From: a phage
Length of the DNA: 64,000 nt
Sequence record: PZ543597.1
Reading direction: 5' to 3' (one strand)
In this document: piece by piece, positions 1-64,000 of the stretch
Position numbering within the stretch: position 1 is the first letter of the stretch
Layout of the letters: every line of letters begins with the position of its first letter
Program-made: the position numbers and the translations under genes
Notes under the pieces: model-generated
What the model was told of the DNA's origin: nothing
What the model saw: the letters and a program-made list of their open reading frames with translations, nothing else
The model's database searches: none

Positions 1-1135
<1,135 letters not shown>

Positions 1136-1166
1136 TTAAAATCCTTTGGGGCCTTGCGGCCCCATG

Positions 1167-2624
1167 TTATGCTGGTGATAAAAAGGTAGAAAGTAGTACC
1201 CATTCGCCGTCTTTACGAACGTAAGCTTGGCCATCTTTTGGAGCTTCAGGAATATAACCTGCTTCTTGTAGAGCTTGAACGCTGCTCTGTAAAGAGGATA
1301 TATTGTCTTTAGCTGTATTTACTTCATGTGTGACTGCCGCAATGTTAGTTTCATTCGTTTTTATAGAATTAGTTAATCCTCGTTCTTCAACAGTTGATCC
1401 GTCAGGATTATTTCCATTTATAAGTGAAGTAAGTTCAATAACTTGACCTTTAATTCCTGTTCTATTATTTCCTATTTCAACTTGTATATTTTGAACATTA
1501 TTGTTTAAAACTGAAACTTCTCCTTCAAGCACTGAAACTTTATTTAATAGAGATCCAGAAGGAGACGGTTGTCCTCCGCTGGAGTCAGTTCCAACAATTT
1601 GATTTAACCACGAAACATTCGCTCTTAAACCAGACGAAGTGTTTTCACCAACAATTCCGTTTAAAGACTCAATAGAAGTTGTGTGATTTTTAATTTTTCC
1701 TTTAATACTAGAAGGAATATCATCTGAACCTATAGAAGTTTCAATAGCCGTTAAGCGCTGTTTAACACCTTCACTCTGATTTAATTCATTATTAATAGCT
1801 TCAATGCTACTTTTGTTATTATTAATTTCTGTTATTATAGAAACATTTTCTGGGTATCCAATAGAAGATTTAATTTCTGCTATATCAGAAATTATTAAAG
1901 TTTGTTTATCATCTATGGTGTTTAATCTATTATAAATATTTGGCCCAAAATCTACTGGTTTATTACCAAGTTCATCACGTAATTTACCAACTTCAACAGT
2001 TAATGATCCTACGTCAGATTCAGTAAATTTATTTTCTAATTCACTTAAACGACTGCCTTGTGAAGATAATAATGTACTATTTGTTATTATTCTGTGTTTC
2101 ATTCCTGTGCTAGCATTACCAACAACAGGAAGACCGTTAATGTCTTGGCCAGAATATTGTCCTAATTCCTGTTTAATCCACAATAAATCATTTCTAATTG
2201 TTCTATAAACAGAGTTTTCTTCATCATTAAATGGACCTATATCAGCAATAATTTTGTCAACTGTATTATTAGTTCCAGTTAATATATCAGTGTGTTCACT
2301 GGTAAGTGTCTTTAAATTCGATATGTCATTTTTATTAACACTGATCTGCGATAGTGCTTCTATATCTCCTGATACATCTAAAACTCCTTGAATTGTTTTA
2401 ATATCTTTCTGTGATGTTTCAATGGCAGTTTTAAGAATTCCCACATTTTCATCAAGAACTTCGACGTTTTTAAACACGGAAACAATTGGTCTATTCATTG
2501 ATCCATCATTTCCATACTTAGTACTAGCTCCTAATATTTCTTCACCATTTTTAATCCATGAAATACGTTCCTGACCTTCGTCAGGAACGCTATCAACAAA
2601 AGGTAACTCTTTTAATTCAATCAT
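1167..2624 (-). CDS. wac: fibritin (whisker antigen control)
   Basis: 485-aa ORF with long heptad-repeat region and C-terminal foldon [27 protein letters not shown]. Confidence 0.95.
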
Positions 2625-2633
2625 TTGTAATCC

Positions 2634-4184
2634 TTAGTAATGAACTTTAATAATATAGTTTAATGATATATTCCATGGTCTAGTTTCATAACCAATTAAT
2701 CCTTCACGATTAAGTGTACCATGAGCATCTCTCGGTCCACCTAATTCAAATCCATCATTAGTGAAGTATGAAGCATTATCCCAGTCGGAATATTTTCTAG
2801 TTCCAAGATATCCTTGATAAACTGACGCGCCAAATGGGCCTTCACTTCTGTTATATTCACCCCAACCACCAGCATGTTTATGGTATGACATTTGTTGTGC
2901 CTGAACACCACCAACATGCATTCCGTCACATCCTACGCCCAGTCTATCCTTTCCATAGCCATCTTGTCCACGTTGATTTAAAATATGACCGCCTGTGCCG
3001 GCTCCTCTGACGAAAAGACCCCGCATATCAGGAACGCCAGGATTATTCCAATCGCCACCAAATCTTGTTCCAACTACGTTTCTATAATCAGGAAATTGGT
3101 CACCTGACACGGTTCCACCATGACACATAATCCAACCTGGAGGTGCTGAATCACCCGCAAACATCATAATAGTTCCAACCGGAACTCGTTCGGACGCATA
3201 TCTTTCAGTGGCAACAGGTTGATCGCCATTTTTCCACATTCCACCGCGTGACCAAATTCCATTTGCTGTAAGATGGTCTAAATTTAAAGAACCATTAATA
3301 GTTTGTCCACCACGAGTATTAATTACATCTGCGTTCCATGCTAATGCTCCAGAGCTATCACCTTCAGGGGCAATACCGGCTTGCGTCGTTAATTTAACTA
3401 CTCCACGCATAGAACCGGTAGCTCCTCGACCATTTAGTGTTTCACCTGTTACTGCAACACCACCCAAATTATTATTAATTTCAGTCTGCGTTCCTAGGCG
3501 TATAACACCCTTATATTCATGTGTTGCAACAGAATTCATAAAGGTATACGGGGAAATTGCATATCCTTCGCGGAGAGTTCCTTGACGAATTTGTGCAACA
3601 GTAGATAATTGAACTACTCCTCTCACCGATTCTGTTGCAGTGTCTTCTGAAGGAGCTATTTGCGAAATTAATTTTATTGCAAGTTTTTGGGTTTTTAGCG
3701 GAGTCATCGCAGTAGTATCATCAACTCCAGCCAAAGCTGCAGGTGTAGATGATATTTTAATAACCCCGTTTGATGACTCAGACGAATATCTATTTTTGAA
3801 CACATCGTCAGTGTGGTATTTCAGTTTTTGTGGTGTTATTGATGAATTATTATCTGAGCCTTTTAATGTTTCTTCATTTGTTGAATAACGCGTTAAACCA
3901 TATTTAGTTTCAGTAGCATTTGGATACAATAATCTTGTTGCTAATGTAGCTGGTGTAACGATTTTAGAATTATTAGTTCCATCTAAAACCTCTTGCTCTG
4001 ACGCAATCATTGCTATTCCTTTAACTTCCATAGTTGCATCAGGAATACCATTTACGCCGATATTACTTATTTTTGATAATGCAGACTGTACTGTCGTAAC
4101 AGTGCCAGGAAAATTCGATCCAGTAGGATCGAATTTAACATATTTTGATTCATTTGATACGTGCTGATATGTATTGTTACTCAT
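2634..4184 (-). CDS. 12: short tail fibre gp12
   Basis: 516-aa ORF between gene 11 and wac, Gly/Asn-rich fibre-like sequence; T4 synteny. Confidence 0.9.
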
Positions 4185-4840
4185 GCTACTCTCTCAAAAT
4201 AATAAAATACTGTAGGTTGTGTGTGACTATCTAGCGTAACAGTTTGCGCACCTAATAATTGCCAAGTTCCATACCCAGGTTTAGAAGGAGAAATTATTTC
4301 CTGTTTGAAAGTAATTCCTTTATCAGAGTATTGTTCTAAGATATGTTCTTGGTTATCTAAATACTTAACTTGTATTTTATTTCCTATGGTAGGATGGTCT
4401 TCAAATGAATCAATTGCAATAAATTTTACAACCATTTCCTGTAGAGCTATTCTAACGGCACTAGTAAATTCAATTGAAGTCATTCCATTAGTAGCTTTAA
4501 CTGGAATACCAAACATGTTAACAATAACTGGGTCACCTGATTTGACTGAAGTATCAGTAACAGTTCCTTCAAATGACCAATAGTCGGTTTGTTGCACGCC
4601 AGTAGGAGATACGCCGCTTATATTAACTAATACAGCTCCAACCGGTTGCTCTGCCATATTTCTAACATCATTGATAGCAGATTCTACATTCGGGTCATAA
4701 AAACCTTTTGCTATTTGTGAAATTGTTACAGCGCCTACTGGCTGATTATTCATAACCGAAATATCATTTTTCTTAGTTCTAAAACCAAGAAAATCTGCTA
4801 AGCGGGAAATAACTCCCGCTTTATTATTAAGTAAACTCAT
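4181..4840 (-). CDS. 11: baseplate wedge protein gp11
   Basis: 219 aa from the ATG (4840..4838) that overlaps the gene 10 stop; begins [14 protein letters not shown]; the track ORF extends 6 codons upstream from a TTG. Confidence 0.85.
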
Positions 4841-6645
4841 TATGCAATCCTTATCCAACGGTATACAGTAATAGACGGTTGAATATTACTAATATTAGTA
4901 GGAGGAGTATGTGAAGAGTTTGTTGTTGCGTAGTCTTCACGATATTTTGTATATATAGGACCAGTTTCGTCTGGGTCATATTGACAACCTCCAATAATAA
5001 CTGATCCGTTTTCATCTTCAATTAAAACTTTTTCATCAGTTTTAGTCGCAGGAAGATTTGCGTTCTCAAGTGTCACCGATGTTGTTCCAACTGTTCCACC
5101 GGCAGTATGTGAAGGATTTCCGCTAGAATCTAAATCATTATTGTTTAAAGCAAAGTTTGGATCCGTAACATCATCATTCCATCCTACTAAAACTTGTCCT
5201 TTACCAAATAATTTCCATGAACCAAATCCCATATAAGTCACCGGATTATTTGGATTTATAGCATTTTCATAAATTGAACCTACAGGATAAATGCTATCGA
5301 AAATAGATGATATTGAATTATACGTTCTAGTATAAGAATCAACTTTTTCAACATTTGGCCAACCGATTTTATCAAAATCTGTTAAGGCTACATCACCAGT
5401 AACTTCGGTAGATGATCCTTTACTAACATAACGGTCATCCGTTAATTCAATGATGTCATCTTTTTCTAAAAGAGTTCCTAAATCATTATTGAACCACGTT
5501 ATAACGATTATATCACCTGATTCAAATTTTCTATCAAATAAAAGACTGACAGGTTTTCCATCTTCATATTCTATAGAATAATCTGTGTTAGATTCTTTCC
5601 ATTCACCACCAAGAGATATACATCCTGCTTGCGTATCTGAGTTAGCACCTTCACACAAAAACAGAGGATATCCTGCTGTTCCAGCTTGTTGTTGTAAAAT
5701 TCCATTAAAACGAACTTCAAGAGAATTAGGATTAATAGGTTCTCCAGGAATTAATCCAAATGCAGAGAATGGAATTGATTTCATTGTTGATAAATCAGTA
5801 ACGTAAATACTTCCTTCTAAAGAAGTTTTTGACGTTAATTTTGAATCTAATACTTTTATTTGGCGTCTTGTATATGAACTTCTCCATTGTGATATACCAT
5901 CCATAAATGTTTCAATTTGAACAGTGTCACCAATATTACAAGGCTGTCTTAACCTAATATTAAATCCATCAAGAGGAATCAATTCTCCTTCATTTTCCCC
6001 AGGAGAGCCAAAGTCACTGTTTTCACTAAATACATCGCCGTAATATAATTCATTACCACGGTGTTTTACTCGGATGTTATTAACATTATAGCTAGTTCCG
6101 CGGAAAACATCTAAAAAGTCTGTTTGTCCTTGAACTTCGACTAAAAATTCTTTACGTGCTACATTACTAATATCTGAACTAATAATTTTGTCAATTTGTT
6201 TGTTTTTGACATATTCCCAACGTCCTGGAGCACAATAAACGAGCTCTAAATCACTAAATTGAATATTAATTTCAACTGACGATGACGACCCTTTAATTGT
6301 ATCCCCAGAAGCAGCTACTAAAGTAACTGGATTAATGTTCCATGTTGCAAATACATCCCTAGCTCTAATTACTTTATTATAATCATTAACAGTTCCTTTA
6401 GGAAGTTGTAAAGTTACTCTTCCAGAAGAGGTATTAATAGCGTATGATTTTCCCCACTTAGCTTTTAATGTTTGACCGGATGAAGCATTATAAGTTTTCC
6501 AGGCACCGGCTGAATATGGAACATCTCCATCGCCAAGTTCATAATAAAGTTCATCAAAGTTTTCATTTATTTTTATACCACCTTTACGCAGGTAGTCACC
6601 GGTACCATCATCAACAACATTACCGATATTAATATTTTGTTTCAT
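4840..6645 (-). CDS. 10: baseplate wedge protein gp10
   Basis: 601-aa ORF; size and synteny with T4 gp10. Confidence 0.9.
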
Positions 6646-7511
6646 TATTGAGCCACCCCGATTTTCTGCGTAGCGATAACTTTAACTGCTGCTCTCATAC
6701 CGACAGTTGAAGAACTTATAGTTGCCGTTACATAATTTTCTTTAATACTAAATGCAATATTAGCGATTTCGTCTTCTTCTGTTTCATTTCCAACCCGCAT
6801 GACAGCATATTCAGAAGAAATGACCGCTGAATTAACAGTATCTACAAGAATATTTATTTCTGCCGTTTTAATTTTTCTTCCATCTACTGATTGGCATGTA
6901 ACTAACAATTTAGCCATGTTATATTCAGTACGATGAAACAATGGAATGTCAACTGACCCAGATGTAGAAATATTCCATGTACCTTCGGCCGGTGATTCCT
7001 TTTGACCAAACATACTTTCAATAGAATAATTCCAAACCGACGTAGAATTATCAGATGAAATACAACGTAAAGTAACTTTACTATATGGACTAGTTACTAC
7101 TAAATTACCTGAAACGCCTTTAATTGAATCAATAGCCTGAATCGTTAAAGGATTAGTAACTGATATTGATCCATTAGAGTTAATGAATTCAACACAATCG
7201 CCAAGTTCTCCTCTTTCAATAATAACTTTAACACCTACAGTAGAGGTATCAATATCATGTCTAGTGCCAACTTTCACTGGAGTTGCGTACTCCGCGATAG
7301 AGTGCTTTTGATAATATCCAGTAGCATGGATAATTTGACCATCTGCTCCAGTGCCATTTGCTACTGCCATTTTACGCTGATCGCCAAACGCATTATAAAT
7401 TGCGTTAAAATCACTATTAATTTTATTACCACCGTCGAATAAGATATCACCAGTAGAAGCGTTACCAATTTCGCCGGTATCAATCAATTTCTTTGGTTCT
7501 TGAATGAACAT
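6645..7511 (-). CDS. 9: baseplate wedge / long-tail-fibre socket protein gp9
   Basis: 288-aa ORF, same length as T4 gp9; synteny. Confidence 0.9.
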   Translation of the reverse strand: MFIQEPKKLIDTGEIGNASTGDILFDGGNKINSDFNAIYNAFGDQRKMAVANGTGADGQIIHATGYYQKHSIAEYATPVKVGTRHDIDTSTVGVKVIIERGELGDCVEFINSNGSISVTNPLTIQAIDSIKGVSGNLVVTSPYSKVTLRCISSDNSTSVWNYSIESMFGQKESPAEGTWNISTSGSVDIPLFHRTEYNMAKLLVTCQSVDGRKIKTAEINILVDTVNSAVISSEYAVMRVGNETEEDEIANIAFSIKENYVTATISSSTVGMRAAVKVIATQKIGVAQ

Positions 7512-7535
7512 AGCGGTTTCCTTATGAGTTTATAG

Positions 7536-7543
7536 TATTTATA
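7536..7543 (-). promoter_or_regulatory. T4-type late promoter (TATAAATA) for gene 9
   Basis: Reverse complement of 7536-7543 is TATAAATA, about 25 nt upstream of the gene 9 start. Confidence 0.6.
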
Positions 7544-7569
7544 AAGAAAAAGGGAGCCCATGGGCTCCC
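7541..7569 (-). terminator. intrinsic terminator downstream of gene 8
   Basis: GC hairpin gggagccca/tgggctccc (7552-7569) followed on the minus strand by a U-run. Confidence 0.6.
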
Positions 7570-7574
7570 TTAAT

Positions 7575-8579
7575 TTAAAATGTAAACAGAATATTGATTT
7601 CTTCTGTCTGATCCATTGCCATGATAATAGGTGGCCTATTTTCCATATAAATCATTTCGCCCGAATGCCTCATTAAATCTTCTGGATCATAATAATCCTT
7701 TTCAGCTTTAACATTTGGGTCATTTGGATGAGCTTTAGCTTCAAGAGGATTTGTGATTATTGATATTTGTCTAAATCCTTTATTTCCTGGCAATGCAGCA
7801 TCAGGAAAGTAAACTGAATCTAAATATGCTTTAAAACGGATAGTATTTGCCTTAACCCGGTAAATTAATCCAAAATCATCTTGTTGCCAAGTGAGATTAT
7901 CTTCATACCCCCATCTAGTTGGGTCTTCTTTTAATTCCTCAGGCCAAGGAACTACGATATATTCATTTGTGCATCTATTTATAGATACATCGGGCGGAAT
8001 CTCAAAAAGATATTCCCAAACATATCCGTCTCCAGGTTCGATTGTTCCTTCCGCATCTCCTCGACCTTCAGGAGGAGTCATTGACCTAACAGAAGGAGTC
8101 CATTTTCCGCCTAATTTGAGGCATTCATCCTTATTAGTTAAAGATGCTATTGAACACATTCCGGTATCAGGAACATCTAAACAACGATATACTAACCAGC
8201 CTGCGCCTGATTCAGTAGCGTTGTAAGGAGCTGAGTTACACACTACAATATCGTTAATTCTAAATGTGTATGGATCCGGATATCTAGTATCTCCCCAATC
8301 TCTGCGAGGAATAACAGCATCAAGCATTGATGGAAGAACTTTTACTGTTCCCATCATATGCGTCCACATGTCAGTTACGCCTAATACAGAATCGGTTGGA
8401 TAAGGTGGGGCAAAGCCCACCTCATTTTCATTTGATGACCACGGTTCTGATCTTCCAAATGTGATAAAGATAGTGTTTTTATCCGGACCACTTCCAATTG
8501 AATTATAAAAATTCAGCATTTTTTCTGTTCTAAATTTTGAAGTAACTATCGCACGATAGATAACACTTGAATCATTCAT
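7575..8579 (-). CDS. 8: baseplate wedge protein gp8
   Basis: 334-aa ORF, same length as T4 gp8; synteny. Confidence 0.9.
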   Translation of the reverse strand: MNDSSVIYRAIVTSKFRTEKMLNFYNSIGSGPDKNTIFITFGRSEPWSSNENEVGFAPPYPTDSVLGVTDMWTHMMGTVKVLPSMLDAVIPRRDWGDTRYPDPYTFRINDIVVCNSAPYNATESGAGWLVYRCLDVPDTGMCSIASLTNKDECLKLGGKWTPSVRSMTPPEGRGDAEGTIEPGDGYVWEYLFEIPPDVSINRCTNEYIVVPWPEELKEDPTRWGYEDNLTWQQDDFGLIYRVKANTIRFKAYLDSVYFPDAALPGNKGFRQISIITNPLEAKAHPNDPNVKAEKDYYDPEDLMRHSGEMIYMENRPPIIMAMDQTEEINILFTF

Positions 8580-10212
8580 CTATTTTAACCTGTGTTGGAT
8601 TTTCAGGGTCTCTTGGATTTCCTATATTATCTTTTAGACGTTTATTAACTAAATCCCTAAATTGCGCAAATGTTGTTCCAGAAGCATCAAATAGGGGACT
8701 CATTAATTTACGTCGTTCAGACGGCAATTGACCTTGAAATATTGAATTATTATTTTCAGCATTATAGTCATCAGGAAGAGGATATTCTACACCAGCCATT
8801 GGGCCAGGCTCATAAATTGCTTCGCCTGTTACTGAATCATACTCAATTTCACCGGTTGGAGTTAATTTAGCTACTCTATCAGCATATTCAGTAGGCAATC
8901 CAGAATCCCATTTATAGTTTTTGTATTTATTAATTATAGTCTCTGTATGTTTAAGAGTTAAACCAACATTAATAAACATCGTTAAAAGGGTAATTGCTAT
9001 AAATCCAAATCCTACTGGATGAACAAAACGAATAACGTCAGATTTCCAGCGGGAAGAAGGTAAATTGGATTTAATTTTCATTACATAGTATGATCTACTT
9101 CTATTAATATAGTCTATATTGTTTTGAAGCAAATCCTTTCCTTTAACTCCACGAATAATTTCGCCTTCAAAACTAGGGAGTCTTTCTGCTTTAACTTCTT
9201 GACCAGCAATTAATCTTCCCAAAAGATTATGAATAGTTACGGTCCATTGCAATTTACCATTAGAATAACTTCTTTCTATATAAGTAACATTACATCTTCC
9301 TGTGGCTGTATAAATCGTTTGTCCTACTAAATCTTCAGTCAAAGAATCAGATTGAACGATTATGTCATATTCAGTACCAGCCCCAGATTCAATTTCAATT
9401 TCAACTTCTTCATTATAAAGAACTTTAAAAAGAAATTTGTATGATGCTTCAATTCCTTTAGTAGAATAAAAATCATAACTACGTGATTCAAAAAATCTTG
9501 CAACAGCATCACGTTTGTCAGCATTTAAATAAATGTTTCTTTTATATATCTCTGACCACAAATATTCCCACGCATGCTCTTCTCGTGGATACTGATTACG
9601 AATTAAATTTCGTAAATTATTATACTGAGTTCCGTATCCGTCAGAAAGATATTGAATATATGCTTCACAAAATGCCTCAAAATTCGAATCCTGCAACAAA
9701 TAAGAATCAGGCATCATTGTGCCAATTAATGGTCTTAAATCAGGGTCAGCTAATCCATGCTCTTCTTCTGGCGACCAAGGAGTCTCATGCTCTTGGTTTT
9801 GTAAAAATGCTTTTAAAAATACTCCAGTCGGCTTCCAAATAATTTCTACTGTATCTCTCACACGATAGTTAAAATCATAATAAGAAATTATTTCACCAGA
9901 AGATTTATAAAAAAGCATCCCAGACGCATATTTTTTAAATCCCGTGAATTTAACATTTGGCATTACTATCGTACAATCACCATCATCCCAGTATTCATGA
10001 ACTAATCTATCTGGTGATGTTTCCGGAATATTTTCTATAACTTTAGTGTATTTTAAATCAGCATAAACTACTACAGCTCTATTAGAGTTGTTTATCCAGC
10101 ACCGTGTATTAGACTTTTTAGACCAGTTAAAGAATGGTTCTGCATAGTATTTCATTGGCTGAGGCGTAAAAGTTTCCCAATCAGACTTTTCATCTGCTAT
10201 AAATGCCATCAT
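8572..10212 (-). CDS. 7: baseplate wedge protein gp7, C-terminal fragment (gene split by tandem duplication)
   Basis: 546-aa ORF beginning MMAFIADEKSDWETF..., which repeats the last 55 aa of the upstream fragment; the two pieces minus the repeat total about 1027 aa, close to T4 gp7. Confidence 0.8.
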   Translation of the reverse strand: MMAFIADEKSDWETFTPQPMKYYAEPFFNWSKKSNTRCWINNSNRAVVVYADLKYTKVIENIPETSPDRLVHEYWDDGDCTIVMPNVKFTGFKKYASGMLFYKSSGEIISYYDFNYRVRDTVEIIWKPTGVFLKAFLQNQEHETPWSPEEEHGLADPDLRPLIGTMMPDSYLLQDSNFEAFCEAYIQYLSDGYGTQYNNLRNLIRNQYPREEHAWEYLWSEIYKRNIYLNADKRDAVARFFESRSYDFYSTKGIEASYKFLFKVLYNEEVEIEIESGAGTEYDIIVQSDSLTEDLVGQTIYTATGRCNVTYIERSYSNGKLQWTVTIHNLLGRLIAGQEVKAERLPSFEGEIIRGVKGKDLLQNNIDYINRSRSYYVMKIKSNLPSSRWKSDVIRFVHPVGFGFIAITLLTMFINVGLTLKHTETIINKYKNYKWDSGLPTEYADRVAKLTPTGEIEYDSVTGEAIYEPGPMAGVEYPLPDDYNAENNNSIFQGQLPSERRKLMSPLFDASGTTFAQFRDLVNKRLKDNIGNPRDPENPTQVKIDE

Positions 10213-10231
10213 ATGATAATGCTTATCAGCT
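10063..10231. repeat. tandem duplication copy 1 (169 bp) inside gene 7
   Basis: ataaactactacagctct...gcttatcagct read directly from the sequence; identical to 10232-10400. Confidence 0.95.
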
Positions 10232-11839
10232 ATAAACTACTACAGCTCTATTAGAGTTGTTTATCCAGCACCGTGTATTAGACTTTTTAGACCAGTTAAA
10301 GAATGGTTCTGCATAGTATTTCATTGGCTGAGGCGTAAAAGTTTCCCAATCAGACTTTTCATCTGCTATAAATGCCATCATATGATAATGCTTATCAGCT
10401 AACCATTCACGAGGAAATTCATATTTAACGGCACCGATTAACTGATATTTTGCTACAGTTTCAGGGTCATTAACAACGTTATCATTTAAAAATTTAAAAT
10501 TACTCGAAGATAGAGAAACTAATTTACCATCAGTTGACATATTCGCATACCCAGGTTGAATACGTCTTCTTTCTTCTTCAGTGTTGCCAAAAACTCTTTT
10601 CCACGTTTTTGTGTCATGATTTAAAACATATATTCCTTTATCAGTAGAATCAATTATTTTTGACGTTCTAGGATTAGCATTTAATGTTTCAACTTCACCG
10701 ATAATAAGAGCAAAAACTTTATCACCAATAGAATCCATTTTATAGCATACTGCTTTAGGATTTCCAGTTATAGTCATTGTATCAGGTTCAAATAGCCTTT
10801 CCGAATATGTTGGAGATAATGGATCAGAATCTATAGGTGCATTGCTCGTTTTTATATATCTAACTTTATCTCTGGCAACAACATAGATATAATCATCCGT
10901 ACAAGTAATGGCTTCAGCTATACGATATACATTCGCTGGTAAAGTCGCATAAGTACCAAAGATTTCTACATCAAATCCTAAATGTAACTGGTCGCCAAGT
11001 TTAGCAAATGTTATATCCTGCGAACTGAATCTGACATCATCTGCTGACCATCTAACGTCAGTCGATTTACGGCCATAGAAAATCTTGTCGTATCCTAGAA
11101 CGTATGTTGTGTTCGCAGATTGGTAATATACTGTCTTAGATAAAGGATATCCTACACGGTCATTGAAGAGCTTTACGGCTTTCCAGGTTTGTCCTTTATC
11201 ATTGGATACTTTAACTACAGGTTGATAGCGCTCAAAAAGATATAGAATTCCTTCTGATTCCATCAAATAAACTCGGTTAATATCCTTACATACTTGCTGA
11301 ATAGAACCTTGTATTTCATGATACTCATTTTCACCAATAATAAAATTACTTATTGATGAAACATCAACATACGATGGGCTGAATTGAAATGATTCATTCA
11401 TCAATGCAGCCATTATAGTGTCATTGTTAAAATTAACATAATCAGAATTATTAAGAGTAAATTTTTCCTGAATGAATTTATTGGCTAATTGCATTTCAAT
11501 CATGTTTTGAAATGTATAAGCATTTGTAGCAAAAGTTTCAAACTCTTCGGTATAAATCCAATCAGACTGCTCAAAATCTTGCGCAGCTGTAGCTACTCTG
11601 ATAATGTATGATGTCAATGGGTCAGCATCATCAAAAAAGAAGCTGTTATTTGCAGTATATCCTAAGTTAATCCATCTGTATTGATTACTCGGGAGATTTT
11701 CCCCCGAGTTCGTTTTTGTCTCAGCGATTTCTACAAAATAGTAGAAATTAGCACCAACGTCATCCCAGCGTACTTGCACCTGATTTGCGGATAACTTGGA
11801 AATTCTGAGACTAGTGACTGAAGGTGCTTTTACTGTCAT
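10226..11839 (-). CDS. 7: baseplate wedge protein gp7, N-terminal fragment (terminated by frameshift at the duplication junction)
   Basis: 537-aa ORF ending ...NSNRAVVVYS*; the stop arises directly at the junction of the two 169-bp copies. Confidence 0.8.
   Translation of the reverse strand: MTVKAPSVTSLRISKLSANQVQVRWDDVGANFYYFVEIAETKTNSGENLPSNQYRWINLGYTANNSFFFDDADPLTSYIIRVATAAQDFEQSDWIYTEEFETFATNAYTFQNMIEMQLANKFIQEKFTLNNSDYVNFNNDTIMAALMNESFQFSPSYVDVSSISNFIIGENEYHEIQGSIQQVCKDINRVYLMESEGILYLFERYQPVVKVSNDKGQTWKAVKLFNDRVGYPLSKTVYYQSANTTYVLGYDKIFYGRKSTDVRWSADDVRFSSQDITFAKLGDQLHLGFDVEIFGTYATLPANVYRIAEAITCTDDYIYVVARDKVRYIKTSNAPIDSDPLSPTYSERLFEPDTMTITGNPKAVCYKMDSIGDKVFALIIGEVETLNANPRTSKIIDSTDKGIYVLNHDTKTWKRVFGNTEEERRRIQPGYANMSTDGKLVSLSSSNFKFLNDNVVNDPETVAKYQLIGAVKYEFPREWLADKHYHMMAFIADEKSDWETFTPQPMKYYAEPFFNWSKKSNTRCWINNSNRAVVVYS
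10232..10400. repeat. tandem duplication copy 2 (169 bp) inside gene 7
   Basis: Identical to 10063-10231 by base-by-base comparison; a 169-bp period is not a multiple of 3. Confidence 0.95.
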
Positions 11840-13818
11840 TGTGATATAGGCTCCAAATCGATAGTTAAGTATTGTGGACGTAAGTCATTTTCAAATACAA
11901 TCAGTGAACCGTCGCGAGTAAAGATAACATCATCGGTTGGGTCAGAATATAATTCGATGGTCTGAACTTCAAATTTTTCAGATGTTAAATTAATTTTAGC
12001 GATATTCCAATAAATCACATCAGCTGGATAATTTATTTCACCGATAACATAGTATTTGTCGCGTCCATCAGAATTTGCTAATTTGTTAAAATCGTTGCCT
12101 GTATATGGCTGAATGTTTTCATTTTCTGTAACATCGCCAGAAGCAAATGGACCAATAATAACTTTACCAATTCCTTTAGAATCTCGGTCTGTTGATACTA
12201 TGCGAACGTCATATAATACATCTTCTTCTAAACCAGTATCAGGATTTACAACCTTTCGTCCAGAATTAAATGAAAACGTATTAGATTCCATAGAACGATC
12301 TTTTATTTGATTATTGTATTTAATACCTGCTTCAGGCGTTTTATAGAAGTTTTGTACTTCACGAACAATTTGAATTGTCGCTGATGAGCCAATGATAGAA
12401 TGATCTGCATCATCTACATATGTCAACATCTTAGATTTAGCGAAAGATGAATTAAAAATTTCTACGTCTTCGGTATAATAACGATCAATTTTATCAATTA
12501 TTTGACCTTCGAGCCACTGTTCGGATTCTTGCAGCTTATTTAAAGCATATGTGACTTTTAAATTAGTCTTAATAAAAAGATAATTAGGAGAAATAATTGA
12601 TGGCGTAATAGGAGCTAAATTATAGTCTTTGAGATAATTTTTAATATCTTCACGCTGTACAGTAGTTAAATACAGACCTGATTTAGGTTTAGCAGCAATA
12701 AATGCATAACCAGGTTTAGTAGAATCAGTGAAAGTCTGAACTGCTTGAATAATAGAACCAAATCTCTCTGAAACGAATGTATCATAGTCAGTCGCAGTTA
12801 CGCAGCGTTGCTGGGTTTCGCGTTTAATAGTACCCAATTCGCGGATACGCTCAATATCTTCTGGATCACCGCCGCCATCTGCCCCAACAAAATCTGGGTC
12901 ATCGTTTGGATTTTCATTAATATTGATGACAGTTATATTTGTTAATGTATCTGCGTATGAAAATCCGACTGCTCCGTTCGCGTCAGCACCATTAGTACTG
13001 ATGTACTCAATAACAATCGTAGAGTTCTGAGTAGGTTTAAGACCTCCGATATAATTAGCGGTCAAAGCTCCTTCAGAAGCATTAACAGAAATTTCACCTT
13101 CACCAAAATAGAATTCAGTATTTCCATCAATAGTTTCACGCATGTAGTAAATTGTCGATGTAGAACCAGCATGAACCATTGACTTTCTTGTCCAGTTAAT
13201 CCATTCTGCTCCATCAACGTATAATTTAACCTGGTTTCTATCAATATTTTTATCATAAATGATAATAGGTGTTAATTTATCATAAATGATTTCAGTTCTT
13301 ACTATACGTCCCTGGGCCAATTTTAAACGCGGAAAATATTGGTTATTTTTATCACGAATAGCAATAACGTCTTCGGTAGAAACGAAGTTATATGGATTAA
13401 CAGAAGTATCTTTTGCATATGCTAAAAAGCGAGTTCCGCGAGGAATAGTAATGTAATTCCTATTCAATGCGTCGGTGCATGTTAACATAATTTCGGTCTG
13501 CGCAGCGGATTTTGAAGTAGGTAAATATCCGTTATCTTGTGCAGCTTGAACAACTGAACTTCGTAAGTTAGCAGTACGCATAAAGCTTTCATACACAGCA
13601 GCATTACCAAACTGTTGAATGTACAGCGTATTATAAGCCAAAAGGTCGCACAGAACGTTTAATCTTGAGCCTTCAAAATCATAATCCAAAAATTCATTTT
13701 GGCCATTAAGCCATTCAATGAGGTTTTGTTTTATTTCAGCAAATGTACCCCCGACGAATATCTCGGGAATAGCATTTGCTGTTCTTGTTAATTGATAATT
13801 TACAGGGGTATTTGCCAT
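11836..13818 (-). CDS. 6: baseplate wedge protein gp6
   Basis: 660-aa ORF, same length as T4 gp6; synteny. Confidence 0.9.
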   Translation of the reverse strand: MANTPVNYQLTRTANAIPEIFVGGTFAEIKQNLIEWLNGQNEFLDYDFEGSRLNVLCDLLAYNTLYIQQFGNAAVYESFMRTANLRSSVVQAAQDNGYLPTSKSAAQTEIMLTCTDALNRNYITIPRGTRFLAYAKDTSVNPYNFVSTEDVIAIRDKNNQYFPRLKLAQGRIVRTEIIYDKLTPIIIYDKNIDRNQVKLYVDGAEWINWTRKSMVHAGSTSTIYYMRETIDGNTEFYFGEGEISVNASEGALTANYIGGLKPTQNSTIVIEYISTNGADANGAVGFSYADTLTNITVININENPNDDPDFVGADGGGDPEDIERIRELGTIKRETQQRCVTATDYDTFVSERFGSIIQAVQTFTDSTKPGYAFIAAKPKSGLYLTTVQREDIKNYLKDYNLAPITPSIISPNYLFIKTNLKVTYALNKLQESEQWLEGQIIDKIDRYYTEDVEIFNSSFAKSKMLTYVDDADHSIIGSSATIQIVREVQNFYKTPEAGIKYNNQIKDRSMESNTFSFNSGRKVVNPDTGLEEDVLYDVRIVSTDRDSKGIGKVIIGPFASGDVTENENIQPYTGNDFNKLANSDGRDKYYVIGEINYPADVIYWNIAKINLTSEKFEVQTIELYSDPTDDVIFTRDGSLIVFENDLRPQYLTIDLEPISQ

Positions 13819-13826
13819 TTTAAATC

Positions 13827-14120
13827 CTATTTAATGAATACTTTAGATGATGCCTGAGCCACAGTATCACCGCATGATATTGGATCAGCCATTTGAACCG
13901 CTTTCTTTCCAGTGACATATACCTTAGAAGTTCTAGGTTGTGTCACTCCGCCATGTGTTTCATATGGCTTTTTAATTTCTGTATGTTCTGTAATTGGATC
14001 ACCTGCTACGAGAACAGCAATTCCTCCAGTGAATACTTTACTTTGTGTAGCATTCACAACTGTTGGAGGCCATGCTTCATGGCCGGCAGTAACACACTTA
14101 TCATAACTTAATCCTGACAT
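13827..14120 (-). CDS. 5.4: gp5.4 PAAR-type tail spike tip protein
   Basis: 97-aa ORF between gene 5 and gene 6, same length as T4 gp5.4. Confidence 0.85.
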
Positions 14121-14678
14121 CTATGACCTCTCATACACATAGCTTCTTAATTTATTAGCCCAACGACTCCAATTTCCAACTATAGTTTTAGTATAATTTT
14201 TAACGAGAGTTTTTCTTACTGGAGCAGGAGGATCTGTCGGTTCAGTAGTATCAGAAGATGACCTAGAATTACTGCCAGAACCTCCAGATTCACTTTGTTC
14301 TTGGTAGTCATATATTAATGTTACTTCGTAAGTGAATGTCTTCTGGAGGTTTTGAGGAGCTTTCCATAAATACAACTGAGTATCAGAATCAGTAGGAAGT
14401 TCTTCCCATGAAGCAGCAGTTTTAAATTCATCGCCTAAACGATATTTCAACGCGTCATTTCCAAATCCAAACACAGATTCATATGTTCCGTATAAGCGAT
14501 TTTCTTCTACTAAAACCCCAGGAGTTTCTTCGTAACTAGTTATATTTATAGATACTAACGTTTCACCTGTTTCTAATTGAGCGGTAAAGGTGACGTCGAT
14601 AGAAGAACCTTCCATGGATTCTCCTAAATCAGCGCTCATTGGAAGTATATTAGCCAATGTCAATCCTCGATCCATCAA
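14121..14678 (-). CDS. hypothetical protein at the gene 5.1 position
   Basis: 185-aa ORF directly downstream of gene 5; the true start may be an internal Met (MSADLGES) just after the gene 5 stop. Confidence 0.5.
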
Positions 14679-16377
14679 TTGTGTATTGACCAGATGAAAT
14701 AGAACTCATAGATGCCATTTTTTCTGTCCAATCGCCACCAACGTCCCAATCAACTGTCCCAGCAACTTTCCAAGAAAGATTTCCATTTACTGTATTAGTC
14801 TGATTTCCTTCAACTAAAGTGGTAGCATCCCCTTTAACTGTAATGTCAGCATTACCTTCAACTACAATAGTAACATTACCTTTGACTAGGATAGTTCCAT
14901 TACCTTCAACTGTCTTAGTTTCATCGCCACGGACAAATATTGTATTGCTTCCATCTATCTGGTGAAGACGATTATCCATGTTGTAATAAATTTCTGATCC
15001 ACCGACGTTAGTCTTTTTATCACCGGCTACCAAAAAATTACCATCAGCGTTGGTTATATCATACAAATTATCAACAGTTTTTCTTGTTCTTCTTCCTGAC
15101 GGTGATACTTCTTCATAAGTTCCAGTTGGATGAACTAATCTGTATCGTTCTTGCCCAGGGGTATCATCAAATTCCTGAATATGTCCACTTTCAGTTTCCA
15201 TTGTATGCACATAAGGATATTCACCTTTATATGAAGAAACTGGTTCTTTGAATAAAATTCTCGAGTCATTTGGAATAGGAGGGTCAGCAGGGTCAGAAGA
15301 TTTAGCTACAGTAGCAGCCATTGCTGATAGAGACTTAGCTGGGGTTTTCACTTCAACGCCATATGATTCTAAATTTCCCGTAAGAATAATCATGGTAACA
15401 CGGGATGCACGGCCTTTTGTTTGTTGATACCATAATGAATCACGACCGGCTTTATACGCTTTTTCCCAATCTCCTGCTAACATAGCAGTTAACATTGTGT
15501 TAAATTTAGCTACACCACCAACACCCATCTGAAATGCCATATTTTCTAACGCCATTTGACGAGAACGGTTGACAGCTTGCCAGACTGGTCCTACTTTAGA
15601 ATGTGATTTAATGTCCCGTTGCATATCAGCCAAATCACGTTCAAATAAAGTCGTCGCCTCTTCCATCGTAATAGAACCTGGGTTTCCAGTAATTTCACGA
15701 CCAACTTGTTTTGATAAAACTTTATTAATTTGAGCCATATCACGAACTGGCTGCTTTATGATAAGATGACCAATACCAATTGTCGGATATCCTTCAGTAT
15801 CCCAATAAACTTTTAGTCTTAATCCTTCATCACGGCGAAGCATGTCAGCCATTGACATATTTGGATTATCATCGGTTGGAATCTCTGATAGTGGTCTATC
15901 ATCGGGATTTATTGCAGTGTCTAAGTTACTATCTTGGATAATGTTAGAAGACGAATCATATCCTACTTCTCCGCCTTGGTTTAATACATTAGTATCATTT
16001 CCTAAACGTCTAGGATATTGCCCAGTTGGGTCAGAAAATCCTTCAAGTCTATTCGGTTTTTCGCGAACTATTCCACCATACGTGCCAAGGACAATTCCGT
16101 TAGTTTTCCATTTGTCTAAAAAATGACCATAAACTCTAGTTCCTTCTACCGGTCCAGTAACAGAACCTCCAATTCCAGACATTGCTGCAGAAGTTATAGG
16201 TTGAATAACTGACATCCATGGTAATTTTTCAGTTGGAATACCCATTACATCGCCTTGTGCTCTTTGAGGTGGATGCAGACCAACCACACGAACACGAACA
16301 CGACCTAATTTTAATGGGTCCATTCTATCTTCAACAACACCAACAAACCAATTAAGGTTATTACTTATCATTTCCAT
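14650..16377 (-). CDS. 5: baseplate hub / tail-associated lysozyme gp5
   Basis: 575-aa ORF with an internal lysozyme domain (RRDEGLRLKVYWDTEGYPTIGIGHLI) and a C-terminal VxGxxxxx beta-helix repeat. Confidence 0.95.
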   Translation of the reverse strand: MEMISNNLNWFVGVVEDRMDPLKLGRVRVRVVGLHPPQRAQGDVMGIPTEKLPWMSVIQPITSAAMSGIGGSVTGPVEGTRVYGHFLDKWKTNGIVLGTYGGIVREKPNRLEGFSDPTGQYPRRLGNDTNVLNQGGEVGYDSSSNIIQDSNLDTAINPDDRPLSEIPTDDNPNMSMADMLRRDEGLRLKVYWDTEGYPTIGIGHLIIKQPVRDMAQINKVLSKQVGREITGNPGSITMEEATTLFERDLADMQRDIKSHSKVGPVWQAVNRSRQMALENMAFQMGVGGVAKFNTMLTAMLAGDWEKAYKAGRDSLWYQQTKGRASRVTMIILTGNLESYGVEVKTPAKSLSAMAATVAKSSDPADPPIPNDSRILFKEPVSSYKGEYPYVHTMETESGHIQEFDDTPGQERYRLVHPTGTYEEVSPSGRRTRKTVDNLYDITNADGNFLVAGDKKTNVGGSEIYYNMDNRLHQIDGSNTIFVRGDETKTVEGNGTILVKGNVTIVVEGNADITVKGDATTLVEGNQTNTVNGNLSWKVAGTVDWDVGGDWTEKMASMSSISSGQYTIDGSRIDIG

Positions 16378-16951
16378 AAGATTTCTCCATTATACGTATA
16401 AGGTCGTTCATAAATGAATTAATGTCTGATTTTGCTATTATTTTTATTTGACGAAGTTTTTCATTTTCAAGAACAGCATCTTCATACGTATTAACAGCAG
16501 CAAGTGCTCCTTCATATTGAGGATATTTTCTAGCTTTATCACCTTTATCATACCAAACATATGGATTATCATCGTATGATATTAAATTATAAAATTTTTC
16601 ACCGTTCTCATTCACATGATATACTATTTGGTCTCCACCTACATTTTTGTATTTTTGTATAGATGCTTGATAAGCTGCTTCTTGTGAAGTAATCCATCCA
16701 TAATACGGGTCATAATTATCATTACACATCAATAAAACCCAATACAACTGTGGATTTCCATATATAGTATTTGCTAATTCTTCCGGGCGTGGTGAACCTT
16801 TGATATAATAAGTACGTAAGCGGTATCCCGCAAGAGCGCGTTTAAAATAGTCTTTATAGTTTCTAAAAATATCTGTCATAGGAATAGTCGGCGCGTTTTT
16901 ATTCACCGTTTTGGCCGCATATTCAATCGGATCAAAAAATGTAAAGAGCAT
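16361..16951 (-). CDS. 53: baseplate wedge protein gp53
   Basis: 196-aa ORF, same length as T4 gp53; diverges from gene 4. Confidence 0.85.
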   Translation of the reverse strand: MLFTFFDPIEYAAKTVNKNAPTIPMTDIFRNYKDYFKRALAGYRLRTYYIKGSPRPEELANTIYGNPQLYWVLLMCNDNYDPYYGWITSQEAAYQASIQKYKNVGGDQIVYHVNENGEKFYNLISYDDNPYVWYDKGDKARKYPQYEGALAAVNTYEDAVLENEKLRQIKIIAKSDINSFMNDLIRIMEKSYGNDK

Positions 16952-16964
16952 GGGCCCTCCTGTT

Positions 16965-16972
16965 TATAAATA
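16965..16972 (+). promoter_or_regulatory. T4-type late promoter (TATAAATA) for gene 4
   Basis: Exact TATAAATA 27 nt upstream of the gene 4 ATG. Confidence 0.6.
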
Positions 16973-16979
16973 TATTATC

Positions 16980-16987
16980 TATTTATA
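16980..16987 (-). promoter_or_regulatory. T4-type late promoter (TATAAATA) for gene 53
   Basis: Reverse complement is TATAAATA, about 29 nt upstream of the gene 53 start; divergent partner of the gene 4 late promoter. Confidence 0.6.
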
Positions 16988-16998
16988 AGGAGAATCCA

Positions 16999-17451
16999 AT
17001 GGCATATTCTGGAAAATGGGTTCCTAAAAATATATCAAAATATAGAGGTGACCCTAAAAAAATTACGTATAGATCAAATTGGGAAAAATTCTTTTTTGAA
17101 TGGTTAGATAAAAATCCAGAAATTATTGCATGGGGTAGTGAAACAGCAGTAATTCCTTATTTTTGTAATGCAGAAGGGAAAAAACGTAGATACTTCATGG
17201 ATATTTGGATGAAAGATTCTTCTGGACAAGAATTTTTTATTGAAATAAAACCTAAAAAAGAAACACAACCACCAGTTAAACCAGCACATCTAACAACTGC
17301 AGCGAAGAAAAGATTTATGAATGAAATTTATACATATTCCGTTAATACTGACAAATGGAAAGCAGCGCAATCTTTAGCTGAAAAGCGTGGAATAAAATTT
17401 AGAATTCTAACAGAAGATGGATTACGAGCTCTTGGCTTTAAGGGGGCATAA
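16999..17451 (+). CDS. 4: head completion protein gp4
   Basis: 150-aa ORF, same length as T4 gp4; its stop overlaps the gene 2 start (TAATG). Confidence 0.85.
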
Positions 17452-18275
17452 TGGCTATTTTTCAAATAATTAATGAAAGCACTCCCCAAGTTCCAAAGGT
17501 TAAGCAATCATTAAACGAAAAGAAATGGATTCAGATAGGTCTTGAATACAGAAAGGCCAAAGCAAAAGGAATGACAGGAAAGCAATTTGCTGAAGAAAGA
17601 GGAATCAAATACTCTACGTTTACTTCGGCAATGTCAAAATATGCTTCAGGAATTAAAACAGCTGAAAAGATTCAAAAGCTTGAATCAAAACCAATGAATA
17701 AACTCAATAAGCAAGAAAGACAACTGCTTATGATAAATTCATTCAGGCAAACATTGCGTGATAAAATTCGTAATGAAGGTGCAGCAATTAATAATAAAAC
17801 CAGAAAGTGGTTTGCTGAAACTATTAAGCAAGTAAAAGGACATAAGGTTGTTCGCCCGCAGCCGGGACGAATATATGCTTTTGCTTATGATGCTAAACAC
17901 AAGGAAACTCTTCCTTACTGGGATAAATTTCCTTTGATAATTTACCTTGGTTTAGGTAAGCATAATTTAATGTACGGATTGAACTTGCACTATATTCCAC
18001 CTAAAGCTCGCCAGCAATTCCTAGAAGAGCTTTTAAAGCAATATTCAAATACACCTACTATTACTAATAAAACGAAATTAAAAATTGATTGGAGTCAAGT
18101 GAAAGGATTTAGGGGTGCAGACCAAATGATTAAGGCATATATACCTGGTAATATTATGGGTAGCCTTGTTGAAATCGCCCCGAAAGACTGGGCGAACGTT
18201 GTGTTAATGCCACTTCAGCAGTTCGTTTCAAAAGGAAAACGTTTCTCTGCAAACAAAGTCTGGTCAAATATCTAA
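17451..18275 (+). CDS. 2: DNA end-protector protein gp2
   Basis: 274-aa basic protein, same length as T4 gp2; synteny. Confidence 0.85.
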
Positions 18276-18381
18276 TTCTATTATCTTCCATTCTTTTCTA
18301 TTGTTTGTTCTAATTGGAATTGAATGGAAGGGACTTAGACCCATTATACCACCAACATTTATAAAGCATTATGAGGAATAT

Positions 18382-18912
18382 ATGTCGCAAGCACTGCAAC
18401 AAATTTTTAACCAAGCAAATACAACTAACTTTGTAGTATCAATACCACATAGTAATACTACATCTGCTTTTACTTTAAATGCTCAGTCAGTTCCTATTCC
18501 AGGAATTAGGATACCTGTTACTGATACCGTGACTGGGCCGTTTGGACTAGGCAGAGCACAACGTCCAGGAGTTACATTTGAATACGATCCACTCATCGTG
18601 AGATTTATAGTTGACGAAGAGCTTAAGTCGTGGATAGGAATGTATGAATGGATGCTAGGAACTAGTAACTATCTTACAGGCGAAAATACTGCCCAAAAAA
18701 CAGGTCCTGAATACATTACGCTTTACATTTTAGATAATAGTAAAACTGAAATCGTGATGTCAATAAATTTTTATAAGCCTTGGGTTTCTGACCTGTCTGA
18801 AGTAGAATTTAGCTACACGGAAGATTCAGACCCAGCTTTAGTATGCACAGCAACGATTCCTTATACGTATTTTCAAGTAGAAAAAGATGGCAAAATTATA
18901 GCAGAAGTTTAA
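18382..18912 (+). CDS. 3: tail completion / sheath stabiliser gp3
   Basis: 176 aa from the internal ATG preceded by gaggaa; the track ORF starts 27 codons upstream without an RBS. Confidence 0.8.
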   Translation: MSQALQQIFNQANTTNFVVSIPHSNTTSAFTLNAQSVPIPGIRIPVTDTVTGPFGLGRAQRPGVTFEYDPLIVRFIVDEELKSWIGMYEWMLGTSNYLTGENTAQKTGPEYITLYILDNSKTEIVMSINFYKPWVSDLSEVEFSYTEDSDPALVCTATIPYTYFQVEKDGKIIAEV

Positions 18913-18961
18913 TGCTTCAGTTTCATGTGTTATAATCTTAACTAAATTTGAGGAGAAACAC

Positions 18962-19686
18962 ATGAAACTAATCTTTTTAAGTGGTGTAAAGCGTAGTGGA
19001 AAAGATACTACTGCAGATTTTATCATGAATAATTATTCTGCAGTTAAATATCAACTTGCTGGTCCTATTAAAGATGCATTGGCTTATGCATGGGGTGTAT
19101 TTGCAGCAAACACTGACTATCCTTGCTTAACTCGTAGAGAGTTTGAAGGAATTGACTATGATCGTGAGACTAATTTGAATTTGACTAAATTAGAAGTAAT
19201 TATGATTATGGAACAAGCATTTTGCTATCTTAATGGTAAAAGCCCAATTAAAGGTGTGTTTGTTTTTGATGACGAAGGAAAAGAATCAGTTAATTTCGTA
19301 GCATTTAACAAAATTACTGACGTTATAAATAATATTGAAGATCAATGGTCAGTCCGTCGTCTGATGCAAGCCCTAGGTACGGATTTGATTGTTAATAACT
19401 TCGACCGCATGTACTGGGTAAAATTATTTGCTTTAGATTATCTTGATAAATTTAACTCAGGTTATGATTATTATATCGTTCCTGATACCCGTCAAGATCA
19501 TGAAATGGATGCGGCTAGGGCGATGGGTGCTACAGTAATTCATGTAGTTCGTCCTGGTCAAAAATCCAATGATACACATATTACAGAAGCTGGATTGCCA
19601 ATTCGTGATGGCGATTTAGTAATTACAAACGATGGTTCTCTTGAAGAACTTTTTTCTAAAATTAAAAATACACTAAAGGTACTATA

Positions 19687-19687
<1 letters not shown>
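18962..19687 (+). CDS. 1: deoxynucleoside monophosphate kinase
   Basis: 241-aa ORF with P-loop GVKRSGKDT; matches T4 gp1 as recalled. Confidence 0.95.
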
Positions 19688-20372
<685 letters not shown>

Positions 20373-20385
20373 TTTCACAAAGTTG

Positions 20386-20414
20386 TTTACATAGGGTTTT
20401 AGTTGTGATACTAT
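20386..20414 (+). promoter_or_regulatory. T4-type early promoter (-35 TTTACA, 17-bp spacer, -10 TACTAT)
   Basis: Preceded by ttcacaaagttg; a 7-bp inverted repeat atagggt/accctat brackets the spacer and -10. Confidence 0.65.
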
Positions 20415-20448
20415 TACCCTATCAAAACAAAACCAAATGGAAATCAAA

Positions 20449-20682
20449 ATGAAAACTTACCAAGAATTTATTGCTGAAACTGCTGATGTAAAAGTTGAGT
20501 TTATTTACACTGGCAAGAAAGATAAAATGGGTGAAATGCCTCATGGAGTTCTTCGTGATGCATTAGATAATTTCGGTCAACTCGCCGCAGAAGATTACGG
20601 TGATAAAATTGTTGTTACTGGTCCTGCTGCAGTTATTGAAAAATGGGCAGCAGAAAATAAATCAATTTTTCGTAAAAAATAA
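20449..20682 (+). CDS. internal-protein-like gene with capsid targeting sequence (ipI locus)
   Basis: Begins MKTYQEFIAE, the T-even capsid targeting sequence cleaved by the prohead protease; the rest of the 77-aa protein does not match T4 IpI as recalled. Confidence 0.6.
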   Translation: MKTYQEFIAETADVKVEFIYTGKKDKMGEMPHGVLRDALDNFGQLAAEDYGDKIVVTGPAAVIEKWAAENKSIFRKK

Positions 20683-20683
20683 G

Positions 20684-20712
20684 TTTACTTTTAGATAGGG
20701 TAGTGATACTAT
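20684..20712 (+). promoter_or_regulatory. T4-type early promoter with embedded stem-loop
   Basis: -35 TTTACT, 17-bp spacer, -10 TACTAT; 9-bp inverted repeat gatagggta/taccctatc (20694-20721) with the -10 in its loop. Confidence 0.65.
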
Positions 20713-20740
20713 TACCCTATCTACTACTGAGGAGAATAAA

Positions 20741-20926
20741 ATGAAACGTTGTGAATTAATTCGAAATGTTGCTATTGCAATTTCTGCTTCCGCTTTTAGT
20801 TTTTCAATGTTTGTTGGATTTATATGTGGATTATTGACTACAGCAGAAAATGTGTTTTCACTTGTAGTAGCATTTTTAATTGGTTTAATTGCTATTGTTA
20901 TGGATAAAATTTCTAAAGGTGAATAA
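20741..20926 (+). CDS. small hydrophobic membrane protein
   Basis: 61-aa ORF with two hydrophobic segments and an RBS (gaggag). Confidence 0.5.
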   Translation: MKRCELIRNVAIAISASAFSFSMFVGFICGLLTTAENVFSLVVAFLIGLIAIVMDKISKGE

Positions 20927-21324
20927 TGAACGTTGAATATTATGTATATGCGGATTACGAAAATAATCCGTCTAAAGATGAAGATAATCGTTTAGGTGTA
21001 GATGCTTTCGATTCCCCTGCGGCGGCATGGCAATGGGTTGAAAGAACCGATATTCCTTACCGTTATATTGAAGTGGTTGACCACGCAGGAAACAAGTATC
21101 CTAAGGAAGCATATGTTGCTTCCGGGAAGGTAAATTTCCTTTTGTTTGCAGGTGATAATTATTATCCCCGTGGTGGGTATACCGATTTAATTGCTAAAGC
21201 ATTCTCTGAAGATGAACTCCGTGACATTATCAAAGAAAATGAAAACAAACCGATGGATTCTAATCGCTTTGATTGGTGGCAAATCGTAAATGCTAATACT
21301 CACACTATTGTTGATGAAGGCTGA
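20926..21324 (+). CDS. hypothetical protein
   Basis: 132-aa ORF with ATGA overlap to the upstream gene; phage-like composition. Confidence 0.55.
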   Translation: MNVEYYVYADYENNPSKDEDNRLGVDAFDSPAAAWQWVERTDIPYRYIEVVDHAGNKYPKEAYVASGKVNFLLFAGDNYYPRGGYTDLIAKAFSEDELRDIIKENENKPMDSNRFDWWQIVNANTHTIVDEG

Positions 21325-21326
21325 TA

Positions 21327-21614
21327 ATGATTCTTTATGCGAAAGTATCATCCATTGAAAATGGATATAAATATGATCAAGACGCGGCTAAAGCTTTGAT
21401 TGATGATTATGGCATTTTAACATGTTTTGAAGTTGAAAAGGTTTACATTGACCGTTCATCTTCTCAAGTTAAATTAGTGAAGGAAGAACGTAAATTTAAT
21501 ACAGTAAATTTTGATTTCTTTATTGAAACAGAAAAAGGTCCTCTTGAATATGATATTTTCAAGAATCCTTTGGGTCTTGAATGCATCGTAAATATGTATT
21601 ATTATAAATGGTAA
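21327..21614 (+). CDS. hypothetical protein
   Basis: 95-aa ORF abutting the upstream gene. Confidence 0.5.
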   Translation: MILYAKVSSIENGYKYDQDAAKALIDDYGILTCFEVEKVYIDRSSSQVKLVKEERKFNTVNFDFFIETEKGPLEYDIFKNPLGLECIVNMYYYKW

Positions 21615-21617
21615 ATA

Positions 21618-21642
21618 TGCTTTAAGAATTATTTGTTATTAT
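21618..21642 (+). promoter_or_regulatory. candidate MotA-dependent middle promoter upstream of the tRNA cluster
   Basis: MotA-box-like TGCTTTA at 21618-21624 and TATTAT at 21637-21642; the spacing is slightly short of consensus. Confidence 0.3.
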
Positions 21643-21711
21643 TAACTCATATCGCACTGATTAATACCCTCTATCATCAAGGGTTCTTGCTTAAGAGCCT
21701 TTGTTAATAAT

Positions 21712-21784
21712 TGGGAATTAGCCAAGTTGGTAAGGCACTGGATTTTGATTCCAGGATGCAAAGGTTCGAGTCCTTTATTCCCAG
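21712..21784 (+). tRNA. tRNA-Gln: tRNA-Gln (anticodon UUG)
   Basis: Manual cloverleaf: acceptor tgggaat/attccca, anticodon loop ttTTGat, T-loop ttcgagt. Confidence 0.85.
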
Positions 21785-21785
21785 C

Positions 21786-21872
21786 GCGAGAATGGCCAAA
21801 TTGGTAAAGGCACAGCACTTAAAATGCTGCGGAATGATTTCCTTGTGGGTTCGAGTCCCACTTCTCGCACCA
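21786..21872 (+). tRNA. tRNA-Leu: tRNA-Leu (anticodon UAA), class II, CCA encoded
   Basis: Acceptor gcgagaa/ttctcgc, anticodon loop ctTAAaa, long variable arm, 3' CCA. Confidence 0.85.
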
Positions 21873-21877
21873 AATTT

Positions 21878-21951
<74 letters not shown>

Positions 21952-21961
21952 ATTTAATTTA

Positions 21962-22035
21962 CTCCGTGTAGCTCAGTTTGGTAGAGCGTCTGCTTTGGGA
22001 GCAGAATGTCGTAGGTTCAAATCCTGCCACGGAGA
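21962..22035 (+). tRNA. tRNA-Pro: tRNA-Pro (anticodon UGG)
   Basis: Acceptor ctccgtg/cacggag, anticodon stem tctgc/gcaga, loop ttTGGga. Confidence 0.85.
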
Positions 22036-22037
22036 CT

Positions 22038-22127
22038 GGAGGCGTGGCAGAGTGGTTTAATGCACCGGTCTTGAAAATCGGCAGTCGCTCCGGCGACTCA
22101 TAGGTTCAAATCCTATCGCCTCCGCCA
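22038..22127 (+). tRNA. tRNA-Ser: tRNA-Ser (anticodon UGA), class II
   Basis: Acceptor ggaggcg/cgcctcc, anticodon loop ctTGAaa, long variable arm, 3' CCA. Confidence 0.85.
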
Positions 22128-22132
22128 GTTTT

Positions 22133-22208
22133 GCTGATTTAGCTCAGTAGGTAGAGCAACTCACTTGTAATGAGAAGGTCGGCGGTTCGATTCCGTCAAT
22201 CAGCACCA
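22133..22208 (+). tRNA. tRNA-Thr: tRNA-Thr (anticodon UGU)
   Basis: Acceptor gctgatt/aatcagc, anticodon loop ctTGTaa, 3' CCA. Confidence 0.85.
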
Positions 22209-22209
22209 A

Positions 22210-22284
22210 GGCCCTGTAGCTGGAAGGTTCAAGCAAGCGACTCATAATCGCCAGATGGTGGTTCAATTCCACCCAGGGCCACCA
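22210..22284 (+). tRNA. tRNA-Ile: tRNA with anticodon CAU (Ile by analogy with T4, where the wobble C is modified; Met not excluded)
   Basis: Acceptor ggccctg/cagggcc, anticodon loop ctCATaa, 3' CCA. Confidence 0.75.
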
Positions 22285-22293
22285 AATTAATTT

Positions 22294-22380
22294 GGGGAGT
22301 TATCCCGTAGAGGTAGCGGTGTGGACTGTAAATCCATTGTCATTGCGACTCGGGTGGTTCGACTCCACCACTCCCCACCA
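22294..22380 (+). tRNA. tRNA-Tyr: tRNA-Tyr (anticodon GUA), class II; not among the eight T4 tRNAs
   Basis: Acceptor ggggagt/actcccc, anticodon stem gtgga/tccat with loop ctGTAaa, 15-nt variable arm, T-arm ggtgg-ttcgact-ccacc, 3' CCA. Confidence 0.7.
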
Positions 22381-22384
22381 ATTT

Positions 22385-22459
22385 GGATGTGTAGCTCAAT
22401 GGCAGAGCGATCGCCTGTTAAGCGATTGGTTATAGGTTCGAATCCTATCACGTCCGCCA
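22385..22459 (+). tRNA. tRNA-Asn: tRNA-Asn (anticodon GUU); not among the eight T4 tRNAs
   Basis: Acceptor ggatgtg/cacgtcc (one G-U), anticodon stem atcgc/gcgat with loop ctGTTaa, T-loop ttcgaat, 3' CCA. Confidence 0.7.
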
Positions 22460-22573
22460 AATTTGTGACAACTGTCACATTAATATCTACTTGACGCGAT
22501 TATAGGGGTTGAACTGATCACTCTTCTCTTAATTTCGTGTGAAGACATCTTGATTGTTGGAGTAGGTATTAAT

Positions 22574-22649
22574 GTGGCCGTAGTTCAGTTGGTAGAACTC
22601 GAGATTGTGATTCTCGTAGTCATGGGTTCGACTCCCATCGGTCACCCCA
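22574..22649 (+). tRNA. tRNA-His: tRNA-His (anticodon GUG); not among the eight T4 tRNAs
   Basis: Acceptor gtggccg/cggtcac, D-stem gttc/gaac, anticodon stem cgaga/tctcg with loop ttGTGat, T-loop ttcgact, 3' CCA. Confidence 0.7.
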
Positions 22650-22653
22650 ATTA

Positions 22654-22729
22654 CGGGGCATAGCTCAGAAGGAAGAGCAAGGACCTTCTAAGTCCTAGGT
22701 CGTAGGTTCGATCCCTACTGCCTCGACCA
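22654..22729 (+). tRNA. tRNA-Arg: tRNA-Arg (anticodon UCU)
   Basis: Acceptor cggggca/tgcctcg, anticodon stem aggac/gtcct with loop ctTCTaa, T-loop ttcgatc, 3' CCA. Confidence 0.85.
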
Positions 22730-22747
22730 ATTATAAGTGAGGAAAAT

Positions 22748-23098
22748 ATGAAAGGTAATGTTTATTTAGTAGTTCATGATTTAACATTCTATTTTAATCA
22801 TAATGATACTGTTATTTCTGAACGTGTAATTAATTTGCTTTATCAGCATGCAGATTATGTTTATGTCGAAAACGAATATGGTCATTGGCAATTTCTCAAA
22901 AATCGTTCATTTGGTTTAGATGGTTACGAATATTTTGATCGTAAAGACCTTTTAGATACAATTCCGTTATCTACACAATATCAAAATCATAAGTCTTTAC
23001 ATAAATGCCGGCTAATTCGAAATGCTGAATCCGCGTATGAAGCAATTGATTTGTGGCGTAAACGCCGTGAATATATTGATTCTTTAAAAGAATATTAA
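22748..23098 (+). CDS. hypothetical protein
   Basis: 116-aa ORF with RBS gtgaggaaaat immediately after tRNA-Arg; AT-rich phage-like codon usage. Confidence 0.55.
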   Translation: MKGNVYLVVHDLTFYFNHNDTVISERVINLLYQHADYVYVENEYGHWQFLKNRSFGLDGYEYFDRKDLLDTIPLSTQYQNHKSLHKCRLIRNAESAYEAIDLWRKRREYIDSLKEY

Positions 23099-23099
23099 G

Positions 23100-23434
23100 A
23101 AACCGGGTCGCTACCGGTAAGTCGTCGGACTGATGTTCCCTGGAGTATAGTTTCCTCCCACAGTTTTACTGTGTTCTGGCTCTTTACTATCACAGCAGAA
23201 ACGGCGCACCGAATTATCGATTCGAGGAAATATCTTTGCCGTAAGCCGAGTAGCGTTTTTGACGGAACGTTCGGATATGGTCGAGATATGGCCTTTTAAA
23301 AATATTGAGTAGCGTCAACTACTTAATAACCGGGTTCGAATCCCGGCGTTTCGTACAAACACTTGCCTTAGCAGGTGGAACCCCGACAAGGTTGCCGCAA
23401 GGCTTAGCCCCGACCGAAAGGTTGGGGCTTTTTG
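23100..23434 (+). ncRNA. GC-rich structured non-coding segment, possible stable RNA (compare T4 rnaC/rnaD)
   Basis: About 330 nt with no ORF on either strand except a spurious N-terminal extension; GC content clearly above the local phage average; contains a tRNA-like T-arm ccggg-ttcgaat-cccgg and several hairpins; ends in an intrinsic terminator. Confidence 0.3.
23406..23434 (+). terminator. intrinsic terminator (copy 1 of a repeated hairpin)
   Basis: agccccgaccgaaaggttggggc followed by ttttt; identical to 23963-23990. Confidence 0.7.
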
Positions 23435-23435
23435 G

Positions 23436-23443
23436 TATAAATA
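23436..23443 (+). promoter_or_regulatory. T4-type late promoter (TATAAATA) for the downstream capsid-targeting-sequence gene
   Basis: Exact TATAAATA immediately 3' of the terminator hairpin, 39 nt upstream of the ATG at 23482. Confidence 0.55.
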
Positions 23444-23481
23444 TTAGTATATTAAATCTACAAATTAAAACAGGAAATAAG

Positions 23482-23955
23482 ATGAAATCATATACTCAAT
23501 TTTTAAATGAAGCGGTGTTAAATGAAGCATCTAGCACCGAAATTCAAGCTGTTGCAAAAGCTGCCATTGCCGCGGGTAAATATTCCTATAAAGATGCTTC
23601 TGATGAATCGCGATTCCAGTTTGCACGCGACATGAAAGCGGAAGGATTTACGGGAAATGCAGTTAGTATGGCCTGGAAAAGTTTAGTTGCTACTGGCGCT
23701 GCTTTTGCAAAGGCTTCGGGTAAACCTGCTCCTAAAGCAGATCCTAAAGCGGCACAAGAAAAAAATATCGTTAAAGGAATTATCGCTAAATATGAAGCTA
23801 TCCTTAAAGAGCTTTTAGTAATCAAAACCGAAGGCCAAAAGTTAGCCCGTGCTTATAGTTTCAAAGATAATCCACATGTTCACTCTCTTGAGTATGTTGA
23901 AGACATCCAAAAAATTATTAAAGACCGCATTTGGTCTGCTAAACAAATCAAATGA
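23482..23955 (+). CDS. internal-protein-like gene with capsid targeting sequence
   Basis: Starts MKSYTQFLNEA with RBS caggaaa; Ala/Lys-rich 157-aa product. The track ORF 23305-23955 extends upstream through a terminator hairpin and is rejected as the start. Confidence 0.6.
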   Translation: MKSYTQFLNEAVLNEASSTEIQAVAKAAIAAGKYSYKDASDESRFQFARDMKAEGFTGNAVSMAWKSLVATGAAFAKASGKPAPKADPKAAQEKNIVKGIIAKYEAILKELLVIKTEGQKLARAYSFKDNPHVHSLEYVEDIQKIIKDRIWSAKQIK

Positions 23956-23962
23956 CATTCTT

Positions 23963-23990
23963 AGCCCCGACCGAAAGGTTGGGGCTTTTT
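23963..23990 (+). terminator. intrinsic terminator (copy 2 of the repeated hairpin)
   Basis: Same agccccgaccgaaaggttggggc hairpin plus ttttt, directly after the stop at 23955. Confidence 0.7.
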
Positions 23991-24080
23991 AGTTTGAATC
24001 ACTCGGATAACGCTGTTACGGATAGTAACAAAGTAATAAATAATTAATAACCAACCGATAAATTATTTCAAGGATTTTAA

Positions 24081-24644
24081 ATGAAAACCTATGCCGAATT
24101 TTTAACCGAAGCAGCAAAATTACCATCTGAAGCAGATCTTACTAAAGTATTCTTCCAATTGGACCCAAAAGACCGCGGCGATTTTCTTAAGTGGAAAGCT
24201 AAAGCTATTGAAATGTACAACATCGATAATAGTTCTTTTACAATGAGTCAAGAAAATAAATTCAATAAAGCATTTTTCAAAATTTCTAAGAAATTGGCAT
24301 CTGGCGCTCAGGTTCCTAAATCTGTGTTAGCTACTCCTGAACGCGCACCTGTTAAAATTTCTAAGAATATGTTCGACACTAAAAAATACGTTAATGCTTT
24401 GAATAAAGCTCTTGATGCATTGGATGATGCAAAGAAGGCAGCCCGCGATCTTCAAGACGTGTACACCGATTTTGACCGCAAAACTAAAGGTTCTATTTCA
24501 AATAGCGAACGCAATAGTGTAAGTGTTTATTCTGATAGCCTTGATGTTCTTGGCGATGCGTATACTGAAATTAAAAATCGTATTAACACTGCATCTAAGC
24601 TAAAAGCTGCTGCAGAAGCTATAATAAGTAAACTAGGTAAATAA
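24081..24644 (+). CDS. internal-protein-like gene with capsid targeting sequence
   Basis: 187-aa ORF starting MKTYAEFLTEA with RBS aaggat; basic and Ala-rich, similar in size to T4 IpIII. Confidence 0.6.
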   Translation: MKTYAEFLTEAAKLPSEADLTKVFFQLDPKDRGDFLKWKAKAIEMYNIDNSSFTMSQENKFNKAFFKISKKLASGAQVPKSVLATPERAPVKISKNMFDTKKYVNALNKALDALDDAKKAARDLQDVYTDFDRKTKGSISNSERNSVSVYSDSLDVLGDAYTEIKNRINTASKLKAAAEAIISKLGK

Positions 24645-24651
24645 TTTTAAA

Positions 24652-24677
24652 TCCCTATCTAAATGATAGGGCTTTTT
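24652..24677 (+). terminator. intrinsic terminator
   Basis: Hairpin ccctatc-taaat-gataggg followed by ctttttgg. Confidence 0.6.
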
Positions 24678-24810
24678 GGTATCTAGGCCTTTCTGGACCT
24701 CTCTAGGCATCATTTAGTTTCTACCCTTTATAATATATTATCCTATCCTTTAACTGCCCCTTCCCTCCCTAGAATTCCCTAAAACTTTTTAAAATTTTTT
24801 CACAAAACTG

Positions 24811-24839
24811 TTTACATCCCCGTTCTTCCATGGTACTAT
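24811..24839 (+). promoter_or_regulatory. T4-type early promoter
   Basis: A/T-rich upstream region with ttcacaaaactg, -35 TTTACA, 17-bp spacer, -10 TACTAT. Confidence 0.65.
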
Positions 24840-24883
24840 ACAACTATCAACTACTGATACAGAAAAACAACTTGGAGAATGAA

Positions 24884-25147
24884 ATGGATAATTACGGCGA
24901 ACTGTTCAACTTCTTTATGAAATGCGTTTCAGAAGATTTCGGTCGTACAGTGAATGATATTAAAGTTATCGGTCCTGATCATCCGATGTTTGAAACTTAC
25001 GCAGTAATGGGTAATGAAGACGGTCAGTGGTATACTGTAAAAGTTGTGATTAACATGTTCACAGCAGAAGGTTATGTTAAACTGTCTTCTAAAGTTTATC
25101 ATGACAACGACGAAATCGCAGAAGAATATTTCAATAATATGAAATAA
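24884..25147 (+). CDS. hypothetical acidic protein
   Basis: 87 aa from an ATG preceded by ggagaatgaa; the track ORF begins further upstream inside the promoter. Confidence 0.5.
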   Translation: MDNYGELFNFFMKCVSEDFGRTVNDIKVIGPDHPMFETYAVMGNEDGQWYTVKVVINMFTAEGYVKLSSKVYHDNDEIAEEYFNNMK

Positions 25148-25148
25148 G

Positions 25149-25177
25149 TTTACACAGGCTCATGATTGAGATATTAT
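25149..25177 (+). promoter_or_regulatory. T4-type early promoter with embedded stem-loop
   Basis: -35 TTTACA, 17-bp spacer, -10 TATTAT; inverted repeat ggctcat/atgagcc brackets the -10. Confidence 0.6.
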
Positions 25178-25202
25178 GAGCCTATAATTTGAGGAAAATA
25201 TT

Positions 25203-25538
25203 ATGAAACGTAACTTTAGCAAAGATTTTTGCAATAGAAATGATTACCCTGAAGAGCTTTTTGAATCTAAGGACTTTAAAGAGTTTAATGAACGTTCTCA
25301 AAACATACCTGTACAATGGGTGTTAGATTATGCCAATCGTATCTTTGAAGGTGTGCGGGATATTTGTCCTGATGATGAAGCTCCTTATTTTAAAAAGGCT
25401 TGGGAACTCGCCAATCAAGCATATATCAATGCTTCAGAATCTTATAAAGGTACTGACGACGATTTTATTTTACTGGCTATTAACGATGCCATTGTCGAGT
25501 CCATCAACGTCTTTATCGACGAGCTAGACGAAGAATAA
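25203..25538 (+). CDS. hypothetical protein
   Basis: 111-aa ORF with RBS gaggaaaat. Confidence 0.55.
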   Translation: MKRNFSKDFCNRNDYPEELFESKDFKEFNERSQNIPVQWVLDYANRIFEGVRDICPDDEAPYFKKAWELANQAYINASESYKGTDDDFILLAINDAIVESINVFIDELDEE

Positions 25539-25539
25539 G

Positions 25540-25568
25540 TTTACAATCTATTAAAAACGTGATATTAT
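25540..25568 (+). promoter_or_regulatory. T4-type early promoter
   Basis: -35 TTTACA, 17-bp spacer, -10 TATTAT. Confidence 0.6.
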
Positions 25569-25595
25569 CTAATTGTATCAATCTAAGGAAATACT

Positions 25596-26189
25596 ATGAA
25601 CACACTGAAGAAAATTGTTGAGTTTATTCGCACTAAACTTGGTTCTGCTATGGCTAAAAATCTATCTGTTGAAGAACAGTATACTGCTGCAGCAGCAAAA
25701 CTACTTGATAAAATTAAAGATCTAAAAACTGCTTCTATTAAATCTATTAATGAAGAAAAACGTATTCGTGAACTTGTTATCGAAAAGAATCGACAGGCCG
25801 AATCAAAAGAGCGTGAAATTCGTAAACTTCTTTCCGAAGGTCAAGATGTAACAATGCATGCTAAACTCGGTTTACTATATCGCCGAACAGCTGAGCAGTT
25901 GACTACTAAAGCTGACGGTTATGCTGAAATGCGAATTGAAATCGCCAAGAAAGTAGTTGAGTTAGATGATGCTCGTCAAGAACTTGCAGTTAAATTGGAA
26001 TATATCCGTGAAACTCGTGCAGCAAATGCCCTTGGAATTAGTACTGCCGATGATGTAGTTGAAATCGCAGCGCTGACTAAGGTTGATATTGAAGATACCC
26101 TTGCTCGAGTTGAAACCTTTAACGGTAATATTTCCGGGGTTGAAACTACCTCTGCCGATGTCCAGGAATATATTAATTCTCTGAAATAA
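25596..26189 (+). CDS. hypothetical coiled-coil protein
   Basis: 197-aa ORF with RBS aaggaaa; predicted mostly helical with heptad character. Confidence 0.55.
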
Positions 26190-26194
26190 TGATA

Positions 26195-26210
26195 AGGGGC
26201 TTCGGCCCCT
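26195..26210 (+). terminator. GC hairpin with UUCG loop (terminator or RNA stabiliser)
   Basis: aggggcttcggcccct directly after the stop codon; the downstream U-tract is weak. Confidence 0.45.
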
Positions 26211-26230
26211 ATTACTTGGAGTAAATAGGA

Positions 26231-26836
26231 ATGAAAATGCAAAGTGATTTCAATTCAATGTTTGAAGAGTTCCAAAGACAGGTTGATGTTCCAGATCAAT
26301 TATTAAATGCTCTTAAACGTATGGCAGAAGGACGTAATTACTATTGGGGGTCTTCATACGAAACTGATGAAAGTCTTTCTGGATTTTATAAAGGTAAAAA
26401 GTCTTTAATACGTCCTGGAATACTCATTAAAAGTATTGAATCAATTCATTCATTGACGTGTGATTTTGATGTTGAATTTACTGATTTCATTTCTCCTGAA
26501 TGGACAGTTTGTTATTTAAATGACGATTATGATTATCTTGGCGTTTATAGTTTAAGTGACGCATGGTTTAAACGTAATTTACAAAAGTCAAATTTGTTCT
26601 ATATTGATACTACGGTAAAATTTCAGGGAAAGAAATATTTCTTTACTCTTATAGTTGATTCTGAAACGAAGCATGAGAATAAACGTATTCTTAGTAAAAA
26701 GAATATCTTAACTATTGTTGATGATCTTTTTGATAAATTCGTAGAAAATCCCAATTTTGAAAGCGATTTATTACTAGAAAAATTTGTTAAGGAATGTAGA
26801 GAATATGTCAAAACCATCACTATACCTTCCAAGTAA
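26231..26836 (+). CDS. hypothetical protein, first member of a translationally coupled chain
   Basis: 201-aa ORF with RBS ggagtaaatagga; C-terminus FVKECREY overlaps the next gene's start. Confidence 0.55.
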   Translation: MKMQSDFNSMFEEFQRQVDVPDQLLNALKRMAEGRNYYWGSSYETDESLSGFYKGKKSLIRPGILIKSIESIHSLTCDFDVEFTDFISPEWTVCYLNDDYDYLGVYSLSDAWFKRNLQKSNLFYIDTTVKFQGKKYFFTLIVDSETKHENKRILSKKNILTIVDDLFDKFVENPNFESDLLLEKFVKECREYVKTITIPSK

Positions 26837-27197
26837 ACCGTTGAAGTATGAATTAAAGCGCCAGCTAATTCCTACTGATGTATTAATAGGTCCTGTTATA
26901 CTCATATCATTTGTAATTCTATTGATTATTGGAGGTGTTTTAGATGTTATGACTGATATTGATTCTGGCGAAATACTTGTGTTAATGCTAATTCTTCCAT
27001 TAATAGTTCCACTTTTATTAGTACCTGTAAATTGGGTAGGATACTGGTATCAAGGAAGACATTATCGTAAACGTGTACGCGAATGGAAAGCTCAGTGTAA
27101 AAAGATTAAAAAGGAACACCAGTTTAAACTTGCCGCGTATGAATTTGATGAAATTATGAAATTTGTTAAGGAATCACGATGCAAAAGCCAAAACTAA
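26805..27197 (+). CDS. small membrane protein (coupled chain member)
   Basis: 130 aa from ATG 26805 (MSKPSLYLPSK); hydrophobic core, basic tail, C-terminal FVKESRCK. Confidence 0.5.
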   Translation: MSKPSLYLPSKPLKYELKRQLIPTDVLIGPVILISFVILLIIGGVLDVMTDIDSGEILVLMLILPLIVPLLLVPVNWVGYWYQGRHYRKRVREWKAQCKKIKKEHQFKLAAYEFDEIMKFVKESRCKSQN

Positions 27198-27541
27198 ATA
27201 AAGTCAAATATTCGTTTTCTGAGTCATTTTTAATTTTTGCTGTGGCGTTGGCTGCAGCTCTTGCGGGTAGTCTTTTTGGATTGTTAATTGACTGTCTTAT
27301 TTTAAACATTGACGGCACAGTAAATATAATAGAAGTTTGGAGTGAACTTCACTATACCAAAATTATTTCATTGTTTTCATTTTTTGGTATTATATTATAT
27401 TTTCATTATGATAATTTTAAAATAAATTGGCAAAGAAAAAAGGATTACAAAATACAATTAAAGGAATATAATAACTACATGTCTTATATTGAAAATGAAT
27501 CAATGAAAGAGTTTGTGAGTGATTGCAGGAAAATCAAATGA
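27179..27541 (+). CDS. small membrane protein (coupled chain member)
   Basis: 120-aa ORF with two hydrophobic segments and C-terminal FVSDCRKIK; the start overlaps the previous gene's 3' end. Confidence 0.5.
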   Translation: MQKPKLNKVKYSFSESFLIFAVALAAALAGSLFGLLIDCLILNIDGTVNIIEVWSELHYTKIISLFSFFGIILYFHYDNFKINWQRKKDYKIQLKEYNNYMSYIENESMKEFVSDCRKIK

Positions 27542-28026
27542 TTTTAAAAACTCGCTGGTATGATTTAGATGATGGGGACGATAGCATTTCAGTTGATAGA
27601 GTTGACTGGAATGGCTGTTCCGAAGATATGAAAAATTTGCTGATTAGGGAGTTTAGAATGGGATATCAACCAGTTAAGCCATCTACTGCAACAGATGATA
27701 AATTCGTGTGTATTCATAATGGTCGCGCTAAATTAACGAACGCTGATTGGTTCACAGATAAAATTATGATTCTGTGGTACATTATTAGTTTTCCTGTGAC
27801 ATCATTTGTATTTTGCTTCTTTGGAGAAAGTCCAGTAGGCAGAACGGGAGATTGGATTCTTTTAATCATACTTGTTAATATTTTTACAGCAGCAGTACTA
27901 TCAGGAATATGGTGCGTGTTCATTGAAATGCCATGGCGTTTACGTAGGCAGCAAAAGATTTTTGATGAAAAGAAATATACTCAAAATTTAAATAACTTTA
28001 TCACTGAATGCAGGAAATTAAAATGA
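27538..28026 (+). CDS. small membrane protein (coupled chain member)
   Basis: 162 aa from ATG 27538 (MILKTRWYDL); hydrophobic segments; C-terminal FITECRKLK. Confidence 0.5.
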   Translation: MILKTRWYDLDDGDDSISVDRVDWNGCSEDMKNLLIREFRMGYQPVKPSTATDDKFVCIHNGRAKLTNADWFTDKIMILWYIISFPVTSFVFCFFGESPVGRTGDWILLIILVNIFTAAVLSGIWCVFIEMPWRLRRQQKIFDEKKYTQNLNNFITECRKLK

Positions 28027-28463
28027 AAACATTATCAGCTGGTATTATCTTTATGACAGAAGATAAAGATTTATTCATGGGACGGGTTACTGGTTCTCGT
28101 AAGCCTGGAATGATGGCACATCGCTGGGATATTCCAAAGGGCCGTGTAGAAAATTCTGATTTAAACGCACTAGATGCAGCACGAAGAGAATGTTTAGAAG
28201 AGACTGGTTTTAGCAATTATAATCCAGACCTTCTAGAAGACCTAGGTGTATTTAAATATTCTAGTAATAAAGACTTACAGTTATTTTATTATACGATTCC
28301 AGTAGAGCATGAGATGTTTAGAAATTGCCATTGCGAGTCTTATTTTGAAAATAAAGATGGTGTTATGATTCCAGAGATGGATGCTTTTGCTCTTATTCCT
28401 CGTACTCAGTGGCAATATGTGATGGGTCCTTCACTTTACCGAATAATGAACAGCCTCTTTTAA
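28023..28463 (+). CDS. nudE: Nudix hydrolase
   Basis: Nudix box GRVENSDLNALDAARRECLEETGF; ATGA overlap with the upstream gene; sits immediately upstream of e as T4 nudE (e.1) does. Confidence 0.8.
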   Translation: MKTLSAGIIFMTEDKDLFMGRVTGSRKPGMMAHRWDIPKGRVENSDLNALDAARRECLEETGFSNYNPDLLEDLGVFKYSSNKDLQLFYYTIPVEHEMFRNCHCESYFENKDGVMIPEMDAFALIPRTQWQYVMGPSLYRIMNSLF

Positions 28464-29266
<803 letters not shown>

Positions 29267-29270
29267 TGTT

Positions 29271-29299
29271 TACTTCCTCCAAGGACTTTGATACTATAC
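29271..29299 (+). promoter_or_regulatory. T4-type early promoter upstream of denV
   Basis: -35 TTTACT, 17-bp spacer, -10 TACTAT. Confidence 0.6.
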
Positions 29300-29324
29300 A
29301 TTCATCAACTACTTGGAGGAAATT

Positions 29325-29741
29325 ATGACTCGTATCAATTTAACACTTGTTTCTGAACTGACCGACCAACATCTTATGGCTGAGTATCGTGAATTGCCAC
29401 GTGTTTTTGGTATAGTTCGTAAGCATGTGGCAAACGGTAAGCGCGCTAAAGATTTTAAAATATCTTCTAAATTTATTTTAGGTTCTGGTCATGTTACTTT
29501 CTTTTACGATAAGTTAGAATTTTTGCGAAAGCGTCAATCGGACATTATAACGGAATGCTTAAAACGCGGGTTCAGTATAAAAGATACTGAAGTTCCTGAC
29601 ATCAGCGATATTCCAGTAGAATGGAAAAATGATTATAATCCATGCAAATCAGCTATTAAGTTGAGTCAACAACGACTCGATGAAAAAATTTTAATGAAGC
29701 CACACTGGTATAAGTATTACGGCAAAAATATTTACATTTAA
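29325..29741 (+). CDS. denV: endonuclease V (pyrimidine-dimer DNA glycosylase)
   Basis: 138 aa from [12 protein letters not shown]...; matches T4 EndoV as recalled; RBS ggagga. Confidence 0.95.
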
Positions 29742-29886
29742 ATAACATGGGAATAACCTGGACCTCATGATTCTATGAGGGATTCCCGCCAACCTGTAAT
29801 AAGGTCGAGCCCAAGTGCGGTAATGGGTAAATACAGAAATGGACAATTCATGCGCCATGGAATGGCCCAAATTTAGAGAGAATAAA

Positions 29887-30426
29887 ATGAGAACATTTTT
29901 AACTGGTCCTTATCTATCCCTGATGAATGCTTTTACACACCATTCTGATGCTAGAGTAGAAGAAATTTGTAAAAACGAATATATCCCACCATTTGAAGAC
30001 TTACTTAAGCAGTATTGCACACTTCGACTAGACGGTGGACGTCAATCCGGTAAATCAACTGCTGTGACTAACTTTGCTGCTAATTGGCTGTATGACGGTG
30101 GAACAGTTATTGTTCTTTCTAATACTTCAGCTTACGCTAAAATTTCTGCAGGCCACATTAAAAAAGAATTTTCTCGTTATTCTAGTGATGATATTCGATT
30201 CCGCTTATTTACTGATTCTGTCCGTAGTTTTATCGGTAATAAAGGAAGCAAGTTCAGAGGTTTATCTCTTTCGCGAATTTTGTATATAATCGATGAGCCT
30301 GTTAAATCTCCTGATATGGATAAAATTTACGATATTCATATTGAAACTGTGCAACACTGCTGTAATAGTAAATGCTGCATTGGCGGTATTACTCGTCCGC
30401 AGTTTTTCGTAATTGGAATGCAATGA
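29887..30426 (+). CDS. small P-loop NTPase
   Basis: Walker A GGRQSGKST and Walker B-like ILYIIDEP; start set at the ATG after gagaga. Confidence 0.55.
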   Translation: MRTFLTGPYLSLMNAFTHHSDARVEEICKNEYIPPFEDLLKQYCTLRLDGGRQSGKSTAVTNFAANWLYDGGTVIVLSNTSAYAKISAGHIKKEFSRYSSDDIRFRLFTDSVRSFIGNKGSKFRGLSLSRILYIIDEPVKSPDMDKIYDIHIETVQHCCNSKCCIGGITRPQFFVIGMQ

Positions 30427-30752
30427 TGACAGATACGCAACTTTTCGAATATCTTTATTTTTCGCCAAAAACTATTAAAAATAAATTGGTGAATCATTTT
30501 GAAATTTTGGCAAATAACAACGTCTTGAGCGAATTTTATCCCAAGCAATACAAATTACAAAAAGGTGTATTCAAAGGATGCAGAGTTTTGTGCACTGCTC
30601 CTAATGCAAGATTAATGAATAAAATTCCATATTTTACCATGGAATTTATTGATGGACCATTTAAAGGATTAATTACTCAAAGTTTAATGGCATATGATTC
30701 TGAGCCATTTTTAATTAAAGAACAGTCTTGGATAAATTTATTTTCTAATTGA
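30423..30752 (+). CDS. hypothetical protein
   Basis: 109 aa from an ATG overlapping the upstream stop (ATGATGA). Confidence 0.5.
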   Translation: MMTDTQLFEYLYFSPKTIKNKLVNHFEILANNNVLSEFYPKQYKLQKGVFKGCRVLCTAPNARLMNKIPYFTMEFIDGPFKGLITQSLMAYDSEPFLIKEQSWINLFSN

Positions 30753-30758
30753 GGTTAT

Positions 30759-31121
30759 ATGAAAGCATATCAAATTCTTGAAGGCACGCATAAAGGTACT
30801 ATTTATTTTGAAGATGGTATTCAAGCACGAATTATTGTTTCTAAAACCTTTAAAGAGGACTCTTTTGTAGACCCAGAAATTTTCTACGGTTTGCATGCCC
30901 GTGAAATTGAAATTGAACCACAGCCTACAGTTAAAATTGAAGGTGGTCAACACCTGAACGTTAACGTTCTGCGTCGTGAAACTCTGGAAGATGCAGTTAA
31001 GCATCCGGAAAAATATCCGCAGCTGACCATCCGTGTATCCGGTTATGCAGTTCGCTTTAACTCTCTGACTCCGGAACAGCAGCGCGACGTTATCGCTCGT
31101 ACCTTTACTGAGAGCTTGTAA
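30759..31121 (+). CDS. grcA: autonomous glycyl-radical cofactor (GrcA/YfiD-like)
   Basis: C-terminal 60 aa ([60 protein letters not shown]) match E. coli GrcA as recalled, including the RVSGY radical glycine; corresponds to the T4 Y06I family. Confidence 0.9.
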
Positions 31122-31342
31122 TGGCAAAGATAATTATTGAAGGTTCTAAAGATGTGTTAAATGCTTTCGCAGAATGGTTTAGTAATTCAGGCGAACAGCA
31201 ATTTAATGAAGCGTGGAATATGGGTGATATTAGTGGAATTTATCCTACGACAGAAATTTCTGTTCAGGGATATGGCATTCATGAACCTATTCGTTTAGTT
31301 GAATATGATTTGGGAACGGGCGAGGAAGTCAAATATGATTGA
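31121..31342 (+). CDS. hypothetical protein
   Basis: 73-aa ORF, TAATG-coupled to the GrcA-like gene. Confidence 0.5.
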   Translation: MAKIIIEGSKDVLNAFAEWFSNSGEQQFNEAWNMGDISGIYPTTEISVQGYGIHEPIRLVEYDLGTGEEVKYD

Positions 31343-31601
31343 AGATATTAAAGGTTATAAGCCGCACACTGAAGAGAAAATCGATAAAGTGAATGCTATC
31401 AAAGACGCTGAAGTTCGTTTAGGACTTATCTTTGATGCTTTATATGATGAATTCTGGGAAGCACTAGATAATTGTGAAGACTGTGAATTCGCGAAGAATT
31501 ATGCTGAAAGCCTCGATCAGTTAACTATTGCTAAAACGAAACTCAAAGAATCCAGTATGTGGGCTTGTCGTGCAGTGTTCAAACCAGAGGAAAAATACTA
31601 A
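31335..31601 (+). CDS. small acidic protein at the vs.4 position (candidate Acb2-type cyclic-dinucleotide sponge)
   Basis: 88 aa from [24 protein letters not shown]...; second gene upstream of regB. The Acb2 = T4 Vs.4 link is from literature memory, not a search. Confidence 0.5.
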
Positions 31602-31879
31602 TGACTCAATTAAGCGCAGGGTTTGGTTATGAGTATTATACTGCCCCTCGTCGTGTATCTGTTGCTCCTAAGAAAATTCAAAGTCTTGATGATTTCCAGG
31701 AAGTAGTCCGTAACGCTTTCCAGGACTATGCACGCTATCTTAAAGAAGATTCACAGGACTGTCTCGAAGAAGATGAAATTGCTTACTATACGCAGCGTCT
31801 TGAACAGCTCAAAAATCTACATGAGGTTCGTGCCGAAGTTTCAAAGTCTATGAATAAATTGATTAGATTTAAAGAATAA
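31601..31879 (+). CDS. hypothetical protein (vs.3 position)
   Basis: 92 aa from an ATG overlapping the upstream stop. Confidence 0.5.
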
Positions 31880-31882
31880 CTG

Positions 31883-31911
31883 TTTACTTTTCCTCTTGAC
31901 TGTGGTATAAT
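31883..31911 (+). promoter_or_regulatory. T4-type early promoter upstream of regB
   Basis: -35 TTTACT, 17-bp spacer, TG-extended -10 TATAAT. Confidence 0.7.
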
Positions 31912-31938
31912 TTTTCTATCAGTTAAGAGGAGAATAAC

Positions 31939-32400
31939 ATGACTATCAACACAGAAGTTTTTATCCGTCGAAATAAGCTTCGTCGTCACTTTGAGTCGGA
32001 GTTTCGTCAAATTAACAATGAGATTCGTGAGGCATCAAAAGCAGCAGGGGTCTCATCGTTTCATCTAAAATATTCTCAGCATCTTCTTGATCGTGCAATT
32101 CAACGGGAGATTGATGAGACATATGTTTTTGAATTATTCCATAAAATAAAAGACCATGTTTTAGAAGTTAATGAATTCCTGAGTATGCCTCCGCGTCCTG
32201 ACATTGACGAGGATTTTATTGATGGGGTTGAATATCGTCCTGGGCGTTTAGAAATCACCGATGGAAATCTTTGGCTTGGATTTACAGTTTGTAAACCTAA
32301 TGCGAAGTTCAAAGACCCGTCACTTCAGTGCAGGATGGCAATTATCAATAGTCGTCGTTTACCAGGAAAGGCTTCTAAAGCAGTAATTAAAACTCAATGA
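31939..32400 (+). CDS. regB: RegB site-specific endoribonuclease
   Basis: 153-aa ORF MTINTEVFIRRNKLRRHFESEFRQINNEIREASK...; matches T4 RegB as recalled. Confidence 0.95.
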   Translation: MTINTEVFIRRNKLRRHFESEFRQINNEIREASKAAGVSSFHLKYSQHLLDRAIQREIDETYVFELFHKIKDHVLEVNEFLSMPPRPDIDEDFIDGVEYRPGRLEITDGNLWLGFTVCKPNAKFKDPSLQCRMAIINSRRLPGKASKAVIKTQ

Positions 32401-32407
32401 GGTAAGC

Positions 32408-32953
32408 ATGAGAAAAGCACTACTCGCTGGTCTATTGGCCATTTCAATGATGGCACATAGCTCCGAGCATACTTTCAGTAATGTCCAACTCGATAACATG
32501 CGTTACGCGTATCAATTCGGGGAACAATTTTCTAAGGATGGAAAATATAAAACACACAAAAACATCCATAAGAGCGGATTGGGTCATATAATGGCTGCTA
32601 TTTTGTGGCAAGAAAGCTCTGCCGGAGTTAATTTAAAATCTAAACCAAAGCATCATGCCTATGGAATGTTCCAAAATTATTTGCCTACTATGCGAGCGAG
32701 AGTCAAGGAACTTGGTTATAATATGACCGATGCTGAAATAAAAAGAATGTTGAATAAACGGTCCAATTCAGCTTCCTGGGCGTACATTGAACTTTCTTAT
32801 TGGTTAAATATACATAAGGGTGATATAAGAAAAGCAATATCATCTTATAATTCGGGATGGAATGTTAAAGCAGGTTCTAAATATGCTTCTGAAGTCCTAG
32901 AAAAGGCTAATTACCTTAAAAATAATAAACTTTTGGAAATAGTAAATGACTAA
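32408..32953 (+). CDS. secreted/periplasmic hypothetical protein (vs.1 position)
   Basis: 181-aa ORF with an N-terminal signal peptide (MRKALLAGLLAISMMAHS). Confidence 0.55.
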   Translation: MRKALLAGLLAISMMAHSSEHTFSNVQLDNMRYAYQFGEQFSKDGKYKTHKNIHKSGLGHIMAAILWQESSAGVNLKSKPKHHAYGMFQNYLPTMRARVKELGYNMTDAEIKRMLNKRSNSASWAYIELSYWLNIHKGDIRKAISSYNSGWNVKAGSKYASEVLEKANYLKNNKLLEIVND

Positions 32954-33287
32954 AATTTTGGTTTTATGTATAGGATTAATTTCATTTTCTGTGTTAGCAG
33001 ATACATCATATACTGAAATTAGAGAGTATGTAAACCGTACTGCAGCGGATTATTGCGGGAAAAATAAAGCATGCCAAGCTGAATTTGCGCAGAAATTAAT
33101 ATATGCATATAAAGACGGAGAAAGAGATAAATCAAGCAGATACAAAAACGATACATTATTAAAACGATATGCTAAAAAGTGGAATACCTTAGAATGTTCA
33201 GTTGCGGAGGAGAAAGATAAAGCCGCTTGTCATTCAATGGTTGACCGTTTGGTAGATTCTTATAATCGAGGATTGAGTACTAGATGA
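32946..33287 (+). CDS. signal-peptide protein at the vs position
   Basis: 113-aa ORF with signal peptide MTKILVLCIGLISFSVLA and four Cys; the vs assignment is positional only. Confidence 0.45.
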   Translation: MTKILVLCIGLISFSVLADTSYTEIREYVNRTAADYCGKNKACQAEFAQKLIYAYKDGERDKSSRYKNDTLLKRYAKKWNTLECSVAEEKDKAACHSMVDRLVDSYNRGLSTR

Positions 33288-33751
33288 TTGTAAAATATAT
33301 CAAGGGCGATATTGTCGCCCTTTTCGCTGAAGGTAAAAATATTGCGCATGGATGCAATTGTTTTCATACTATGGGTTCAGGCGTAGCGGGTCAATTAACC
33401 AAAGCTTTCCCTAAAATTTTGGAAGCTGATAAATTACAGACTGAATGGGGTGATGTAACTAAACTCGGTTCTTACTCAGTCTATGAAAAATACTTTAGGA
33501 CTCATAAAGCGTATTGCTTCAACCTTTATACTCAATTTCAACCAGGGCCAAATTTTGAGTATTCCGCTTTAATGAATTGTATGTTAGAATTAAATGAGTT
33601 TGGTGAAAATAAACTGATTAAACCTACAATCTATATGCCTAGGATTGGTGCAGGCATAGGTAAAGGGAACTGGGATATTATTGAGGGGATTTTAGATACA
33701 TATTCCTCTAAATTAGAAATTGTGATTGTTGATTGGGAACCGTTATTATGA
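33284..33751 (+). CDS. macro-domain-like protein (putative ADP-ribose-binding/processing)
   Basis: 155 aa; N-terminal GDI...IAHGCNCFHTMGSGVAGQL and later IYMPRIGAGIGKGNW resemble the macro-domain phosphate-binding loops (TARG1/OARD1-like). Motif-level inference only. Confidence 0.5.
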   Translation: MIVKYIKGDIVALFAEGKNIAHGCNCFHTMGSGVAGQLTKAFPKILEADKLQTEWGDVTKLGSYSVYEKYFRTHKAYCFNLYTQFQPGPNFEYSALMNCMLELNEFGENKLIKPTIYMPRIGAGIGKGNWDIIEGILDTYSSKLEIVIVDWEPLL

Positions 33752-33960
33752 ATATACATTATCCACATCCATATGACCCAAAGAATAAGGTAGTAATTAT
33801 TCGTCAATGGGAACGCATTTGCCGTACTAAATGTCCAATTAATAGTCCGCATGATGTAGATAAAGACTACATTGGAACATTCGTTGAATATACCTTTATT
33901 GATAAGAAAGGTCGTAAACAGCATGTAGAAGAATACTGCTTAAAGGTTACATGGTTATGA
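33748..33960 (+). CDS. hypothetical protein
   Basis: 70 aa from an ATG overlapping the upstream stop (ATGA). Confidence 0.45.
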   Translation: MNIHYPHPYDPKNKVVIIRQWERICRTKCPINSPHDVDKDYIGTFVEYTFIDKKGRKQHVEEYCLKVTWL

Positions 33961-34163
33961 GCCAAACTAGTATTCTTAAAAATGCCCATTGTGAAAAGTG
34001 TAAATGGCCAGTTGTTTTTGCTTTATGCAACGATGAAATGGCTTGTGATTTCGATTATTGGTGCTATTGTTCTAATAAAGGATGCATCAATCATAAAGGT
34101 GAAGGATTTTATTCGGGATTTTATCCTTATCCAGATTTCGTTAAAGAAGGTAAACCGAAATGA
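33951..34163 (+). CDS. Cys-rich small protein (putative zinc-binding)
   Basis: 70 aa with CEKCK...CNDEMACDFDYWCYCSNKGC. Confidence 0.5.
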   Translation: MVMSQTSILKNAHCEKCKWPVVFALCNDEMACDFDYWCYCSNKGCINHKGEGFYSGFYPYPDFVKEGKPK

Positions 34164-34333
34164 ATAGTTTTGAGTTACAGTATGAAGTGTTACGTGAGCT
34201 TGATAATTTAATTGAACTCGCTGTCAATAAAGGTTTTGCCATTGGAATCGGTCAAAAAGATACTGGTCATTTAACTATGGAAATATTTAAGCAAAAGCGA
34301 ATTATTATAAAACTCCTGGAAATTAATATATGA
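34160..34333 (+). CDS. hypothetical small protein
   Basis: 57-aa ORF (below the track cutoff) with ATGA coupling at both ends. Confidence 0.4.
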   Translation: MNSFELQYEVLRELDNLIELAVNKGFAIGIGQKDTGHLTMEIFKQKRIIIKLLEINI

Positions 34334-34515
34334 GTCTGAGTAAAGAACAAAAAGATAAATTGTTTGAGCTTATCCATGAACTTCTAGATGAGCATACAGA
34401 AGCAAACACCTTTTATGATGAATACGGCCCGCTATCTCCCGAACAGCAAGAAGAATTTGCTGATCGGTTTAATAAGAAAGAAAACGAATTAATAGCTTAT
34501 GTGAATATGCTTTAA
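34330..34515 (+). CDS. hypothetical small acidic protein
   Basis: 61-aa ORF coupled to its neighbours. Confidence 0.45.
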   Translation: MSLSKEQKDKLFELIHELLDEHTEANTFYDEYGPLSPEQQEEFADRFNKKENELIAYVNML

Positions 34516-34524
34516 GAAGGTGAT

Positions 34525-35106
34525 ATGGCGAGTTTAATTTTTACTTACGCAGCAATGAATGCTGGAAAATCTGCTTCTCTTTTGACTGCTGCACATAATT
34601 ATAAAGAACGCGGAATGGGTGTATTAGTTCTTAAGCCTGCTATTGATACTCGCGATTCTGTCTGTGAAGTCGTTTCTCGCATTGGAATTAAGCAGGAAGC
34701 GAATATTATTACGGATGATATGGATATTTTTGAGTTCTATAAATGGGCTGAAGCACAAAAAGATATTCATTGTGTATTTGTAGATGAAGCTCAGTTTTTA
34801 AAAACTGAACAGGTGCATCAATTAAGTCGAATTGTTGATACATATAATGTTCCTGTTATGGCTTATGGGCTAAGGACTGATTTCGCTGGAAAATTATTTG
34901 AAGGTTCTAAAGAACTTTTGGCGATTGCAGATAAACTTATTGAACTAAAGGCAGTTTGTCATTGTGGTAAAAAAGCTATTATGACAGCTCGATTAATGGA
35001 AGATGGAACACCAGTTAAAGAAGGTAATCAAATCTGTATTGGTGATGAAATTTATGTTTCTTTGTGTAGAAAACATTGGAACGAATTAACTAAAAAGCTC
35101 GGTTAG
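34525..35106 (+). CDS. tk: thymidine kinase
   Basis: 193-aa ORF with P-loop AMNAGKSASLL and zinc ribbon CHCGKK...C..HW; matches T4 Tk as recalled. Confidence 0.95.
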   Translation: MASLIFTYAAMNAGKSASLLTAAHNYKERGMGVLVLKPAIDTRDSVCEVVSRIGIKQEANIITDDMDIFEFYKWAEAQKDIHCVFVDEAQFLKTEQVHQLSRIVDTYNVPVMAYGLRTDFAGKLFEGSKELLAIADKLIELKAVCHCGKKAIMTARLMEDGTPVKEGNQICIGDEIYVSLCRKHWNELTKKLG

Positions 35107-35148
35107 TGCAAAAGTTATAAATAGGTTTATCTAACTAAAGGGGTATAT

Positions 35149-35361
35149 ATGCTACAATTAACTGAAAAGCAACTTCGCAATCTTACTGTTCTTCAATTAG
35201 ATGAAATTCGTAGGGAAGTTGGAAATATCATTTCAGCTTTGCGTCGAGAAGTATCACTCAACCAATCTCCGGCAGACTATACTAGATTGCGAAATTTTGA
35301 AAAATACCTTGATAAAGTTAAGGCCGTGCATCGGCATAAAGTAAATACAGGACAAAAATGA
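35149..35361 (+). CDS. hypothetical protein (rI.1 position)
   Basis: 70-aa ORF with RBS aaagggg. Confidence 0.5.
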
Positions 35362-35373
35362 TAGGAGGCCTTT

Positions 35374-35667
35374 ATGGCCTTAAAAGCAACGGCACTATTT
35401 GCCATGCTAGGATTAGCGTTTGCTTTATCTCCACCAATTGAAGCGAATGTCGATCCTCATTTTGATAAATTTATGGAATCTGGTATTAGACACGTTTATA
35501 TGCTTTTTGAAAATAAAAGCGTAGAATCATCTGAACAGTTCTATAGTTTTATGCGAACGACTTATAAAAATGACCCGTGCTCTTCCGATTTTGAATGTAT
35601 AGAGCGAGGCGCGGAGATGGCACAATCATACGCTAGAATTATGAACATTAAATTGGAGACTGAATGA
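35374..35667 (+). CDS. rI: lysis-inhibition regulator rI
   Basis: 97-aa ORF with signal-anchor MALKATALFAMLGLAFALSP and ...CSSDFECIERGAEMAQSYARIMN; matches T4 RI as recalled. Confidence 0.9.
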   Translation: MALKATALFAMLGLAFALSPPIEANVDPHFDKFMESGIRHVYMLFENKSVESSEQFYSFMRTTYKNDPCSSDFECIERGAEMAQSYARIMNIKLETE

Positions 35668-36050
35668 AATTCAGCGACTTTTCACAAAGTGGAAAACCTT
35701 CAAAGGCAGATGAATACTTAGGTTTATTAATGGCTGCACAAGCTTATTTTCATTCTGCGCATTTTGAAACTAAAAGTTATGCTAGACACAAAGCATACGA
35801 TTTTATTTTCTCTGAGTTGCCAGATTTGATTGATAAATTTGGTGAGCAATATTTGGGGTATTCTGGTAGAAAATACACGCCTTCTATTCCAGATGCCAGT
35901 AAACTTCCTACCGACACAATTAAAATGATTGATCGCATACTAGACCAATCTAACAGCATTTATAAAGAAATGCCTCCAGCCATTCAAAGCACGATAGATG
36001 ATATTACTGGGATGTTTTACCAGAGTAAATATCTTCTTTCCCTCGAATAA
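35664..36050 (+). CDS. hypothetical protein (rI.-1 position)
   Basis: 128-aa ORF, ATGA-coupled to rI. Confidence 0.55.
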
Positions 36051-36053
36051 CAT

Positions 36054-36077
36054 TAGTCTCCTTCGGGAGACTTTTTT
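36054..36077 (+). terminator. intrinsic terminator
   Basis: agtctccttcgggagact hairpin followed by tttttc. Confidence 0.7.
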
Positions 36078-36088
36078 CATTTTACCGG

Positions 36089-36117
36089 TTTACTTTCCAT
36101 TTGAGCTGTGATACTAT
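36089..36117 (+). promoter_or_regulatory. T4-type early promoter
   Basis: -35 TTTACT, 17-bp spacer, -10 TACTAT followed by acaactatc. Confidence 0.65.
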
Positions 36118-36145
36118 ACAACTATCGGATAAAGAGGAGAACATC

Positions 36146-36334
36146 ATGAAAATTGAAGCACTTAATCAAGAAGGAAATATCTACGTCATCATTAATGGTG
36201 ATTTTTTCGTCGACATGGATGAAGTTACTAGTGAAGAACTTGTAGAACTTCTTAAGAAACGTTATGATATGTGTGATGAAGCTGCAACTCATATGGCGTG
36301 TGCAATATTCTCTCTTTCATATGTGGTGGAATAA
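36146..36334 (+). CDS. hypothetical small acidic protein
   Basis: 62 aa from an ATG after aaagaggagaa. Confidence 0.5.
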
Positions 36335-36537
36335 TGACTAGAATTGAACAAGCAGATAAAATTAAAGAATTGGTAGCTTTAATTCGCAAAGCAGATGAGG
36401 AACTTAGTGACTTTGCTTGGTTTTCGGCAGGCATTGCAAATAAAGGTATTGAAAAATTTGAAGCTAAAGTTGATAATGCTTTAGAAGCGTTAGATATGTT
36501 TCTTGATGAAATTATCGATCATAATACGAGAGTTTAA
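36334..36537 (+). CDS. hypothetical small protein
   Basis: 67 aa, TAATG-coupled. Confidence 0.45.
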   Translation: MTRIEQADKIKELVALIRKADEELSDFAWFSAGIANKGIEKFEAKVDNALEALDMFLDEIIDHNTRV

Positions 36538-36539
36538 TT

Positions 36540-36734
36540 ATGCTAACACGTGAACAGTTTGAAAAAATTATTAAATTAGCACGTGATATTGAAATAGATT
36601 CATACCAATTAGCAGTTGAGCATTGTGAAGGATATTCATACGACGGTATAGAAGCAGCTAAAAAGGATTTGGATAAATCCAAAGCTAAGTTAGTTCAATA
36701 TCTTGAAATGATTAGGTGGAATAATGAAAACTGA
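36540..36734 (+). CDS. hypothetical small protein
   Basis: 64-aa ORF. Confidence 0.45.
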   Translation: MLTREQFEKIIKLARDIEIDSYQLAVEHCEGYSYDGIEAAKKDLDKSKAKLVQYLEMIRWNNEN

Positions 36735-36897
36735 AAAGCAGATGTTTTTAATGAAGCTAATTGAAGAATATGCTAATGCAGTTTCTGACTATGAGTATTC
36801 TGCTCGGGAAAGAGGTACAGCTTTCGCAAAGGAAGAAATGAAAATCATGGTTGATGCTCACACAAAGCTTCAGAATTTTATTGAAAACGTCATTTAA
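36724..36897 (+). CDS. hypothetical small protein
   Basis: 57-aa ORF (below the track cutoff) overlapping the upstream gene by 11 nt. Confidence 0.35.
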   Translation: MKTEKQMFLMKLIEEYANAVSDYEYSARERGTAFAKEEMKIMVDAHTKLQNFIENVI

Positions 36898-36900
36898 TGG

Positions 36901-36929
36901 TTTACAAGTTGGCAAGATTATGATATAGT
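36901..36929 (+). promoter_or_regulatory. T4-type early promoter with 13-bp embedded stem-loop
   Basis: -35 TTTACA, 17-bp spacer, -10 TATAGT; inverted repeat gttggcaagatta/taatcttgtcaac encloses the -10. Confidence 0.6.
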
Positions 36930-37088
36930 AATCTTGTCAACTGCCAAGGAGAAGAGAATGAAAGTTTTGTTTGTTGTGTATGTGATGATTCAATATAATT
37001 ATCCAATGTTTACTTATAATCTGGTGAACAACATTATTGATATTATTCAAAGGAGTATGTAATTGTGGGTGAGTCGAAGAGAATCAAT

Positions 37089-37622
37089 ATGAAACGATTA
37101 GTATTAGAAGTTAGTCCGCTTTTTGGTGAATTAGCTATAGAAAAAGTAAATAATATGTATCGTTTGACACAAGAAGACGATATGCTATATTTTACGCCTA
37201 GTGAAATCATTCATTTAACCCAAATTGAATATCCTTATACTGATAAAATAGTAAGCATCAATGATGAGCACAAAATTCATTTTTATTCTTCATGCCCAGG
37301 ATTTAATATTAAAAGTGAGTCAATGTGTTTATCAGTTATCCATTGGGATAGTTTTATAGATAAGATTAAATATTTTTATTATTCTAATGAAAGAAAACAT
37401 AGTTTAAAATGGCTCAAAAATTGCAATGCTATTATTACTAACGCTTGCAATCAGAATGATGAAACTGTTTTAAACGTATCAAAATGCTATGAAGATGGTG
37501 ATGTCTTAACTATTCGTCAAATTGATGATTTTCGATCGTATATTGTCACATTTACCAAAGACGAAGCTATTGCGCTAAAGACTTATCTCGATTCTGTCAT
37601 TCCAACTATGATTTCAAAGTGA
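37089..37622 (+). CDS. hypothetical protein, paralogue A of a tandem pair
   Basis: 177 aa from ATG 37089; C-terminus DEAIALKTYLDSVIPTMISK resembles that of the next gene. Confidence 0.5.
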   Translation: MKRLVLEVSPLFGELAIEKVNNMYRLTQEDDMLYFTPSEIIHLTQIEYPYTDKIVSINDEHKIHFYSSCPGFNIKSESMCLSVIHWDSFIDKIKYFYYSNERKHSLKWLKNCNAIITNACNQNDETVLNVSKCYEDGDVLTIRQIDDFRSYIVTFTKDEAIALKTYLDSVIPTMISK

Positions 37623-37628
37623 GGAAAT

Positions 37629-38150
37629 ATGTTTATTTCAAGTGGAAGTGGTTTAATTCGTGTTGAATTTAAAAATGACATCTTCCTTATTCAAGGAGAT
37701 GATATTATTAAAATGAGTTATGATGAAATTAAGAAAATTTGTAATGCTCTTGAAAGTCATGGAAAAGTGAACGCTGTTATTGATATTGGTGATTTATGGG
37801 TGACACTTTATGAAGTATCCGAAGGATTTAATATTGAAGATGAAAACAACATCTTAGCTATTGATAAAAGAAGCGATTTGTTTGATGTGTTAAAAGTTTA
37901 TGAACAGTCAAACGGTGGAAGAACAGCTGTATTGATTTATCAAAAACCACATTCATGTGGAACTGCTTCAATCATTTCAGATATTGAAGATGAAACTGAT
38001 ACTTATATGTGTGTTTTAAAAGCTGGTGGTGACCGTCATCCGGATTTTATTTCTATTCGTCAAAACAATGAAGAAATTTCATTATCAAAATCAGAAGCTG
38101 AAGCTATGATTAAGTATTTAACAACTGTTACACCTTCAATGAAAGGATAA
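37629..38150 (+). CDS. hypothetical protein, paralogue B of a tandem pair
   Basis: 173 aa; C-terminus SEAEAMIKYLTTVTPSMKG. Confidence 0.5.
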   Translation: MFISSGSGLIRVEFKNDIFLIQGDDIIKMSYDEIKKICNALESHGKVNAVIDIGDLWVTLYEVSEGFNIEDENNILAIDKRSDLFDVLKVYEQSNGGRTAVLIYQKPHSCGTASIISDIEDETDTYMCVLKAGGDRHPDFISIRQNNEEISLSKSEAEAMIKYLTTVTPSMKG

Positions 38151-38152
38151 TT

Positions 38153-38614
38153 ATGATTATTAATGAAAACTCTTGGCACTATAAATTATTCAAACTGTTT
38201 AACGACGAATGGAAACGACCTAAGACACTGTGTGCATACTTTTGGTCTATTGTTATCCCTACATTTTTCGTTTCTTTTTTCGGATGTACTATACTCGCAG
38301 GTCTAACTATTATCTGTGCAGAAATCATACAGAAATGGCTTATTTTTGGTAGTTTATGGACTCTTCTTCCATCGGCATTTATACTTGCACTTTTGGTTGT
38401 TTTACTTATTATCGGTTCATTTGTTATTCCTGCACAACTGCGTGAAAAATATAAAGATTATAAATGGAAAAAGGATTATGCTTTACACGTAGAAAATATT
38501 GATAGGGCGTATAAAGGTTTACCTTCTATTCAACCAAAGAAATCGGTTATCGTTGAATTTTTAAAAGCTCGTAAAGCTAAAGTATGTCCTGTTATTGAAT
38601 ATAAGGCTGAATGA
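38153..38614 (+). CDS. membrane protein (two or three transmembrane segments)
   Basis: 153 aa with hydrophobic segments IVIPTFFVSFFGCTILAGLTIICA and LLPSAFILALLVVLLIIGSFVI; ATGA-coupled to the downstream gene. Confidence 0.55.
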   Translation: MIINENSWHYKLFKLFNDEWKRPKTLCAYFWSIVIPTFFVSFFGCTILAGLTIICAEIIQKWLIFGSLWTLLPSAFILALLVVLLIIGSFVIPAQLREKYKDYKWKKDYALHVENIDRAYKGLPSIQPKKSVIVEFLKARKAKVCPVIEYKAE

Positions 38615-39624
38615 TGAAAACAGTAATGAAAAGCTATTTTGGTAGTCATCTTTATGGAACTTCTACCCCAGAATCTGATGTAGATTTTAAAGAAATCTTT
38701 GTTCCTCCTGCTCGTGATATTCTTATCGGAAATGTTAAAGAGCATATGAGTAAAAACACTAACAACACATCATCTAAAAACACTAAAGATGATATTGACC
38801 ACGAATTGTATAGTCTTAAATATTTCTTTAAATTAGCAGCAGATGGTGAAACTGTAGCGTTAGATATGCTTCACACTCCACCTGAGTTAGTGGTTAAATC
38901 TGATTTGCCTGATGTGTGGAAGTTTATTCAAGACAACCGTTCTCGTTTTTATACGACTAACATGAAATCCTATTTAGGATATGTCCGTAAGCAAGCTTCT
39001 AAATACGGCGTTAAGGGTTCTCGTTTGGCTGCATTACGTGATGTATTGAAAGTAGTTAATCAAATCCCTGAGAAATGGGTTGATTACCAAGAAGATGGTT
39101 CTATTAAGCAGCGTCGTACTAAAGTTGAAGATATTAAGCATCGTCTTCCAGAAAACGAATTCTGTGAATGGGTGTTCCATAATCATGAGAAAACAGGCCC
39201 ACAGACGTTCTACACAGTGTTGGGTCGTAAATATCAGACAACGCTTTCTCTTATTGAGCTTAAGCAGTCACTGAACAAATTAGATGCTGAATACGGTGAA
39301 CGTGCTCGTAAGGCCGAAGCCAATGAAGGTATTGACTGGAAAGCTCTGAGTCATGCTTGCCGTGGTGGACTCCAACTATTGGAAATTTACAAAACTGGTG
39401 ACTTGGTTTATCCACTCCAAGATGCTCCATTTATTCTCGACGTGAAGTTGGGTAAACATCCATTTAAAACGGTTCAAGAGTTTTTGGAAGATGTGGTCGA
39501 TCAAGTAGAAGCAGCATCTACTGAAGCTTCTAAGAACGGTATGCAGCAAAAAGTAGACATGGGTTTTTGGGATGACTTCCTTGAGAGGGTTTATCTTGAA
39601 AACCACCGAAGTTATTATAAATGA
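38611..39624 (+). CDS. nucleotidyltransferase-fold protein (Pol-beta superfamily motif)
   Basis: 337 aa; N-terminal GSHLYGTSTPESDVDF fits the G[SG]x9-13DxD nucleotidyltransferase signature, followed by a long helical domain. Confidence 0.5.
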   Translation: MMKTVMKSYFGSHLYGTSTPESDVDFKEIFVPPARDILIGNVKEHMSKNTNNTSSKNTKDDIDHELYSLKYFFKLAADGETVALDMLHTPPELVVKSDLPDVWKFIQDNRSRFYTTNMKSYLGYVRKQASKYGVKGSRLAALRDVLKVVNQIPEKWVDYQEDGSIKQRRTKVEDIKHRLPENEFCEWVFHNHEKTGPQTFYTVLGRKYQTTLSLIELKQSLNKLDAEYGERARKAEANEGIDWKALSHACRGGLQLLEIYKTGDLVYPLQDAPFILDVKLGKHPFKTVQEFLEDVVDQVEAASTEASKNGMQQKVDMGFWDDFLERVYLENHRSYYK

Positions 39625-39626
39625 TA

Positions 39627-39652
39627 GGGAGCCTTCGGGCTCCCTTTTTTAT
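39627..39652 (+). terminator. intrinsic terminator
   Basis: gggagccttcgggctccc hairpin followed by tttttt. Confidence 0.75.
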
Positions 39653-39675
39653 TTCAAAAATTTTTCACAAAATTG

Positions 39676-39704
39676 TTTACAAGCATAAAGCTTTATGGTA
39701 CTAT
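39676..39704 (+). promoter_or_regulatory. T4-type early promoter
   Basis: ttcacaaaattg upstream, -35 TTTACA, 17-bp spacer containing the palindrome ataaagctttat, -10 TACTAT. Confidence 0.65.
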
Positions 39705-39741
39705 ACAACTATCAAAACAAACACTTAAACGGAAAAACAAA

Positions 39742-39891
39742 ATGAAAATTACACCAATTGAAGTAAAAAAGTTGATTGACACAGAAGAAATTTCAGAGTG
39801 TTTTGAAAGTTTCTTAGAAGATGCAACTGAAGATAATGCAGTTTATCTCGCTCAGAAAATTATCGAAACTTATTTGGAGAAGAATCAATGA
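39742..39891 (+). CDS. hypothetical small acidic protein
   Basis: 49 aa from an ATG after aaaacaaa; the track ORF starts upstream inside the promoter. Confidence 0.4.
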   Translation: MKITPIEVKKLIDTEEISECFESFLEDATEDNAVYLAQKIIETYLEKNQ

Positions 39892-40151
39892 CAGTTTACG
39901 TAGATGTTTTAATGAATCATGGATGGAAACTTCGCGGTCATCCAACTAAAAATTGTCATATGTTCACTGATGGAGATATTGAAGAGCTTCATGAAATGGC
40001 AGAAGCAATAGGAATGAAACGTTCTTGGTTTCAAGATAAACGCATTAAACATTATGACTTACACGCTCGCCGACGCCAAAAAGCTGTAGAACTTGGAGCT
40101 GTAGAAGTATCTCGCCGTGAAGCAGTAAAAATTTGGCGAACGTTAAAATAA
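39888..40151 (+). CDS. DUF4031-like small protein
   Basis: 87 aa, MTVYVDVLMNHGWKLRGHPTKNCHMFTDGDIEELHEMAEAIGMKRSWFQDKRIKHYDL...; recalled as matching the DUF4031 family pattern. Confidence 0.45.
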   Translation: MTVYVDVLMNHGWKLRGHPTKNCHMFTDGDIEELHEMAEAIGMKRSWFQDKRIKHYDLHARRRQKAVELGAVEVSRREAVKIWRTLK

Positions 40152-40155
40152 ATTG

Positions 40156-40184
40156 TTTACAGAAGGGTAGTAGTGTGATACTAT
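40156..40184 (+). promoter_or_regulatory. T4-type early promoter with embedded inverted repeat
   Basis: -35 TTTACA, 17-bp spacer, -10 TACTAT; 27-nt tract gtgatactattaccctatcaaaacaaa is identical to 20405-20431. Confidence 0.65.
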
Positions 40185-40220
40185 TACCCTATCAAAACAA
40201 ATGTGAGATTGGAGAATAAA

Positions 40221-41189
40221 ATGAAAACTGTAACTATCAATAAGGGTATCTACTTCGGTAAAGAAATCTCTGGAACTTTTGAGCTCTTAGGTGAATGGTT
40301 CCCAGATAATGCTCCGGTAGATGCACAAGGAGATGGTAAAGTTTTTGTTGAAATTGACGGTAAGCGTCGCGGTGTTTGGGTTTACAAATCAGACATTTCA
40401 TATGATGGTGTAAAAGTTGAAGAAGTTAAAGAATCATATGAAGATATGAAAACCCGCATTAATAAAAGATTTAATGTTATGGGAATGATGACGAATGGTA
40501 TTATTAATGGAAATATTCGTTCATTAATTATCTCTGGCGCAGCAGGTATTGGTAAAACGTATTCTTTAGATAAAGCTTTAAATAAAGCAAATGATATTGG
40601 ATACATTGAATATAAAAGCATTAATGGTAAAATCTCTGGTATTGGTCTTTATGAGCAGCTTTGGAATAATCGTGAAGAGAATTCTGTCCTTTTGATTGAT
40701 GATGTGGATGTTTTCTCTGATATGGACATTCTTAATCTTCTGAAAGCTGCTCTGGACACTGGAGAGACCCGTAAAGTCTGCTGGAGCACCGCATCTTCTT
40801 ACTTAGAAGAAAAAGGCATTGAGCGTGAGTTTGAATTTAAAGGAACGATTGTTTTTATCACAAACGTTGACATTGACCGCGAATTAGACCGTGGTACTAA
40901 ACTTGCTCCACATTTACAAGCATTAGTGTCCCGCTCGGTTTATTTGGATTTGGGTGTTCACACTAATGAAGAAATTATGGTCAGGGTTGAAGATGTTATT
41001 CTTTCAACTGACATGATGCAAAAGCGCGGTCTTTCTGATGAAGAAACTTATAAAGCATTATCATGGATGAAAGTTAATGTTAATCGTTTACGCAATGTTT
41101 CACTGCGTACTGCTCTTTATCTTGCTGACTTTATTATGACCGACAAAAACGGTTGGGAAGAAATTGCTGAGGTTACTCTTCTGAAATAA
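40221..41189 (+). CDS. AAA-type P-loop ATPase
   Basis: 322 aa from ATG 40221; Walker A GAAGIGKT and Walker B LLIDDVD. Confidence 0.6.
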   Translation: MKTVTINKGIYFGKEISGTFELLGEWFPDNAPVDAQGDGKVFVEIDGKRRGVWVYKSDISYDGVKVEEVKESYEDMKTRINKRFNVMGMMTNGIINGNIRSLIISGAAGIGKTYSLDKALNKANDIGYIEYKSINGKISGIGLYEQLWNNREENSVLLIDDVDVFSDMDILNLLKAALDTGETRKVCWSTASSYLEEKGIEREFEFKGTIVFITNVDIDRELDRGTKLAPHLQALVSRSVYLDLGVHTNEEIMVRVEDVILSTDMMQKRGLSDEETYKALSWMKVNVNRLRNVSLRTALYLADFIMTDKNGWEEIAEVTLLK

Positions 41190-41278
41190 TTCATAAGAGG
41201 ACTTCTATGACAAAAAGGCAGTTCAGAAATAGATTATATGGACTGCCATTAAAAAGATAACTAGAATTAAACTGGTGA

Positions 41279-41593
41279 ATGGAGGTAATGATGTTATACT
41301 CAAAGGCTCGTGAAATTTACGAAACTAAAATTAAAGAAGCAGTATTTAAGTTCGCAACGACAATGCGATGGACAAATGACTGGGAGTATTCAAAAAATCA
41401 TAAGAAGCCCATGGTGACAAGAAAGGCTCATATGTTAGTGTTAATAGACCGTGAGCAGATTAAAGCCCGAGAAGCCCTCCAGAATCACAAAAAGGCTGCC
41501 TTTGAATGGTTTATGGATAACACTGCTCCTGAGACCAAGAAAGCGGTAAGTGCATGGTTCAGTGGAAAAAATTGTGAAAGAAGTTTCTTTTAG
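41279..41593 (+). CDS. hypothetical protein
   Basis: 104-aa ORF; start ambiguous between ATG 41279 and ATGs 9-12 nt downstream. Confidence 0.45.
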   Translation: MEVMMLYSKAREIYETKIKEAVFKFATTMRWTNDWEYSKNHKKPMVTRKAHMLVLIDREQIKAREALQNHKKAAFEWFMDNTAPETKKAVSAWFSGKNCERSFF

Positions 41594-41596
41594 TGG

Positions 41597-41625
41597 TTTA
41601 CAAGACTGTTCCTCTGTGGTATTAT
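41597..41625 (+). promoter_or_regulatory. T4-type early promoter inside an RBS-sequestering stem-loop
   Basis: -35 TTTACA, 17-bp spacer, -10 TATTAT; 9-bp arms ctgttcctc (41606-41614) and gaggaacag (41642-41650), the latter being the RBS of the gene at 41654. Confidence 0.6.
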
Positions 41626-41653
41626 TACCCTATCAACTACGGAGGAACAGAAA

Positions 41654-42181
41654 ATGAACGCTAAAGATATTTTCAACTTAGTAAATTATAACGATGGTAA
41701 ATTTAAATCTGAAGCACAAAGCAAGTTCTTTAATGACATCTCAATCGGAGGTGAAATCACGGTTGATGGAGGACAAATTTACAAATCCCGTTGGAATTGG
41801 ATCGTTATTATCGATGAGATTGGTATTGTAGAAATTTACAAGAATACGAATAAAAATCGTACATTACACTGGTCTCGTGATACTAATGAACAGTACAAAA
41901 AGGATAAAGCATCTAAATTATCTCGTGTAACTCAAGAAGATATTGAGTTCATCAAGAAAGATATTTTGATGTATGATAACTTAATTGCTGAAGAGCAAGC
42001 TGTTATTGATAAATTTGATGAGATTAAAGCTTCTCGTGAAATTCCTGATTTTATGAAAGAATCAGTAAATGAACGATACACTCTCATTTCAGAGCGTATT
42101 GAAACTTACAAAAAGCAAAGAGCTGAACGCCAAAATACTCTTCGGAAGTTTGAAGAACGGTTAAAGACGGTACTCGCATAA
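41654..42181 (+). CDS. hypothetical protein
   Basis: 175-aa ORF with RBS ggaggaacag; C-terminal coiled-coil character. Confidence 0.55.
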   Translation: MNAKDIFNLVNYNDGKFKSEAQSKFFNDISIGGEITVDGGQIYKSRWNWIVIIDEIGIVEIYKNTNKNRTLHWSRDTNEQYKKDKASKLSRVTQEDIEFIKKDILMYDNLIAEEQAVIDKFDEIKASREIPDFMKESVNERYTLISERIETYKKQRAERQNTLRKFEERLKTVLA

Positions 42182-42236
42182 CCGCTTTATACCAAGGATG
42201 GTATAATGGTTCTAAGCCCTTTTAATTGAGATTATT

Positions 42237-42641
42237 ATGAAACAGTTGATAATTAAAAGATTGAATTTATTGATATGTTGTTTATGTATAATAATTGCAT
42301 ATGGTTATTATGCTATTAATGATTATATGCATTATAAAGATTATGATGTTACTGTAGTTAATACCTTTACAGGAACTCAAGGAAAGGGGTCTAGTTTATC
42401 GTTTATTGCTGTATATGAACTCAAAGACGGTTATAGATTTAGTGAATATATTTCCCCAGAGATGTATTCTTCAATAGAAAAAGGTGATAATATTACTGTA
42501 AGTTTACGTCCTTTCGACGTAAAACAGACATTGTTTGATAATATTGTTTGGTTCTTTGGAATGGTATTAGTTCAATCTGTGTGTGGTGCTTATATAGTCT
42601 GTTCCATCTTATTCTGTATATTTAGTAAAATTGAAAATTGA
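42237..42641 (+). CDS. membrane protein
   Basis: 134 aa with N- and C-terminal hydrophobic segments. Confidence 0.5.
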   Translation: MKQLIIKRLNLLICCLCIIIAYGYYAINDYMHYKDYDVTVVNTFTGTQGKGSSLSFIAVYELKDGYRFSEYISPEMYSSIEKGDNITVSLRPFDVKQTLFDNIVWFFGMVLVQSVCGAYIVCSILFCIFSKIEN

Positions 42642-42652
42642 GTGAGGAAAAT

Positions 42653-43540
42653 ATGTCAGTAGTAATTAATAATGTCAATGCAGTAATTAAATCTTTAGTT
42701 AATAAAAAATTAAATGAATGGACTGTACTTCGTCGTGGAGAGCCAGATAAATTTTTTCATAGATTTAACCCAACTTTGGATTTGAATGTTATTGACAGAG
42801 ATGTTCATGCTGAAATTTTAGATAAGTTTAAAGTTGATATTGGATTTGGATTAGAAAAACATTTACAGCGAACAAATGGATCTGGAATGAGTTTATCTAA
42901 TCGCATTATGAAAGCCCTTAATAAAATTGGAGCATTGTCTCGTATTAACGCGAGTGAAATCCTTCGTAATTATAATAAAGGATATGACCTTTATGGTCGA
43001 CTAATGCCGAAGTTATCATTTGACCAAATGATAGCAGATTTGTGGGAAAATCAACGACGATTATTAGCATTAGGCGCTCGATTAGCTAAAGGTCTAGATA
43101 AACAAATGATTTTTAAGACCAATAATACAGAAGACCTTAAATGCTTTAAATTTAGTACTCGTGGAGATGATTATTACATCAGAGCTCGCTCTACAGATTA
43201 TGTTAATATGGGGCATCATCTCTGTTTAGCTTTTGAAGTTTTAAAAGAAGCCGGAACATTAGAATATGTGTCTGGTGCTAAATGTCCGATTGGTTCAAAT
43301 TGCATTTTAATTTATCGCCCAGATGAATCCAGTTCAACTAAATTACCTACAAAACCTGTACCAGTTCGCAGTAATGAAAAACATTCTGAACAAATTGCTT
43401 ATTTTAATAAGCAGATTGAAGAGCTAAATATTTCTATTCAGCAATATGATGATGAAATTTTCAGACTATCTGGATTGAGTAGTAAAGCTAAATCTGAGCG
43501 TGAAAAATTAATTAAAATCGTTGATTTACTTAAATCTTAA
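42653..43540 (+). CDS. paralogue-array protein 1 (globular domain plus C-terminal coiled coil)
   Basis: 295 aa from ATG after gaggaaaat; shared motif GARLAKGLDKQMIFK; C-terminal heptad-repeat tail. Confidence 0.55.
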   Translation: MSVVINNVNAVIKSLVNKKLNEWTVLRRGEPDKFFHRFNPTLDLNVIDRDVHAEILDKFKVDIGFGLEKHLQRTNGSGMSLSNRIMKALNKIGALSRINASEILRNYNKGYDLYGRLMPKLSFDQMIADLWENQRRLLALGARLAKGLDKQMIFKTNNTEDLKCFKFSTRGDDYYIRARSTDYVNMGHHLCLAFEVLKEAGTLEYVSGAKCPIGSNCILIYRPDESSSTKLPTKPVPVRSNEKHSEQIAYFNKQIEELNISIQQYDDEIFRLSGLSSKAKSEREKLIKIVDLLKS

Positions 43541-43548
43541 GGAACACC

Positions 43549-44577
43549 ATGAAAACTCGTTCTCAAATTGAAGATATGGTTCGTAATGCCAGCTATACTC
43601 GTGATGTTATGACATTTTTGTGTGAAAATAATTTAGACCCTGATAAAGTTAATCGTGTTATTCATCACTTTAAGTATACGAATAGCAGTGAATGGGTGCG
43701 TAATTTTAGTAAAGCAGGGTATATTACACAAATGACTGCTCGTGAACAGCTCACCGATTTCTGTAAAACTATTGATTATAAAAATCCTTTGATTGTTCAA
43801 GGCGTTGGTCAAAGTAAGGTCGATTTATCATCTGGATTTTTCAATCCAAATCATTATCGTATTGAATGGAGATTTATTGCTCTATTCCGTAAACAATTAA
43901 AGCAAATTTTGTCTACTGCTAGTCGATTAAAAGGCTCTGATATTAACTTAAAGAACCTGAAATTTGATGGTTATACTCTTCAGATGGAAGTAAGACCGTT
44001 AAAAGAAAATAATAGAACTGCACGAATTAGCTTTAAGCCTAATACTAAAAATTCTCTTTCAATTTGTGAATGTCTTAAATCACAGCTGACAGAAGCATTT
44101 AAGTATATGGATGTTGTTGCTGCTGTTCAATCTAAGATTTTACCTCGTTTTGAGCGAAATTGGGAACATACAACAACATATGAACTTGATATGATCGTTT
44201 CATTTAAATATGAATTTTTGAGAAAGGATGAAATTGTTCAAGAGAAAAAGCAGGAAGTGCAAGATACCTTAAATTTAAATTTATCCAATTACTTATCAAA
44301 CGATCCTAAATGTTGGATGTACAGTTCAAGTAACATAGATGCATGTAAACTTAATAAAGTGAGTTTTCTTCCTACTGAAAATTCAAATTTTAAACCTGTA
44401 GAAAAATGGCACGCTGATGCGATTGAAAAGTCTCTTAAGGCAGTAGATGATGAACTCGTTAAAGCGACCAATGAAATGCTAGAAGCTGAAAAGGCGTTAG
44501 AACAAGCTCAGTCAAGGGTTCAAAATCTGACAAAGCAACGTTCTAAACTGAACAATGCACTAAATGCACTGAACTAG
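43549..44577 (+). CDS. paralogue-array protein 2
   Basis: 342 aa; motif ASRLKGSDINLKNLKF; C-terminal coiled coil ...AEKALEQAQSRVQNLTKQRSKLNNALNALN. Confidence 0.55.
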   Translation: MKTRSQIEDMVRNASYTRDVMTFLCENNLDPDKVNRVIHHFKYTNSSEWVRNFSKAGYITQMTAREQLTDFCKTIDYKNPLIVQGVGQSKVDLSSGFFNPNHYRIEWRFIALFRKQLKQILSTASRLKGSDINLKNLKFDGYTLQMEVRPLKENNRTARISFKPNTKNSLSICECLKSQLTEAFKYMDVVAAVQSKILPRFERNWEHTTTYELDMIVSFKYEFLRKDEIVQEKKQEVQDTLNLNLSNYLSNDPKCWMYSSSNIDACKLNKVSFLPTENSNFKPVEKWHADAIEKSLKAVDDELVKATNEMLEAEKALEQAQSRVQNLTKQRSKLNNALNALN

Positions 44578-44606
44578 TTTACTTTGCCACAAGGATGTGG
44601 TATAAT
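44578..44606 (+). promoter_or_regulatory. T4-type early promoter overlapping the 3' end of the upstream gene
   Basis: -35 TTTACT, 17-bp spacer, TG-extended -10 TATAAT. Confidence 0.6.
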
Positions 44607-44634
44607 GTTCTTACTTTCTACTGAGGAGATTATT

Positions 44635-45636
44635 ATGACTCGTAACGAATATATCAAATCATTCAATAGCGTTATTGATGATAAAGCTATACCGATGTTT
44701 GGCCAAAATAGCGTTCTTTCTATTATCAATCAATGGCTCAATAGTGTTGATGCAAGTATTGTTTCTTCTACTAAATTTATTCATGAAATTCGTAAAATTT
44801 CTAGCCGTGTAGATAAAGATGTTATCAAGAAAACCTTTAAAGAGTCTCGTCTTCTTTCATATTTGGTTAATCGGGATATTCTTGGTAATTTTGGGAAAGA
44901 AATTAAACGAACCAAAGATGTAGTAGGATATAATTGGTTCGGTGATGTTAATTCTTATCATCTTAATAATAAAGAAGACCCTGAGAATATTTTTACTCGT
45001 CGTTGGATTAGTAATTTCAGACTTTTCAAAGGACAGATTCTAAAATCAGCTTCTAAATTATGTTATGGCGATTATCGTCAAATTCATCCTTTGGCTTCTG
45101 ATATGATTATCATAAAAGAATATGAACTTGATAAAAATAAAGTATCTATTTTTGTGAATTATGGATTTTTTACACCAGAAACTAACCAAAAGAATATTAA
45201 TAAATTTTTCTCAATTGCTAGCACTATAACTCGTCAATTAGAGACCGCATTACTTTGTATGGAAACAGTAGAAAATATTCATACATATCCTTTTAAGAAT
45301 ATATGCGGTTGGGAAGGATATAAACTCGTAATTAGCCTTCGTGAAGTGAAATGTGCTTATTCACCTACTGATAAAGAAATTTACCAACAAAAATGTGATG
45401 AAATTGTGAATACTCCTAAAGAAGAAACTACCCTTGAGGAACTAATGGAATGTCTTGATGATTCACCTGAACCGATAGAAATTCGTCCAGAAGTTATTGC
45501 ACTAGAAAAAGCTTATAAAGAAGTTCTAGAAATTTCTAATAAAGCGCAGAAAGAATATGAGCAGGCTAAAAGGATTTGGGAAGAATCTGTTAATCGTCTT
45601 GATCGTCTGGAACAAGCTTTACAGTTAATTAAGTAA
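44635..45636 (+). CDS. paralogue-array protein 3
   Basis: 333 aa from ATG after gaggag; motifs SRLLSY and ASKLCYGDYRQ; C-terminal coiled coil. Confidence 0.55.
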   Translation: MTRNEYIKSFNSVIDDKAIPMFGQNSVLSIINQWLNSVDASIVSSTKFIHEIRKISSRVDKDVIKKTFKESRLLSYLVNRDILGNFGKEIKRTKDVVGYNWFGDVNSYHLNNKEDPENIFTRRWISNFRLFKGQILKSASKLCYGDYRQIHPLASDMIIIKEYELDKNKVSIFVNYGFFTPETNQKNINKFFSIASTITRQLETALLCMETVENIHTYPFKNICGWEGYKLVISLREVKCAYSPTDKEIYQQKCDEIVNTPKEETTLEELMECLDDSPEPIEIRPEVIALEKAYKEVLEISNKAQKEYEQAKRIWEESVNRLDRLEQALQLIK

Positions 45637-45688
45637 TTTAAAGCCAAGGATGGCTCGGAGTATAAATCATTAACCAAGTGAGAAGAAC

Positions 45689-46615
45689 ATGAAAACTCGT
45701 AAACATTATATTGATTATTTTGACAGTCTTATTACTAAACATCGTAATTATCAGATAGGACACAGAGCAGTAATCAATAATATTCTTCGTGATTTTTTAG
45801 ACTATATTGGATGGGAAAACCATATTTGTAAAGATACACAAAATGCGTATTCACATTCTCTTGGTTTTTTGCTCGAGTGGTTCAAACGTTCCCGATTACT
45901 ATCTTCTGTGATAGCTGTTAATAATGTTAAAAAATTTATGTATCCAAGCTACATTGAGACTAATGTATCAAATGCTAGTGTTGTTACATTTAATATTATT
46001 AACGACGTGAAAAGAACTTATTTAGAAGAATGGTTTTCTAAAGATAGTAAAGAAAAATTTGCTAGTGAATTTTCACACGAATTCAATAATAACGTGAATA
46101 TGCTTTTTAAGCATTCTCGTAGACTGTTTTGTCATGGTGATAACCGTACTATTAATGTGAATGTAAAAGACTGGGTTACGGCTAAATTCACTCCATCGTC
46201 CCAGAATGGGCAATTTGAATTGTCAATTATCATTTGTGCTCCGCACGAGATATATAAAAATCTTCCGTATATGAAACCACGCGAAGCTAATAAACACAAT
46301 GAAACTATTAGTTCTTTGGCTTATAATTTACGCGTGTTATTATCTGATATGGATGTAGTCAAATCCTTTGATGATAATACGAATTATGGTCTTTCGCTGT
46401 TTGAAACTAAATTTGTTATTAAATTAAAGGACCCTAGTGAATTTAAACCTACACCAAAATCCAATCATGGAAATGATACTATGAAAGAAGAACGCGAATA
46501 TCTCAGTGCCCGTTTGATTGAAGTTGAAAAACAGATTGAAGAGCATACTAAAGTTCTTAAGGCTTTAACCGCCAAAGCAAATGGTTTACGTAATGCTATT
46601 GAGGTATTGAAATGA
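45689..46615 (+). CDS. paralogue-array protein 4
   Basis: 308 aa; motifs SRLLSS and HSRRLFCHGDNRT; C-terminal coiled coil. Confidence 0.55.
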   Translation: MKTRKHYIDYFDSLITKHRNYQIGHRAVINNILRDFLDYIGWENHICKDTQNAYSHSLGFLLEWFKRSRLLSSVIAVNNVKKFMYPSYIETNVSNASVVTFNIINDVKRTYLEEWFSKDSKEKFASEFSHEFNNNVNMLFKHSRRLFCHGDNRTINVNVKDWVTAKFTPSSQNGQFELSIIICAPHEIYKNLPYMKPREANKHNETISSLAYNLRVLLSDMDVVKSFDDNTNYGLSLFETKFVIKLKDPSEFKPTPKSNHGNDTMKEEREYLSARLIEVEKQIEEHTKVLKALTAKANGLRNAIEVLK

Positions 46616-47001
46616 AAAAGCGTTTATTAGAAGACATTGCAGCTTCAAGTAATTCCAGTTTAATTAAAATTATTATGGCTGGTGAGGAAGATGATATGGA
46701 AATGCGTGGAAAGATTCACGGCTGCGACGATTTAGATTTTAAACCTCCAGCATGGGATGCTATTATGGCTATGGTTGAACGACGTGAAAGAGCTTCTAAA
46801 AACGTTCCTAATTGCCCTGAATGCGGTACTGAACAAGTTCAATTGATTAACTGGCGTAAACCAGAGCTTGAATATAAATGCCGTCAATGTAAACATAAAT
46901 TCAGTAAGCATGCTCCGGAAATGGTTAAATTGCCTGACTCTACTGAGTTCTTTAAAGAACTTGTGAGTGTTCAACCAATGCCTAATAATATTTTGGATTA
47001 A
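46612..47001 (+). CDS. zinc-ribbon protein
   Basis: 129 aa with CPECG...CRQCKH; ATGA-coupled upstream. Confidence 0.5.
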
Positions 47002-47003
47002 AA

Positions 47004-47246
47004 ATGACCAAGCGTAAAGAATATATGGAGGCTGCTGAAAAGGCAGTCCGTGAATTAGCAATAGCTTATTATAATGAACATGGTAAATTTCCTGATAGAT
47101 ACAGCGTGCTTAAATCTGCTTTAACTCGTTCATATAAAAATATGCTATCAGAAGTAAGTGATATTATATACAAACATAAAGAACAAACGGGCCAAAGTCT
47201 TGATTACGACGAGACTTTTAAACAAGTACTAGGAATTAAGGAATAA
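47004..47246 (+). CDS. hypothetical small protein
   Basis: 80-aa ORF immediately upstream of nrdC. Confidence 0.5.
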
Positions 47247-47247
47247 T

Positions 47248-47511
47248 ATGTTTAAAGTATATGGTTATGATAGCAACATTCATAAATGTGTGTATTGCGA
47301 TAATGCAAAACGTCTTTTGACCGTGAAGAAACAGCCGTTTGAATTTATCAACATTATGCCGGAAAAAGGTGTTTTTGATGATGAGAAAATTGCTGAGCTT
47401 CTGACTAAACTAGGTCGTGATACTCAAATCGGCTTGACAATGCCCCAGGTATTTGCTCCTGATGGAAGTCATATTGGTGGATTTGACCAACTGCGAGAAT
47501 ATTTTAAATGA
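47248..47511 (+). CDS. nrdC: glutaredoxin (T4 thioredoxin)
   Basis: 87-aa ORF MFKVYGYDSNIHKCVYCDNAKRLL... with CVYC active site; matches T4 NrdC as recalled. Confidence 0.95.
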   Translation: MFKVYGYDSNIHKCVYCDNAKRLLTVKKQPFEFINIMPEKGVFDDEKIAELLTKLGRDTQIGLTMPQVFAPDGSHIGGFDQLREYFK

Positions 47512-47723
47512 TGCTCGAAGGAACTGACTATATTCATGATTACCGCGGAAGCGCGGTATATGTAGGTGATGAAGTTGCAGTTTATTATGGGTATGGAACT
47601 TTGATGACAGCCAAGGTTATTCAAATTAAAAATAATCGTGCTAAACTTGAAGTTTATTATTCTAATGGTGAAAAGTCTATTTCTAAGTGGAAATACGGCG
47701 ATTGTATGGTCAAACTGGGGTAA
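47508..47723 (+). CDS. hypothetical small protein
   Basis: 71 aa, ATGA-coupled to nrdC. Confidence 0.45.
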   Translation: MMLEGTDYIHDYRGSAVYVGDEVAVYYGYGTLMTAKVIQIKNNRAKLEVYYSNGEKSISKWKYGDCMVKLG

Positions 47724-47725
47724 AT

Positions 47726-47896
47726 ATGATTTACGATATTAATGTAGCAAGAACTCCATCAATGGTTACTATTCCAGCTGAAGAATTAGATCGTCTTCAT
47801 AAAATTGAAGAACTTCTTTGGGAAATTGAATCTGATTTGCCATCAGGACTAGAATCCTGGATTGATTATGAAGAACTTAATAAGCTTCGGGGTTAA
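47726..47896 (+). CDS. hypothetical small acidic protein
   Basis: 56 aa from ATG 47726. Confidence 0.4.
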   Translation: MIYDINVARTPSMVTIPAEELDRLHKIEELLWEIESDLPSGLESWIDYEELNKLRG

Positions 47897-48018
47897 ACCT
47901 TGGTGGGCGGTTAGATGGGAAACTGTAGAGCCAGAGCCGGAAGAACCGGTTTACACTGATGAAGAAACAGTATATAATGAACCTACAATAAATGACTTAA
48001 TTGATATGGAGATGGGAC

Positions 48019-48504
48019 ATGATTACAGTAGATAAGTGGTTTAGAATTAATCGTGTTGATACAGGGCTATGTAATTACTGGCCGGAACTTAGTGCAGGTA
48101 CTGTCTTTAAAGTTCGTGAACTTGCAAAAGAATGCGAAGATGATATAGAACCTGATACTGGAATTATTGAAATTGAACTTTCCGACGGAAAGATTATTAA
48201 CATCTATGATAAGCCAATTACATACTGGTGTTTGTGGAATACTGAATCCGTTGAAAATGGCGAAATTGAAGAAGTTGTAGAGAGAACTAGCCAAGATGTT
48301 CAGAAGCCTAAAGCCGCTTTTCAAGGTGAACGTATTTCATACGCATTAGCTAAATTAGCTGCGCAAGAAAATAACGATGGCTATGAAGGTAACCTGATGC
48401 AAGCTGCCGCAGAGTACATTGAATGGCTTGAAACTCAAATTTCTTTTTCTGACCAAAAGATTCGGCAATATAAGCGATTGCATCAAATGTTTTACAATAC
48501 TTGA
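48019..48504 (+). CDS. hypothetical protein at the T4 pin position (possible Lon-protease inhibitor homologue)
   Basis: 161 aa from ATG after ggagatggga; same length as T4 Pin and located between nrdC and gene 49; the assignment is by position and size only. Confidence 0.4.
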   Translation: MITVDKWFRINRVDTGLCNYWPELSAGTVFKVRELAKECEDDIEPDTGIIEIELSDGKIINIYDKPITYWCLWNTESVENGEIEEVVERTSQDVQKPKAAFQGERISYALAKLAAQENNDGYEGNLMQAAAEYIEWLETQISFSDQKIRQYKRLHQMFYNT

Positions 48505-48540
48505 AAAAACTCAAAATTCTTTTTCTGACAGGACATTTTA

Positions 48541-48717
48541 ATGAAAACCGAATTGGTTTATACTGAAAAGTTAAATGGCGGTAAGGTTTGGAAACTTTTT
48601 ATTAAAGGACATTCTACGGACCCTCATATGACCACTTGCGTAGGAACCTATTCTCGTCCTACTAAAAAGATGATTCGACAGTATAAACGATTGCATCGAA
48701 TGTTTTACAATACTTAA
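48541..48717 (+). CDS. small ORF sharing the 3' end of the upstream gene
   Basis: 58 aa; last 15 residues (MIRQYKRLHRMFYNT) nearly identical to the C-terminus of the upstream gene through a 45-bp direct repeat. Confidence 0.4.
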   Translation: MKTELVYTEKLNGGKVWKLFIKGHSTDPHMTTCVGTYSRPTKKMIRQYKRLHRMFYNT

Positions 48718-48759
48718 AAATAATAAATACCCTTATCTATTTAAGGTAAGGGTTTTATT

Positions 48760-49233
48760 ATGTTATTGACTGGCAAATTATATAAAGAAGAAAAACAGAA
48801 ATTTTATGATGCGCAAAACGGTAAATGCTTAATTTGCCAACGAGAACTAAATCCTGATGTTCAAGCTAATCATCTTGATCATGACCATGAATTAAATGGA
48901 CCAAAAGCAGGAAAGGTACGTGGATTGCTTTGTAATCTATGCAATGCCGCAGAAGGTCAAATGAAGCATAAATTTAATCGTTCTGGCTTAAAGGGACAAG
49001 GTGTTGATTATCTTGAATGGTTAGAAAATTTACTTACTTATTTAAAATCCGATTACACCCAAAATAATATTCACCCTAACTTTGTTGGAGATAAATCAAA
49101 GGAATTTTCTCGTTTAGGAAAAGAGGAAATGATGGCCGAGATGCTTCAAAGAGGATTTGAATATAATGAATCTGACACTAAAACACAATTAATAGCTTCA
49201 TTTAAGAAGCAGCTTAGAAAGAGTTTAAAATGA
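48760..49233 (+). CDS. 49: endonuclease VII (Holliday-junction resolvase)
   Basis: 157-aa ORF MLLTGKLYKEEKQKFYDAQNGKCLICQREL...; matches T4 gp49 as recalled. Confidence 0.95.
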   Translation: MLLTGKLYKEEKQKFYDAQNGKCLICQRELNPDVQANHLDHDHELNGPKAGKVRGLLCNLCNAAEGQMKHKFNRSGLKGQGVDYLEWLENLLTYLKSDYTQNNIHPNFVGDKSKEFSRLGKEEMMAEMLQRGFEYNESDTKTQLIASFKKQLRKSLK

Positions 49234-51047
49234 CAATTGAAAAAGAAATTGAAGGATTGATTCATAAAACTAATAAAGACCTTTTGAACGAGAATGCTAA
49301 TAAAGATTCTCGTGTTTTTCCAACTCAACGGGACCTTATGGCTGGTATTGTGTCTAAACACATTGCCAAAAATATGGTCCCGTCTTTTATTATGAAAGCG
49401 CATGAAAGCGGAATTATTCATTTTCATGATATTGATTATTCCCCTGCTCTTCCATTTACTAATTGCTGTTTAGTAGATTTAAAAGGAATGCTTGAGAACG
49501 GATTTAAGCTCGGTAATGCACAGATTGAAACTCCTAAATCAATTGGCGTTGCTACTGCAATTATGGCACAAATTACTGCACAGGTTGCTTCTCATCAATA
49601 TGGCGGAACGACTTTTGCGAATGTAGATAAAGTCCTTTCTCCTTATGTTAAACGCACCTACGCAAAACACATTGAGGATGCAGAAAAATGGCAAATCGCT
49701 GATGCATTGAATTATGCCCAATCTAAAACAGAAAAAGACGTATACGATGCATTCCAAGCTTATGAATATGAAGTAAATACTCTCTTTAGTTCAAACGGAC
49801 AAACGCCTTTTGTAACAATTACATTTGGTACGGGAACTGACTGGACTGAACGAATGATTCAGAAAGCAATTCTGAAAAATCGTATTAAAGGTCTCGGTCG
49901 TGATGGGATAACTCCTATTTTCCCTAAGCTTGTTATGTTTGTTGAAGAAGGTGTTAATCTTTATAAAGACGATCCGAACTATGATATTAAGCAGCTTGCT
50001 CTAGAGTGTGCAAGCAAAAGAATGTATCCTGACATCATTTCGGCTAAGAACAATAAAGCTATCACAGGTTCATCTATTCCTGTTTCTCCAATGGGTTGCC
50101 GTAGTTTCTTGGGTGTATGGAAAGATTCGACTGGTAATGAAATTCTTGATGGACGTAATAATCTTGGTGTTGTAACACTGAATCTTCCTCGTATTGCATT
50201 AGATTCTTATATTGGAACACAGTTCAATGAACAGAAATTTGCCGAATTGTTCAATGAACGAATGGATTTATGTTTTGAAGCATTGATGTGTAGAATTAGT
50301 TCCTTAAAAGGAGTTAAAGCTACTGTTGCTCCTATTCTTTATCAAGAAGGTGCATTCGGGGTTCGTCTTAAACCTGATGACGATATAATTGAGTTATTTA
50401 AAAACGGTAGAAGTTCAGTGTCCCTAGGATACATTGGTATTCACGAATTGAATATTCTTGTCGGTCGTGATATTGGACAAGAAATTTTAACTAAAATGAA
50501 TACTCATCTTAAGCAGTGGACTGAAAGAACCGGTTTTGCTTTTAGCTTGTATTCTACTCCTGCGGAAAACCTGTGCTATCGCTTCTGTAAACTTGATACC
50601 GAAAAATATGGAAGTGTAAAAGATGTTACTGATAAAGGCTGGTACACTAATAGTTTCCATGTTTCAGTAGAAGAAAATATTACTCCGTTTGAAAAGATTT
50701 CTCGCGAAGCACCGTATCATTTCATTGCAACAGGTGGTCACATTTCTTATGTTGAACTTCCTGATATGAAAAATAACCTAAAAGGTCTTGAGGCTGTATG
50801 GGATTATGCCGCACAACATTTAGATTATTTTGGTGTTAATATGCCAGTAGATAAATGTTTTACGTGTGGAAGTACCCATGAAATGACTCCTACTGAAAAC
50901 GGATTTGTTTGTTCTATTTGTGGAGAAACTGATCCTAAAAAGATGAACACTATAAGAAGAACTTGTGGTTATTTGGGAAATCCGAACGAACGCGGATTTA
51001 ATCTTGGCAAAAATAAAGAAATCATGCATAGGGTTAAACACCAATGA
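49230..51047 (+). CDS. nrdD: anaerobic ribonucleoside-triphosphate reductase
   Basis: 605-aa uninterrupted ORF with C-terminal zinc ribbon and glycyl-radical motif RRTCGYLG. Confidence 0.95.
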   Translation: MTIEKEIEGLIHKTNKDLLNENANKDSRVFPTQRDLMAGIVSKHIAKNMVPSFIMKAHESGIIHFHDIDYSPALPFTNCCLVDLKGMLENGFKLGNAQIETPKSIGVATAIMAQITAQVASHQYGGTTFANVDKVLSPYVKRTYAKHIEDAEKWQIADALNYAQSKTEKDVYDAFQAYEYEVNTLFSSNGQTPFVTITFGTGTDWTERMIQKAILKNRIKGLGRDGITPIFPKLVMFVEEGVNLYKDDPNYDIKQLALECASKRMYPDIISAKNNKAITGSSIPVSPMGCRSFLGVWKDSTGNEILDGRNNLGVVTLNLPRIALDSYIGTQFNEQKFAELFNERMDLCFEALMCRISSLKGVKATVAPILYQEGAFGVRLKPDDDIIELFKNGRSSVSLGYIGIHELNILVGRDIGQEILTKMNTHLKQWTERTGFAFSLYSTPAENLCYRFCKLDTEKYGSVKDVTDKGWYTNSFHVSVEENITPFEKISREAPYHFIATGGHISYVELPDMKNNLKGLEAVWDYAAQHLDYFGVNMPVDKCFTCGSTHEMTPTENGFVCSICGETDPKKMNTIRRTCGYLGNPNERGFNLGKNKEIMHRVKHQ

Positions 51048-51514
51048 ATTACGATAGATTTTATCCCTGCGATTTTGTAAATGGCCCTGGATGCAGGGTC
51101 GTTCTTTTCGTTACAGGTTGTTTGCATAAATGTGAAGGGTGTTATAATAAATCAACATGGAATGCTAGAAATGGCGTTCCATTCACTGGTGAAACACTAG
51201 AACAATTAATTGAATGTTTGAATAATGATTATATAGAAGGATTAACTATAACTGGAGGAGACCCTCTTTATCCTGATAACCGAGATGATGTTCATTGCAT
51301 TGTTCAAACGGTAAAAAATCTTTATCCGAATAAAAGCATTTGGTTGTGGACAGGATATAAGTTTGAAGATATTAAACAACTAGAAATGCTTAAATATGTT
51401 GATGTTATTATTGATGGGAAGTATGAGAAAAATCTTCCGACCAAAAAGCTGTGGCGAGGTTCAGATAATCAGCGACTTTGGTCAAATACCGATGGGGTGT
51501 GGAAACATGATTAA
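51044..51514 (+). CDS. nrdG: anaerobic RNR activating enzyme (radical SAM)
   Basis: 156 aa with CLHKCEGC radical-SAM cysteine motif; ATGA-coupled to nrdD. Confidence 0.9.
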   Translation: MNYDRFYPCDFVNGPGCRVVLFVTGCLHKCEGCYNKSTWNARNGVPFTGETLEQLIECLNNDYIEGLTITGGDPLYPDNRDDVHCIVQTVKNLYPNKSIWLWTGYKFEDIKQLEMLKYVDVIIDGKYEKNLPTKKLWRGSDNQRLWSNTDGVWKHD

Positions 51515-51629
51515 ATTGAATTATATTATGGACACTATAAATGATATGATTTTTCATTTTGGTCCAGAATTTTATTCGCAATATAGTTTAGTGCTTATCA
51601 ATGCTTGGTTAATCAATTAAGGGTAAAAT

Positions 51630-51845
51630 ATGTATAAATTTCGTAAAGGTTTAGCTGATTTTCTTACAACTGTAACATTCTTTTTGTTTATGGCAGTTGG
51701 AGCTATTTTCCTTATTCCTTTTATTGTTATATTTTTCGTGATTAGTTTGATTTCTCCAGAAAAAGGACTGTCTTCTAGCGAGTTCAATGAGCGTCTGGAT
51801 AAAATTACTAACAAGCTGAATTCTGTTCTTGATAAAAAGGCTTAA
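51630..51845 (+). CDS. small membrane protein
   Basis: 71 aa with one long hydrophobic segment. Confidence 0.5.
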   Translation: MYKFRKGLADFLTTVTFFLFMAVGAIFLIPFIVIFFVISLISPEKGLSSSEFNERLDKITNKLNSVLDKKA

Positions 51846-51847
51846 TT

Positions 51848-52159
51848 ATGATTAGTTTTGAGCGGTATGTGGTAGAGAGTTGGAAAGGTTTTGATATGTT
51901 CGGTAATGACTATTATTTTTATGAATGTAGTCTAAATCCTAGTTTTTGGGCTGGGCGTGAACGAGAACTTGAAGAAATTAATAACCGTGCTGAATTGTTA
52001 GGTGAATTACCTACGGTTTATTTTACCTTTGATGCGTCTGGATTTGTTATCCAGGTTTATTTTCCTGAAGAAAATTCTGGCGATGATTCTGTTAACCCGC
52101 CATACTGGGCTTATCAAGGAATTATTTCTCGTGGAACAAAACTCGAACTTAAAGAATAA
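51848..52159 (+). CDS. hypothetical protein
   Basis: 103-aa ORF upstream of the glutaredoxin-like region. Confidence 0.5.
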   Translation: MISFERYVVESWKGFDMFGNDYYFYECSLNPSFWAGRERELEEINNRAELLGELPTVYFTFDASGFVIQVYFPEENSGDDSVNPPYWAYQGIISRGTKLELKE

Positions 52160-52160
52160 G

Positions 52161-52454
52161 ATTGAAGTCTATGGAATTCCAGATGAAGTAGGTCGTTGCC
52201 CTGGATGTCAATCAGTTACAAAACTTCTAAAGGAGCTCAATGCTCCTTTTACTTTCTATAAAGTTCTTACAAATAATGGTAAGATTGAGTATGATCGTCC
52301 ACTGATTGTATCTCTTGCTAAACGCGCTGGATTCACATCTCTTAACATTCGTTATCCAGTCATTTTCATCAATGATTCTAGACAAAAGAACATTAAACAC
52401 TTCAAAGAAACTCTCATTTCACTTGGATATGATAGAGATATCATAGAAGACTAA
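52161..52454 (+). CDS. glutaredoxin-like protein (NrdH-type redoxin), start codon unresolved
   Basis: KIEVYGIPDEVGRCPGCQSV... with CPGC motif; the reading frame has no in-frame ATG near the domain start; the first codon after the upstream stop is ATT at 52161. Confidence 0.5.
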   Translation: MEVYGIPDEVGRCPGCQSVTKLLKELNAPFTFYKVLTNNGKIEYDRPLIVSLAKRAGFTSLNIRYPVIFINDSRQKNIKHFKETLISLGYDRDIIED

Positions 52455-52552
52455 GACGGGCCCTCTGGGCCTTTCTTTCTCACATTCTGTATATTACCAT
52501 TCTAAGCATCATTCACTTCTTATCATTCCCTAAAATAATTTTCACAAAGTTG

Positions 52553-52581
52553 TTTACAAGAAGTTCAAACTGTGGTATTAT
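52553..52581 (+). promoter_or_regulatory. T4-type early promoter
   Basis: ttcacaaagttg upstream, -35 TTTACA, 17-bp spacer, -10 TATTAT. Confidence 0.65.
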
Positions 52582-52786
52582 TAACATATGAATTGCCTTT
52601 GAGGAATTGATATGGTTATGGTTGATAAAGAAATTAAAAAGGGACAGTATTATCTCATTAATGGTAATGCTGTTCGTGTTACTCATGTAAATAGTTTTGA
52701 AGTTTGCTATATTATACTCAAGTTACATAAACGCATGATTTGCGATCGTGCTGCATTTAGTTCAGTTGCTAAGGAAATTAAACTCC

Positions 52787-53080
52787 ATGGGTAAAACGTA
52801 TCGTCGTAAAGACTTAAAAGTGCGTGATTATGACTATTTCGGAAAGCGTAAAGCTCCTGATGGTGTAAGTCATAAAGATATGGTTGAAAACATTTTTCGC
52901 TCAGATAAATGGCGACGTATGCGAGGTGTTGATTCAGAGGTTAAGAATGAATTGAATCGTCAATTACGTGGTGAAGTAAGAAAGTTGAAAAAATCAGTTT
53001 ACATTGACGATGATTTTGATTATAATATTTCTCAACGAGTTGCTAAACGTAAATCAAACGAGTGCTATCGTTACAGCTGA
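52787..53080 (+). CDS. hypothetical basic protein
   Basis: 97 aa from ATG 52787 (MGKTYRRKDLK). Confidence 0.45.
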   Translation: MGKTYRRKDLKVRDYDYFGKRKAPDGVSHKDMVENIFRSDKWRRMRGVDSEVKNELNRQLRGEVRKLKKSVYIDDDFDYNISQRVAKRKSNECYRYS

Positions 53081-53087
53081 GGAAAAT

Positions 53088-53219
53088 ATGAATATCAAAC
53101 GAATGCTTTTTAAGCAAGGGCTATATACTTTAAATGCTACTCCAAAAGGCGATACAACTAAGTGGTCAGTAAATGACTGGATTAAATTTATTGATGAAAA
53201 TGGTAATTGGGAAATTTAA
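53088..53219 (+). CDS. hypothetical small protein
   Basis: 43-aa ORF with RBS gaggaaaat (below the track cutoff). Confidence 0.35.
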   Translation: MNIKRMLFKQGLYTLNATPKGDTTKWSVNDWIKFIDENGNWEI

Positions 53220-53420
53220 ATGAATCCTGAATCTAAATTATCGCAGCGAATTGCTGAAGAACGTGCCAAATTTTTCCAGAACATGAAATACAATGGTATT
53301 GAGGATGAAGTTTTTCTAAATTGGTTCTGGAATAATAAGTATGCAGCATGTGAAGGAGCTTTGTCATTGTCAGTCGCAATGATGTACGAAGGCTGGAAGG
53401 GTGCCAAACAGTTTAGCTAA
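53220..53420 (+). CDS. hypothetical small protein
   Basis: 66-aa ORF followed by a terminator hairpin. Confidence 0.5.
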   Translation: MNPESKLSQRIAEERAKFFQNMKYNGIEDEVFLNWFWNNKYAACEGALSLSVAMMYEGWKGAKQFS

Positions 53421-53439
53421 GGGCTTCGGCCCTTTTTTG
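53420..53439 (+). terminator. intrinsic terminator
   Basis: agggcttcggccct hairpin followed by tttttt. Confidence 0.8.
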
Positions 53440-53472
53440 GATAATAAATTTTAATGCAATTGAGGATAATGT

Positions 53473-53799
53473 ATGACTATTCAAATTAAAAACGCCATCA
53501 ATTCTTACGCATATGATAAAGTAGTTTCTCTGCTAGAAAAAGGCGATATTGTAACTCCTCAAATTTTGGATAAATGGGAAAAAGAGCTTCATCAGACGAT
53601 GAAACAGAATGATCAGAAAATTGGACGCAATACTGTCCGTGAATTGTTAGTTCAATATATCTTGTCAGAATTTGATGTTAAAGCTTTTGGTGTAGAATCT
53701 AAAGCTTATCAAAAACATGAAATTTCCGATAAAACTATTCGTCGTATGAAAAATCAACGCAAGAAAAAATTTGCTGACCTGAAAATTACTAAGGCATAA
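53473..53799 (+). CDS. hypothetical protein
   Basis: 108-aa ORF with RBS tgaggataat. Confidence 0.5.
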   Translation: MTIQIKNAINSYAYDKVVSLLEKGDIVTPQILDKWEKELHQTMKQNDQKIGRNTVRELLVQYILSEFDVKAFGVESKAYQKHEISDKTIRRMKNQRKKKFADLKITKA

Positions 53800-53801
53800 T
53801 T

Positions 53802-54017
53802 ATGAACGAAGCTCTTATTAACGATTTACGTCTTGCCGGATATGAAGTAAATACAAACGGCAGTGGTTTAACTCAAATTGAAGGAAATGGGTTCATCCTT
53901 GAGTATGAATTTAGCCAATGGTGGTTATATGCTAATTACGGCAAACTGATTGAATATGTTGACCAATTTGATTCACTAGATGCAGCTCTTGAAGCGGCTA
54001 AGTTGATGAATGCATGA
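53802..54017 (+). CDS. hypothetical small protein
   Basis: 71-aa ORF. Confidence 0.45.
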   Translation: MNEALINDLRLAGYEVNTNGSGLTQIEGNGFILEYEFSQWWLYANYGKLIEYVDQFDSLDAALEAAKLMNA

Positions 54018-54283
54018 AATTAATTAATATTTCTATTGCTATTGAAAATTTTGGTATTTTCTATGTTGACCAATACATGAAAATTTCATTTTTCCCAAAT
54101 AAGACTGGTGTTGGATATTGGGAAAGCCATGTTTCTGAATTAAATGGCAGTAAATATTCTAACACCCATAAAAAGTTTTTAGACTTTTTATATCGTGCTG
54201 ATATTAATGATCATTATATAGATATTCATGAATTTAAAAAGATGATGGAGAAAGTATTCCAAGCATACTGCTTACTTAGATAA
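54014..54283 (+). CDS. hypothetical protein
   Basis: 89-aa ORF, ATGA-coupled. Confidence 0.45.
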   Translation: MKLINISIAIENFGIFYVDQYMKISFFPNKTGVGYWESHVSELNGSKYSNTHKKFLDFLYRADINDHYIDIHEFKKMMEKVFQAYCLLR

Positions 54284-54296
54284 CTGATATCCTCTA

Positions 54297-54332
54297 TGCT
54301 TTAAGATAGATCTTCAAATATTATGATATAAT
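54297..54332 (+). promoter_or_regulatory. candidate middle/sigma70-type promoter upstream of gene 55 with inverted repeat
   Basis: MotA-box-like TGCTTTA (54297-54303), TATTAT (54319-54324) and TG-extended TATAAT (54327-54332), flanked by the inverted repeat atagatct/agatctat. Confidence 0.3.
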
Positions 54333-54361
54333 AGATCTATGAATTGAGCTAAGAGGTGAAA

Positions 54362-54919
54362 ATGTCAGAAACTAAGCCTAAATATAATTACGTAAACAAT
54401 AAAGAGCTTTTACAAGCTATTATTGATTGGAAAACAGAATTAGCAAATAATAAAGACCCAAATAAAGTAGTTCGTCAGAATGATACTATCGGATTAGCCA
54501 TTATGCTTATTGCAGAAGGCTTATCTAAACGTTTCAACTTTTCAGGATACACCCAGTCTTGGAAACAAGAAATGATTGCAGATGGTATAGAAGCTTCTAT
54601 TAAGGGGCTTCACAATTTTGATGAAACGAAATATAAAAACCCACATGCGTATATAACTCAAGCTTGTTTTAATGCATTCGTCCAACGTATTAAAAAAGAA
54701 CGTAAGGAAGTTGCAAAGAAATATAGTTACTTCGTTCACAATGTCTATGACAGTCGTGACGACGATATGGTTGCGTTAGTAGATGAAACTTTTATTCAAG
54801 ACATCTACGATAAAATGACGCATTACGAAGAATCAACCTATAGAACACCGGGGGCTGAAAAGAAAAGTGTTGTAGACGATTCTCCTAGTTTGGATTTTTT
54901 ATATGAGGCTAACGATTAA
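54362..54919 (+). CDS. 55: late-transcription sigma factor gp55
   Basis: 185 aa from [24 protein letters not shown]...; matches T4 gp55 as recalled; RBS aagaggtgaaa. Confidence 0.95.
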
Positions 54920-55121
54920 CCTCTCCGGATTCTTGGAAGAAATACCTGAAGTTGAAGCTATTCCCTATTTACTTAAAATGTATCTCAGGGAAGTTTTAGC
55001 TCTTGACATTGATATTGACCCAGAAAATCCGTATGATACCGCTTTTAAATCTAATGGTGTAGAATTAAACTATCGGTATCATTTAACAGATGATGATTTT
55101 TATTTTATATTAGAGAAATAA
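54903..55121 (+). CDS. hypothetical small acidic protein
   Basis: 72-aa ORF overlapping the 3' end of gene 55. Confidence 0.45.
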
Positions 55122-55122
55122 T

Positions 55123-55440
55123 ATGACTGATAAACCCGAAATTAATGATGAAGTGGAAAAGCTTATTTCTTCTATTGAAGAAAAGAACCGTCTTGAAGCA
55201 GAAAGAAAAGCAAATAAGTTATTGTCTAAAAACAAACGCGAACTGAATCGTCTTTATAAGCACGCTCAGATCGCAGCTGAAAATAATAATTTTGCTCAAT
55301 ACGAATATGCTATCAAGAAAAGTCGGGATATTCTAAAACAGCCATATAACGATGAACTCATTAGTATTCTTTGGAAGACTACTAGATCGCAGATTGAGGA
55401 TATGATTGATGCTTACACACGTAAAATTCAAGCGTCTTAA
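55123..55440 (+). CDS. hypothetical protein
   Basis: 105-aa ORF. Confidence 0.5.
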   Translation: MTDKPEINDEVEKLISSIEEKNRLEAERKANKLLSKNKRELNRLYKHAQIAAENNNFAQYEYAIKKSRDILKQPYNDELISILWKTTRSQIEDMIDAYTRKIQAS

Positions 55441-55612
55441 AATTAATGCAGGATTTACTGAATCTCTGAATGGTCATCTTTGTGTGAAAATTTCTGAAAA
55501 AGAATACCATGATAGTTCAATTAAAGAAGTTAATCCTCCTATTGTAAGAGCAGACCCTAATATGAAAGTGTGGGTTGATTCTTATCAAGTCAAAAAATGG
55601 TGGCAACTGTGA
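55409..55612 (+). CDS. hypothetical small protein
   Basis: 67 aa from ATG 55409. Confidence 0.4.
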   Translation: MLTHVKFKRLKINAGFTESLNGHLCVKISEKEYHDSSIKEVNPPIVRADPNMKVWVDSYQVKKWWQL

Positions 55613-55615
55613 AAG

Positions 55616-55789
55616 ATGAACACCCAGACTTCTGAAATAGATTATAATAAAATTCGTTCCTCTAAAGAGGAAATGATGAGACGCTTTAAAGAGTCTCATG
55701 ATAAAGCTAAAGCAGAAGGAACTATAAAATATAAGCGCATAAAATTTAAAAGTTCTAACGAGCCTCTGTATGGCGTATTATGTGGATAG
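55616..55789 (+). CDS. hypothetical small basic protein
   Basis: 57-aa ORF (below the track cutoff) ending in a terminator hairpin. Confidence 0.35.
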   Translation: MNTQTSEIDYNKIRSSKEEMMRRFKESHDKAKAEGTIKYKRIKFKSSNEPLYGVLCG

Positions 55790-55810
55790 GAGCTTCGGCT
55801 CCTATATTGC
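55787..55810 (+). terminator. hairpin with UUCG loop (terminator or stabiliser)
   Basis: taggagcttcggctccta followed by a T-rich tract. Confidence 0.5.
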
Positions 55811-55855
55811 TTTATAAATTTTTGGTAAAATAAACCAAAACAAAGAGGATATTAA

Positions 55856-57058
55856 ATGAAAGTATGTATTTTTATGGCTCGAGGTCTTGAAGGTTGTGGT
55901 GTAACTAAATTTTCTCTTGAGCAGCGTGATTGGTTTATTAAAAATGGTCATGAAGTAACTTTGGTTTATGCTAAAGATAAATCATTTACTCGTAATTGCG
56001 CGCATGATTATAAATCATTTTCAATTCCGGTTTTATTGGCAAAAGAATATGATAAAACACTTAAGCTGGTAAATGATTGTGATATTCTAATTATTAATTC
56101 AGTTCCTGCTACTTCGGTTGAAGAAGACACTATTAATAACTATAAAAAAATTATTGATAACATTAAACCTTCTGTTCGTGTTGTAGTTTATCAACATGAC
56201 CATTCTTCTCTTTCTTTGCGTCGAAATTTGGGATTAGAAGAAACTGTTCGTCGAGCTGATGTTATTTTTAGCCATTCTGATAATGGTGATTTTAATAAAG
56301 TTCTGATGAAAGAATGGTATCCAGAAACAGTTTCTCTGTTTGATGATATTGAAGAAGCGCCGACCGTATATAACTTTCAGCCTCCTATGGATATTGCGAA
56401 GGTTCGGTCAACCTACTGGAAAGATGTTTCTGAAATTAACATGAATATCAACCGTTGGATTGGTCGTACGACTACATGGAAAGGTTTTTATCAGATGTTT
56501 GATTTTCATGAAAAGCATCTTAAACCTGCAGGACTAAGTACTATTATGGAAGGTCTGGAACGTTCTCCAGCGTTCATTCCTATTAAAGAAAAAGGAATTC
56601 CATACGAGTATTATCGTCTTCATCAAGTAGACCAAATTAAAATTGCTCCTAATTTGCCAACGCAAATTCTTGACCGTTATGTAAATAGCGAAATGCTTGA
56701 ACGCATGAGTAAATCCGGATTTGGTTATCAGCTGAGTAAGTTGGACAAAAAATATCTACAACGTTCTTTAGAATATACTCATCTCGAGCTTGGTGCATGT
56801 GGAACAATTCCGGTATTTTGGAAATCTACTGGCGAAAATTTAAAATTCCGTGTTGATAATACTCCTTTGACCTCGCATGATAGCGGTATCATTTGGTTTG
56901 ATGAAAATGACATGGAATCAACATTTGAACGTATTAAAGAACTGTCATCTGACCGAACTCTTTATGACCGTGAACGCGAAAAAGCTTATGAATTTTTGTA
57001 TCAGCATCAAGATTCAAGCTTCTGCTTTAAAGAACAGTTTGACATTATTACAAAATAA
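55856..57058 (+). CDS. a-gt: DNA alpha-glucosyltransferase
   Basis: 400-aa ORF MKVCIFMARGLEGCGVTKFSLEQRDWFIKNGHEVTLVYAKDK...; same length as T4 alpha-glucosyltransferase and matches it as recalled. Confidence 0.95.
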   Translation: MKVCIFMARGLEGCGVTKFSLEQRDWFIKNGHEVTLVYAKDKSFTRNCAHDYKSFSIPVLLAKEYDKTLKLVNDCDILIINSVPATSVEEDTINNYKKIIDNIKPSVRVVVYQHDHSSLSLRRNLGLEETVRRADVIFSHSDNGDFNKVLMKEWYPETVSLFDDIEEAPTVYNFQPPMDIAKVRSTYWKDVSEINMNINRWIGRTTTWKGFYQMFDFHEKHLKPAGLSTIMEGLERSPAFIPIKEKGIPYEYYRLHQVDQIKIAPNLPTQILDRYVNSEMLERMSKSGFGYQLSKLDKKYLQRSLEYTHLELGACGTIPVFWKSTGENLKFRVDNTPLTSHDSGIIWFDENDMESTFERIKELSSDRTLYDREREKAYEFLYQHQDSSFCFKEQFDIITK

Positions 57059-57078
57059 AGGGCTTCGGCCCTTTAGCT
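57057..57078 (+). terminator. intrinsic terminator after a-gt
   Basis: aagggcttcggcccttt followed by a T-containing tract. Confidence 0.6.
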
Positions 57079-57234
57079 TTATACGGAGTTTGATATAATG
57101 ATATTTCTTGGATATGTGATACTTTTTCTTGCATTTTATCTATTCACTAGAGCATGTTGGATTGGGTTCTTTAGCACGCCAGATGGGTTTATTTCAATAA
57201 TTTTATTTTGCATTTCAATGACGGTTCTTGATAT

Positions 57235-58254
57235 ATGAAAATTTTAAATTTAGGTGATTGGCATTTAGGCGTTAAAGCTGATGATGAGTGGATTCGCGGT
57301 ATTCAAATTGATGGAATTAAGCAAGCGATAGAATATTCTAAGAAAAATGGAATTACTGTATGGATTCAATATGGTGATATTTTTGATGTGCGAAAAGCAA
57401 TCACGCATAAAACTATGGAGTTTGCCCGTGAAATAGTTCAAATGCTTGATGGTGCTGGAATCACATTACATACTATTGTAGGAAATCACGATCTCCACTA
57501 TAAAAATGTAATGCATCCAAATGCCTCTACTGAGCTTTTGGCTAAATATCCTAATGTTAAAGTATATGATAAGCCTACTACAGTAGATTTTGACGGATGT
57601 TTAATTGATTTAATTCCTTGGATGTGTGAAGAAAATACTGGTGAAATTCTTGAGCATATCAAAACTTCATCTGCTTCTTTTTGTGTTGGTCACTGGGAAC
57701 TGAATGGATTTTATTTTTATAAAGGAATGAAATCTCATGGTCTTGAACCTGATTTCCTTAAGACTTATAAAGAGGTGTGGTCTGGTCACTTCCATACTAT
57801 CTCTGAGGCTGCTAACGTCAGATATATTGGGACACCATGGACACTAACTGCCGGTGACGAGAATGACCCTCGTGGGTTCTGGATGTTTGATACAGAAACA
57901 GAACGAATGGAATTTATTCCAAACAACACTACCTGGCATCGTAGAATTCATTATCCATTTAAAGGAAAAATTGACTATAAAGATTTTACAAATCTATCAG
58001 TACGTGTTATAGTAACTGAAGTAGACAAAAATCTAACGAAGTTCGAATCTGAACTAGAAAAAGTTGTGCATTCATTACGAGTTGTGTCAAAAATTGATAA
58101 CTCTGTCGAGTCAGATGACAGTGAAGAAGTTGAAGTTCAATCTCTTCAGACGTTGATGGAAGAATACATTAATGCAATTCCAGACATCACTGATTCTGAC
58201 CGTGAAGCACTTATTCAATATGCAAATCAGTTATATGTAGAGGCAACACAATGA
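57235..58254 (+). CDS. 47: recombination endonuclease subunit gp47 (Mre11-like)
   Basis: 339-aa ORF with phosphoesterase motifs (LGDWHLG, GNHD); same length as T4 gp47. Confidence 0.95.
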   Translation: MKILNLGDWHLGVKADDEWIRGIQIDGIKQAIEYSKKNGITVWIQYGDIFDVRKAITHKTMEFAREIVQMLDGAGITLHTIVGNHDLHYKNVMHPNASTELLAKYPNVKVYDKPTTVDFDGCLIDLIPWMCEENTGEILEHIKTSSASFCVGHWELNGFYFYKGMKSHGLEPDFLKTYKEVWSGHFHTISEAANVRYIGTPWTLTAGDENDPRGFWMFDTETERMEFIPNNTTWHRRIHYPFKGKIDYKDFTNLSVRVIVTEVDKNLTKFESELEKVVHSLRVVSKIDNSVESDDSEEVEVQSLQTLMEEYINAIPDITDSDREALIQYANQLYVEATQ

Positions 58255-58514
58255 CTTTTGATGAATTTAAAAATGTTATGATGAGTCAGCATTTTGAATG
58301 CGAAGTAAAAGATGATATTGGGCATAAAGAAATTATTGAATATTGGTTTGAACCGCTAGAGGTTGAAGATAATTGTATTAAAAAGGTCACGGTCTGCACT
58401 GACTGGGCTGTATCTTTTAACTTCAACATTTTAGATAATGACACACCTAAATCATTGCGAGATATGGCCGTATCTTGTATTAAGGATGCATACTGTGAAG
58501 TTTTCGACATTTGA
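58251..58514 (+). CDS. hypothetical small protein between 47 and 46
   Basis: 87-aa ORF, ATGA-coupled to gene 47. Confidence 0.5.
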   Translation: MTFDEFKNVMMSQHFECEVKDDIGHKEIIEYWFEPLEVEDNCIKKVTVCTDWAVSFNFNILDNDTPKSLRDMAVSCIKDAYCEVFDI

Positions 58515-58701
58515 CATTAATGATGAATTCATAGCAAACATTGATTATACCGAAGAAGATTCTAGATATGTTGGAATAATTTATATTACATCAAAAACAG
58601 CACAAGGCGTTGTTTGCATGGCTGAATTTGATGAATACTTTTTAGATTATGATGATATGATAGAATGGTCTAAAAGATACATTAAAAGGAATCTTTTGTG
58701 A
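58486..58701 (+). CDS. hypothetical small protein between 47 and 46
   Basis: 72 aa from the internal ATG 58486; overlaps the previous ORF by 29 nt. Confidence 0.4.
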   Translation: MHTVKFSTFDINDEFIANIDYTEEDSRYVGIIYITSKTAQGVVCMAEFDEYFLDYDDMIEWSKRYIKRNLL

Positions 58702-60380
58702 AGAATTTTAAACTAAACCGAGTTAGGTATCAAAATATAATGTCAGTAGGTGGAAATCCTATTGACATTCAATTAGATAAGGTTCAAAAAACTCTTATTA
58801 CTGGACGAAATGGCGGTGGTAAGTCTACTATGTTAGAAGCCATCACATTTGGGCTTTTTGGCAAGCCATTTCGTGATGTAAAGAAAGGCCAATTAATAAA
58901 CAGCACAAATAAGAAAGAACTTTTAGTTGAACTGTGGATGGAATATGATGAGAAAAAGTACTATATCAAAAGAGGACAAAAACCAAACGTTTTCGAAATC
59001 ACCGTTAACGGTACACGTCTTAATGAATCTGCCAGCAGTAAAGATTTCCAAGCAGAATTTGAACAGCTTATCGGAATGTCATATGCCAGTTTCAAGCAGA
59101 TTGTTGTCCTTGGTACAGCAGGGTATACCCCTTTCATGGGTTTGTCGACCCCTGCGCGAAGAAAGCTTGTGGAAGACCTGCTTGAGGTAGGAACATTAGC
59201 TGAAATGGATAAGCTTAATAAAGCACTAATACGTGAATTAAATTCACAAAACCAAGTGCTTGATGTTAAAAAAGATAGTATTATCCAACAAATTAAAATA
59301 TATAATGATAACGTTGAACGCCAGAAAAAATTAACTGGTGATAACCTTACTCGTCTGCAGAATATGTATGATGATTTGGCGAAAGAAGCTAGAACGTTAA
59401 AATCGGAAATAGAAGAAGCTAATGAAAGATTAGTTAATATTGTTTTGGATGAAGACCCGACTGATGCATTTAATAAAATCGGTCAAGAAGCATTTTTAAT
59501 TAAATCAAAAATTGACTCGTATAATAAAGTCATTAATATGTATCACGAAGGTGGATTATGTCCAACCTGTTTGTCACAATTAAGTTCCGGTGATAAAGTT
59601 GTTTCTAAAATTAAAGATAAAGTTTCTGAATGCACACATTCGTTTGAACAGCTTTCAACGCATCGTGATAATTTAAAAGTTCTTGTTGACGAATACCGAG
59701 ACAATATTAAAACCCAGCAGACGCTGGCAAATGATATTCGCAATAAAAAGCAATCCTTAATCACGACGGTAGATAAAGCTAAAAAAGTTAAAGCGGCTAT
59801 AGAAAAAGCATCATCTGAGTTTATTGACCATGCTGATGAAATAGCACTGCTTCAAGAAGAACTTGATAAAATTGTTAAGACAAAAACTAATTTAGTAATG
59901 GAAAAATACCACAGAGGAATTTTGACTGACATGCTCAAAGATTCTGGTATTAAAGGTGCTATTATTAAAAAGTACATTCCATTATTTAATAAGCAGATTA
60001 ACCATTATCTTAAAATAATGGAAGCGGATTATGTGTTTACATTAGATGAAGAATTTAATGAGACAATTAAATCCCGTGGTCGTGAAGATTTTAGTTATGC
60101 TTCATTTAGTCAAGGCGAAAAAGCACGAATTGATATTGCTCTTTTATTTACTTGGCGTGATATTGCTGAAAAAGTTTCAGGTGTTAAAATAAACACATTA
60201 ATTCTTGATGAAGTTTTTGATTCAGCAACTGATGTTGAAGGTGTAAAAGCTATTTCAACTATTTTAGATAGTTTAAAAAATACTAATGTTTTTGTTATTT
60301 CGCATAGAGACCATGATCCGCAAGCATATGGTCAGCATCTTCAAATGAAGAAAGTTGGTCGGTTTACTGTAATGGTTTAA
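58698..60380 (+). CDS. 46: recombination endonuclease subunit gp46 (Rad50/SbcC-like ATPase)
   Basis: 560-aa ORF with Walker A GRNGGGKST, central coiled coil with CPTC zinc hook, and C-terminal signature and Walker B motifs. Confidence 0.95.
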   Translation: MKNFKLNRVRYQNIMSVGGNPIDIQLDKVQKTLITGRNGGGKSTMLEAITFGLFGKPFRDVKKGQLINSTNKKELLVELWMEYDEKKYYIKRGQKPNVFEITVNGTRLNESASSKDFQAEFEQLIGMSYASFKQIVVLGTAGYTPFMGLSTPARRKLVEDLLEVGTLAEMDKLNKALIRELNSQNQVLDVKKDSIIQQIKIYNDNVERQKKLTGDNLTRLQNMYDDLAKEARTLKSEIEEANERLVNIVLDEDPTDAFNKIGQEAFLIKSKIDSYNKVINMYHEGGLCPTCLSQLSSGDKVVSKIKDKVSECTHSFEQLSTHRDNLKVLVDEYRDNIKTQQTLANDIRNKKQSLITTVDKAKKVKAAIEKASSEFIDHADEIALLQEELDKIVKTKTNLVMEKYHRGILTDMLKDSGIKGAIIKKYIPLFNKQINHYLKIMEADYVFTLDEEFNETIKSRGREDFSYASFSQGEKARIDIALLFTWRDIAEKVSGVKINTLILDEVFDSATDVEGVKAISTILDSLKNTNVFVISHRDHDPQAYGQHLQMKKVGRFTVMV

Positions 60381-60435
60381 TTTATAAGAGATTATGCTTT
60401 AATTTATTAGAGTATAATCTCTATGGAGGAAAAAC

Positions 60436-60624
60436 ATGGAATATTCAACTGGACAGCATCTATTAACTATTCCTGAAATAAAACGATATATTCTGAGAAA
60501 TAATTTTTCTAATGAAGAGCATATAGTTACTGAATCTATGCTTAAGAATGCATTTAAATCAGAATATACGAAAATAATGTCCAACAGAAATGAAGCTTGG
60601 ACTGTTACTGATTATTATGACTAA
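60436..60624 (+). CDS. hypothetical small protein
   Basis: 62-aa ORF with RBS ggaggaaaaac. Confidence 0.5.
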   Translation: MEYSTGQHLLTIPEIKRYILRNNFSNEEHIVTESMLKNAFKSEYTKIMSNRNEAWTVTDYYD

Positions 60625-60633
60625 AGGTGTATT

Positions 60634-61023
60634 ATGACTAAAATTACTGTGAATTATACTGTTGATGTAAAAGATATTCAGCCAAAACACGTGCGTTCTG
60701 AATCAAATCCGCAAAACCAAAATAAAATTCGTCGAGCATGGGTTTTGTCTCTTTCTGATAACGCGATGGAAGTTATTCAGAATAAAATTAAATCTGCACC
60801 TGCTCGTCATGCGTATTATGAAGCTATCGATCGTGAAGTGAGTGATAAATGGATTGAACTAATGCGCAAACATACGACAGAATCTCTAAATGCTGGTGCT
60901 AAATTTATTATGACTTCATGTGGTGAACGCCTTGAAGACGATTATTGTGGTAATGCAGATGAACGTCTAATTGTTGCTGCTCAAATTGTTGCTGAAACAA
61001 TTGCTGCTGATTTTAATCGTTAA
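60634..61023 (+). CDS. rpbA: RNA polymerase-binding protein
   Basis: 129-aa ORF in the T4 rpbA position between 46 and 45; same length as T4 RpbA. Confidence 0.75.
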
Positions 61024-61078
61024 TTGCTTTATTAAATTAGTTATAAAATTAAATCTTATTTGAATTGAAGGAAATTAC

Positions 61079-61765
61079 ATGAAACTGTCTAAAGATACTA
61101 CTGCTCTGCTTAAAAATTTCGCTACTATTAACTCCGGTATTATGCTTAAATCCGGTCAATTTATTATGACTCGCGCGGTTAATGGTACTACTTATGCGGA
61201 AGCAAATATTTCTGACACTATTGATTTTGATGTAGCAATTTACGATTTGAACGGTTTTCTCGGTATTCTGTCTCTAGTTAATGACGATGCAGAAATTTCC
61301 CAGTCAGAAGATGGTAATATTAAAATTGCTGATGCCCGTTCAACAATTTTTTGGCCAGCAGCCGATCCGAGTACAGTAGTTGCTCCTAATAAACCAATTC
61401 CATTCCCGGTAGCATCTGTTGTTACTGAAATTAAAGCTGAAGACCTTCAACAGCTGTTGCGTGTATCTCGTGGTCTGCAGATTGATACAATTGCTATCAC
61501 AGTAAAAGAAGGTAAAATCGTAATTAACGGTTTTAATAAAGTAGAAGATTCTGCTTTGACTCGTGTTAAATATTCTTTGACTCTTGGTGATTATGATGGT
61601 GAAAATACATTTAATTTCATTATCAATATGGCAAATATGAAAATGCAACCAGGAAATTATAAACTTCTTCTCTGGGCAAAAGGTAAACAAGGCGCTGCTA
61701 AATTTGAAGGTGAACATGCGAATTATGTAGTAGCTCTTGAAGCTGATTCTACCCACGATTTTTAA
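61079..61765 (+). CDS. 45: sliding clamp gp45
   Basis: 228-aa ORF MKLSKDTTALLKNFATINSGIMLKSGQFIMTRAV...; matches T4 gp45 as recalled. Confidence 0.95.
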   Translation: MKLSKDTTALLKNFATINSGIMLKSGQFIMTRAVNGTTYAEANISDTIDFDVAIYDLNGFLGILSLVNDDAEISQSEDGNIKIADARSTIFWPAADPSTVVAPNKPIPFPVASVVTEIKAEDLQQLLRVSRGLQIDTIAITVKEGKIVINGFNKVEDSALTRVKYSLTLGDYDGENTFNFIINMANMKMQPGNYKLLLWAKGKQGAAKFEGEHANYVVALEADSTHDF

Positions 61766-61767
61766 TA

Positions 61768-61788
61768 GAGGGCTTCGGCCCTTTATAA
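61768..61788 (+). terminator. hairpin after gene 45 (attenuator/terminator)
   Basis: agggcttcggccct followed by ttataatt. Confidence 0.5.
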
Positions 61789-61816
61789 TTTACACTAAAA
61801 CTTGAATGAGGAAATT

Positions 61817-62776
61817 ATGATTACTGTAAATGAAAAAGAACACATTCTTGAACAGAAATATCGTCCATCTACTATCGATGAATGTATTCTTCCCGCCTTT
61901 GATAAAGAAACCTTTAAATCTATTACAAGTAAAGGTAAGATTCCACATATTATTCTTCATTCTCCTTCTCCAGGAACAGGTAAAACAACCGTAGCAAAAG
62001 CATTGTGTCATGATGTAAATGCTGATATGATGTTTGTGAATGGGTCAGATTGTAAAATTGATTTCGTTCGTGGTCCTTTGACTAATTTTGCTAGTGCAGC
62101 TTCATTTGATGGTCGTCAAAAAGTAATCGTTATTGATGAATTTGACCGTTCAGGATTAGCAGAGTCTCAGCGACATCTTCGTTCCTTTATGGAAGCTTAT
62201 AGTTCAAACTGTAGTATTATTATTACTGCTAACAATATTGATGGTATTATTAAACCGCTTCAGTCACGCTGCCGAGTTATTACGTTCGGTCAACCGACCG
62301 ATGAAGATAAAATTGAAATGATGAAGCAGATGATTCGTCGATTGACTGAAATCTGCAAGCGTGAAGGAATTGCTATAGCTGATATGAAAGTTGTAGCAGC
62401 TTTGGTTAAAAAGAATTTTCCTGATTTTCGTAAAACTATTGGCGAGCTCGATAGTTATTCATCTAAAGGTGTTTTGGATGCTGGTATTTTATCACTGGTT
62501 ACTAACGATCGTGGTGCTATTGATGATGTTCTTGAGTCTCTCAAAAATAAAGATGTTAAACAGCTCAGAGCTTTAGCACCAAAATATGCAGCTGATTATT
62601 CGTGGTTCGTAGGTAAACTTGCCGAAGAAATCTATACACGCGTAACTCCGCAAAGTATTATTCGTATGTATGAAATTGTTGGTGAAAATAACCAGTATCA
62701 TGGAATTGCGGCTAATACTGAATTACATTTAGCATATCTTTTCATTCAATTGGCATGTGAAATGCAGTGGAAGTGA
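61817..62776 (+). CDS. 44: clamp loader large subunit gp44
   Basis: 319 aa from [17 protein letters not shown]...; Walker A GTGKTT, Walker B DEFD; the track ORF starts 5 codons upstream of the RBS-supported ATG. Confidence 0.95.
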
Positions 62777-62777
62777 T

Positions 62778-63341
62778 ATGAGCTTATTTGAAGATGATAT
62801 TCAATTAAACGAGCATCAAGTTGCTTGGTATTCAAAAGATTGGACAGCTGTCCAATCCGCTGCTGATTCTTTTAAAGAAAAAGCTGAAAATGAGTTTTTT
62901 GAAATAATTGGAGCTATTAATAATAAAACTAAATGCTCTATTGCTCAAAAAGATTATTCAAAATTCATGGTTGAAAATGCATTATCACAATTTCCAGAGT
63001 GCATGCCAGCTGTATATGCTATGAATTTAATTGGATCAGGCTTAAGTGATGAAGCCCATTTTAATTATCTAATGGCTGCAGTTCCTCGTGGTAAAAGATA
63101 TGGTAAATGGGCAAAACTGGTTGAAGATTCTACCGAAGTATTGATTATTAAGTTACTTGCTAAACGGTATCAAGTTAATACAAATGATGCAATTAACTAT
63201 AAATCAATTCTTACTAAAAATGGAAAACTACCTTTAGTATTAAAAGAACTTAAAGGATTAGTCACGGATGATTTTTTGAAAGAAGTGACTAAGAACGTAA
63301 AAGAACAGAAACAACTCAAAAAACTAGCATTGGAATGGTAA
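62778..63341 (+). CDS. 62: clamp loader small subunit gp62
   Basis: 187 aa from [14 protein letters not shown]..., immediately after the gene 44 stop. Confidence 0.9.
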
Positions 63342-63342
63342 A

Positions 63343-63711
63343 ATGATTGAAATTACTCTTAAAAAACCTGAAGATTTTCTGAAAGTAAAAGAAACTTTGA
63401 CTCGTATGGGAATTGCTAATAATAAAGATAAAGTTCTGTATCAGTCCTGTCATATTCTTCAGAAAAAAGGACTATACTATATCGTTCATTTTAAAGAAAT
63501 GCTTCGTATGGATGGCCGTCAAGTTGAAATGACAGAAGAAGATGAAGTTCGTCGTGATTCGATTGCATGGCTGTTAGAAGATTGGGGACTGATTGAAATC
63601 GTTCCTGGACAAAGAACTTTTATGAAAGATTTAACTAATAACTTCCGAGTTATTTCTTTTAAACAAAAACATGAATGGAAACTCGTTCCTAAATATACGA
63701 TTGGTAATTAA
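63343..63711 (+). CDS. regA: translational repressor RegA
   Basis: 122-aa ORF MIEITLKKPEDFLKVKETLTRMGIANNKDKVLYQSCHIL...; matches T4 RegA as recalled. Confidence 0.95.
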   Translation: MIEITLKKPEDFLKVKETLTRMGIANNKDKVLYQSCHILQKKGLYYIVHFKEMLRMDGRQVEMTEEDEVRRDSIAWLLEDWGLIEIVPGQRTFMKDLTNNFRVISFKQKHEWKLVPKYTIGN

Positions 63712-63714
63712 GCA

Positions 63715-63735
63715 AGGGGCTTCGGCCCCTTATTT
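63715..63735 (+). terminator. hairpin after regA
   Basis: aggggcttcggcccct followed by tatttgg. Confidence 0.5.
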
Positions 63736-63793
63736 GGAGTATAATATATATATCAAGAGCCTAATAACTCGGGCTATAAACTAAGGAATATCT

Positions 63794-64000
63794 ATGAAAG
63801 AATTTTATATCTCTATCGAAACAGTCGGAAATAACATTGTTGAACGTTATATTGATGAAAATGGAAAGGAACGTACTCGCGAAGTAGAATATCTTCCAAC
63901 TATGTTTAGACATTGTAAGGAAGAGTCAAAGTACAAAGACATCTATGGTAAAAATTGCGCTCCTCAAAAATTTCCATCAATGAAAGATGCTCGAGATTGG
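63794..64000 (+). CDS. 43: DNA polymerase gp43, N-terminal 69 codons (runs off the window)
   Basis: MKEFYISIETVGNNIVERYIDENGKERTREVEYLPTMFRHCKEESKYKDIYGKNCAPQKFPSMKDARDW with RBS taaggaata; matches the T4 gp43 N-terminus as recalled. Confidence 0.9.
   Translation, partial: MKEFYISIETVGNNIVERYIDENGKERTREVEYLPTMFRHCKEESKYKDIYGKNCAPQKFPSMKDARDW

Follow-up and report, generated by a model that had tools for sequence, protein, structure and literature searches.

The e.5 to nudE block

The analysed window is a stretch of 64,000 nucleotides of phage DNA (PZ543597.1), and the region described here comprises four consecutive ORFs that run into a Nudix gene (Table 1). The four ORFs gave full-length matches to the PHROG families of T4 e.5, e.4, e.3 and e.2 (E=1e-59 to 1e-108). 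Judged by its sequence, the region corresponds to e.5-e.4-e.3-e.2-nudE in a T4-like phage (Tequatrovirus). The block DNA was 91-97% identical to more than 440 Tequatrovirus genomes; the value was 92% for T4T and reached 97% among the other Tequatroviruses. The gene order and the same-strand position between e.6 and nudE-e are as in T4T, RB32, T2 and HY01, and tblastn returned 535-644 phage records per gene for e.5, e.4, e.3 and e.2. In T4, the same genes lie in the same order and with the same overlaps upstream of nudE (e.1) and the lysozyme gene e. The T4 records compared have e.2 split into e.2a and e.2b, whereas the gene is intact here; otherwise there is no essential difference. T4 e.5-e.2 have also been deposited as msp4-msp7 (GenBank L13089).

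In the public annotations examined, e.5-e.2 are listed as hypothetical or predicted membrane proteins, and a literature and annotation search for e.2-e.5 yielded no description of a shared tail or of paralogy. A local copy of Pfam-A gave no match for the e.5, e.4, e.3 and e.2 proteins, and the NCBIfam scan of the four gave sub-threshold noise only. The Pfam families PF26876, PF26873 and PF26896 are present on close relatives of the block's proteins, PF26876 as a precomputed assignment on close relatives of e.5. Word-index homologue searches returned close relatives only.

Table 1. Coordinates of the genes, junctions and repeats in the window
Feature	Position	Strand	Description
GC-rich hairpin	26195..26210	+	AGGGGCTTCGGCCCCT; between e.6 and e.5
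e.5 orthologue	26231..26836	+	201 aa, soluble; PHROG 2607, E=9.6e-108
Junction e.5/e.4	26780..26807	+	AAATTTGTTAAGGAAT (codons K-F-V-K-E, SD UAAGGA inside), then gtagagaat, e.4 ATG at 26805
e.4 orthologue	26805..27197	+	130 aa, two-TM hairpin; PHROG 2604, E=1.1e-70
Repeat in TM1 of e.4	26906..26918	+	ATCATTTGTAATT; paired with ATCATTTGTATTT at 27801-27813, TM1 of e.2
Junction e.4/e.3	27159..27181	+	AAATTTGTTAAGGAAT again, then e.3 ATG at 27179
e.3 orthologue	27179..27541	+	120 aa, two-TM hairpin; PHROG 2330, E=4.4e-59
Junction e.3/e.2	27512..27541	+	TTTGTGAGTGATTGCAGGAAAATCAAATGA; SD AGGA in C-R-K codons, ATGA stop/start overlap
e.2 orthologue	27538..28026	+	162 aa; PHROG 2203, E=1.1e-78
Junction e.2/nudE	27997..28026	+	TTTATCACTGAATGCAGGAAATTAAAATGA; 30 nt, similar to 27512..27541
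nudE (e.1)	28023..28463	+	Nudix hydrolase; Pfam NUDIX, E=1.7e-13; last gene of the overlapping chain

Tails and junctions of the four genes

All four genes encode the motif F-[VI]-x-[ED]-[CS]-R near the C-terminus. The proteins end with KFVKECREYVKTITIPSK (e.5), KFVKESRCKSQN (e.4), EFVSDCRKIK (e.3) and NFITECRKLK (e.2). In e.5, the peptide FVKECR occupies residues 185-190, and the 11 residues after it overlap the start of e.4; in e.4 the motif reads FVKESR with 5 more residues after the arginine. When the six-frame translation of all 64 kb was searched with F[VIL]x[ED][CS]R, six matches were found, four of which are these tails. Within the last 20 residues, the motif occurred in 4 of the 106 plus-strand ORFs, compared to a mean of 0.0085 in 2000 shuffles. 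At the DNA level, the pattern TTTRTNANKGAWTSHMGR had four perfect matches, exactly at these four junctions; with one mismatch allowed there were five, where 0.70 were expected, and none of 100 shuffles reached five.

The earlier note on this DNA had described a chain of consecutive genes with four related C-terminal peptides that runs into a Nudix gene, and it had proposed that the tail DNA provides the ribosome-binding site and the overlapping start of the next gene. These observations held: the NUDIX ORF was confirmed, the starts at 26805, 27179, 27538 and 28023 are correct, an SD match lies within the motif codons at each start, and the similarity of the tails survives statistical alignment. 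That the tails end the genes is true of e.3 and e.2 and not of e.5 and e.4, where residues follow the arginine. Its consensus gaatg(c/t)ag(g/a)aaa is exact in e.2 and has one mismatch each in e.5 and e.3; e.4 (gaatcacgatgc) does not fit.

The overlaps with the upstream gene measure 32, 19, 4 and 4 nt for e.4, e.3, e.2 and nudE, respectively. The SD of e.4 and e.3 is UAAGGA (-6.1 kcal/mol), taken from the V-K-E codons of e.5 and e.4, and that of e.2 and nudE is AGGA (-4.3 kcal/mol), taken from the C-R-K codons of e.3 and e.2. These energies are within the top 6-14% of all ATGs. For nudE, the alternative start at 28008 is without an SD (+1.7). Stop/start overlap as such is ordinary in this genome, since an overlap is seen in 34 of the 105 adjacent plus-strand ORF pairs and takes the form ATGA in 15.

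ATGA-type stop/start overlaps are known from translationally coupled cistrons in phage and bacterial operons. The genes here resemble such cistrons in that they lie on the same strand, leave no intergenic space and have the SD within the upstream ORF. They differ from ordinary coupled cistrons in that the SD-bearing codons are also a conserved family motif, and the coupling is read from the sequence. Because the genes are packed with stop/start overlaps, the motif codons double as the SD and spacer of the next cistron; in e.3 and e.2, two extra codons give the SD spacing. With the SD placed in the upstream motif codons and the stop overlapping the start, translational coupling of each gene to the one before it is probable.

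The block appears to be one transcription unit. The search for promoters from the hairpin upstream of e.5 to nudE revealed no promoter-like site above shuffles. In GenBank L13089 a stem-loop is annotated at e.6/e.5 and promoters only upstream of msp1-msp3 (e.8-e.6), with no promoter inside msp4-msp8 and no terminator inside the block. RNA folding of the junctions gave no structure, their stability being no better than that of shuffles (z = -0.14 to +1.17), and a reading of the junctions as RNA elements was rejected for lack of a fold beyond shuffles.

We then compared the junctions with each other. AAATTTGTTAAGGAAT is a 16-nt exact direct repeat present at the e.5/e.4 junction and at 27159-27174 (p about 0.001 for the pair); at e.5/e.4 it is followed by 9 nt that in part carry the codons C-R-E-Y. 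The e.3/e.2 and e.2/nudE junctions are equal at 24 of 30 positions (80%, p about 0.00025). Their similarity seems to continue for some 30 nt within the genes downstream, in different frames; this extension added little score and was treated as unproven. The non-adjacent junction pairs showed no significant DNA similarity (p = 0.09-0.46). The recurring, fixed linker of about 20 nt proposed in the earlier note is thus not found at the DNA level, where only adjacent junction pairs are significantly alike.

Conservation of the tail and relatedness of the proteins

The tail was followed into other genera. In an alignment of six e.2 tails from four genera with 18-44% identity, the motif residues F, I, C and R were the sole invariant columns, and within the e.3 family as within the e.2 family F, C, R and K never vary. 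The e.2 orthologues of Dhakavirus, Kanagawavirus and Mosigvirus retain the C-terminal F-I-x-x-C-R, and these three genera keep the stop/start overlap together with the motif. The gene that follows may be e.2, nudE, ORF139c, ORF118, ORF130c or PEi26 ORF131, and the motif is kept irrespective of it. The junction DNA differs among the genera and the peptide is conserved: the codons vary for the arginine (AGG/AGA/CGT/CGA), the cysteine (TGC/TGT) and the phenylalanine (TTT/TTC), and the synonymous variation at the Arg and Cys codons argues for selection on the protein. The repeated junction is therefore probably, in the main, a protein motif that selection on the proteins has maintained. The SD falls on the K-E and E-E codons of the motif, so a share of the conservation may reflect the nucleotide sequence. 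A scan of 2.9 million viral contigs for the motif gave 32 pattern matches at 11 loci, all in T4-like genomes of about 170 kb except for one 14-kb contig fragment.

The membrane topology was then analysed. As the earlier note had stated for three of the products, e.4, e.3 and e.2 contain hydrophobic segments, two predicted helices in each; e.5 has no hydrophobic segment. In e.4 the TM helices span about residues 27-47 and 57-76 and are joined by an acidic loop, and the C-tail has a net charge of +9. The e.2 protein has an N-terminal domain of 75 aa, followed by a two-TM hairpin and the C-tail with FITECRKLK. The architecture common to e.4, e.3, e.2 and ORF133c has two TM helices with an acidic loop, and its basic C-tail bears the motif. 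The e.5 protein stands outside this architecture and shares only a tail of 11-15 residues; it is a soluble protein with the same peptide near its C-terminus. AlphaFold2 models of e.5 (pLDDT 42) and e.2 (pLDDT 49) were too poor for fold searches; in the low-confidence e.2 model the tail extends TM2 as a single predicted helix.

The relatedness suggested by the earlier note as module duplication was borne out by profile comparisons. With hhalign, e.4 and e.3 aligned over their full length (108 columns, E=1.4e-5); both begin with M-x-K-P-x-L, and e.3 also matched the e.4 PHROG family weakly (E=0.0056). The e.2-tail profile was matched by the tails of e.3 (E=3.7e-6), e.4 (E=3.9e-4, 37 columns) and e.5 (E=1.4e-4, 11 columns), and the e.2 PHROG by ORF133c (E=2.8e-4). 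The profiles were shallow (Neff about 1.5-3), and the links of e.2 and e.5 span 11-37 aligned columns. An exhaustive search with a crude three-sequence profile of e.4, e.3 and e.2 returned only nine clusters, all of them Tequatrovirus or Mosigvirus genes or rearranged variants thereof. These results indicate that e.4 and e.3 are full-length tandem paralogues, and that e.4, e.3 and e.2 form, with a Mosigvirus lineage (RB69ORF133c-like), a small family confined to T4-like phages of enterobacteria. The family members are predicted inner-membrane hairpins of two helices, with N-in/C-in topology and a basic cytoplasmic tail that ends (N/E)-F-(I/V)-x-(E/D)-C-R-K. The short tail of e.5 could conceivably owe its likeness to convergence instead of kinship.

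A comparable array exists in Mosigvirus, where RB69ORF139c, 137c and 136c are also neighbouring small paralogues with a conserved C-terminus, there GWVSSSxxC, and TAAGGAA leads from each gene to the start of the next. They differ from the present genes in that they are soluble, carry another motif and are separated by short intergenic gaps in place of overlaps.

Two explanations dispense with a role of the tail in the proteins. The resemblance might be a chance match among short AT-rich sequences, and the motif is indeed short and was defined post hoc; against this stand the four observed tails where 0.0085 are expected, profile E-values of 4e-6 to 4e-4 and the independent retention of the motif in orthologues of four other genera, so that the probability left to this already refuted reading is negligible. 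Alternatively, the translation signals alone could impose the recurrence: a stop that overlaps the next start forces purine-rich codons (SD, A-rich spacer and ATGA), and similar tails would arise by convergence. The position of each downstream SD within the motif codons is in line with this, the K-stop endings follow directly from AAATGA, and overlaps are very common in the genome. However, 34 overlaps exist and the motif is found only in these four of the 106 plus-strand ORFs. The SD does not extend over its F, I/V and C positions, which stay the same from genus to genus, the Arg codon is free to vary, and the SD shifts among the motif codons with the peptide retained. Moreover, the e.5 motif is located 11 codons upstream of the stop, and e.4 and e.3 are homologous over their whole length. 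We consider convergence through translation signals very unlikely.

Natural rearrangements and the meaning of the array

In T2 and RB32, e.2 is precisely absent and a hybrid junction, gattgYaggaaa joined to ttaaaatgaaaaca, is found in its place. The partners of this deletion are the e.3/e.2 junction on the left and the e.2/nudE junction on the right, and the same loss with a hybrid junction was seen in dozens of Tequatrovirus genomes. An exact-pattern scan of viral contigs, which cover few Tequatroviruses, returned one hybrid junction, no alternative hybrids and three intact ones. Three other natural rearrangements break inside genes, away from the junctions. Phage UFV11 encodes an e.4::e.2 chimera fused inside TM1 (protein P0109), and the repeat of ATCATTTGTAATT and ATCATTTGTATTT is part of its crossover region. 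In P0113 both TM helices of e.4 are lost in frame, and a natural variant has an internal deletion in e.3. No changed gene order and no duplicated or relocated module was observed among about 640 records, which contained losses, decay and one chimera only. Of the shuffling that the earlier note had envisaged at a fixed linker, one instance was seen, the e.2 loss with its hybrid junction, for which one junction pair served as recombination site; no insertion and no moved module was found.

Modular shuffling in T4-type phages has been described for the promoter-early stem-loop (PeSL) cassettes (Arbiol et al. 2010, PMC2839356; Comeau et al. 2014, PMC4122927), which are intergenic, about 100 bp long and composed of a sigma-70 promoter and a stem-loop terminator. 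The junctions could be a dedicated recombination linker, the coding-sequence counterpart of these cassettes, by which repeat-flanked modules would leave the array, perhaps as small circles, and enter it again in frame at any other copy, so that the array is shuffled. Recombination of repeated sequence at the borders of a gene in a hyperplastic region, with removal of the gene and a chimeric junction left behind, is what PeSLs bring about. Here it was seen in the one case of e.2, which T2, RB32 and many further Tequatroviruses have lost; for RB49 and phi1, loss of PeSL-flanked genes and formation of mini-circles have been described (PMC2839356). In addition, e.2 is flanked by the 30-nt repeats of 80% identity and e.4 by the exact 16-nt repeat, and unrelated Mosigvirus genes start exactly at the e.3 ATGA junction. 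Unlike PeSLs, however, the junctions are 16-30 nt of coding sequence that contain an SD, and their conservation acts on the protein. No promoter hexamer pair was found at the junctions, and their identity as PeSLs was rejected because promoter and stem-loop are missing. Further points against such a linker are the dissimilar DNA of non-adjacent junctions, the divergence of the junction DNA between genera with conservation of the peptide, the unchanged order of the modules in about 640 records and the three breaks within genes. In four genera e.2 is found beside the nudE region, and a simple loss is therefore the best reading where it is absent. A dedicated linker is thus unlikely.

The array is probably best explained as tandem paralogues with dual-coding junctions and not as a dedicated shuffling linker. 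The similar junctions and other short homologies between the paralogues would be substrates for unequal recombination, which would delete or fuse genes in frame as a by-product. Though real, the arrangement is a fairly ordinary one in a T4-like phage and represents no new kind of system. The tail itself may serve as a shared cytoplasmic contact or assembly motif. A more specific idea, which we regard as fairly unlikely, is that F-(I/V)-x-E-C-R-K is a cytoplasmic docking or assembly peptide by which e.5, e.4, e.3, e.2 and the Mosigvirus ORF133c bind each other or a common partner, with the translational coupling setting the stoichiometry. If this were true, the block would specify a single modular complex of the inner membrane, and the end peptide and start signal common to all subunits would explain why these can be lost or fused in frame.

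In conclusion, four long-known T4 ORFs are probably joined in one family by the signature of a two-TM hairpin and a conserved cytoplasmic tail, and this signature offers a defined target for mutagenesis and for tests of interaction. The junctions are a clean example of dual coding, where a conserved peptide motif is at the same time the ribosome-binding site for the gene downstream. They also illustrate how, in an accessory region of a phage, the similarity of paralogues can cause genes to be lost or fused precisely and in frame.

The tail motif and the genes that carry it

The bases 26231-28026 share 91-97% identity with over 440 Tequatrovirus genomes, and the window derives from a T4-like phage of this genus. 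In the T4T annotation this block reads e.5, e.4, e.3, e.2, followed by nudE (e.1) and e (lysozyme), and the older T4 record L13089 uses the names msp4 to msp8. The e.5-e.2 genes are already-known, uncharacterised T4 ORFs, and the Pfam families PF26873, PF26876 and PF26896 have been assigned in close relatives. Public labels on e.3/e.4 homologues vary ('sulfurtransferase', 'major capsid protein', 'DNA primase', 'putative phosphoserine phosphatase'); no support for these four names was found in the present analysis.

Features of the e.5-nudE block and of related phages (L handles denote positions in other genomes)
Feature	Genome	Position	Strand	Description
Hairpin	window	26195-26210		GC-rich, UUCG loop (AGGGGCTTCGGCCCCT), directly after e.6
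e.5	window	26231-26836	+	PHROG match end to end
e.4	window	26805-27197	+	PHROG match end to end
e.3	window	27179-27541	+	PHROG match end to end
e.2	window	27538-28026	+	PHROG match end to end
nudE	window	28023-28463	+	PHROG match end to end; Pfam NUDIX match
RB69ORF139c/137c/136c-like	Mosigvirus PhAPEC2	L003:2857-3651		second tandem array, three neighbouring small genes directly after the e.3 junction
RB69ORF133c-like	Mosigvirus PhAPEC2	L003:5009-5314		101-aa two-TM protein, tail NFIKECRGK-stop
e.4-e.2 fusion	UFV11	L008:1501-1821		P0109
e.4 and e.3	Mosigvirus PTE-Eco05	L011:1700-1990		e.4 frameshifted, e.3 internally deleted
e.3	RB32	L001:2700-2720		truncated, frameshift by a longer A-run
e.2	T4T	L002:2811-3298		split into e.2a and e.2b

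The related C-terminal peptides described for four consecutive genes in the earlier note are real and statistically solid. The proteins end at the stop codon with KFVKECREYVKTITIPSK (e.5), KFVKESRCKSQN (e.4), EFVSDCRKIK (e.3) and NFITECRKLK (e.2). When the six-frame translation of the 64 kb was scanned with F[VIL]x[ED][CS]R, four of the six matches were these tails. The motif was located within the last 20 residues in 4 of 106 plus-strand ORFs, whereas 0.0085 were expected from shuffles. Perfect matches to its DNA pattern were found exactly at the four junctions, and with one mismatch allowed there were 5 matches (0.70 expected), a number reached in 0 of 100 shuffles. The frequency of the motif in the window is far above chance. 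The three products with hydrophobic segments were also recovered: e.4, e.3 and e.2 all combine a pair of hydrophobic helices with an acidic loop and a basic tail, and so fit a predicted N-in/C-in hairpin. The e.5 protein is soluble.

At the protein level, conservation of the motif reaches far beyond this phage. In Mosigvirus PhAPEC2, e.5 and e.4 contain FIMECREY and FVKEIRCK and continue further, and e.3 and e.2 stop after FIKECRK and FITECRNLR. The e.2 proteins end with FIEECRK or FIKECRK in Dhakavirus and with FIKGCRK in Kanagawavirus PEi26. The RB69ORF133c-like gene of PhAPEC2, several genes distant from e.3, also belongs to the tail-bearing family. The family is narrow: 1.8 billion representatives searched exhaustively with a profile yielded nine clusters, and 2.9 million viral contigs scanned for the motif yielded eleven loci, one of them on a 14-kb contig fragment and all the others in T4-like genomes of about 170 kb.

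Protein constraint and translation starts at the junctions

Significant likeness at the DNA level was observed only between neighbouring junctions. The e.5/e.4 and e.4/e.3 junctions have the 16-nt exact repeat AAATTTGTTAAGGAAT in common, and their likeness extends into the downstream starts (M-S-K-P-S-L and M-Q-K-P-K-L; p about 0.001). Between the e.3/e.2 and e.2/nudE junctions, 24 of 30 positions agree (p about 0.00025). No significant DNA similarity was seen in the four cross comparisons between junctions, and none of the junctions folded better than shuffled sequence. Another similarity (15 of 19 positions, GCTGGTAT.AT.T..ATGA) connects 27554-27572 just inside e.2 with 28038-28056 just inside nudE; it lies in different reading frames with a one-base offset from the junction repeat, and may be a trace of a junction-duplicating event or chance.

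The C-terminal similarity persisted in a statistical alignment of six tails (18-44% identity), where only F, I, C and R of the motif were invariant. Across homologues the codons change synonymously (Arg AGG/AGA/CGT/CGA, Cys TGC/TGT, Phe TTT/TTC), and the motif is kept whichever gene comes next, which together argues that the main constraint on the recurring junction acts on the protein. The stop/start overlap is kept in all these Mosigvirus, Dhakavirus and Kanagawavirus homologues except RB69ORF133c, where 2 nt separate the stop from the next start. Thus neither of the two outcomes named as refuting in the earlier note was observed.

The proposed starts at 26805, 27179, 27538 and 28023 are correct, and the motif codons before each of them contain a Shine-Dalgarno match. 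Consecutive genes overlap by 32, 19, 4 and 4 nt. The e.5 and e.4 proteins therefore run beyond the motif, where their final codons lie in another frame over the N-terminal codons of the following gene. Such stop/start overlaps are frequent in this genome: of 105 adjacent plus-strand ORF pairs, 34 overlap. In e.5 and e.4, UAAGGA is provided by the V-K-E codons (GUU AAG GAA; -6.1 kcal/mol with the 16S tail). This position is altered in e.3 (S-D) and e.2 (T-E), where AGGA comes from the C-R-K codons (UGC AGG AAA) and the spacing from two added residues (IK or LK). In Dhakavirus, GAGGA is formed by the E-E codons. For nudE, some public records use an upstream ATG (equivalent of 28008, 151 aa) with no Shine-Dalgarno match (+1.7 kcal/mol). 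With AGGA (-4.3 kcal/mol) and the ATGA overlap, the start at 28023 is the more probable one.

The block is likely to be transcribed as one unit and translated in a coupled manner, because the promoters annotated in L13089 all lie upstream of e.8, e.7 or e.6, and a promoter/terminator scan inside the block gave nothing above background. L13089 also has a stem-loop after e.6. The hairpin found there in the window has no T-run on the plus strand and a terminator-like match on the minus strand; it may be an RNA-stabilising or attenuating element ahead of e.5-nudE.

Paralogy and natural rearrangements

Judged by their profiles, e.4 and e.3 are tandem duplicates (E=1.4e-5, probability 80%, 108 columns, full length; e.3 against the e.4 PHROG, E=0.0056). 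The e.2 and ORF133c proteins are assigned to the same tail-bearing hairpin family: the e.2-tail profile matched the e.3 tail (E=3.7e-6) and 37 columns of e.4 from the TM2 end to the motif (E=3.9e-4), and ORF133c matched the e.2 PHROG (E=2.8e-4). The e.5 protein has the tail alone in common with them (E=1.4e-4, 11 columns only), which may have arisen by fusion, conversion or convergence.

Five kinds of natural change were found. In T2 and RB32 e.2 is absent, and the e.3 end reads gattgYaggaaa followed by ttaaaatgaaaaca. The left side of this hybrid junction is of the e.3 type and the right side of the e.2/nudE type. The crossover fell inside the shared TGYAGGAAA, with the e.3 frame and the ATGA overlap with nudE kept. 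Dozens of Tequatrovirus genomes have the same junction. The best reading of the missing e.2 in T2-like phages is a deletion, as four genera have e.2 next to the nudE region. In UFV11, an in-frame fusion at a short homology (CCTGT...ATCATTTGTA) links e.4 residues 1-31 to e.2 from a point within TM1 onward, and e.3 is gone; the resulting 106-aa protein has two TM helices and retains both the tail and the nudE overlap. A metagenomic e.4 (P0113) has lost both TM helices in frame. Several copies of e.2-e.4 are decaying, and the genes are evidently dispensable, because split, frameshifted or internally deleted copies occur in reference phages. The 97-aa metagenomic protein P0115 joins the first 35 residues of e.4 to unrelated sequence (…SRTIRSDIKALQEYL…) and is either an assembly chimera or another fusion.

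The idea of module duplication or shuffling at a fixed linker therefore survives in part. The e.4/e.3 duplicates and the one hybrid junction from e.2 loss agree with it, but a privileged linker was rejected, as the other breaks lie inside genes and neither a changed gene order nor a relocated module was seen in any genome. The junction repeats are one of several recombination substrates among the paralogues. The nearest mechanistic analogue of the e.2 loss is the modular shuffling mediated by promoter-early stem-loop (PeSL) cassettes (PMC2839356); however, PeSL are defined by a promoter and a stem-loop, whereas the e.5-nudE junctions lack both and are coding sequence.

The block is best explained as an array of paralogues in tandem, in which a conserved cytoplasmic tail motif doubles as the start region for translation of the following gene, with occasional junction-to-junction deletion as a by-product of the similar junctions. 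The most interesting reading of the tail is a shared docking or assembly role, which we regard as improbable. The parallel array adjoining e.3 in Mosigvirus has the common C-terminus GWVSSSxxC (GAWVSSSALC, GGWVASSHTC and QGWVSSSYSC, each at the stop), with TAAGGA followed by A and the next start after the first two genes. Because of this second array, tandem arrays with a conserved C-terminus seem to be a normal product of T4-like hyperplastic regions.

Follow-up and report, generated by a model that had tools for sequence, protein, structure and literature searches.

The 64,000-nucleotide stretch of phage DNA analysed here (hereafter the window) belongs to a T4-like phage of the Tequatrovirus type. 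It carries an ortholog of T4 vs.6 (product Y06I), a GrcA-like gene whose identity, annotation and in vitro function are already known from T4. The explanation that best accounts for our results, and that we hold with considerable confidence, is that this gene encodes a spare part for PFL and that its 3′ half has been overwritten from the host gene grcA, in a process that is recurrent and matched to the host of the phage. The parts of the gene are listed in Table 1.

Table 1. The vs.6 ortholog of the window and the segments distinguished within it
Feature	Position	Strand	Description
vs.6 / Y06I ortholog, GrcA-like phage autonomous glycyl radical cofactor	30759..31121	+	120 aa, ATG to TAA
Phage-type 5′ half	30759..30936	+	codons 1-59 and first base of codon 60; GC3 0.20, codon LLR -0.30
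Host-derived conversion tract	30937..31111	+	175 nt, 100% identical to a major E. coli grcA allele
Patchwork 3′ end	31112..31121	+	end of codon 118 (G of GAG), AGC TTG TAA; contains the right edge

The ORF is preceded by a GAGG ribosome-binding site (30751-30754, 5 nt before the start) and its TAA (31119-31121) shares one nucleotide with the ATG of the small ORF that follows (31121). Scanning 29300-32500 for promoters and terminators gave counts equal to the shuffled expectation. The corresponding gene of Escherichia phage HP3 shares 99.7% nucleotide identity with the window ORF and is annotated 'autonomous glycyl radical cofactor GrcA'. In HP3 the annotated order is endonuclease V, two hypothetical ORFs, grcA, small ORFs, endoribonuclease and valyl-tRNA synthetase modifier, so that the T4 gene order around this locus is also seen among the HP3 neighbours (HP3 annotation, T4 gene names). 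The HP3 record itself (L002, NC_041919), a 168-kb T4-like genome, is labelled 'Rosemountvirus' and looks mislabelled. The first-pass annotation, made from the sequence without database searches, had named Y06I as the T4 counterpart. This was correct: T4 Vs.6 (NC_000866, 63557-63919) and the window protein are identical at 119 of 120 residues, the sole change being R73 here for H73 in T4.

At the protein level, residues 61-120 correspond to residues 68-127 of E. coli GrcA with 60 of 60 identities, in agreement with the near-identity noted in the first-pass annotation for the last ~60 codons. The radical glycine of the RVSGY motif, read from the sequence, is residue 95 (codon 31041-31043). The Pfam family Gly_radical (PF01228) is recognized over residues 61-101 with 66.8 bits, for a cutoff of 22.2. 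When PDB chains were searched with the window protein, the YfiD structure 6OWR was matched at E=9e-42 and residues 697-759 of E. coli PflB (1cm5/1h16) at E=5e-26, which identifies the domain as PFL-type. For the whole protein the best-scoring model is TIGR04365, at 153.3 bits; this is below the NCBIfam equivalog cutoff of 170 because the N-terminal half is divergent. This half is still homologous to GrcA (36% identity over 39 aa, GrcA residues 28-66, E=1e-5) and is kept across T4-like genera and even in T5-like phages, with a common MKAYQ start. The protein is small (~14 kDa) and stands alone, without a fused catalytic barrel, in an ORF bounded by neighbouring genes. Judged by its sequence, it therefore has the architecture by which an autonomous glycyl radical cofactor (GrcA/YfiD; TIGR04365, IPR011140) is defined.

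The nucleotide sequence adds information that the protein does not give. Each of the 5426 complete E. coli genomes searched by blastn gave a match between window positions 30937-31121 and the 3′ end of its grcA gene, at 98.9% in the best case. Pairwise alignment with E. coli grcA gave a perfect run of 175 nt, from 30937 to 31111, which covers GrcA codons 67-125 and includes the RVSGY glycyl-radical domain. Upstream of 30937, identity to grcA falls at once to ~45%. Past the tract, the last three codons contain two synonymous differences only (31112 G/A and 31116 T/C, window/E. coli), and identity is lost past the stop codon. The tract corresponds to a common form of the host gene, since 5156 of the 5432 matching E. 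coli records are at least 99% identical to it. The idea that the 3′ half is host-derived DNA is thus borne out by 175 identities out of 175 and by sharp edges. The limits first given for the host-like stretch, about 30950 to 31115, were slightly off. At megablast sensitivity, the tract is the only match to the E. coli chromosome within the 64 kb. As a separate observation on the same window, positions 21712-22729 hold a cluster of 11 tRNAs (Gln, Leu, Gly, Pro, Ser, Thr, Met-CAT, Tyr, Asn, His and Arg), the Tyr/Asn part of which (22289-22445) is 83-84% identical to tRNA clusters on E. coli plasmids of 93-110 kb.

To which bacterium the tract is closest was read from a panel of grcA genes of 80-81 enterobacterial and related species, Klebsiella pneumoniae not being among them. 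The closest donor in this panel is E. coli (98.4% over 183 nt), followed by another Escherichia species (97.3%) and by Citrobacter (90.7%).

The two halves of the gene also differ in composition. From the 5′ to the 3′ half, GC rises from 0.34 to 0.49 and GC3 from 0.20 to 0.44. We calculated a codon log-likelihood ratio (LLR) in which the host set consisted of 42 annotated E. coli genes and the phage set of the window's own long ORFs. The 5′ half scored -0.30 bits/codon, a value typical of this phage, and the 3′ half +0.32 bits/codon, within the E. coli range. The latter corresponds to z=+4.8, and none of 809 windows of 61 codons taken from the other genes of the stretch reached it. Codon usage is thus not uniform along the gene, and the switch from an AT-rich 5′ half to a host-like 3′ half, already pointed out in the first-pass annotation, is confirmed quantitatively. 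Since the tract has host composition and is present in every E. coli genome, and since the remainder of the phage gene is AT-rich, we conclude that the direction was from host to phage.

An identity of this kind could in principle arise without any recent transfer, if the gene had been acquired long ago and purifying selection and convergent codon choice had kept it close to the host gene. The domain is indeed extremely conserved in protein across phages and bacteria. Conservation of the protein, however, predicts far less than what the nucleotide alignment with E. coli grcA gave. Over 59 codons identical in what they encode, phage and E. coli grcA agree at 175 of 177 nt, whereas the expected identity is 76.9% ± 2.3% with phage codon usage and 79.6% with host usage, and the maximum in 100,000 simulated draws was 86% (153/177) and 89%, respectively. 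Other phage genera with the same protein reach only 70-87% nucleotide identity. In addition, other Enterobacteriaceae do not share this identity, which is particular to the E. coli allele. Codon simulation, donor specificity and the bimodal distribution of phage identities described below together refute an ancient acquisition as the source of the identity, and we attach practically no weight to it. These results point instead to a recent host-to-phage gene conversion of the 3′ half of vs.6.

The edges of the tract were then defined at the nucleotide level. On the left, the edge can be placed between 30936 and 30945, within GAAGGTGG, a sequence common to the host gene and to the unconverted phage genes. 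It is located just 5′ of the GAA GGT GGT codons that open the EGGQHLN motif, where homology between phage and host starts. The right edge falls within the last three codons of vs.6, which read GAG AGC TTG in the window, GAA AGT TTG in T4 and GAA AGC CTG in E. coli. Mosigvirus phages carry GAG AGT CTA, which is also the state of other T4-like genera (phage-type); in Tequatrovirus, host-type and phage-type synonymous states are mixed in a lineage-dependent manner. Between these edges, the tract spans almost exactly the structured domain of the protein (GrcA codons 67-125, compared to structured residues 61-127 of YfiD). The gene as a whole is thus a mosaic, an old AT-rich phage gene with an overwritten 3′ half, and not a wholesale recent capture. 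A short palindrome, AGGTGGTCAACACCT (5-bp stem, 30941-30955), is located at the left edge and is shared with E. coli grcA; on the minus strand it was among the candidates of the terminator scan, the count of which did not exceed chance.

We examined how widely the tract is distributed among phages. Identities of phage database records to the tract are clearly bimodal: 644 records are at least 95% identical (253 of them at least 99%), 3 lie at 90-95% and 862 at 87.5% or below. The upper class is made up of Tequatrovirus/Mosigvirus-type records. Slopekvirus, Pseudotevenvirus, Krischvirus and other T4-like genera, T5-like phages and Aeromonas phages encode a near-identical C-terminal domain and have no host-identical tract. 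Their identity to any sampled bacterial grcA is 70-87% at the nucleotide level, and their codon usage is phage-like or intermediate. They represent the unconverted state, or one that diverged long ago. The E. coli-identical tract is also present, at 99.4%, in two records named for other hosts (hits H80 and H81), Serratia phage PhiZZ30 and Pseudomonas phage vB_PSGBLB0006; irrespective of the isolation strain, these phages may recently have evolved on E. coli or Shigella.

This distribution also bears on a technical explanation, in which host reads would have contaminated the assembly of the phage, giving a chimeric consensus. Such an error would leave a host-identical tract, and it is possible for a single metagenomic contig (L189, see below). 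It is refuted for the window by the recurrence of the same junctions in 644 independent phage records, the T4 reference among them. Neither the reading frame nor the overlap with the following gene is disrupted, and many phages have private synonymous changes inside the tract. The chance that the tract is an assembly artefact is therefore negligible.

Comparison between phages gave an indication of the age of the tract. In a sliding-window comparison of our phage with Mosigvirus-type phages, identity was 50-90% in the flanks and 97-100% in the tract. Fixed differences between Tequatrovirus and Mosigvirus number 12 in the 5′ 177 nt and 0 in the 175-nt tract (Fisher p=4e-4); with third positions alone, the counts are 7/59 and 0/58 (p=0.013). 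This pattern indicates a more recent origin for the tract than for the phage lineages in which it is found. The Tequatrovirus-Mosigvirus comparison is the only significant contrast of this type between flank and tract. The tract of phage Killian, with 9 differences, was considered as a possible second age and rejected, 5/177 against 9/175 not being significantly incongruent.

Tequatrovirus and Mosigvirus could have obtained their tracts in two independent host events, or in one event followed by phage-to-phage spread, and the data cannot separate the two. In the most restrictive version of the latter, a single conversion took place in one T-even lineage and then spread across both genera, with no ongoing exchange with the host. 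This would fit with the left boundary, which is the same in all E. coli-type tracts, and with the star-like pattern of private changes relative to the E. coli allele (0-9 per phage tract, synonymous); T-even phages are, moreover, known to recombine freely on co-infection. Against it, the states of the right edge differ, GAG AGT CTA in Mosigvirus compared to AGC and/or a final G in Tequatrovirus, and tracts with 0 differences are found in backbones that differ by 11%. Furthermore, two of the three private tract variants of one phage (L095) are two natural polymorphisms of E. coli grcA, which is suggestive of repeated conversion, although not conclusive. Finally, Jiaodavirus phages need a separate Klebsiella donor in any case (see below). 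We consider a single event without further host exchange to be unlikely, though it deserves to be kept in mind, and favour recurrent conversion from the host.

The Jiaodavirus phages of Klebsiella provided a second case. Their vs.6 genes show the same codon jump (GC3 from 0.24 to 0.54-0.61) and no match to E. coli. In the grcA panel, their best donor was at 89%, a value that reflects the composition of that panel, without Klebsiella pneumoniae, and that was corrected by a metagenome scan in which a 29-mer of the Jiaodavirus phage phiA85, taken within its tract, served as query. The scan retrieved ~38 bacterial contigs and one Jiaodavirus-like phage contig of 165.7 kb (L189, OIWQ01000019.1). 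The commonest GrcA protein of the bacterial contigs, encoded by the L181-type allele that we took as reference, is identical to GRCA_KLEP7, the GrcA sequence of the Klebsiella pneumoniae complex. In the vs.6 gene of L189, the 5′ half is identical to that of phiA85 and is accompanied by a 158-nt perfect run with the Klebsiella allele encoding GRCA_KLEP7, L189 being a metagenome assembly in which collapsed near-identical variants could mix host and phage. Among isolates, 115 Klebsiella phage records are at least 95% identical to the Klebsiella tract (99.4% for KPV15, 98.1-98.7% for many, 100% for none), and phage identities to this tract are likewise bimodal. On the left, the Klebsiella-type tracts have the same boundary as those of E. 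coli phages; on the right they end 25 nt before the stop, compared to 9 nt in E. coli phages.

As a negative control, the grcA tract of Salmonella enterica was used against the phage database: no phage reached 95%, the best among the matches listed being at 88%. E. coli phages thus carry an E. coli tract and Jiaodavirus phages a Klebsiella-type tract, from which at least two independent conversions are indicated, each from the host genus of the phage. A further sequence, the 19-kb IMG/VR contig L123, has a grcA-like 3′ segment of 183 nt with 91.3% nucleotide identity to Yersinia artesiana grcA (protein 98% identical). It may represent a third tract matched to its host, or else a piece of bacterial DNA.

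A well-constrained mechanism can be proposed for these conversions. Homologous (or homeologous) recombination with the chromosomal grcA of E. coli would have overwritten the 3′ half of an old AT-rich phage gene. Extreme conservation of the protein keeps phage and host DNA ~80% identical, with perfect matches of at least 20 nt, and such similarity should suffice for occasional recombination between phage DNA and fragments of the host chromosome during infection. Further conversions would then become much easier because the converted tract, now host sequence, is identical to its donor. The conversion may be neutral rather than adaptive, since it leaves the protein almost unchanged: in the unconverted genera the domains are already 97-100% identical in protein. 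A stronger version, in which the 3′ half of vs.6 is re-copied from host grcA whenever a T-even lineage adopts a host species and repeatedly afterwards by ongoing recombination, is a credible possibility that we advance only tentatively. If this lock-step were true, the tract would be a natural recorder of the recent host species of a phage, and it would reveal a measurable level of recombination from chromosome to virulent phage despite destruction of host DNA and modified cytosine.

What the protein does can be approached through its relatives. T4 Y06I and YfiD were reported to accept the radical from PFL activase and to restore oxygen-cleaved PFL (Wagner et al. 2001, as related in PMC8683613). 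The structured part of YfiD comprises residues 61-127, which adopt the fold of PFL 693-759, and the disordered residues 1-60 aid binding and activation. From the near-identity of the two phage proteins, we infer that the window protein likewise functions as a PFL spare part. During infection at low oxygen, host PflA would install a glycyl radical on Gly95. The radical-bearing protein would then plug into host PFL molecules that have lost their own C-terminal radical domain through cleavage by oxygen, and production of acetyl-CoA and formate would be restored at a time when the host can make no new PFL or GrcA. In this manner, the phage copy would keep host PFL running once host gene expression has stopped. 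To our knowledge, no in vivo phenotype of vs.6 has been described.

The first-pass annotation had presumed a different partner, namely that the protein is a spare part for phage NrdD, activated by phage NrdG. Both enzymes are encoded in the window within 49230-51514 (NrdD 49230-51047, NrdG 51044-51514). Synteny in distant phages is in its favour: the order nrdG-vs.6-nrdC-nrdH is found in Aeromonas phage Ah1 (L013, 297-680), and vs.6 adjoins nrdC in Krischvirus PTE-Eco09 (L180, 17-433). A role in nucleotide metabolism was suggested by Nolan et al. 2006 (speculation in PMC1524935), and PMC8683613 considers spare parts for other glycyl radical enzymes conceivable. The protein itself argues otherwise. 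BLASTP of the vs.6 product against the window's NrdD gave E=6.3, without alignment of the radical glycine, and no NrdD chain was present among the 33 hits obtained in a search of all PDB chains. The radical loops also differ, RRTCGYLG in NrdD compared to IRVSGYAV in vs.6. By contrast, the domain is fully identical to that of GrcA and matches PflB 697-759 with the E-value given above, and it is the host PFL system that the conversion tract follows, rather than phage NrdD. With, in addition, the rescue of PFL by T4 Y06I as related in PMC8683613, we find service to NrdD very improbable and retain PFL as the partner.

Two observations on the nrd genes can be added. The vs.6-nrdG/nrdC order of distant T4-like phages represents an old synteny that was lost in T4-type genomes. 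The window nrdD is a single uninterrupted ORF of 605 aa, directly preceded by an ORF of 157 aa (48760-49233) and followed by nrdG; T4 nrdD, unlike this one, carries an intron.

The host-identical tract is visible to anyone running blastn on T4. Our full-text literature search found no paper on the nucleotide identity of vs.6 and grcA or on gene conversion between them, prior notice in older T4 papers being possible, and none describing recurrent host-matched conversion. The result shows that DNA is exchanged between a virulent T-even phage and a chromosome that is being destroyed, and that this exchange is precise over one protein domain. The vs.6/grcA pair would thus be a clean natural system for measuring recombination from host to lytic phage, and the tract could serve to tag the host species of T4-like phages from metagenomes. 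There is also a practical consequence. The gene grcA has been chosen as a qPCR marker for Straboviridae (PMC12845203); since the 3′ half of this marker is identical to E. coli chromosomal sequence, primers placed there could amplify the host.

Among known systems, the closest is T4 Vs.6. Its locus is the same, flanked by vs.7 and vs.5, with denV upstream and regB downstream, and it has the same E. coli-identical tract. It differs by His73, where the window protein has Arg73 as in E. coli GrcA, and by its last codons (GAA AGT TTG compared to GAG AGC TTG). E. coli GrcA/YfiD (6OWR) shares the C-terminal 60 residues, the 175 nt, the RVSGY glycine and the PFL-type domain. In contrast, identity between the N-terminal halves is only 36% over 39 aa, and the phage protein is shorter by 7 residues; E. 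coli grcA lies between ung and eamB, whereas the phage copy is expressed from phage signals. The C-terminal domain of PflB (697-759) is the same domain, and the part that a spare part replaces, but it is embedded in a 759-residue enzyme and its DNA is only ~80% identical to the tract. The vs.6 homologs of other T4-like, T5-like and Aeromonas phages have the same architecture and domain, without the host-identical tract.

A more distant parallel is offered by cyanophage psbA, a host-derived metabolic gene of T4-like phages that is a mosaic of host and phage sequence generated by intragenic recombination. Both cases involve patches of host-type sequence or composition recombined into a host-derived metabolic gene. 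The vs.6 patch differs in that it is confined precisely to a domain, shows 100% identity and, in two phage genera, corresponds to the genus of the host, and its carriers are enterobacterial T-even phages, which degrade host DNA and have modified cytosine.

Follow-up and report, generated by a model that had tools for sequence, protein, structure and literature searches.

What does the 155-aa protein encoded just downstream of vs contribute to a T4-type phage, and is it the macrodomain protein that its glycine-rich motifs suggest? The gene lies in the window, by which we mean the whole 64,000-nt stretch of phage DNA analysed here (sequence record PZ543597.1). A preliminary description, drawn from the letters of the DNA, had read the product as a macro domain that could reverse or sense ADP-ribosylation or degrade ADP-ribose-derived immune signals.

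The tk.4 gene and its surroundings

The protein is identical over 155/155 aa to T4 Tk.4 (NP_049723.1), which RefSeq labels "phosphatase; Tk.4; contains A1pp phosphatase motif"; other phage records name the homologue "macro domain protein" or "Poa1p-like family protein", and PHROG 335 carries the label 'phosphatase'. The DNA around the gene has 99.4–99.8% identity to several Tequatrovirus genomes, and the gene order is that of the T4 minus strand (vs.6/grcA, regB, vs.1, vs, tk.4, tk.3 ... tk, rI.1, rI, rI.-1), with vs upstream and tk.3 downstream of tk.4 as in the T4 reference. The gene is tk.4 (adfM) of a T4-type phage (Tequatrovirus). This identity, which the preliminary description had not recognised, was already known, tk.4 having carried an A1pp/macro annotation for many years, and the biological role is likewise already known at the level of a preprint (2025). 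Whereas the Tk.4 protein matches the T4 reference exactly, vs (32946–33287) encodes 113 aa here and 115 aa in T4, and the tk.3-to-tk block also differs; the window derives from a close T4 relative and not from the T4 reference itself. Two features define the locus at the DNA level:

33284..33751, + strand: tk.4 (adfM), with ATG at 33284 and TGA at 33749–33751, encoding a 155-aa stand-alone macrodomain protein whose fold covers approximately residues 2–151

31883..31911, + strand: candidate sigma-70-like promoter, TTTACT-17-TATAAT with an extended −10 TG, just upstream of regB

The 155-aa ORF contains the motifs first picked out by eye, namely G8-D9-I10, I20-AHGCNCFHTMGSGVAGQL-38 and I116-YMPRIGAGIGKGNW-130, and the string of small genes upstream of tk is indeed tightly packed, with overlaps between successive ORFs. 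ATGA overlaps join vs to tk.4 (33284–33287) and tk.4 to tk.3 (33748–33751), tk.3 overlaps the next gene by 10 nt, and ATGA overlaps recur at 34160 and 34330, three more small genes lying between tk.3 and tk. The tk gene starts at 34525, after 9 intergenic nt that contain a Shine-Dalgarno sequence. Because of the tk.4/tk.3 ATGA overlap, and because annotated relatives begin at ATG, the start of tk.3 is ATG 33748 and not TTG 33733 of the mechanical ORF list. In a consensus scan of the region, which overall gave no enrichment over shuffles, the site at 31883–31911 was the best + strand match (10/12), and the scan found no terminator-like site on the + strand between it and tk. From its position and letters, this site would likely be the early promoter of the regB-vs.1-vs-tk.4...tk string, and the promoter/terminator layout may be read as consistent with early polycistronic expression.

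A search of 31500–35500 for Rfam families gave no match, and the one antisense ORF of notable size, 97 aa at 33631–33924, had no family support. A perfect 8-bp stem hairpin (AAGGGCGA-TATTG-TCGCCCTT; 33302–33322), 18 nt inside the tk.4 ORF, was called terminator-like on the minus strand. We rejected it as a regulatory element: although its stem is stable locally, the 91-nt region is no more strongly folded than shuffled sequence (z −1.0), and the hairpin is probably incidental. The tk.4 transcript of T2 is contacted by the host sRNA ArcZ, with the protein level unaffected (2026 preprint).

The block at 33951–34515, between tk.3 and tk, departs from the T4 reference. Two of its products, a 70-aa Phage_zn_bind protein (PF23895; 33951–34163) and a 57-aa protein (phrog_3452; 34160–34333), have no tblastn match in T4 56–64 kb, a 61-aa DUF7438 protein (34330–34515) has only 52% identity to T4 Tk.2, and T4 tk.1 is absent from the block, which looks like a small mosaic replacement within an otherwise 97–100% identical region. 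On the other side of tk.4, the product of vs.6 (30759–31121) is an autonomous glycyl-radical cofactor of 120 aa, homologous to GrcA/YfiD, with the glycyl-radical motif RVSGYAV and 99% identity to T4 Vs.6. The adjoining 73-aa ORF (31121–31342) matches T4 in two tblastn pieces (59 aa at 92%; 18 aa at 89%) around vs.5, which is 58 aa long in T4; the boundaries and lengths of the vs.5/vs.4 genes in the window differ from those of the reference. The 181-aa product of vs.1 (32408–32953) begins with a signal-like stretch and weakly matches the SLT lytic-transglycosylase domain (Pfam 23.4 bits, cut-off 21.3). For vs itself, a recent preprint reports stronger depletion in minimal medium than for any other T4 gene (bioRxiv 10.1101/2025.11.20.689424).

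Homologues of Tk.4 were found by tblastn in 2,751 of 50,697 phage records, or ~5% of sequenced phage genomes. Judged from organism names and genome sizes, the carriers are T4-like, rV5-like, ~87-kb, ~93-kb and ~150-kb myoviruses, and the hosts of these myoviruses include Escherichia, Klebsiella, Salmonella, Pseudomonas, Vibrio, Acinetobacter and Aeromonas. Two further homologues lie on metagenome-assembled genome (MAG) contigs labelled 'Bacilli bacterium' (GCA_051648945.1, 1927–2397) and 'Culicoidibacterales' (GCA_051660865.1, 6001–6480). Both contigs bear Rnl1, a Dda-like helicase, PNKP, dCMP deaminase and the T4 spanin; no darT lies beside the homologue on either, the neighbours being T4-like phage genes. 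We therefore rejected these sequences as bacterial homologues: the contigs are T4-like phage binned into MAGs, and so are uninformative about a bacterial origin.

Macrodomain fold and relation to known macrodomains

The macro-domain call held in both profile searches and structure prediction. Pfam Macro (PF01661) matches residues 22–132 with 27.7 bits (curated cut-off 22, E 2.9e-6). Among solved macrodomains, phmmer gave Bacteroides BT1257 as the best match (E 1.3e-9), with yeast Poa1p, Streptomyces SCO6735, the macrodomains of DarG and human TARG1 as other relatives of solved structure, and hmmsearch of a 70-sequence family profile against PDB sequences yielded E values of 7e-17 to 5e-11 for solved macrodomains. 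The AlphaFold2 model built on the 70-sequence alignment (pLDDT 95.3, pTM 0.91) is predicted to adopt the three-layer alpha/beta/alpha fold with a central mixed sheet, and Foldseek matched it to TARG1, Poa1p, BT1257 and DarG with probability 1.0. The resemblance is far above chance. The nearest neighbours in both structure and sequence are TARG1, DarG, SCO6735/BT1257 and Poa1p, not macrodomains of the MacroD, viral or PARG types, and Tk.4 is a single-domain macrodomain of the ALC1/TARG1-like class. A reader with only the sequence in hand was able to recognise a genuine macrodomain here.

Although Tk.4 shares its fold with DarG (PDB 5M3E, 5M3I; NF048014), it is not a DarG equivalog. DarG has a C-terminal DarT-binding domain, which Tk.4 lacks (155 aa versus ~330 aa for the DarG models), and carries Lys80 where Tk.4 has Gln84. 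The NCBIfam DarG model NF048014, whose cut-off is 250 bits, gives Tk.4 a score of 30.3 bits, matching profile positions 2–146 of 338, and PADLOC DarG models match it through their macro part only. Moreover, no darT lies next to tk.4, whose neighbours are vs and tk.3.

Among the closest relatives are SCO6735 (PDB 5E3B) and BT1257 (PDB 2FG1/2AFC). Like Tk.4, these are ALC1-like, have Gln at the Lys position, lack the TARG1-type Asp, stand alone and are encoded away from DarT. However, Tk.4 has only 26–29% identity to them, has its own invariant D49 and H-G-C-N-C motif, and is a phage counter-defence protein. In the family-profile alignment it also lacks their mobile loop after the Gln, which is 5–6 residues longer. 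Because its loop after Q84 is short and of TARG1 length, Tk.4 is no simple copy of SCO6735. TARG1/OARD1 (PDB 4J5S) aligns without gaps over catalytic strand and loop alike and conserves both phosphate loops, and the loop that runs from position 84 as far as helix residue Tyr93 has 9 residues in each protein; by contrast, the TARG1 catalytic dyad K84/D125 is replaced by Q84/G126 in Tk.4.

A second phage protein bears the name AdfM. PhiKZ gp104 was so named in Cell Reports in 2026, and it strips ADP-ribose from DarT2-modified DNA in vitro, an activity lowered by N23A (PMC13309987). Like Tk.4, gp104 is a stand-alone phage macrodomain that counters DarTG2. Unlike Tk.4, it is clearly DarG-like, with Lys78 and a phmmer E of 9e-25 to Mtb DarG, and it is imported into the phage nucleus, a structure that T4 does without. 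Its match to the Tk.4 family is distant (hhalign E 1.4e-9, 19% identity). Because of this distance and the DarG likeness of gp104, the two AdfM proteins appear to be separate recruitments from different subclades, one of chimallivirus/jumbo-phage type and one of T4 type.

The predicted ADP-ribose pocket

Three segments of Tk.4 make up the predicted pocket:

33347..33397, + strand: loop 1, predicted ADP-ribose pocket, H22-G-C-N25-C-F-H-T-M-G-S-G33-V-A35-G-Q-L38

33521..33535, + strand: N80-L-Y82-T83-Q84, with Q84 at the catalytic-Lys position of DarG, TARG1 and PhiKZ AdfM

33638..33673, + strand: loop 2, predicted diphosphate-binding, P119-R-I121-G122-A-G124-I-G126-K-G-N-W130

The two motifs proposed at the outset as phosphate-binding loops align with the ADP-ribose/phosphate loops of TARG1, CRMGAGIA and MPRIGCGLDRLQW. 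Within them, the glycine-rich elements G31-x-G33 and P119-x-I-G-x-G124 are conserved and, in these alignments, lie against the TARG1 loops; loop 2 is aligned to TARG1 'PRIGCGLDRLQW', placing G126 opposite the catalytic D125. In the family alignment, G23, N25, G33, A35, D49, Y82, Q84, P119, I121, G122 and G124 are invariant (70/70), and T83 is present in 69 of the 70 members. N25 aligns with N22 of Taq DarG and N23 of PhiKZ AdfM by MAFFT. Q84 falls opposite TARG1 K84 in hhalign and in hmmsearch against PDB sequences, opposite DarG K80 and PhiKZ AdfM K78 in MAFFT, and opposite the Gln of BT1257 'MIGQ' in the family-profile search. This Gln–Gln pairing agrees with the strand and helix boundaries of the AlphaFold2 model. 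Together, the alignments suggest that Q84 and N25 are located in the pocket.

One alignment placed Q84 elsewhere: single-sequence phmmer set it opposite BT1257 D88. We rejected this pairing as a loop-length artefact, as the 70-sequence profile pairs Gln with Gln through a 6-residue insertion. A PDB query with Tk.4 residues 60–155 gave an alignment to the C-terminal loop of 5E3B only. Two further features set the family apart. D49 (33428–33430), on helix 43–52, is without a counterpart in DarG, TARG1 and PhiKZ AdfM, and the near-invariant H-G-C-N-C motif (H22, C24, C26; 33347–33361) is absent from the same three proteins.

This motif is shared in part with Poa1p, H-x-C-N-C being common to Poa1p (HSCNC) and Tk.4 (HGCNC), and PDB mutant entries of Poa1p, H23A and S30A, fall at aligned positions. 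Together with the strong structural match to Poa1p, the A1pp note in T4 RefSeq and the label of PHROG 335, this would fit a metabolite enzyme, either a Poa1p-like ADP-ribose-1''-phosphate phosphatase, the likeness behind the RefSeq 'phosphatase' label, or an O-acetyl-ADP-ribose deacetylase, that clears small ADP-ribose derivatives. We consider such a role improbable. Sequence and profile scores rank BT1257 and TARG1 above Poa1p, and weak in vitro A1pp phosphatase activity is common in macrodomains and need not be their role. Moreover, Appr-1''-p arises from Tpt1/KptA-type tRNA splicing, chemistry that the T4 Rnl1/PNK repair pathway does without. The one phenotype found for tk.4, described in the preprint discussed below, is specific to DarTG2, a host defence that modifies DNA, and a metabolite role would leave it unexplained.

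Tk.4 as a putative thymidine-ADP-ribose hydrolase

Genetic data connect tk.4 to this defence. DarTG2 is a host toxin-antitoxin system that ADP-ribosylates thymidine in DNA, and in the HIDEN-SEQ study of November 2025 a T4 transposon library was screened on a DarTG2 host and tk.4 was the sole significant T4 gene required there (bioRxiv 10.1101/2025.11.20.689424). A clean tk.4 knockout sensitised T4 to DarTG2 and, as far as the accessible text goes, T4 can do without the gene on plain E. coli K-12, its depletion being confined to DarTG2 hosts. The gene was renamed adfM, for anti-DarT factor Macrodomain; its authors suggested that the product removes ADP-ribose from DNA enzymatically and pointed to a structural likeness to M. 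tuberculosis DarG. Published support on the function of T4 Tk.4 comes from this one preprint and consists of genetics and a structural overlay. Work from the Laub lab had shown that DarTG2 resistance persists in T4 when AdfA and AdfN are both missing, so that a further T-even strategy was to be expected (PMC11257639 / PMC11825919).

The biochemistry of SCO6735 offers a precedent for a Gln-containing macrodomain. SCO6735 has 54% identity to BT1257, and its Gln85 sits, in structural terms, where DarG has K80 and TARG1 has K84; Q85A and Q85E are inactive (PMC9411070). It removes dT-ADPr made by DarT more rapidly than either DarG or TARG1, leaves dG-ADPr untouched and rescues E. coli from DarT, and its authors propose a water-mediated, lysine-independent mechanism and tie the high activity on DNA to an extended "mobile loop", ~5 residues longer than in TARG1 and DarG (PMC9411070). 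T-ADPr is also removed by TARG1 (PMC8501950). The mechanistic addition of our analysis is that the Tk.4 family has Gln at the catalytic-Lys position in 70/70 members, which is the SCO6735 arrangement. Since T4 tk.4/adfM encodes Gln84 and not Lys, Q84 and N25, rather than a lysine, are the residues of mechanistic interest.

Based on these findings, we think that Tk.4 probably removes thymidine-linked ADP-ribose from phage ssDNA by an SCO6735-type, lysine-independent reaction and so counters DarTG2. In the proposed sequence of events, the DarT2 toxin, released from DarTG2, would attach ADP-ribose to thymidine in single-stranded phage DNA, and early in infection Tk.4 would strip it off again, restoring replication. 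The adenosine-diphosphate part of the adduct would be held by the glycine-rich loops at residues 22–38 and 119–130, with N25 and Q84 positioning the distal ribose and the thymine. Cleavage may be water-mediated, as proposed for Streptomyces SCO6735; we expect it to be lysine-independent because the catalytic Lys of DarG and TARG1 is replaced by an invariant Gln. We infer that Tk.4 is itself the hydrolase, that it would use Q84 and that it would act on DNA and not by binding DarT2. A point against this reading is that the DNA of T4 contains glucosyl-hydroxymethylcytosine, in which DarT2 would have to recognise its TNTC-type motif.

Binding has nonetheless to be weighed, in that the macrodomains of SCO6735, DarG and TARG1 inhibit DarT in vitro even when catalytically dead, the strongest inhibitor being SCO6735 (PMC9411070). 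Tk.4 might thus protect mainly by binding and inhibiting DarT2, or else by sponging or degrading ADP-ribose immune signals such as the gcADPR of Thoeris, as the preliminary description had in part envisaged. We give little credence to this. Tk.4 is without the C-terminal DarT-binding domain of DarG, and the strict conservation of N25, Q84 and both loops favours catalysis; for the immune signals, no Thoeris phenotype of tk.4 has been reported in the literature. To our knowledge, the anti-Thoeris proteins Tad1 and Tad2 have folds unrelated to the macrodomain. By analogy with dead SCO6735, DarT2 binding could still add to the protection afforded by removal of the thymidine mark.

The leading idea of the preliminary description had been that the protein reverses or senses ADP-ribosylation in a phage type with its own ADP-ribosyltransferases. 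On this reading, Tk.4 would regulate the phage's own programme, removing ADP-ribose or the ModB-attached RNA chains that Alt, ModA and ModB put on host proteins. T4-type phages do encode three ADP-ribosyltransferases (PMC9503650), SCO6735 and TARG1 also take ADP-ribose off Glu/Asp-modified proteins (PMC9411070), and the place of tk.4 in an early/middle transcription unit might hint in the same direction. Even so, we judge this reading very improbable. The marks left by Alt, ModA and ModB are arginine N-glycosides, which are substrates of the ARH type. We know of no macrodomain that cleaves Arg-ADPr, which ARH-type enzymes handle. The dispensability of tk.4 on plain E. coli K-12, as described in the accessible text of the preprint, likewise speaks against a part in the phage's own programme. 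The suggestion that a phage macro domain reverses ADP-ribosylation was therefore right in kind, while the Alt/Mod and immune-signal contexts fell away, as the genetics points to DarTG2.

How far does removal of the thymidine mark extend to other nucleic-acid modifications? For one mark at least, it is unlikely that Tk.4 erases nucleic-acid ADP-ribosylation in general, because CmdTAC, which ADP-ribosylates mRNA, is still a strong defence against wild-type T4 (PMC11618068). More tentatively, and in our view doubtfully, the T4-type AdfM could represent a third catalytic flavour, with the SCO6735-like Gln, a loop of TARG1 length and the family invariants D49 and H22/C24/C26, recruited independently of the jumbo-phage AdfM and perhaps with a wider range of action, for example on uracil-ADPr RNA, a substrate of TARG1-like enzymes, or through direct DarT2 inhibition. 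If true, a wider substrate range would account for the presence of the gene in ~5% of phage genomes and in many myovirus groups. The shared AdfM name hides two independently recruited enzyme types, one with Gln84 (BT1257/TARG1-like) and one with Lys78 (DarG-like). With Tk.4/AdfM directed against thymidine modification, the T-even phages possess layered anti-DarT tools, alongside AdfA and the NADAR enzyme AdfN, which acts against guanine ADP-ribosylation.

Follow-up and report, generated by a model that had tools for sequence, protein, structure and literature searches.

NrdC.11 in an early accessory operon of T4-type phages: an RlaP-family nucleotidyltransferase with a proposed role in tRNA repair

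We analyzed a 64,000-nucleotide stretch of phage DNA (sequence record PZ543597.1; here, the window) and found that one cluster of genes in it is the Tequatrovirus early transcription unit mobD.2, mobD.1, a mobD.1 paralogue, a membrane protein gene, and nrdC.11. The operon is already known and annotated among the accessory genes of T4-type phages, and should not be taken for a novel signalling system coupled to the membrane. Its last gene encodes a Pol-beta superfamily nucleotidyltransferase (NTase) that its sequence places in the RlaP family, as a long form. By analogy with characterised RlaP enzymes, we propose, with a probability of roughly 0.6, that the operon is early and dispensable and provides an NTase that, together with the phage polynucleotide kinase (Pnk) and RNA ligase, puts back nucleotides taken by host tRNA nucleases.

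An early transcription unit shared with T4

The genes, the promoter-like site, and the terminator all lie on the + strand, at the positions given by an earlier sequence-only reading of this DNA (Table 1). Overlooked there was mobD.2, located between the promoter-like site and the first paralogue, which has been annotated in both T4 and phage YUEEL01 and is 100% conserved in related contigs. The genes are tightly packed, with the stop codon of the membrane protein gene overlapping the NTase start (GAATGATG); the NTase translation begins MMKTVMKSYFGSHLYGTSTPESDVDF and runs to its full length from this start, compared with 336 aa from the second ATG in RefSeq and T4. In a consensus scan the promoter-like site scores 10/12 with an extended TG, and T4 has an almost unchanged copy of it at the corresponding position, in a region for which GenBank T4 records list no promoter features. 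Because the class of promoter-like sites shows no enrichment over shuffled sequence (28 versus 22.8 +/- 4.7), it is consensus and conservation that support this site, which would act as a promoter. At the other end of the unit, a terminator scan and direct reading of the sequence identified a hairpin at 39626-39645 with an 8-bp stem (6 GC) and a TTCG loop. An Rfam search returned the tRNA cluster only, with nothing within 36-41 kb.

Table 1. Features of the nrdC.11 transcription unit (positions in the window)
Feature	Position	Strand	Description
Promoter-like site	36901..36929	+	Early-type sigma-70, gTTTACA-17-TG-TATAGT, upstream of mobD.2
mobD.2 orthologue	36958..37062	+	34-aa ORF, first gene of the unit; from ORF list and translation
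MobD.1 (T4 Y05I) orthologue	37089..37622	+	177 aa from ATG
Diverged tandem MobD.1 paralogue	37629..38150	+	173 aa
Membrane protein (phrog_944)	38153..38614	+	153 aa, basic C-terminal tail
NrdC.11 orthologue, long-form RlaP-family (PF10127) Pol-beta nucleotidyltransferase (by sequence)	38611..39624	+	337 aa
Intrinsic terminator-like hairpin	39626..39652	+	AGGGAGCC-TTCG-GGCTCCCT, then T run

Contrary to the sequence-only reading, which could assign no T4 counterpart, the 337-aa protein is the orthologue of T4 NrdC.11 (98% identity over 336 aa; NP_049709) and the first paralogue is the orthologue of T4 MobD.1 (86% over 176 aa). Blastn blocks match the T4 flank genes in collinear order, and collinearity holds throughout except for a swap at mobD. 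The mobD.2-mobD.1-mobD-nrdC.11 region of T4 is alike in flanking genes, promoter sequence, and orientation, but the place taken here by the MobD.1 paralogue and the membrane protein gene is occupied in T4 by mobD, which encodes an HNH homing endonuclease; of the second paralogue, T4 keeps only the ribosome-binding site and the first six codons (MFISSG), upstream of mobD. Between nrdC.11 and nrdC.10, the phage further differs from T4 in having an additional small ORF along with a DUF4031 gene. The window thereby documents the arrangement of the locus that is common in Tequatrovirus, two genes of which (paralogue 2 and the membrane protein gene) were displaced by mobD in T4. In keeping with an accessory status, the nrdC.11-mobD.3 segment is lost in a viable genome-reduced T4 (PMC9825161). 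Many GenBank records label these proteins "thioredoxin" or "MobD molybdopterin-guanine dinucleotide biosynthesis"; we found no supporting domain for either label, and both are errors, apparently carried over from the names nrdC.x and mobD.x.

The y05I paralogues and the membrane protein

The pair of paralogous genes of about 175 aa with matching C-termini, noted earlier from the letters, was borne out by alignment: the two proteins are 27% identical over their full length (E = 1e-8), both match the Pfam domains T4_y05I_N and T4_y05I_C, and both carry the C-terminal motif (S/T)KxEAxAhxxYLxxVxP(T/S)M. Residual DNA repeats between the genes, spaced 525-543 nt apart, fit a tandem duplication; a repeat search found only this residual similarity and a duplicated promoter-proximal sequence. 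The y05I family is confined to T4-type phages (62 clusters), and the second paralogue occurs in 455 phage records, nearly all Tequatrovirus. Structure modelling predicts that the paralogues are PUR/Whirly-like (PC4-like) single-strand nucleic-acid binders. In the model, the N-domain has a bbbba-linker-bbbba topology forming one domain, as expected of a PC4-like fold, and the C-domain is predicted, at low confidence (pLDDT 50-78), to comprise five strands and a helix. Proteins of the PUR/Whirly class bind single-stranded DNA or RNA and dimerise through repeat III; for y05I, hhalign of repeat 1 against the C-domain gave a weak match (probability 56%). The predicted likeness to Pur-alpha, Whirly, and MRP1/2, which have the PC4-like fold, comes without sequence similarity (5-11% identity), and the y05I profile retrieved nothing informative from PDB sequences.

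The 153-aa protein encoded between the paralogues and NrdC.11 is strongly hydrophobic over residues of about 25-98 (Kyte-Doolittle peaks of 2.2 and 3.0, with basic flanks) and matches PHROG 944, "membrane protein", at 7e-49. Hydropathy thus upholds the membrane assignment made from the sequence; as for the multiple passes, it allows 2 to 4. Homologues occur in 856 phage records across Tevenvirinae, and the protein has no match among PDB sequences. The y05I paralogues and this small membrane protein are probably an accessory pair of their own, specific to the lineage and linked to nrdC.11 only by a common transcript.

NrdC.11 as a long-form relative of RlaP

The earlier suggestion of a Pol-beta superfamily nucleotidyltransferase proved correct by family profile, structure model, and structural matches. 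NrdC.11 scores 44.3 bits against Pfam RlaP (PF10127; cutoff 23, E = 2.4e-11), matching profile positions 23-142 of 249, and PF10127 is the precomputed assignment in 120/120 close homologues among the matches listed. Profile-profile comparison with canonical RlaP (hhalign) gave a probability of 94% and E = 1.5e-7, aligning G11-S12, S22-D23-x-D25, D63, and D85 with the canonical invariant residues S36-G37, S48-D49-x-D51, D82, and E104. Among 144 diverse homologues, G11 and S12 are invariant, and conservation reaches 90% or more at D23, D25, D61, and D63. The third catalytic acidic residue, left for checking when the fold was first suggested, is thus D63, aligned with canonical D82, and it completes the hG[GS]/DxD/Asp set. 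Both the Pfam and the hhalign matches span only the N-terminal ~130 residues; alignment to canonical RlaP fails over the C-terminal 200 residues, which include a beta-rich insert.

The family assignment has precedents. The RlaP family was named, according to papers citing the work, by Burroughs and Aravind in 2016. A match between NrdC.11 and the COG3541 NTase domain dates from 2006 (PMC1524935), and a 2025 preprint counts T4 NrdC.11 among the RlaPs, with its function unknown, in SSN cluster 5 (PMC12776372). NrdC.11 resembles canonical RlaP in the GS/DxD/D set and, as far as its structure is predicted, in the succession of an NTase domain and a helical domain, but it is ~70 residues longer, has the beta-rich insert, and falls into its own SSN cluster.

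In the PfRlaP crystal structure, an N-terminal NTase domain precedes C-terminal helices, the last of which packs back onto the NTase domain. The AlphaFold2 model of NrdC.11 (pLDDT 95) shows a Pol-beta NTase fold with a helical domain: the NTase domain spans residues 1-113, helices span 119-150 and 214-336, and the insert occupies residues 155-209 (about 150-210). PDB sequence searches with NrdC.11 alone, with the 144-sequence profile, and with the canonical RlaP profile returned nothing informative from a PDB set without the PfRlaP structure. No SMODS or OAS1_C match appeared by sequence or among the top structural matches, and the CD-NTase (SMODS) and cGAS-OAS classes, raised earlier as candidates, were accordingly rejected. 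NCBIfam gave nothing above its cutoffs, and PADLOC (2023 library, Hailong coverage unconfirmed) gave no match for any of six proteins.

RNA-repair neighborhoods and the proposed function

Full-length genes of the NrdC.11 type were collected from 80 bacterial loci (identity 33-41%, and 52-54% for two), of which 79 entered the neighbor analysis, one locus giving no NTase ORF. In 18/79 the next gene downstream, on the same strand, is a canonical RlaP of full length (253 bits), and in 23 one lies within 5 kb, so that in bacteria the long form is found alongside canonical RlaP, not instead of it. Because bacteria often keep the two adjoining, they appear non-redundant and may differ in their jobs. 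Pnkp, Hen1, or RtcB is present in 13/80 loci, with gene orders such as Hen1-Pnkp-NTase-RlaP (L139) and NTase-RlaP-Hen1-Pnkp (L154). On viral contigs, an RNA ligase (L086), RtcB (L075 and L083), or an HD phosphohydrolase (L077, L078, and L081) is encoded nearby. The relatives thus sit in RNA-repair neighborhoods, whereas in this phage the repair genes pseT and rnlA are elsewhere in the genome; in T4-type phages nrdC.11 is not adjacent to either, lying about 80 kb away. Yersinia phage ZN18, whose genome is the closest among public ones, carries the identical NrdC.11 as well as genes for both Pnk and RNA ligase.

Characterised RlaPs (PfRlaP and PaRlaP of Pseudomonas) add one or two NMPs to RNA 3'-OH ends, prefer cleaved-tRNA mimics, and are inactive on DNA or proteins (PMC12776372), and in jumbo phages the distribution of RlaP mirrors that of RNA ligase (PMC7824862). 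On the analogy with the Pseudomonas enzymes, NrdC.11 would most likely bind an NTP and two metal ions through G11-S12, D23, D25, and D63 and extend a broken RNA at its 3'-OH end by one or two NMPs. Its likely substrate would be the tRNA 5' half left behind when a nucleotide-removing host anticodon nuclease of the RloC type cuts: the phage polynucleotide kinase/phosphatase would first make the 3'-OH, NrdC.11 would put back the missing nucleotide(s), and RNA ligase 1 would then seal the break, both partner enzymes being encoded elsewhere in the genome. This would be, like T4 Pnk-Rnl1 repair of tRNA cut by PrrC, an early accessory function of the phage acting on cleaved host tRNA, with Pnk supplying the 3'-OH that an RlaP-type enzyme needs. 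The classical Pnk-Rnl1 pathway, however, heals and seals without nucleotide addition; participation of NrdC.11 is our proposal by analogy. More tentative, and in our view rather doubtful, is an extended version in which the long NrdC.11-type NTase, distinct from canonical RlaP, may act with the putative PUR/Whirly-like y05I proteins to rebuild tRNA nucleotides excised by "smart" anticodon nucleases as a third step of T4 tRNA repair. In the literature searched, no nrdC.11 mutant phenotype on a nuclease-carrying host is reported.

NrdC.11 might instead act on RNA 3' ends for another purpose, such as rebuilding eroded tRNA 3'-CCA or tailing host or phage transcripts, with the long form having a specificity of its own. 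The side-by-side retention of long form and canonical RlaP in bacteria implies different jobs, the unaligned C-terminal 200 residues and insert would suit a distinct specificity, and RlaP also labels full-length tRNA and rRNA-sized species in vitro (PMC12776372). We nonetheless regard this as unlikely: the bacterial operons carry Pnkp/Hen1 or RtcB, which are break-repair rather than 3'-end maturation enzymes, and a Pfam search gave no match to a CCA-adding family.

It is improbable, too, that y05I, the membrane protein, and NrdC.11 form one module, with the NTase recruited or regulated by PUR-like RNA-binding proteins together with a membrane anchor. Such a module would be consistent with the single transcript and its overlapping stop and start codons, with the predicted single-strand binding of the y05I fold, and with the membrane gene lying upstream of nrdC.11 in 37/39 Tevenvirinae loci whose NrdC.11 is at least 58% identical; because synteny is conserved genome-wide in T4-type phages, however, it is weak evidence here. 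Other genes (0.4-1.7 kb) intervene between the membrane gene and nrdC.11 in 25/37 of these loci, and two loci (L009 and L034) have no membrane gene. NrdC.11 homologues occur in 1519 phage records, far more than hold the membrane protein or paralogue 2, and the bacterial relatives have neither y05I nor membrane partners. Since T4 retains NrdC.11 although mobD has replaced paralogue 2 and the membrane gene, the idea of a membrane-coupled enzyme put forward from the sequence is unsupported, and its companion, a signal-making role, fares no better given the lack of SMODS/CD-NTase or OAS matches and the RNA-repair partners of bacterial relatives.

Less probable still is nucleotidylation of a protein or small molecule, whether AMPylation of a host HEPN RNase toxin (MntA-like) or modification of a metabolite (KNTase/ANT-like). 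The model does find KNTase, ANT(4'), LinB, AAD(9), and MNT-HEPN complexes as structural matches, its C-terminal helices match HEPN-like bundles, and there is a very weak NCBIfam MntA match (NF047752) of 13.2 bits, below the cutoff of 60 for that family. Least credible is a Hailong-like or anti-Hailong system, in which oligonucleotides made by the NTase (e.g., oligo-dA) would gate the phage membrane protein or host HalA as an "all is well" signal: HalB (217 aa, tyrosine-primed, making oligo-dA) has no sequence relationship to NrdC.11, neither the NrdC.11 nor the canonical RlaP profile matches it in the PDB, it scores only slightly above other generic NTases, the membrane protein matches no PDB chain, PADLOC in the library named above recognizes neither protein, and the membrane-NTase pairing is not obligate, being dispensable in T4, while NrdC.11 relatives are found in the company of RNA-repair genes.

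RNA repair as counter-defence has its founding example in the T4 Pnk-Rnl1 pathway, which wobble-excising nucleases such as RloC have been proposed to defeat. Because restoration of nucleotides has already been proposed by others for the RlaP family, the window itself adds little new to that idea. For NrdC.11, an anti-defence role is plausible, and if the enzyme does restore the excised nucleotide, T4-type phages would already carry an answer to RloC-type nucleases.

A T4-type early operon

Searching with the region 36900–39700 (megablast) matched 661 phage records, 429 of them at 80% query coverage or more; the latter are nearly all Tequatrovirus, from Escherichia, Shigella and Yersinia. The region runs antisense relative to the standard T4 map, and all the features described in the sequence-only reading (promoter-like site, four genes, hairpin with T run) were found in it. 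That reading could assign no T4 counterpart, but we found two: the 337-aa nucleotidyltransferase (NTase) is the orthologue of T4 NrdC.11 (330 of 336 residues identical; 100% identity with the counterpart in Yersinia phage vB_YepM_ZN18), and the first paralogue is that of T4 MobD.1, or Y05I (151 of 176). Nor is the region new, being an annotated, dispensable early operon of T4-type phages (PMC9825161). Orthologues in GenBank and RefSeq are commonly mislabelled "thioredoxin" (from nrdC.11) or [quoted passage not shown] (from mobD.1), and one record calls NrdC.11 a "putative HNH homing endonuclease"; no domain evidence for the thioredoxin or molybdopterin labels was found in the operon proteins.

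Features of the operon and other parts of the window, with alignment to T4
Feature	Window	T4	Description
tRNA gene cluster	21712–22729		11 genes
Aligned block	35000–37647	59869–57258	93.5–96.4% identity across blocks
Promoter-like site	36901–36929		TTTACA-17-TATAGT with TG
mobD.2 ORF	36958–37062		34 aa; absent from the sequence-only reading
Paralogue 1 gene	37089–37622		177 aa
Sigma-70 consensus match	37164–37191		TTGACA-16-TATATT with TG; 11/12
Paralogue 2 gene	37629–38150		173 aa
Membrane-protein gene	38153–38614		153 aa
Aligned block	38610–39715	56449–55344	93.5–96.4% identity across blocks
NTase gene	38611–39624		337 aa; 336 aa from second ATG, T4's annotated start
Hairpin and T run	39626–39652		strong
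Early-like promoters	39676–39704; 40156–40184		either side of insertion
Duplicated promoter-proximal sequence	39696–39721; 40176–40201		flanks insertion
Insertion	39716–40208		493 bp
ORF in insertion	39742–39891		49 aa
DUF4031 gene in insertion	39888–40151		Pfam 8e-22
nrdC.10	40203–41189		P-loop ATPase (GAAGIGKT)
Aligned block	40209–42000	55332–53539	93.5–96.4% identity across blocks

In place of the window's paralogue 2 and membrane gene (37648–38609), T4 carries mobD, an HNH homing endonuclease gene that a review of T4 mobile elements lists as an insertion separating nrdC.11 from mobD.1 (PMC2988022). Directly upstream of mobD, T4 keeps the RBS of paralogue 2 with its opening six codons, MFISSG (57258–57283 of the T4 record, L002; homologous to window 37623–37647), so the two-gene arrangement is ancestral, mobD having displaced both genes in T4. 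In a related contig, L013, membrane gene, mobD and nrdC.11 are consecutive.

Promoter-like sites as a class are not enriched over shuffles in the AT-rich window DNA, and support for the site upstream of the operon therefore comes from its consensus and from its near-identity in T4 by sequence comparison. The region's top sigma-70 consensus match, within the mobD.1 coding sequence, may be an internal promoter or a chance occurrence. Between nrdC.11 and nrdC.10, the insertion relative to T4 holds a cassette (49-aa ORF and DUF4031 gene) that occupies other positions in other Tevenvirinae; because its borders are duplicated promoter-proximal sequence, there is a separate early-like promoter on each side. 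The NrdC.10 orthologue downstream has weak AAA/STAND-type Pfam matches (AAA_14, 6e-05; nSTAND3, 5e-04), all under cutoffs. The tRNA cluster comprises Gln, Leu, Gly, Pro, Ser, Thr, Met(cat), Tyr, Asn, His and Arg; T4 has 8 tRNA genes, so we take Tyr, Asn and His to be extras.

NrdC.11 as a long-form RlaP nucleotidyltransferase

The proposed nucleotidyltransferase fold was confirmed by an AF2 model built from an alignment of 144 diverse family members (pLDDT 95, pTM 0.86) together with its Foldseek matches. This model combines an alpha/beta NTase domain at the N-terminus with a C-terminal half made of helices, and includes a beta-rich insert at about residues 155–209; it matched KNTase, Hailong HalB, 3c18, ANT(4'), LinB, Tam41 and MNT (probability up to 1.0, TM only 0.3–0.4), and no solved structure closer than these general fold matches was found. 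For an MntA- or KNTase-like transferase acting on protein or a small molecule, the resemblance goes no further than the general fold. The CD-NTase or OAS-like identity raised earlier did not hold up: Pfam gives RlaP (PF10127; E 2.4e-11, 44.3 bits against a 23-bit cutoff), with no match to SMODS, OAS or any other signalling NTase family, and the protein also matches PHROG 388, "nucleotidyltransferase".

In the alignment, G11 and S12 are invariant, and S22, D23, D25, D61, D63 and D85 are conserved in at least 90% of members. The canonical RlaP profile matches that of NrdC.11 over the first ~130 residues (probability 94%, E 1.5e-7), setting G11-S12, D23-x-D25, D63 and D85 onto canonical invariant residues; the third catalytic acidic residue that had been sought is D63. 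An exhaustive HMMER search recovered 3429 representative homologues at E ≤0.001, 826 of them at 1e-30.

The COG3541 NTase domain was matched to NrdC.11 orthologues in 2006 (PMC1524935), and a 2025 preprint on Pseudomonas RlaP lists T4 NrdC.11 as an RlaP without known function, in SSN cluster 5 (PMC12776372). With Mn2+, which it requires, Pseudomonas RlaP extends RNA 3'-OH ends by one or two NMPs. Its preferred substrate is a cleaved-tRNA mimic, and DNA and protein are not substrates; it is proposed to rescue tRNAs from nucleotide-removing nucleases such as RloC (PMC12776372), as Iyer et al. predicted for the RlaPs of jumbo phages (PMC7824862).

Linkage of the membrane and y05I genes

The 153-aa protein, with an unbroken hydrophobic core (residues 25–98) and a basic tail, matches PHROG 944, "membrane protein". 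Its suggested coupling to the NTase is not supported by gene distribution. We compared 39 viral loci whose NrdC.11 identity is 58% or higher: the membrane gene lies upstream of nrdC.11 in 37 but is directly adjacent in only 12, other genes (0.4–1.7 kb) intervening in 25. It is missing from T4 and from loci L009 and L034, no bacterial relative's locus has such a partner, and phage records with a homologue number 1519 for NrdC.11, 856 for the membrane protein and 455 for paralogue 2. The evidence speaks against coupling of the two.

A closer linkage is to y05I: in 23 of 25 loci, no more than 20 nt separate the start of the membrane gene from the end of a y05I gene or of one encoding the C-domain only (74–87 aa). 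The C-domain-only gene, directly upstream and often overlapping, occurs in many Tevenvirinae genera (L018, L021–L029, L035, L037, L042; in L021, 4754–4990 against 4980–5456 for the membrane gene). Its products share the invariant motif TKxEAxALxxYLxSVIPTM, and the two genes form a conserved pair.

The ~175-aa proteins are indeed paralogues (27% identity, E 1e-8), each matching T4_y05I_N and T4_y05I_C in Pfam, and DNA remnants 525–543 nt apart mark the tandem duplication. The y05I family is small (62 clusters) and occurs in T4-type phages only. The AF2 model of MobD.1 (pLDDT 77.6; 85–93 in the N-domain, 50–78 in the C-domain) has a bbbba-bbbba N-domain and a C-domain of five strands and a long helix. 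Repeat 1 matches the C-domain weakly (hhalign, probability 56%), and this domain may represent a third repeat of PUR type, dimerising as in Pur-alpha; if so, the matching C-termini noted earlier would be a dimerisation unit and the paralogues could pair together. A metagenomic protein, P0281 (6 contigs), joins the N-terminal two-thirds of MobD.1 to the C-terminal third of paralogue 2 and looks as if the tandem paralogues had recombined, with loss of the intervening sequence.

RNA-repair neighbourhoods of NrdC.11 relatives

We also examined 80 bacterial and archaeal loci with a full-length NrdC.11-type gene (33–41% identity, two at 52–54%), many on megabase chromosomal contigs. The gene that recurs most often beside it encodes a canonical RlaP of 264 aa (253 bits, Pfam match over the full length): in 18 of 79 loci this follows directly downstream in the same orientation, and in 23 of 80 it is found within 5 kb. 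Thirteen of the 80 contain Pnkp, Hen1 or RtcB, and HD phosphohydrolases adjoin the gene in 6. Gene order is Hen1-Pnkp-NTase-RlaP in L139 and NTase-RlaP-Hen1-Pnkp in L154. Distant viral contigs carry RNA ligase (L086), RtcB (L075, L083) or an HD protein (L077, L078, L081) next to or near the homologue. These neighbours tie the NrdC.11 clade itself, beyond the wider RlaP family, to RNA repair, and the adjacent canonical RlaP suggests that the two are non-redundant; the long form may have a different RNA-end function. ZN18 encodes Pnk and RNA ligase elsewhere in its genome, so healing and sealing partners are available.

The long NTase directly upstream of canonical RlaP, often inside Hen1-Pnkp or RtcB operons, recurs in L092, L103, L109, L110, L137–L139, L152, L154, L155 and others; we found no mention of such a tandem of two RlaP-related NTases in the literature examined. 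In distant T4-like contigs (L044–L064; for example L064:2475–3587 and L060:8423–9937), a Nudix/cytidylyltransferase-like fusion lies within ~4 kb of the NrdC.11 homologue in 10 loci and NAMPT/NAPRTase in 8, the two making up a pair for NAD+ salvage by the phage. The vicinity also holds SPFH/Band_7 proteins and a C5 DNA methylase, and these surroundings look accessory and rich in counter-defence genes.

The sequence-only reading was thus accurate in observation and right on the fold, and wrong on novelty and membrane coupling. The NTase belongs to a family already described, for which a functional hypothesis has been published.
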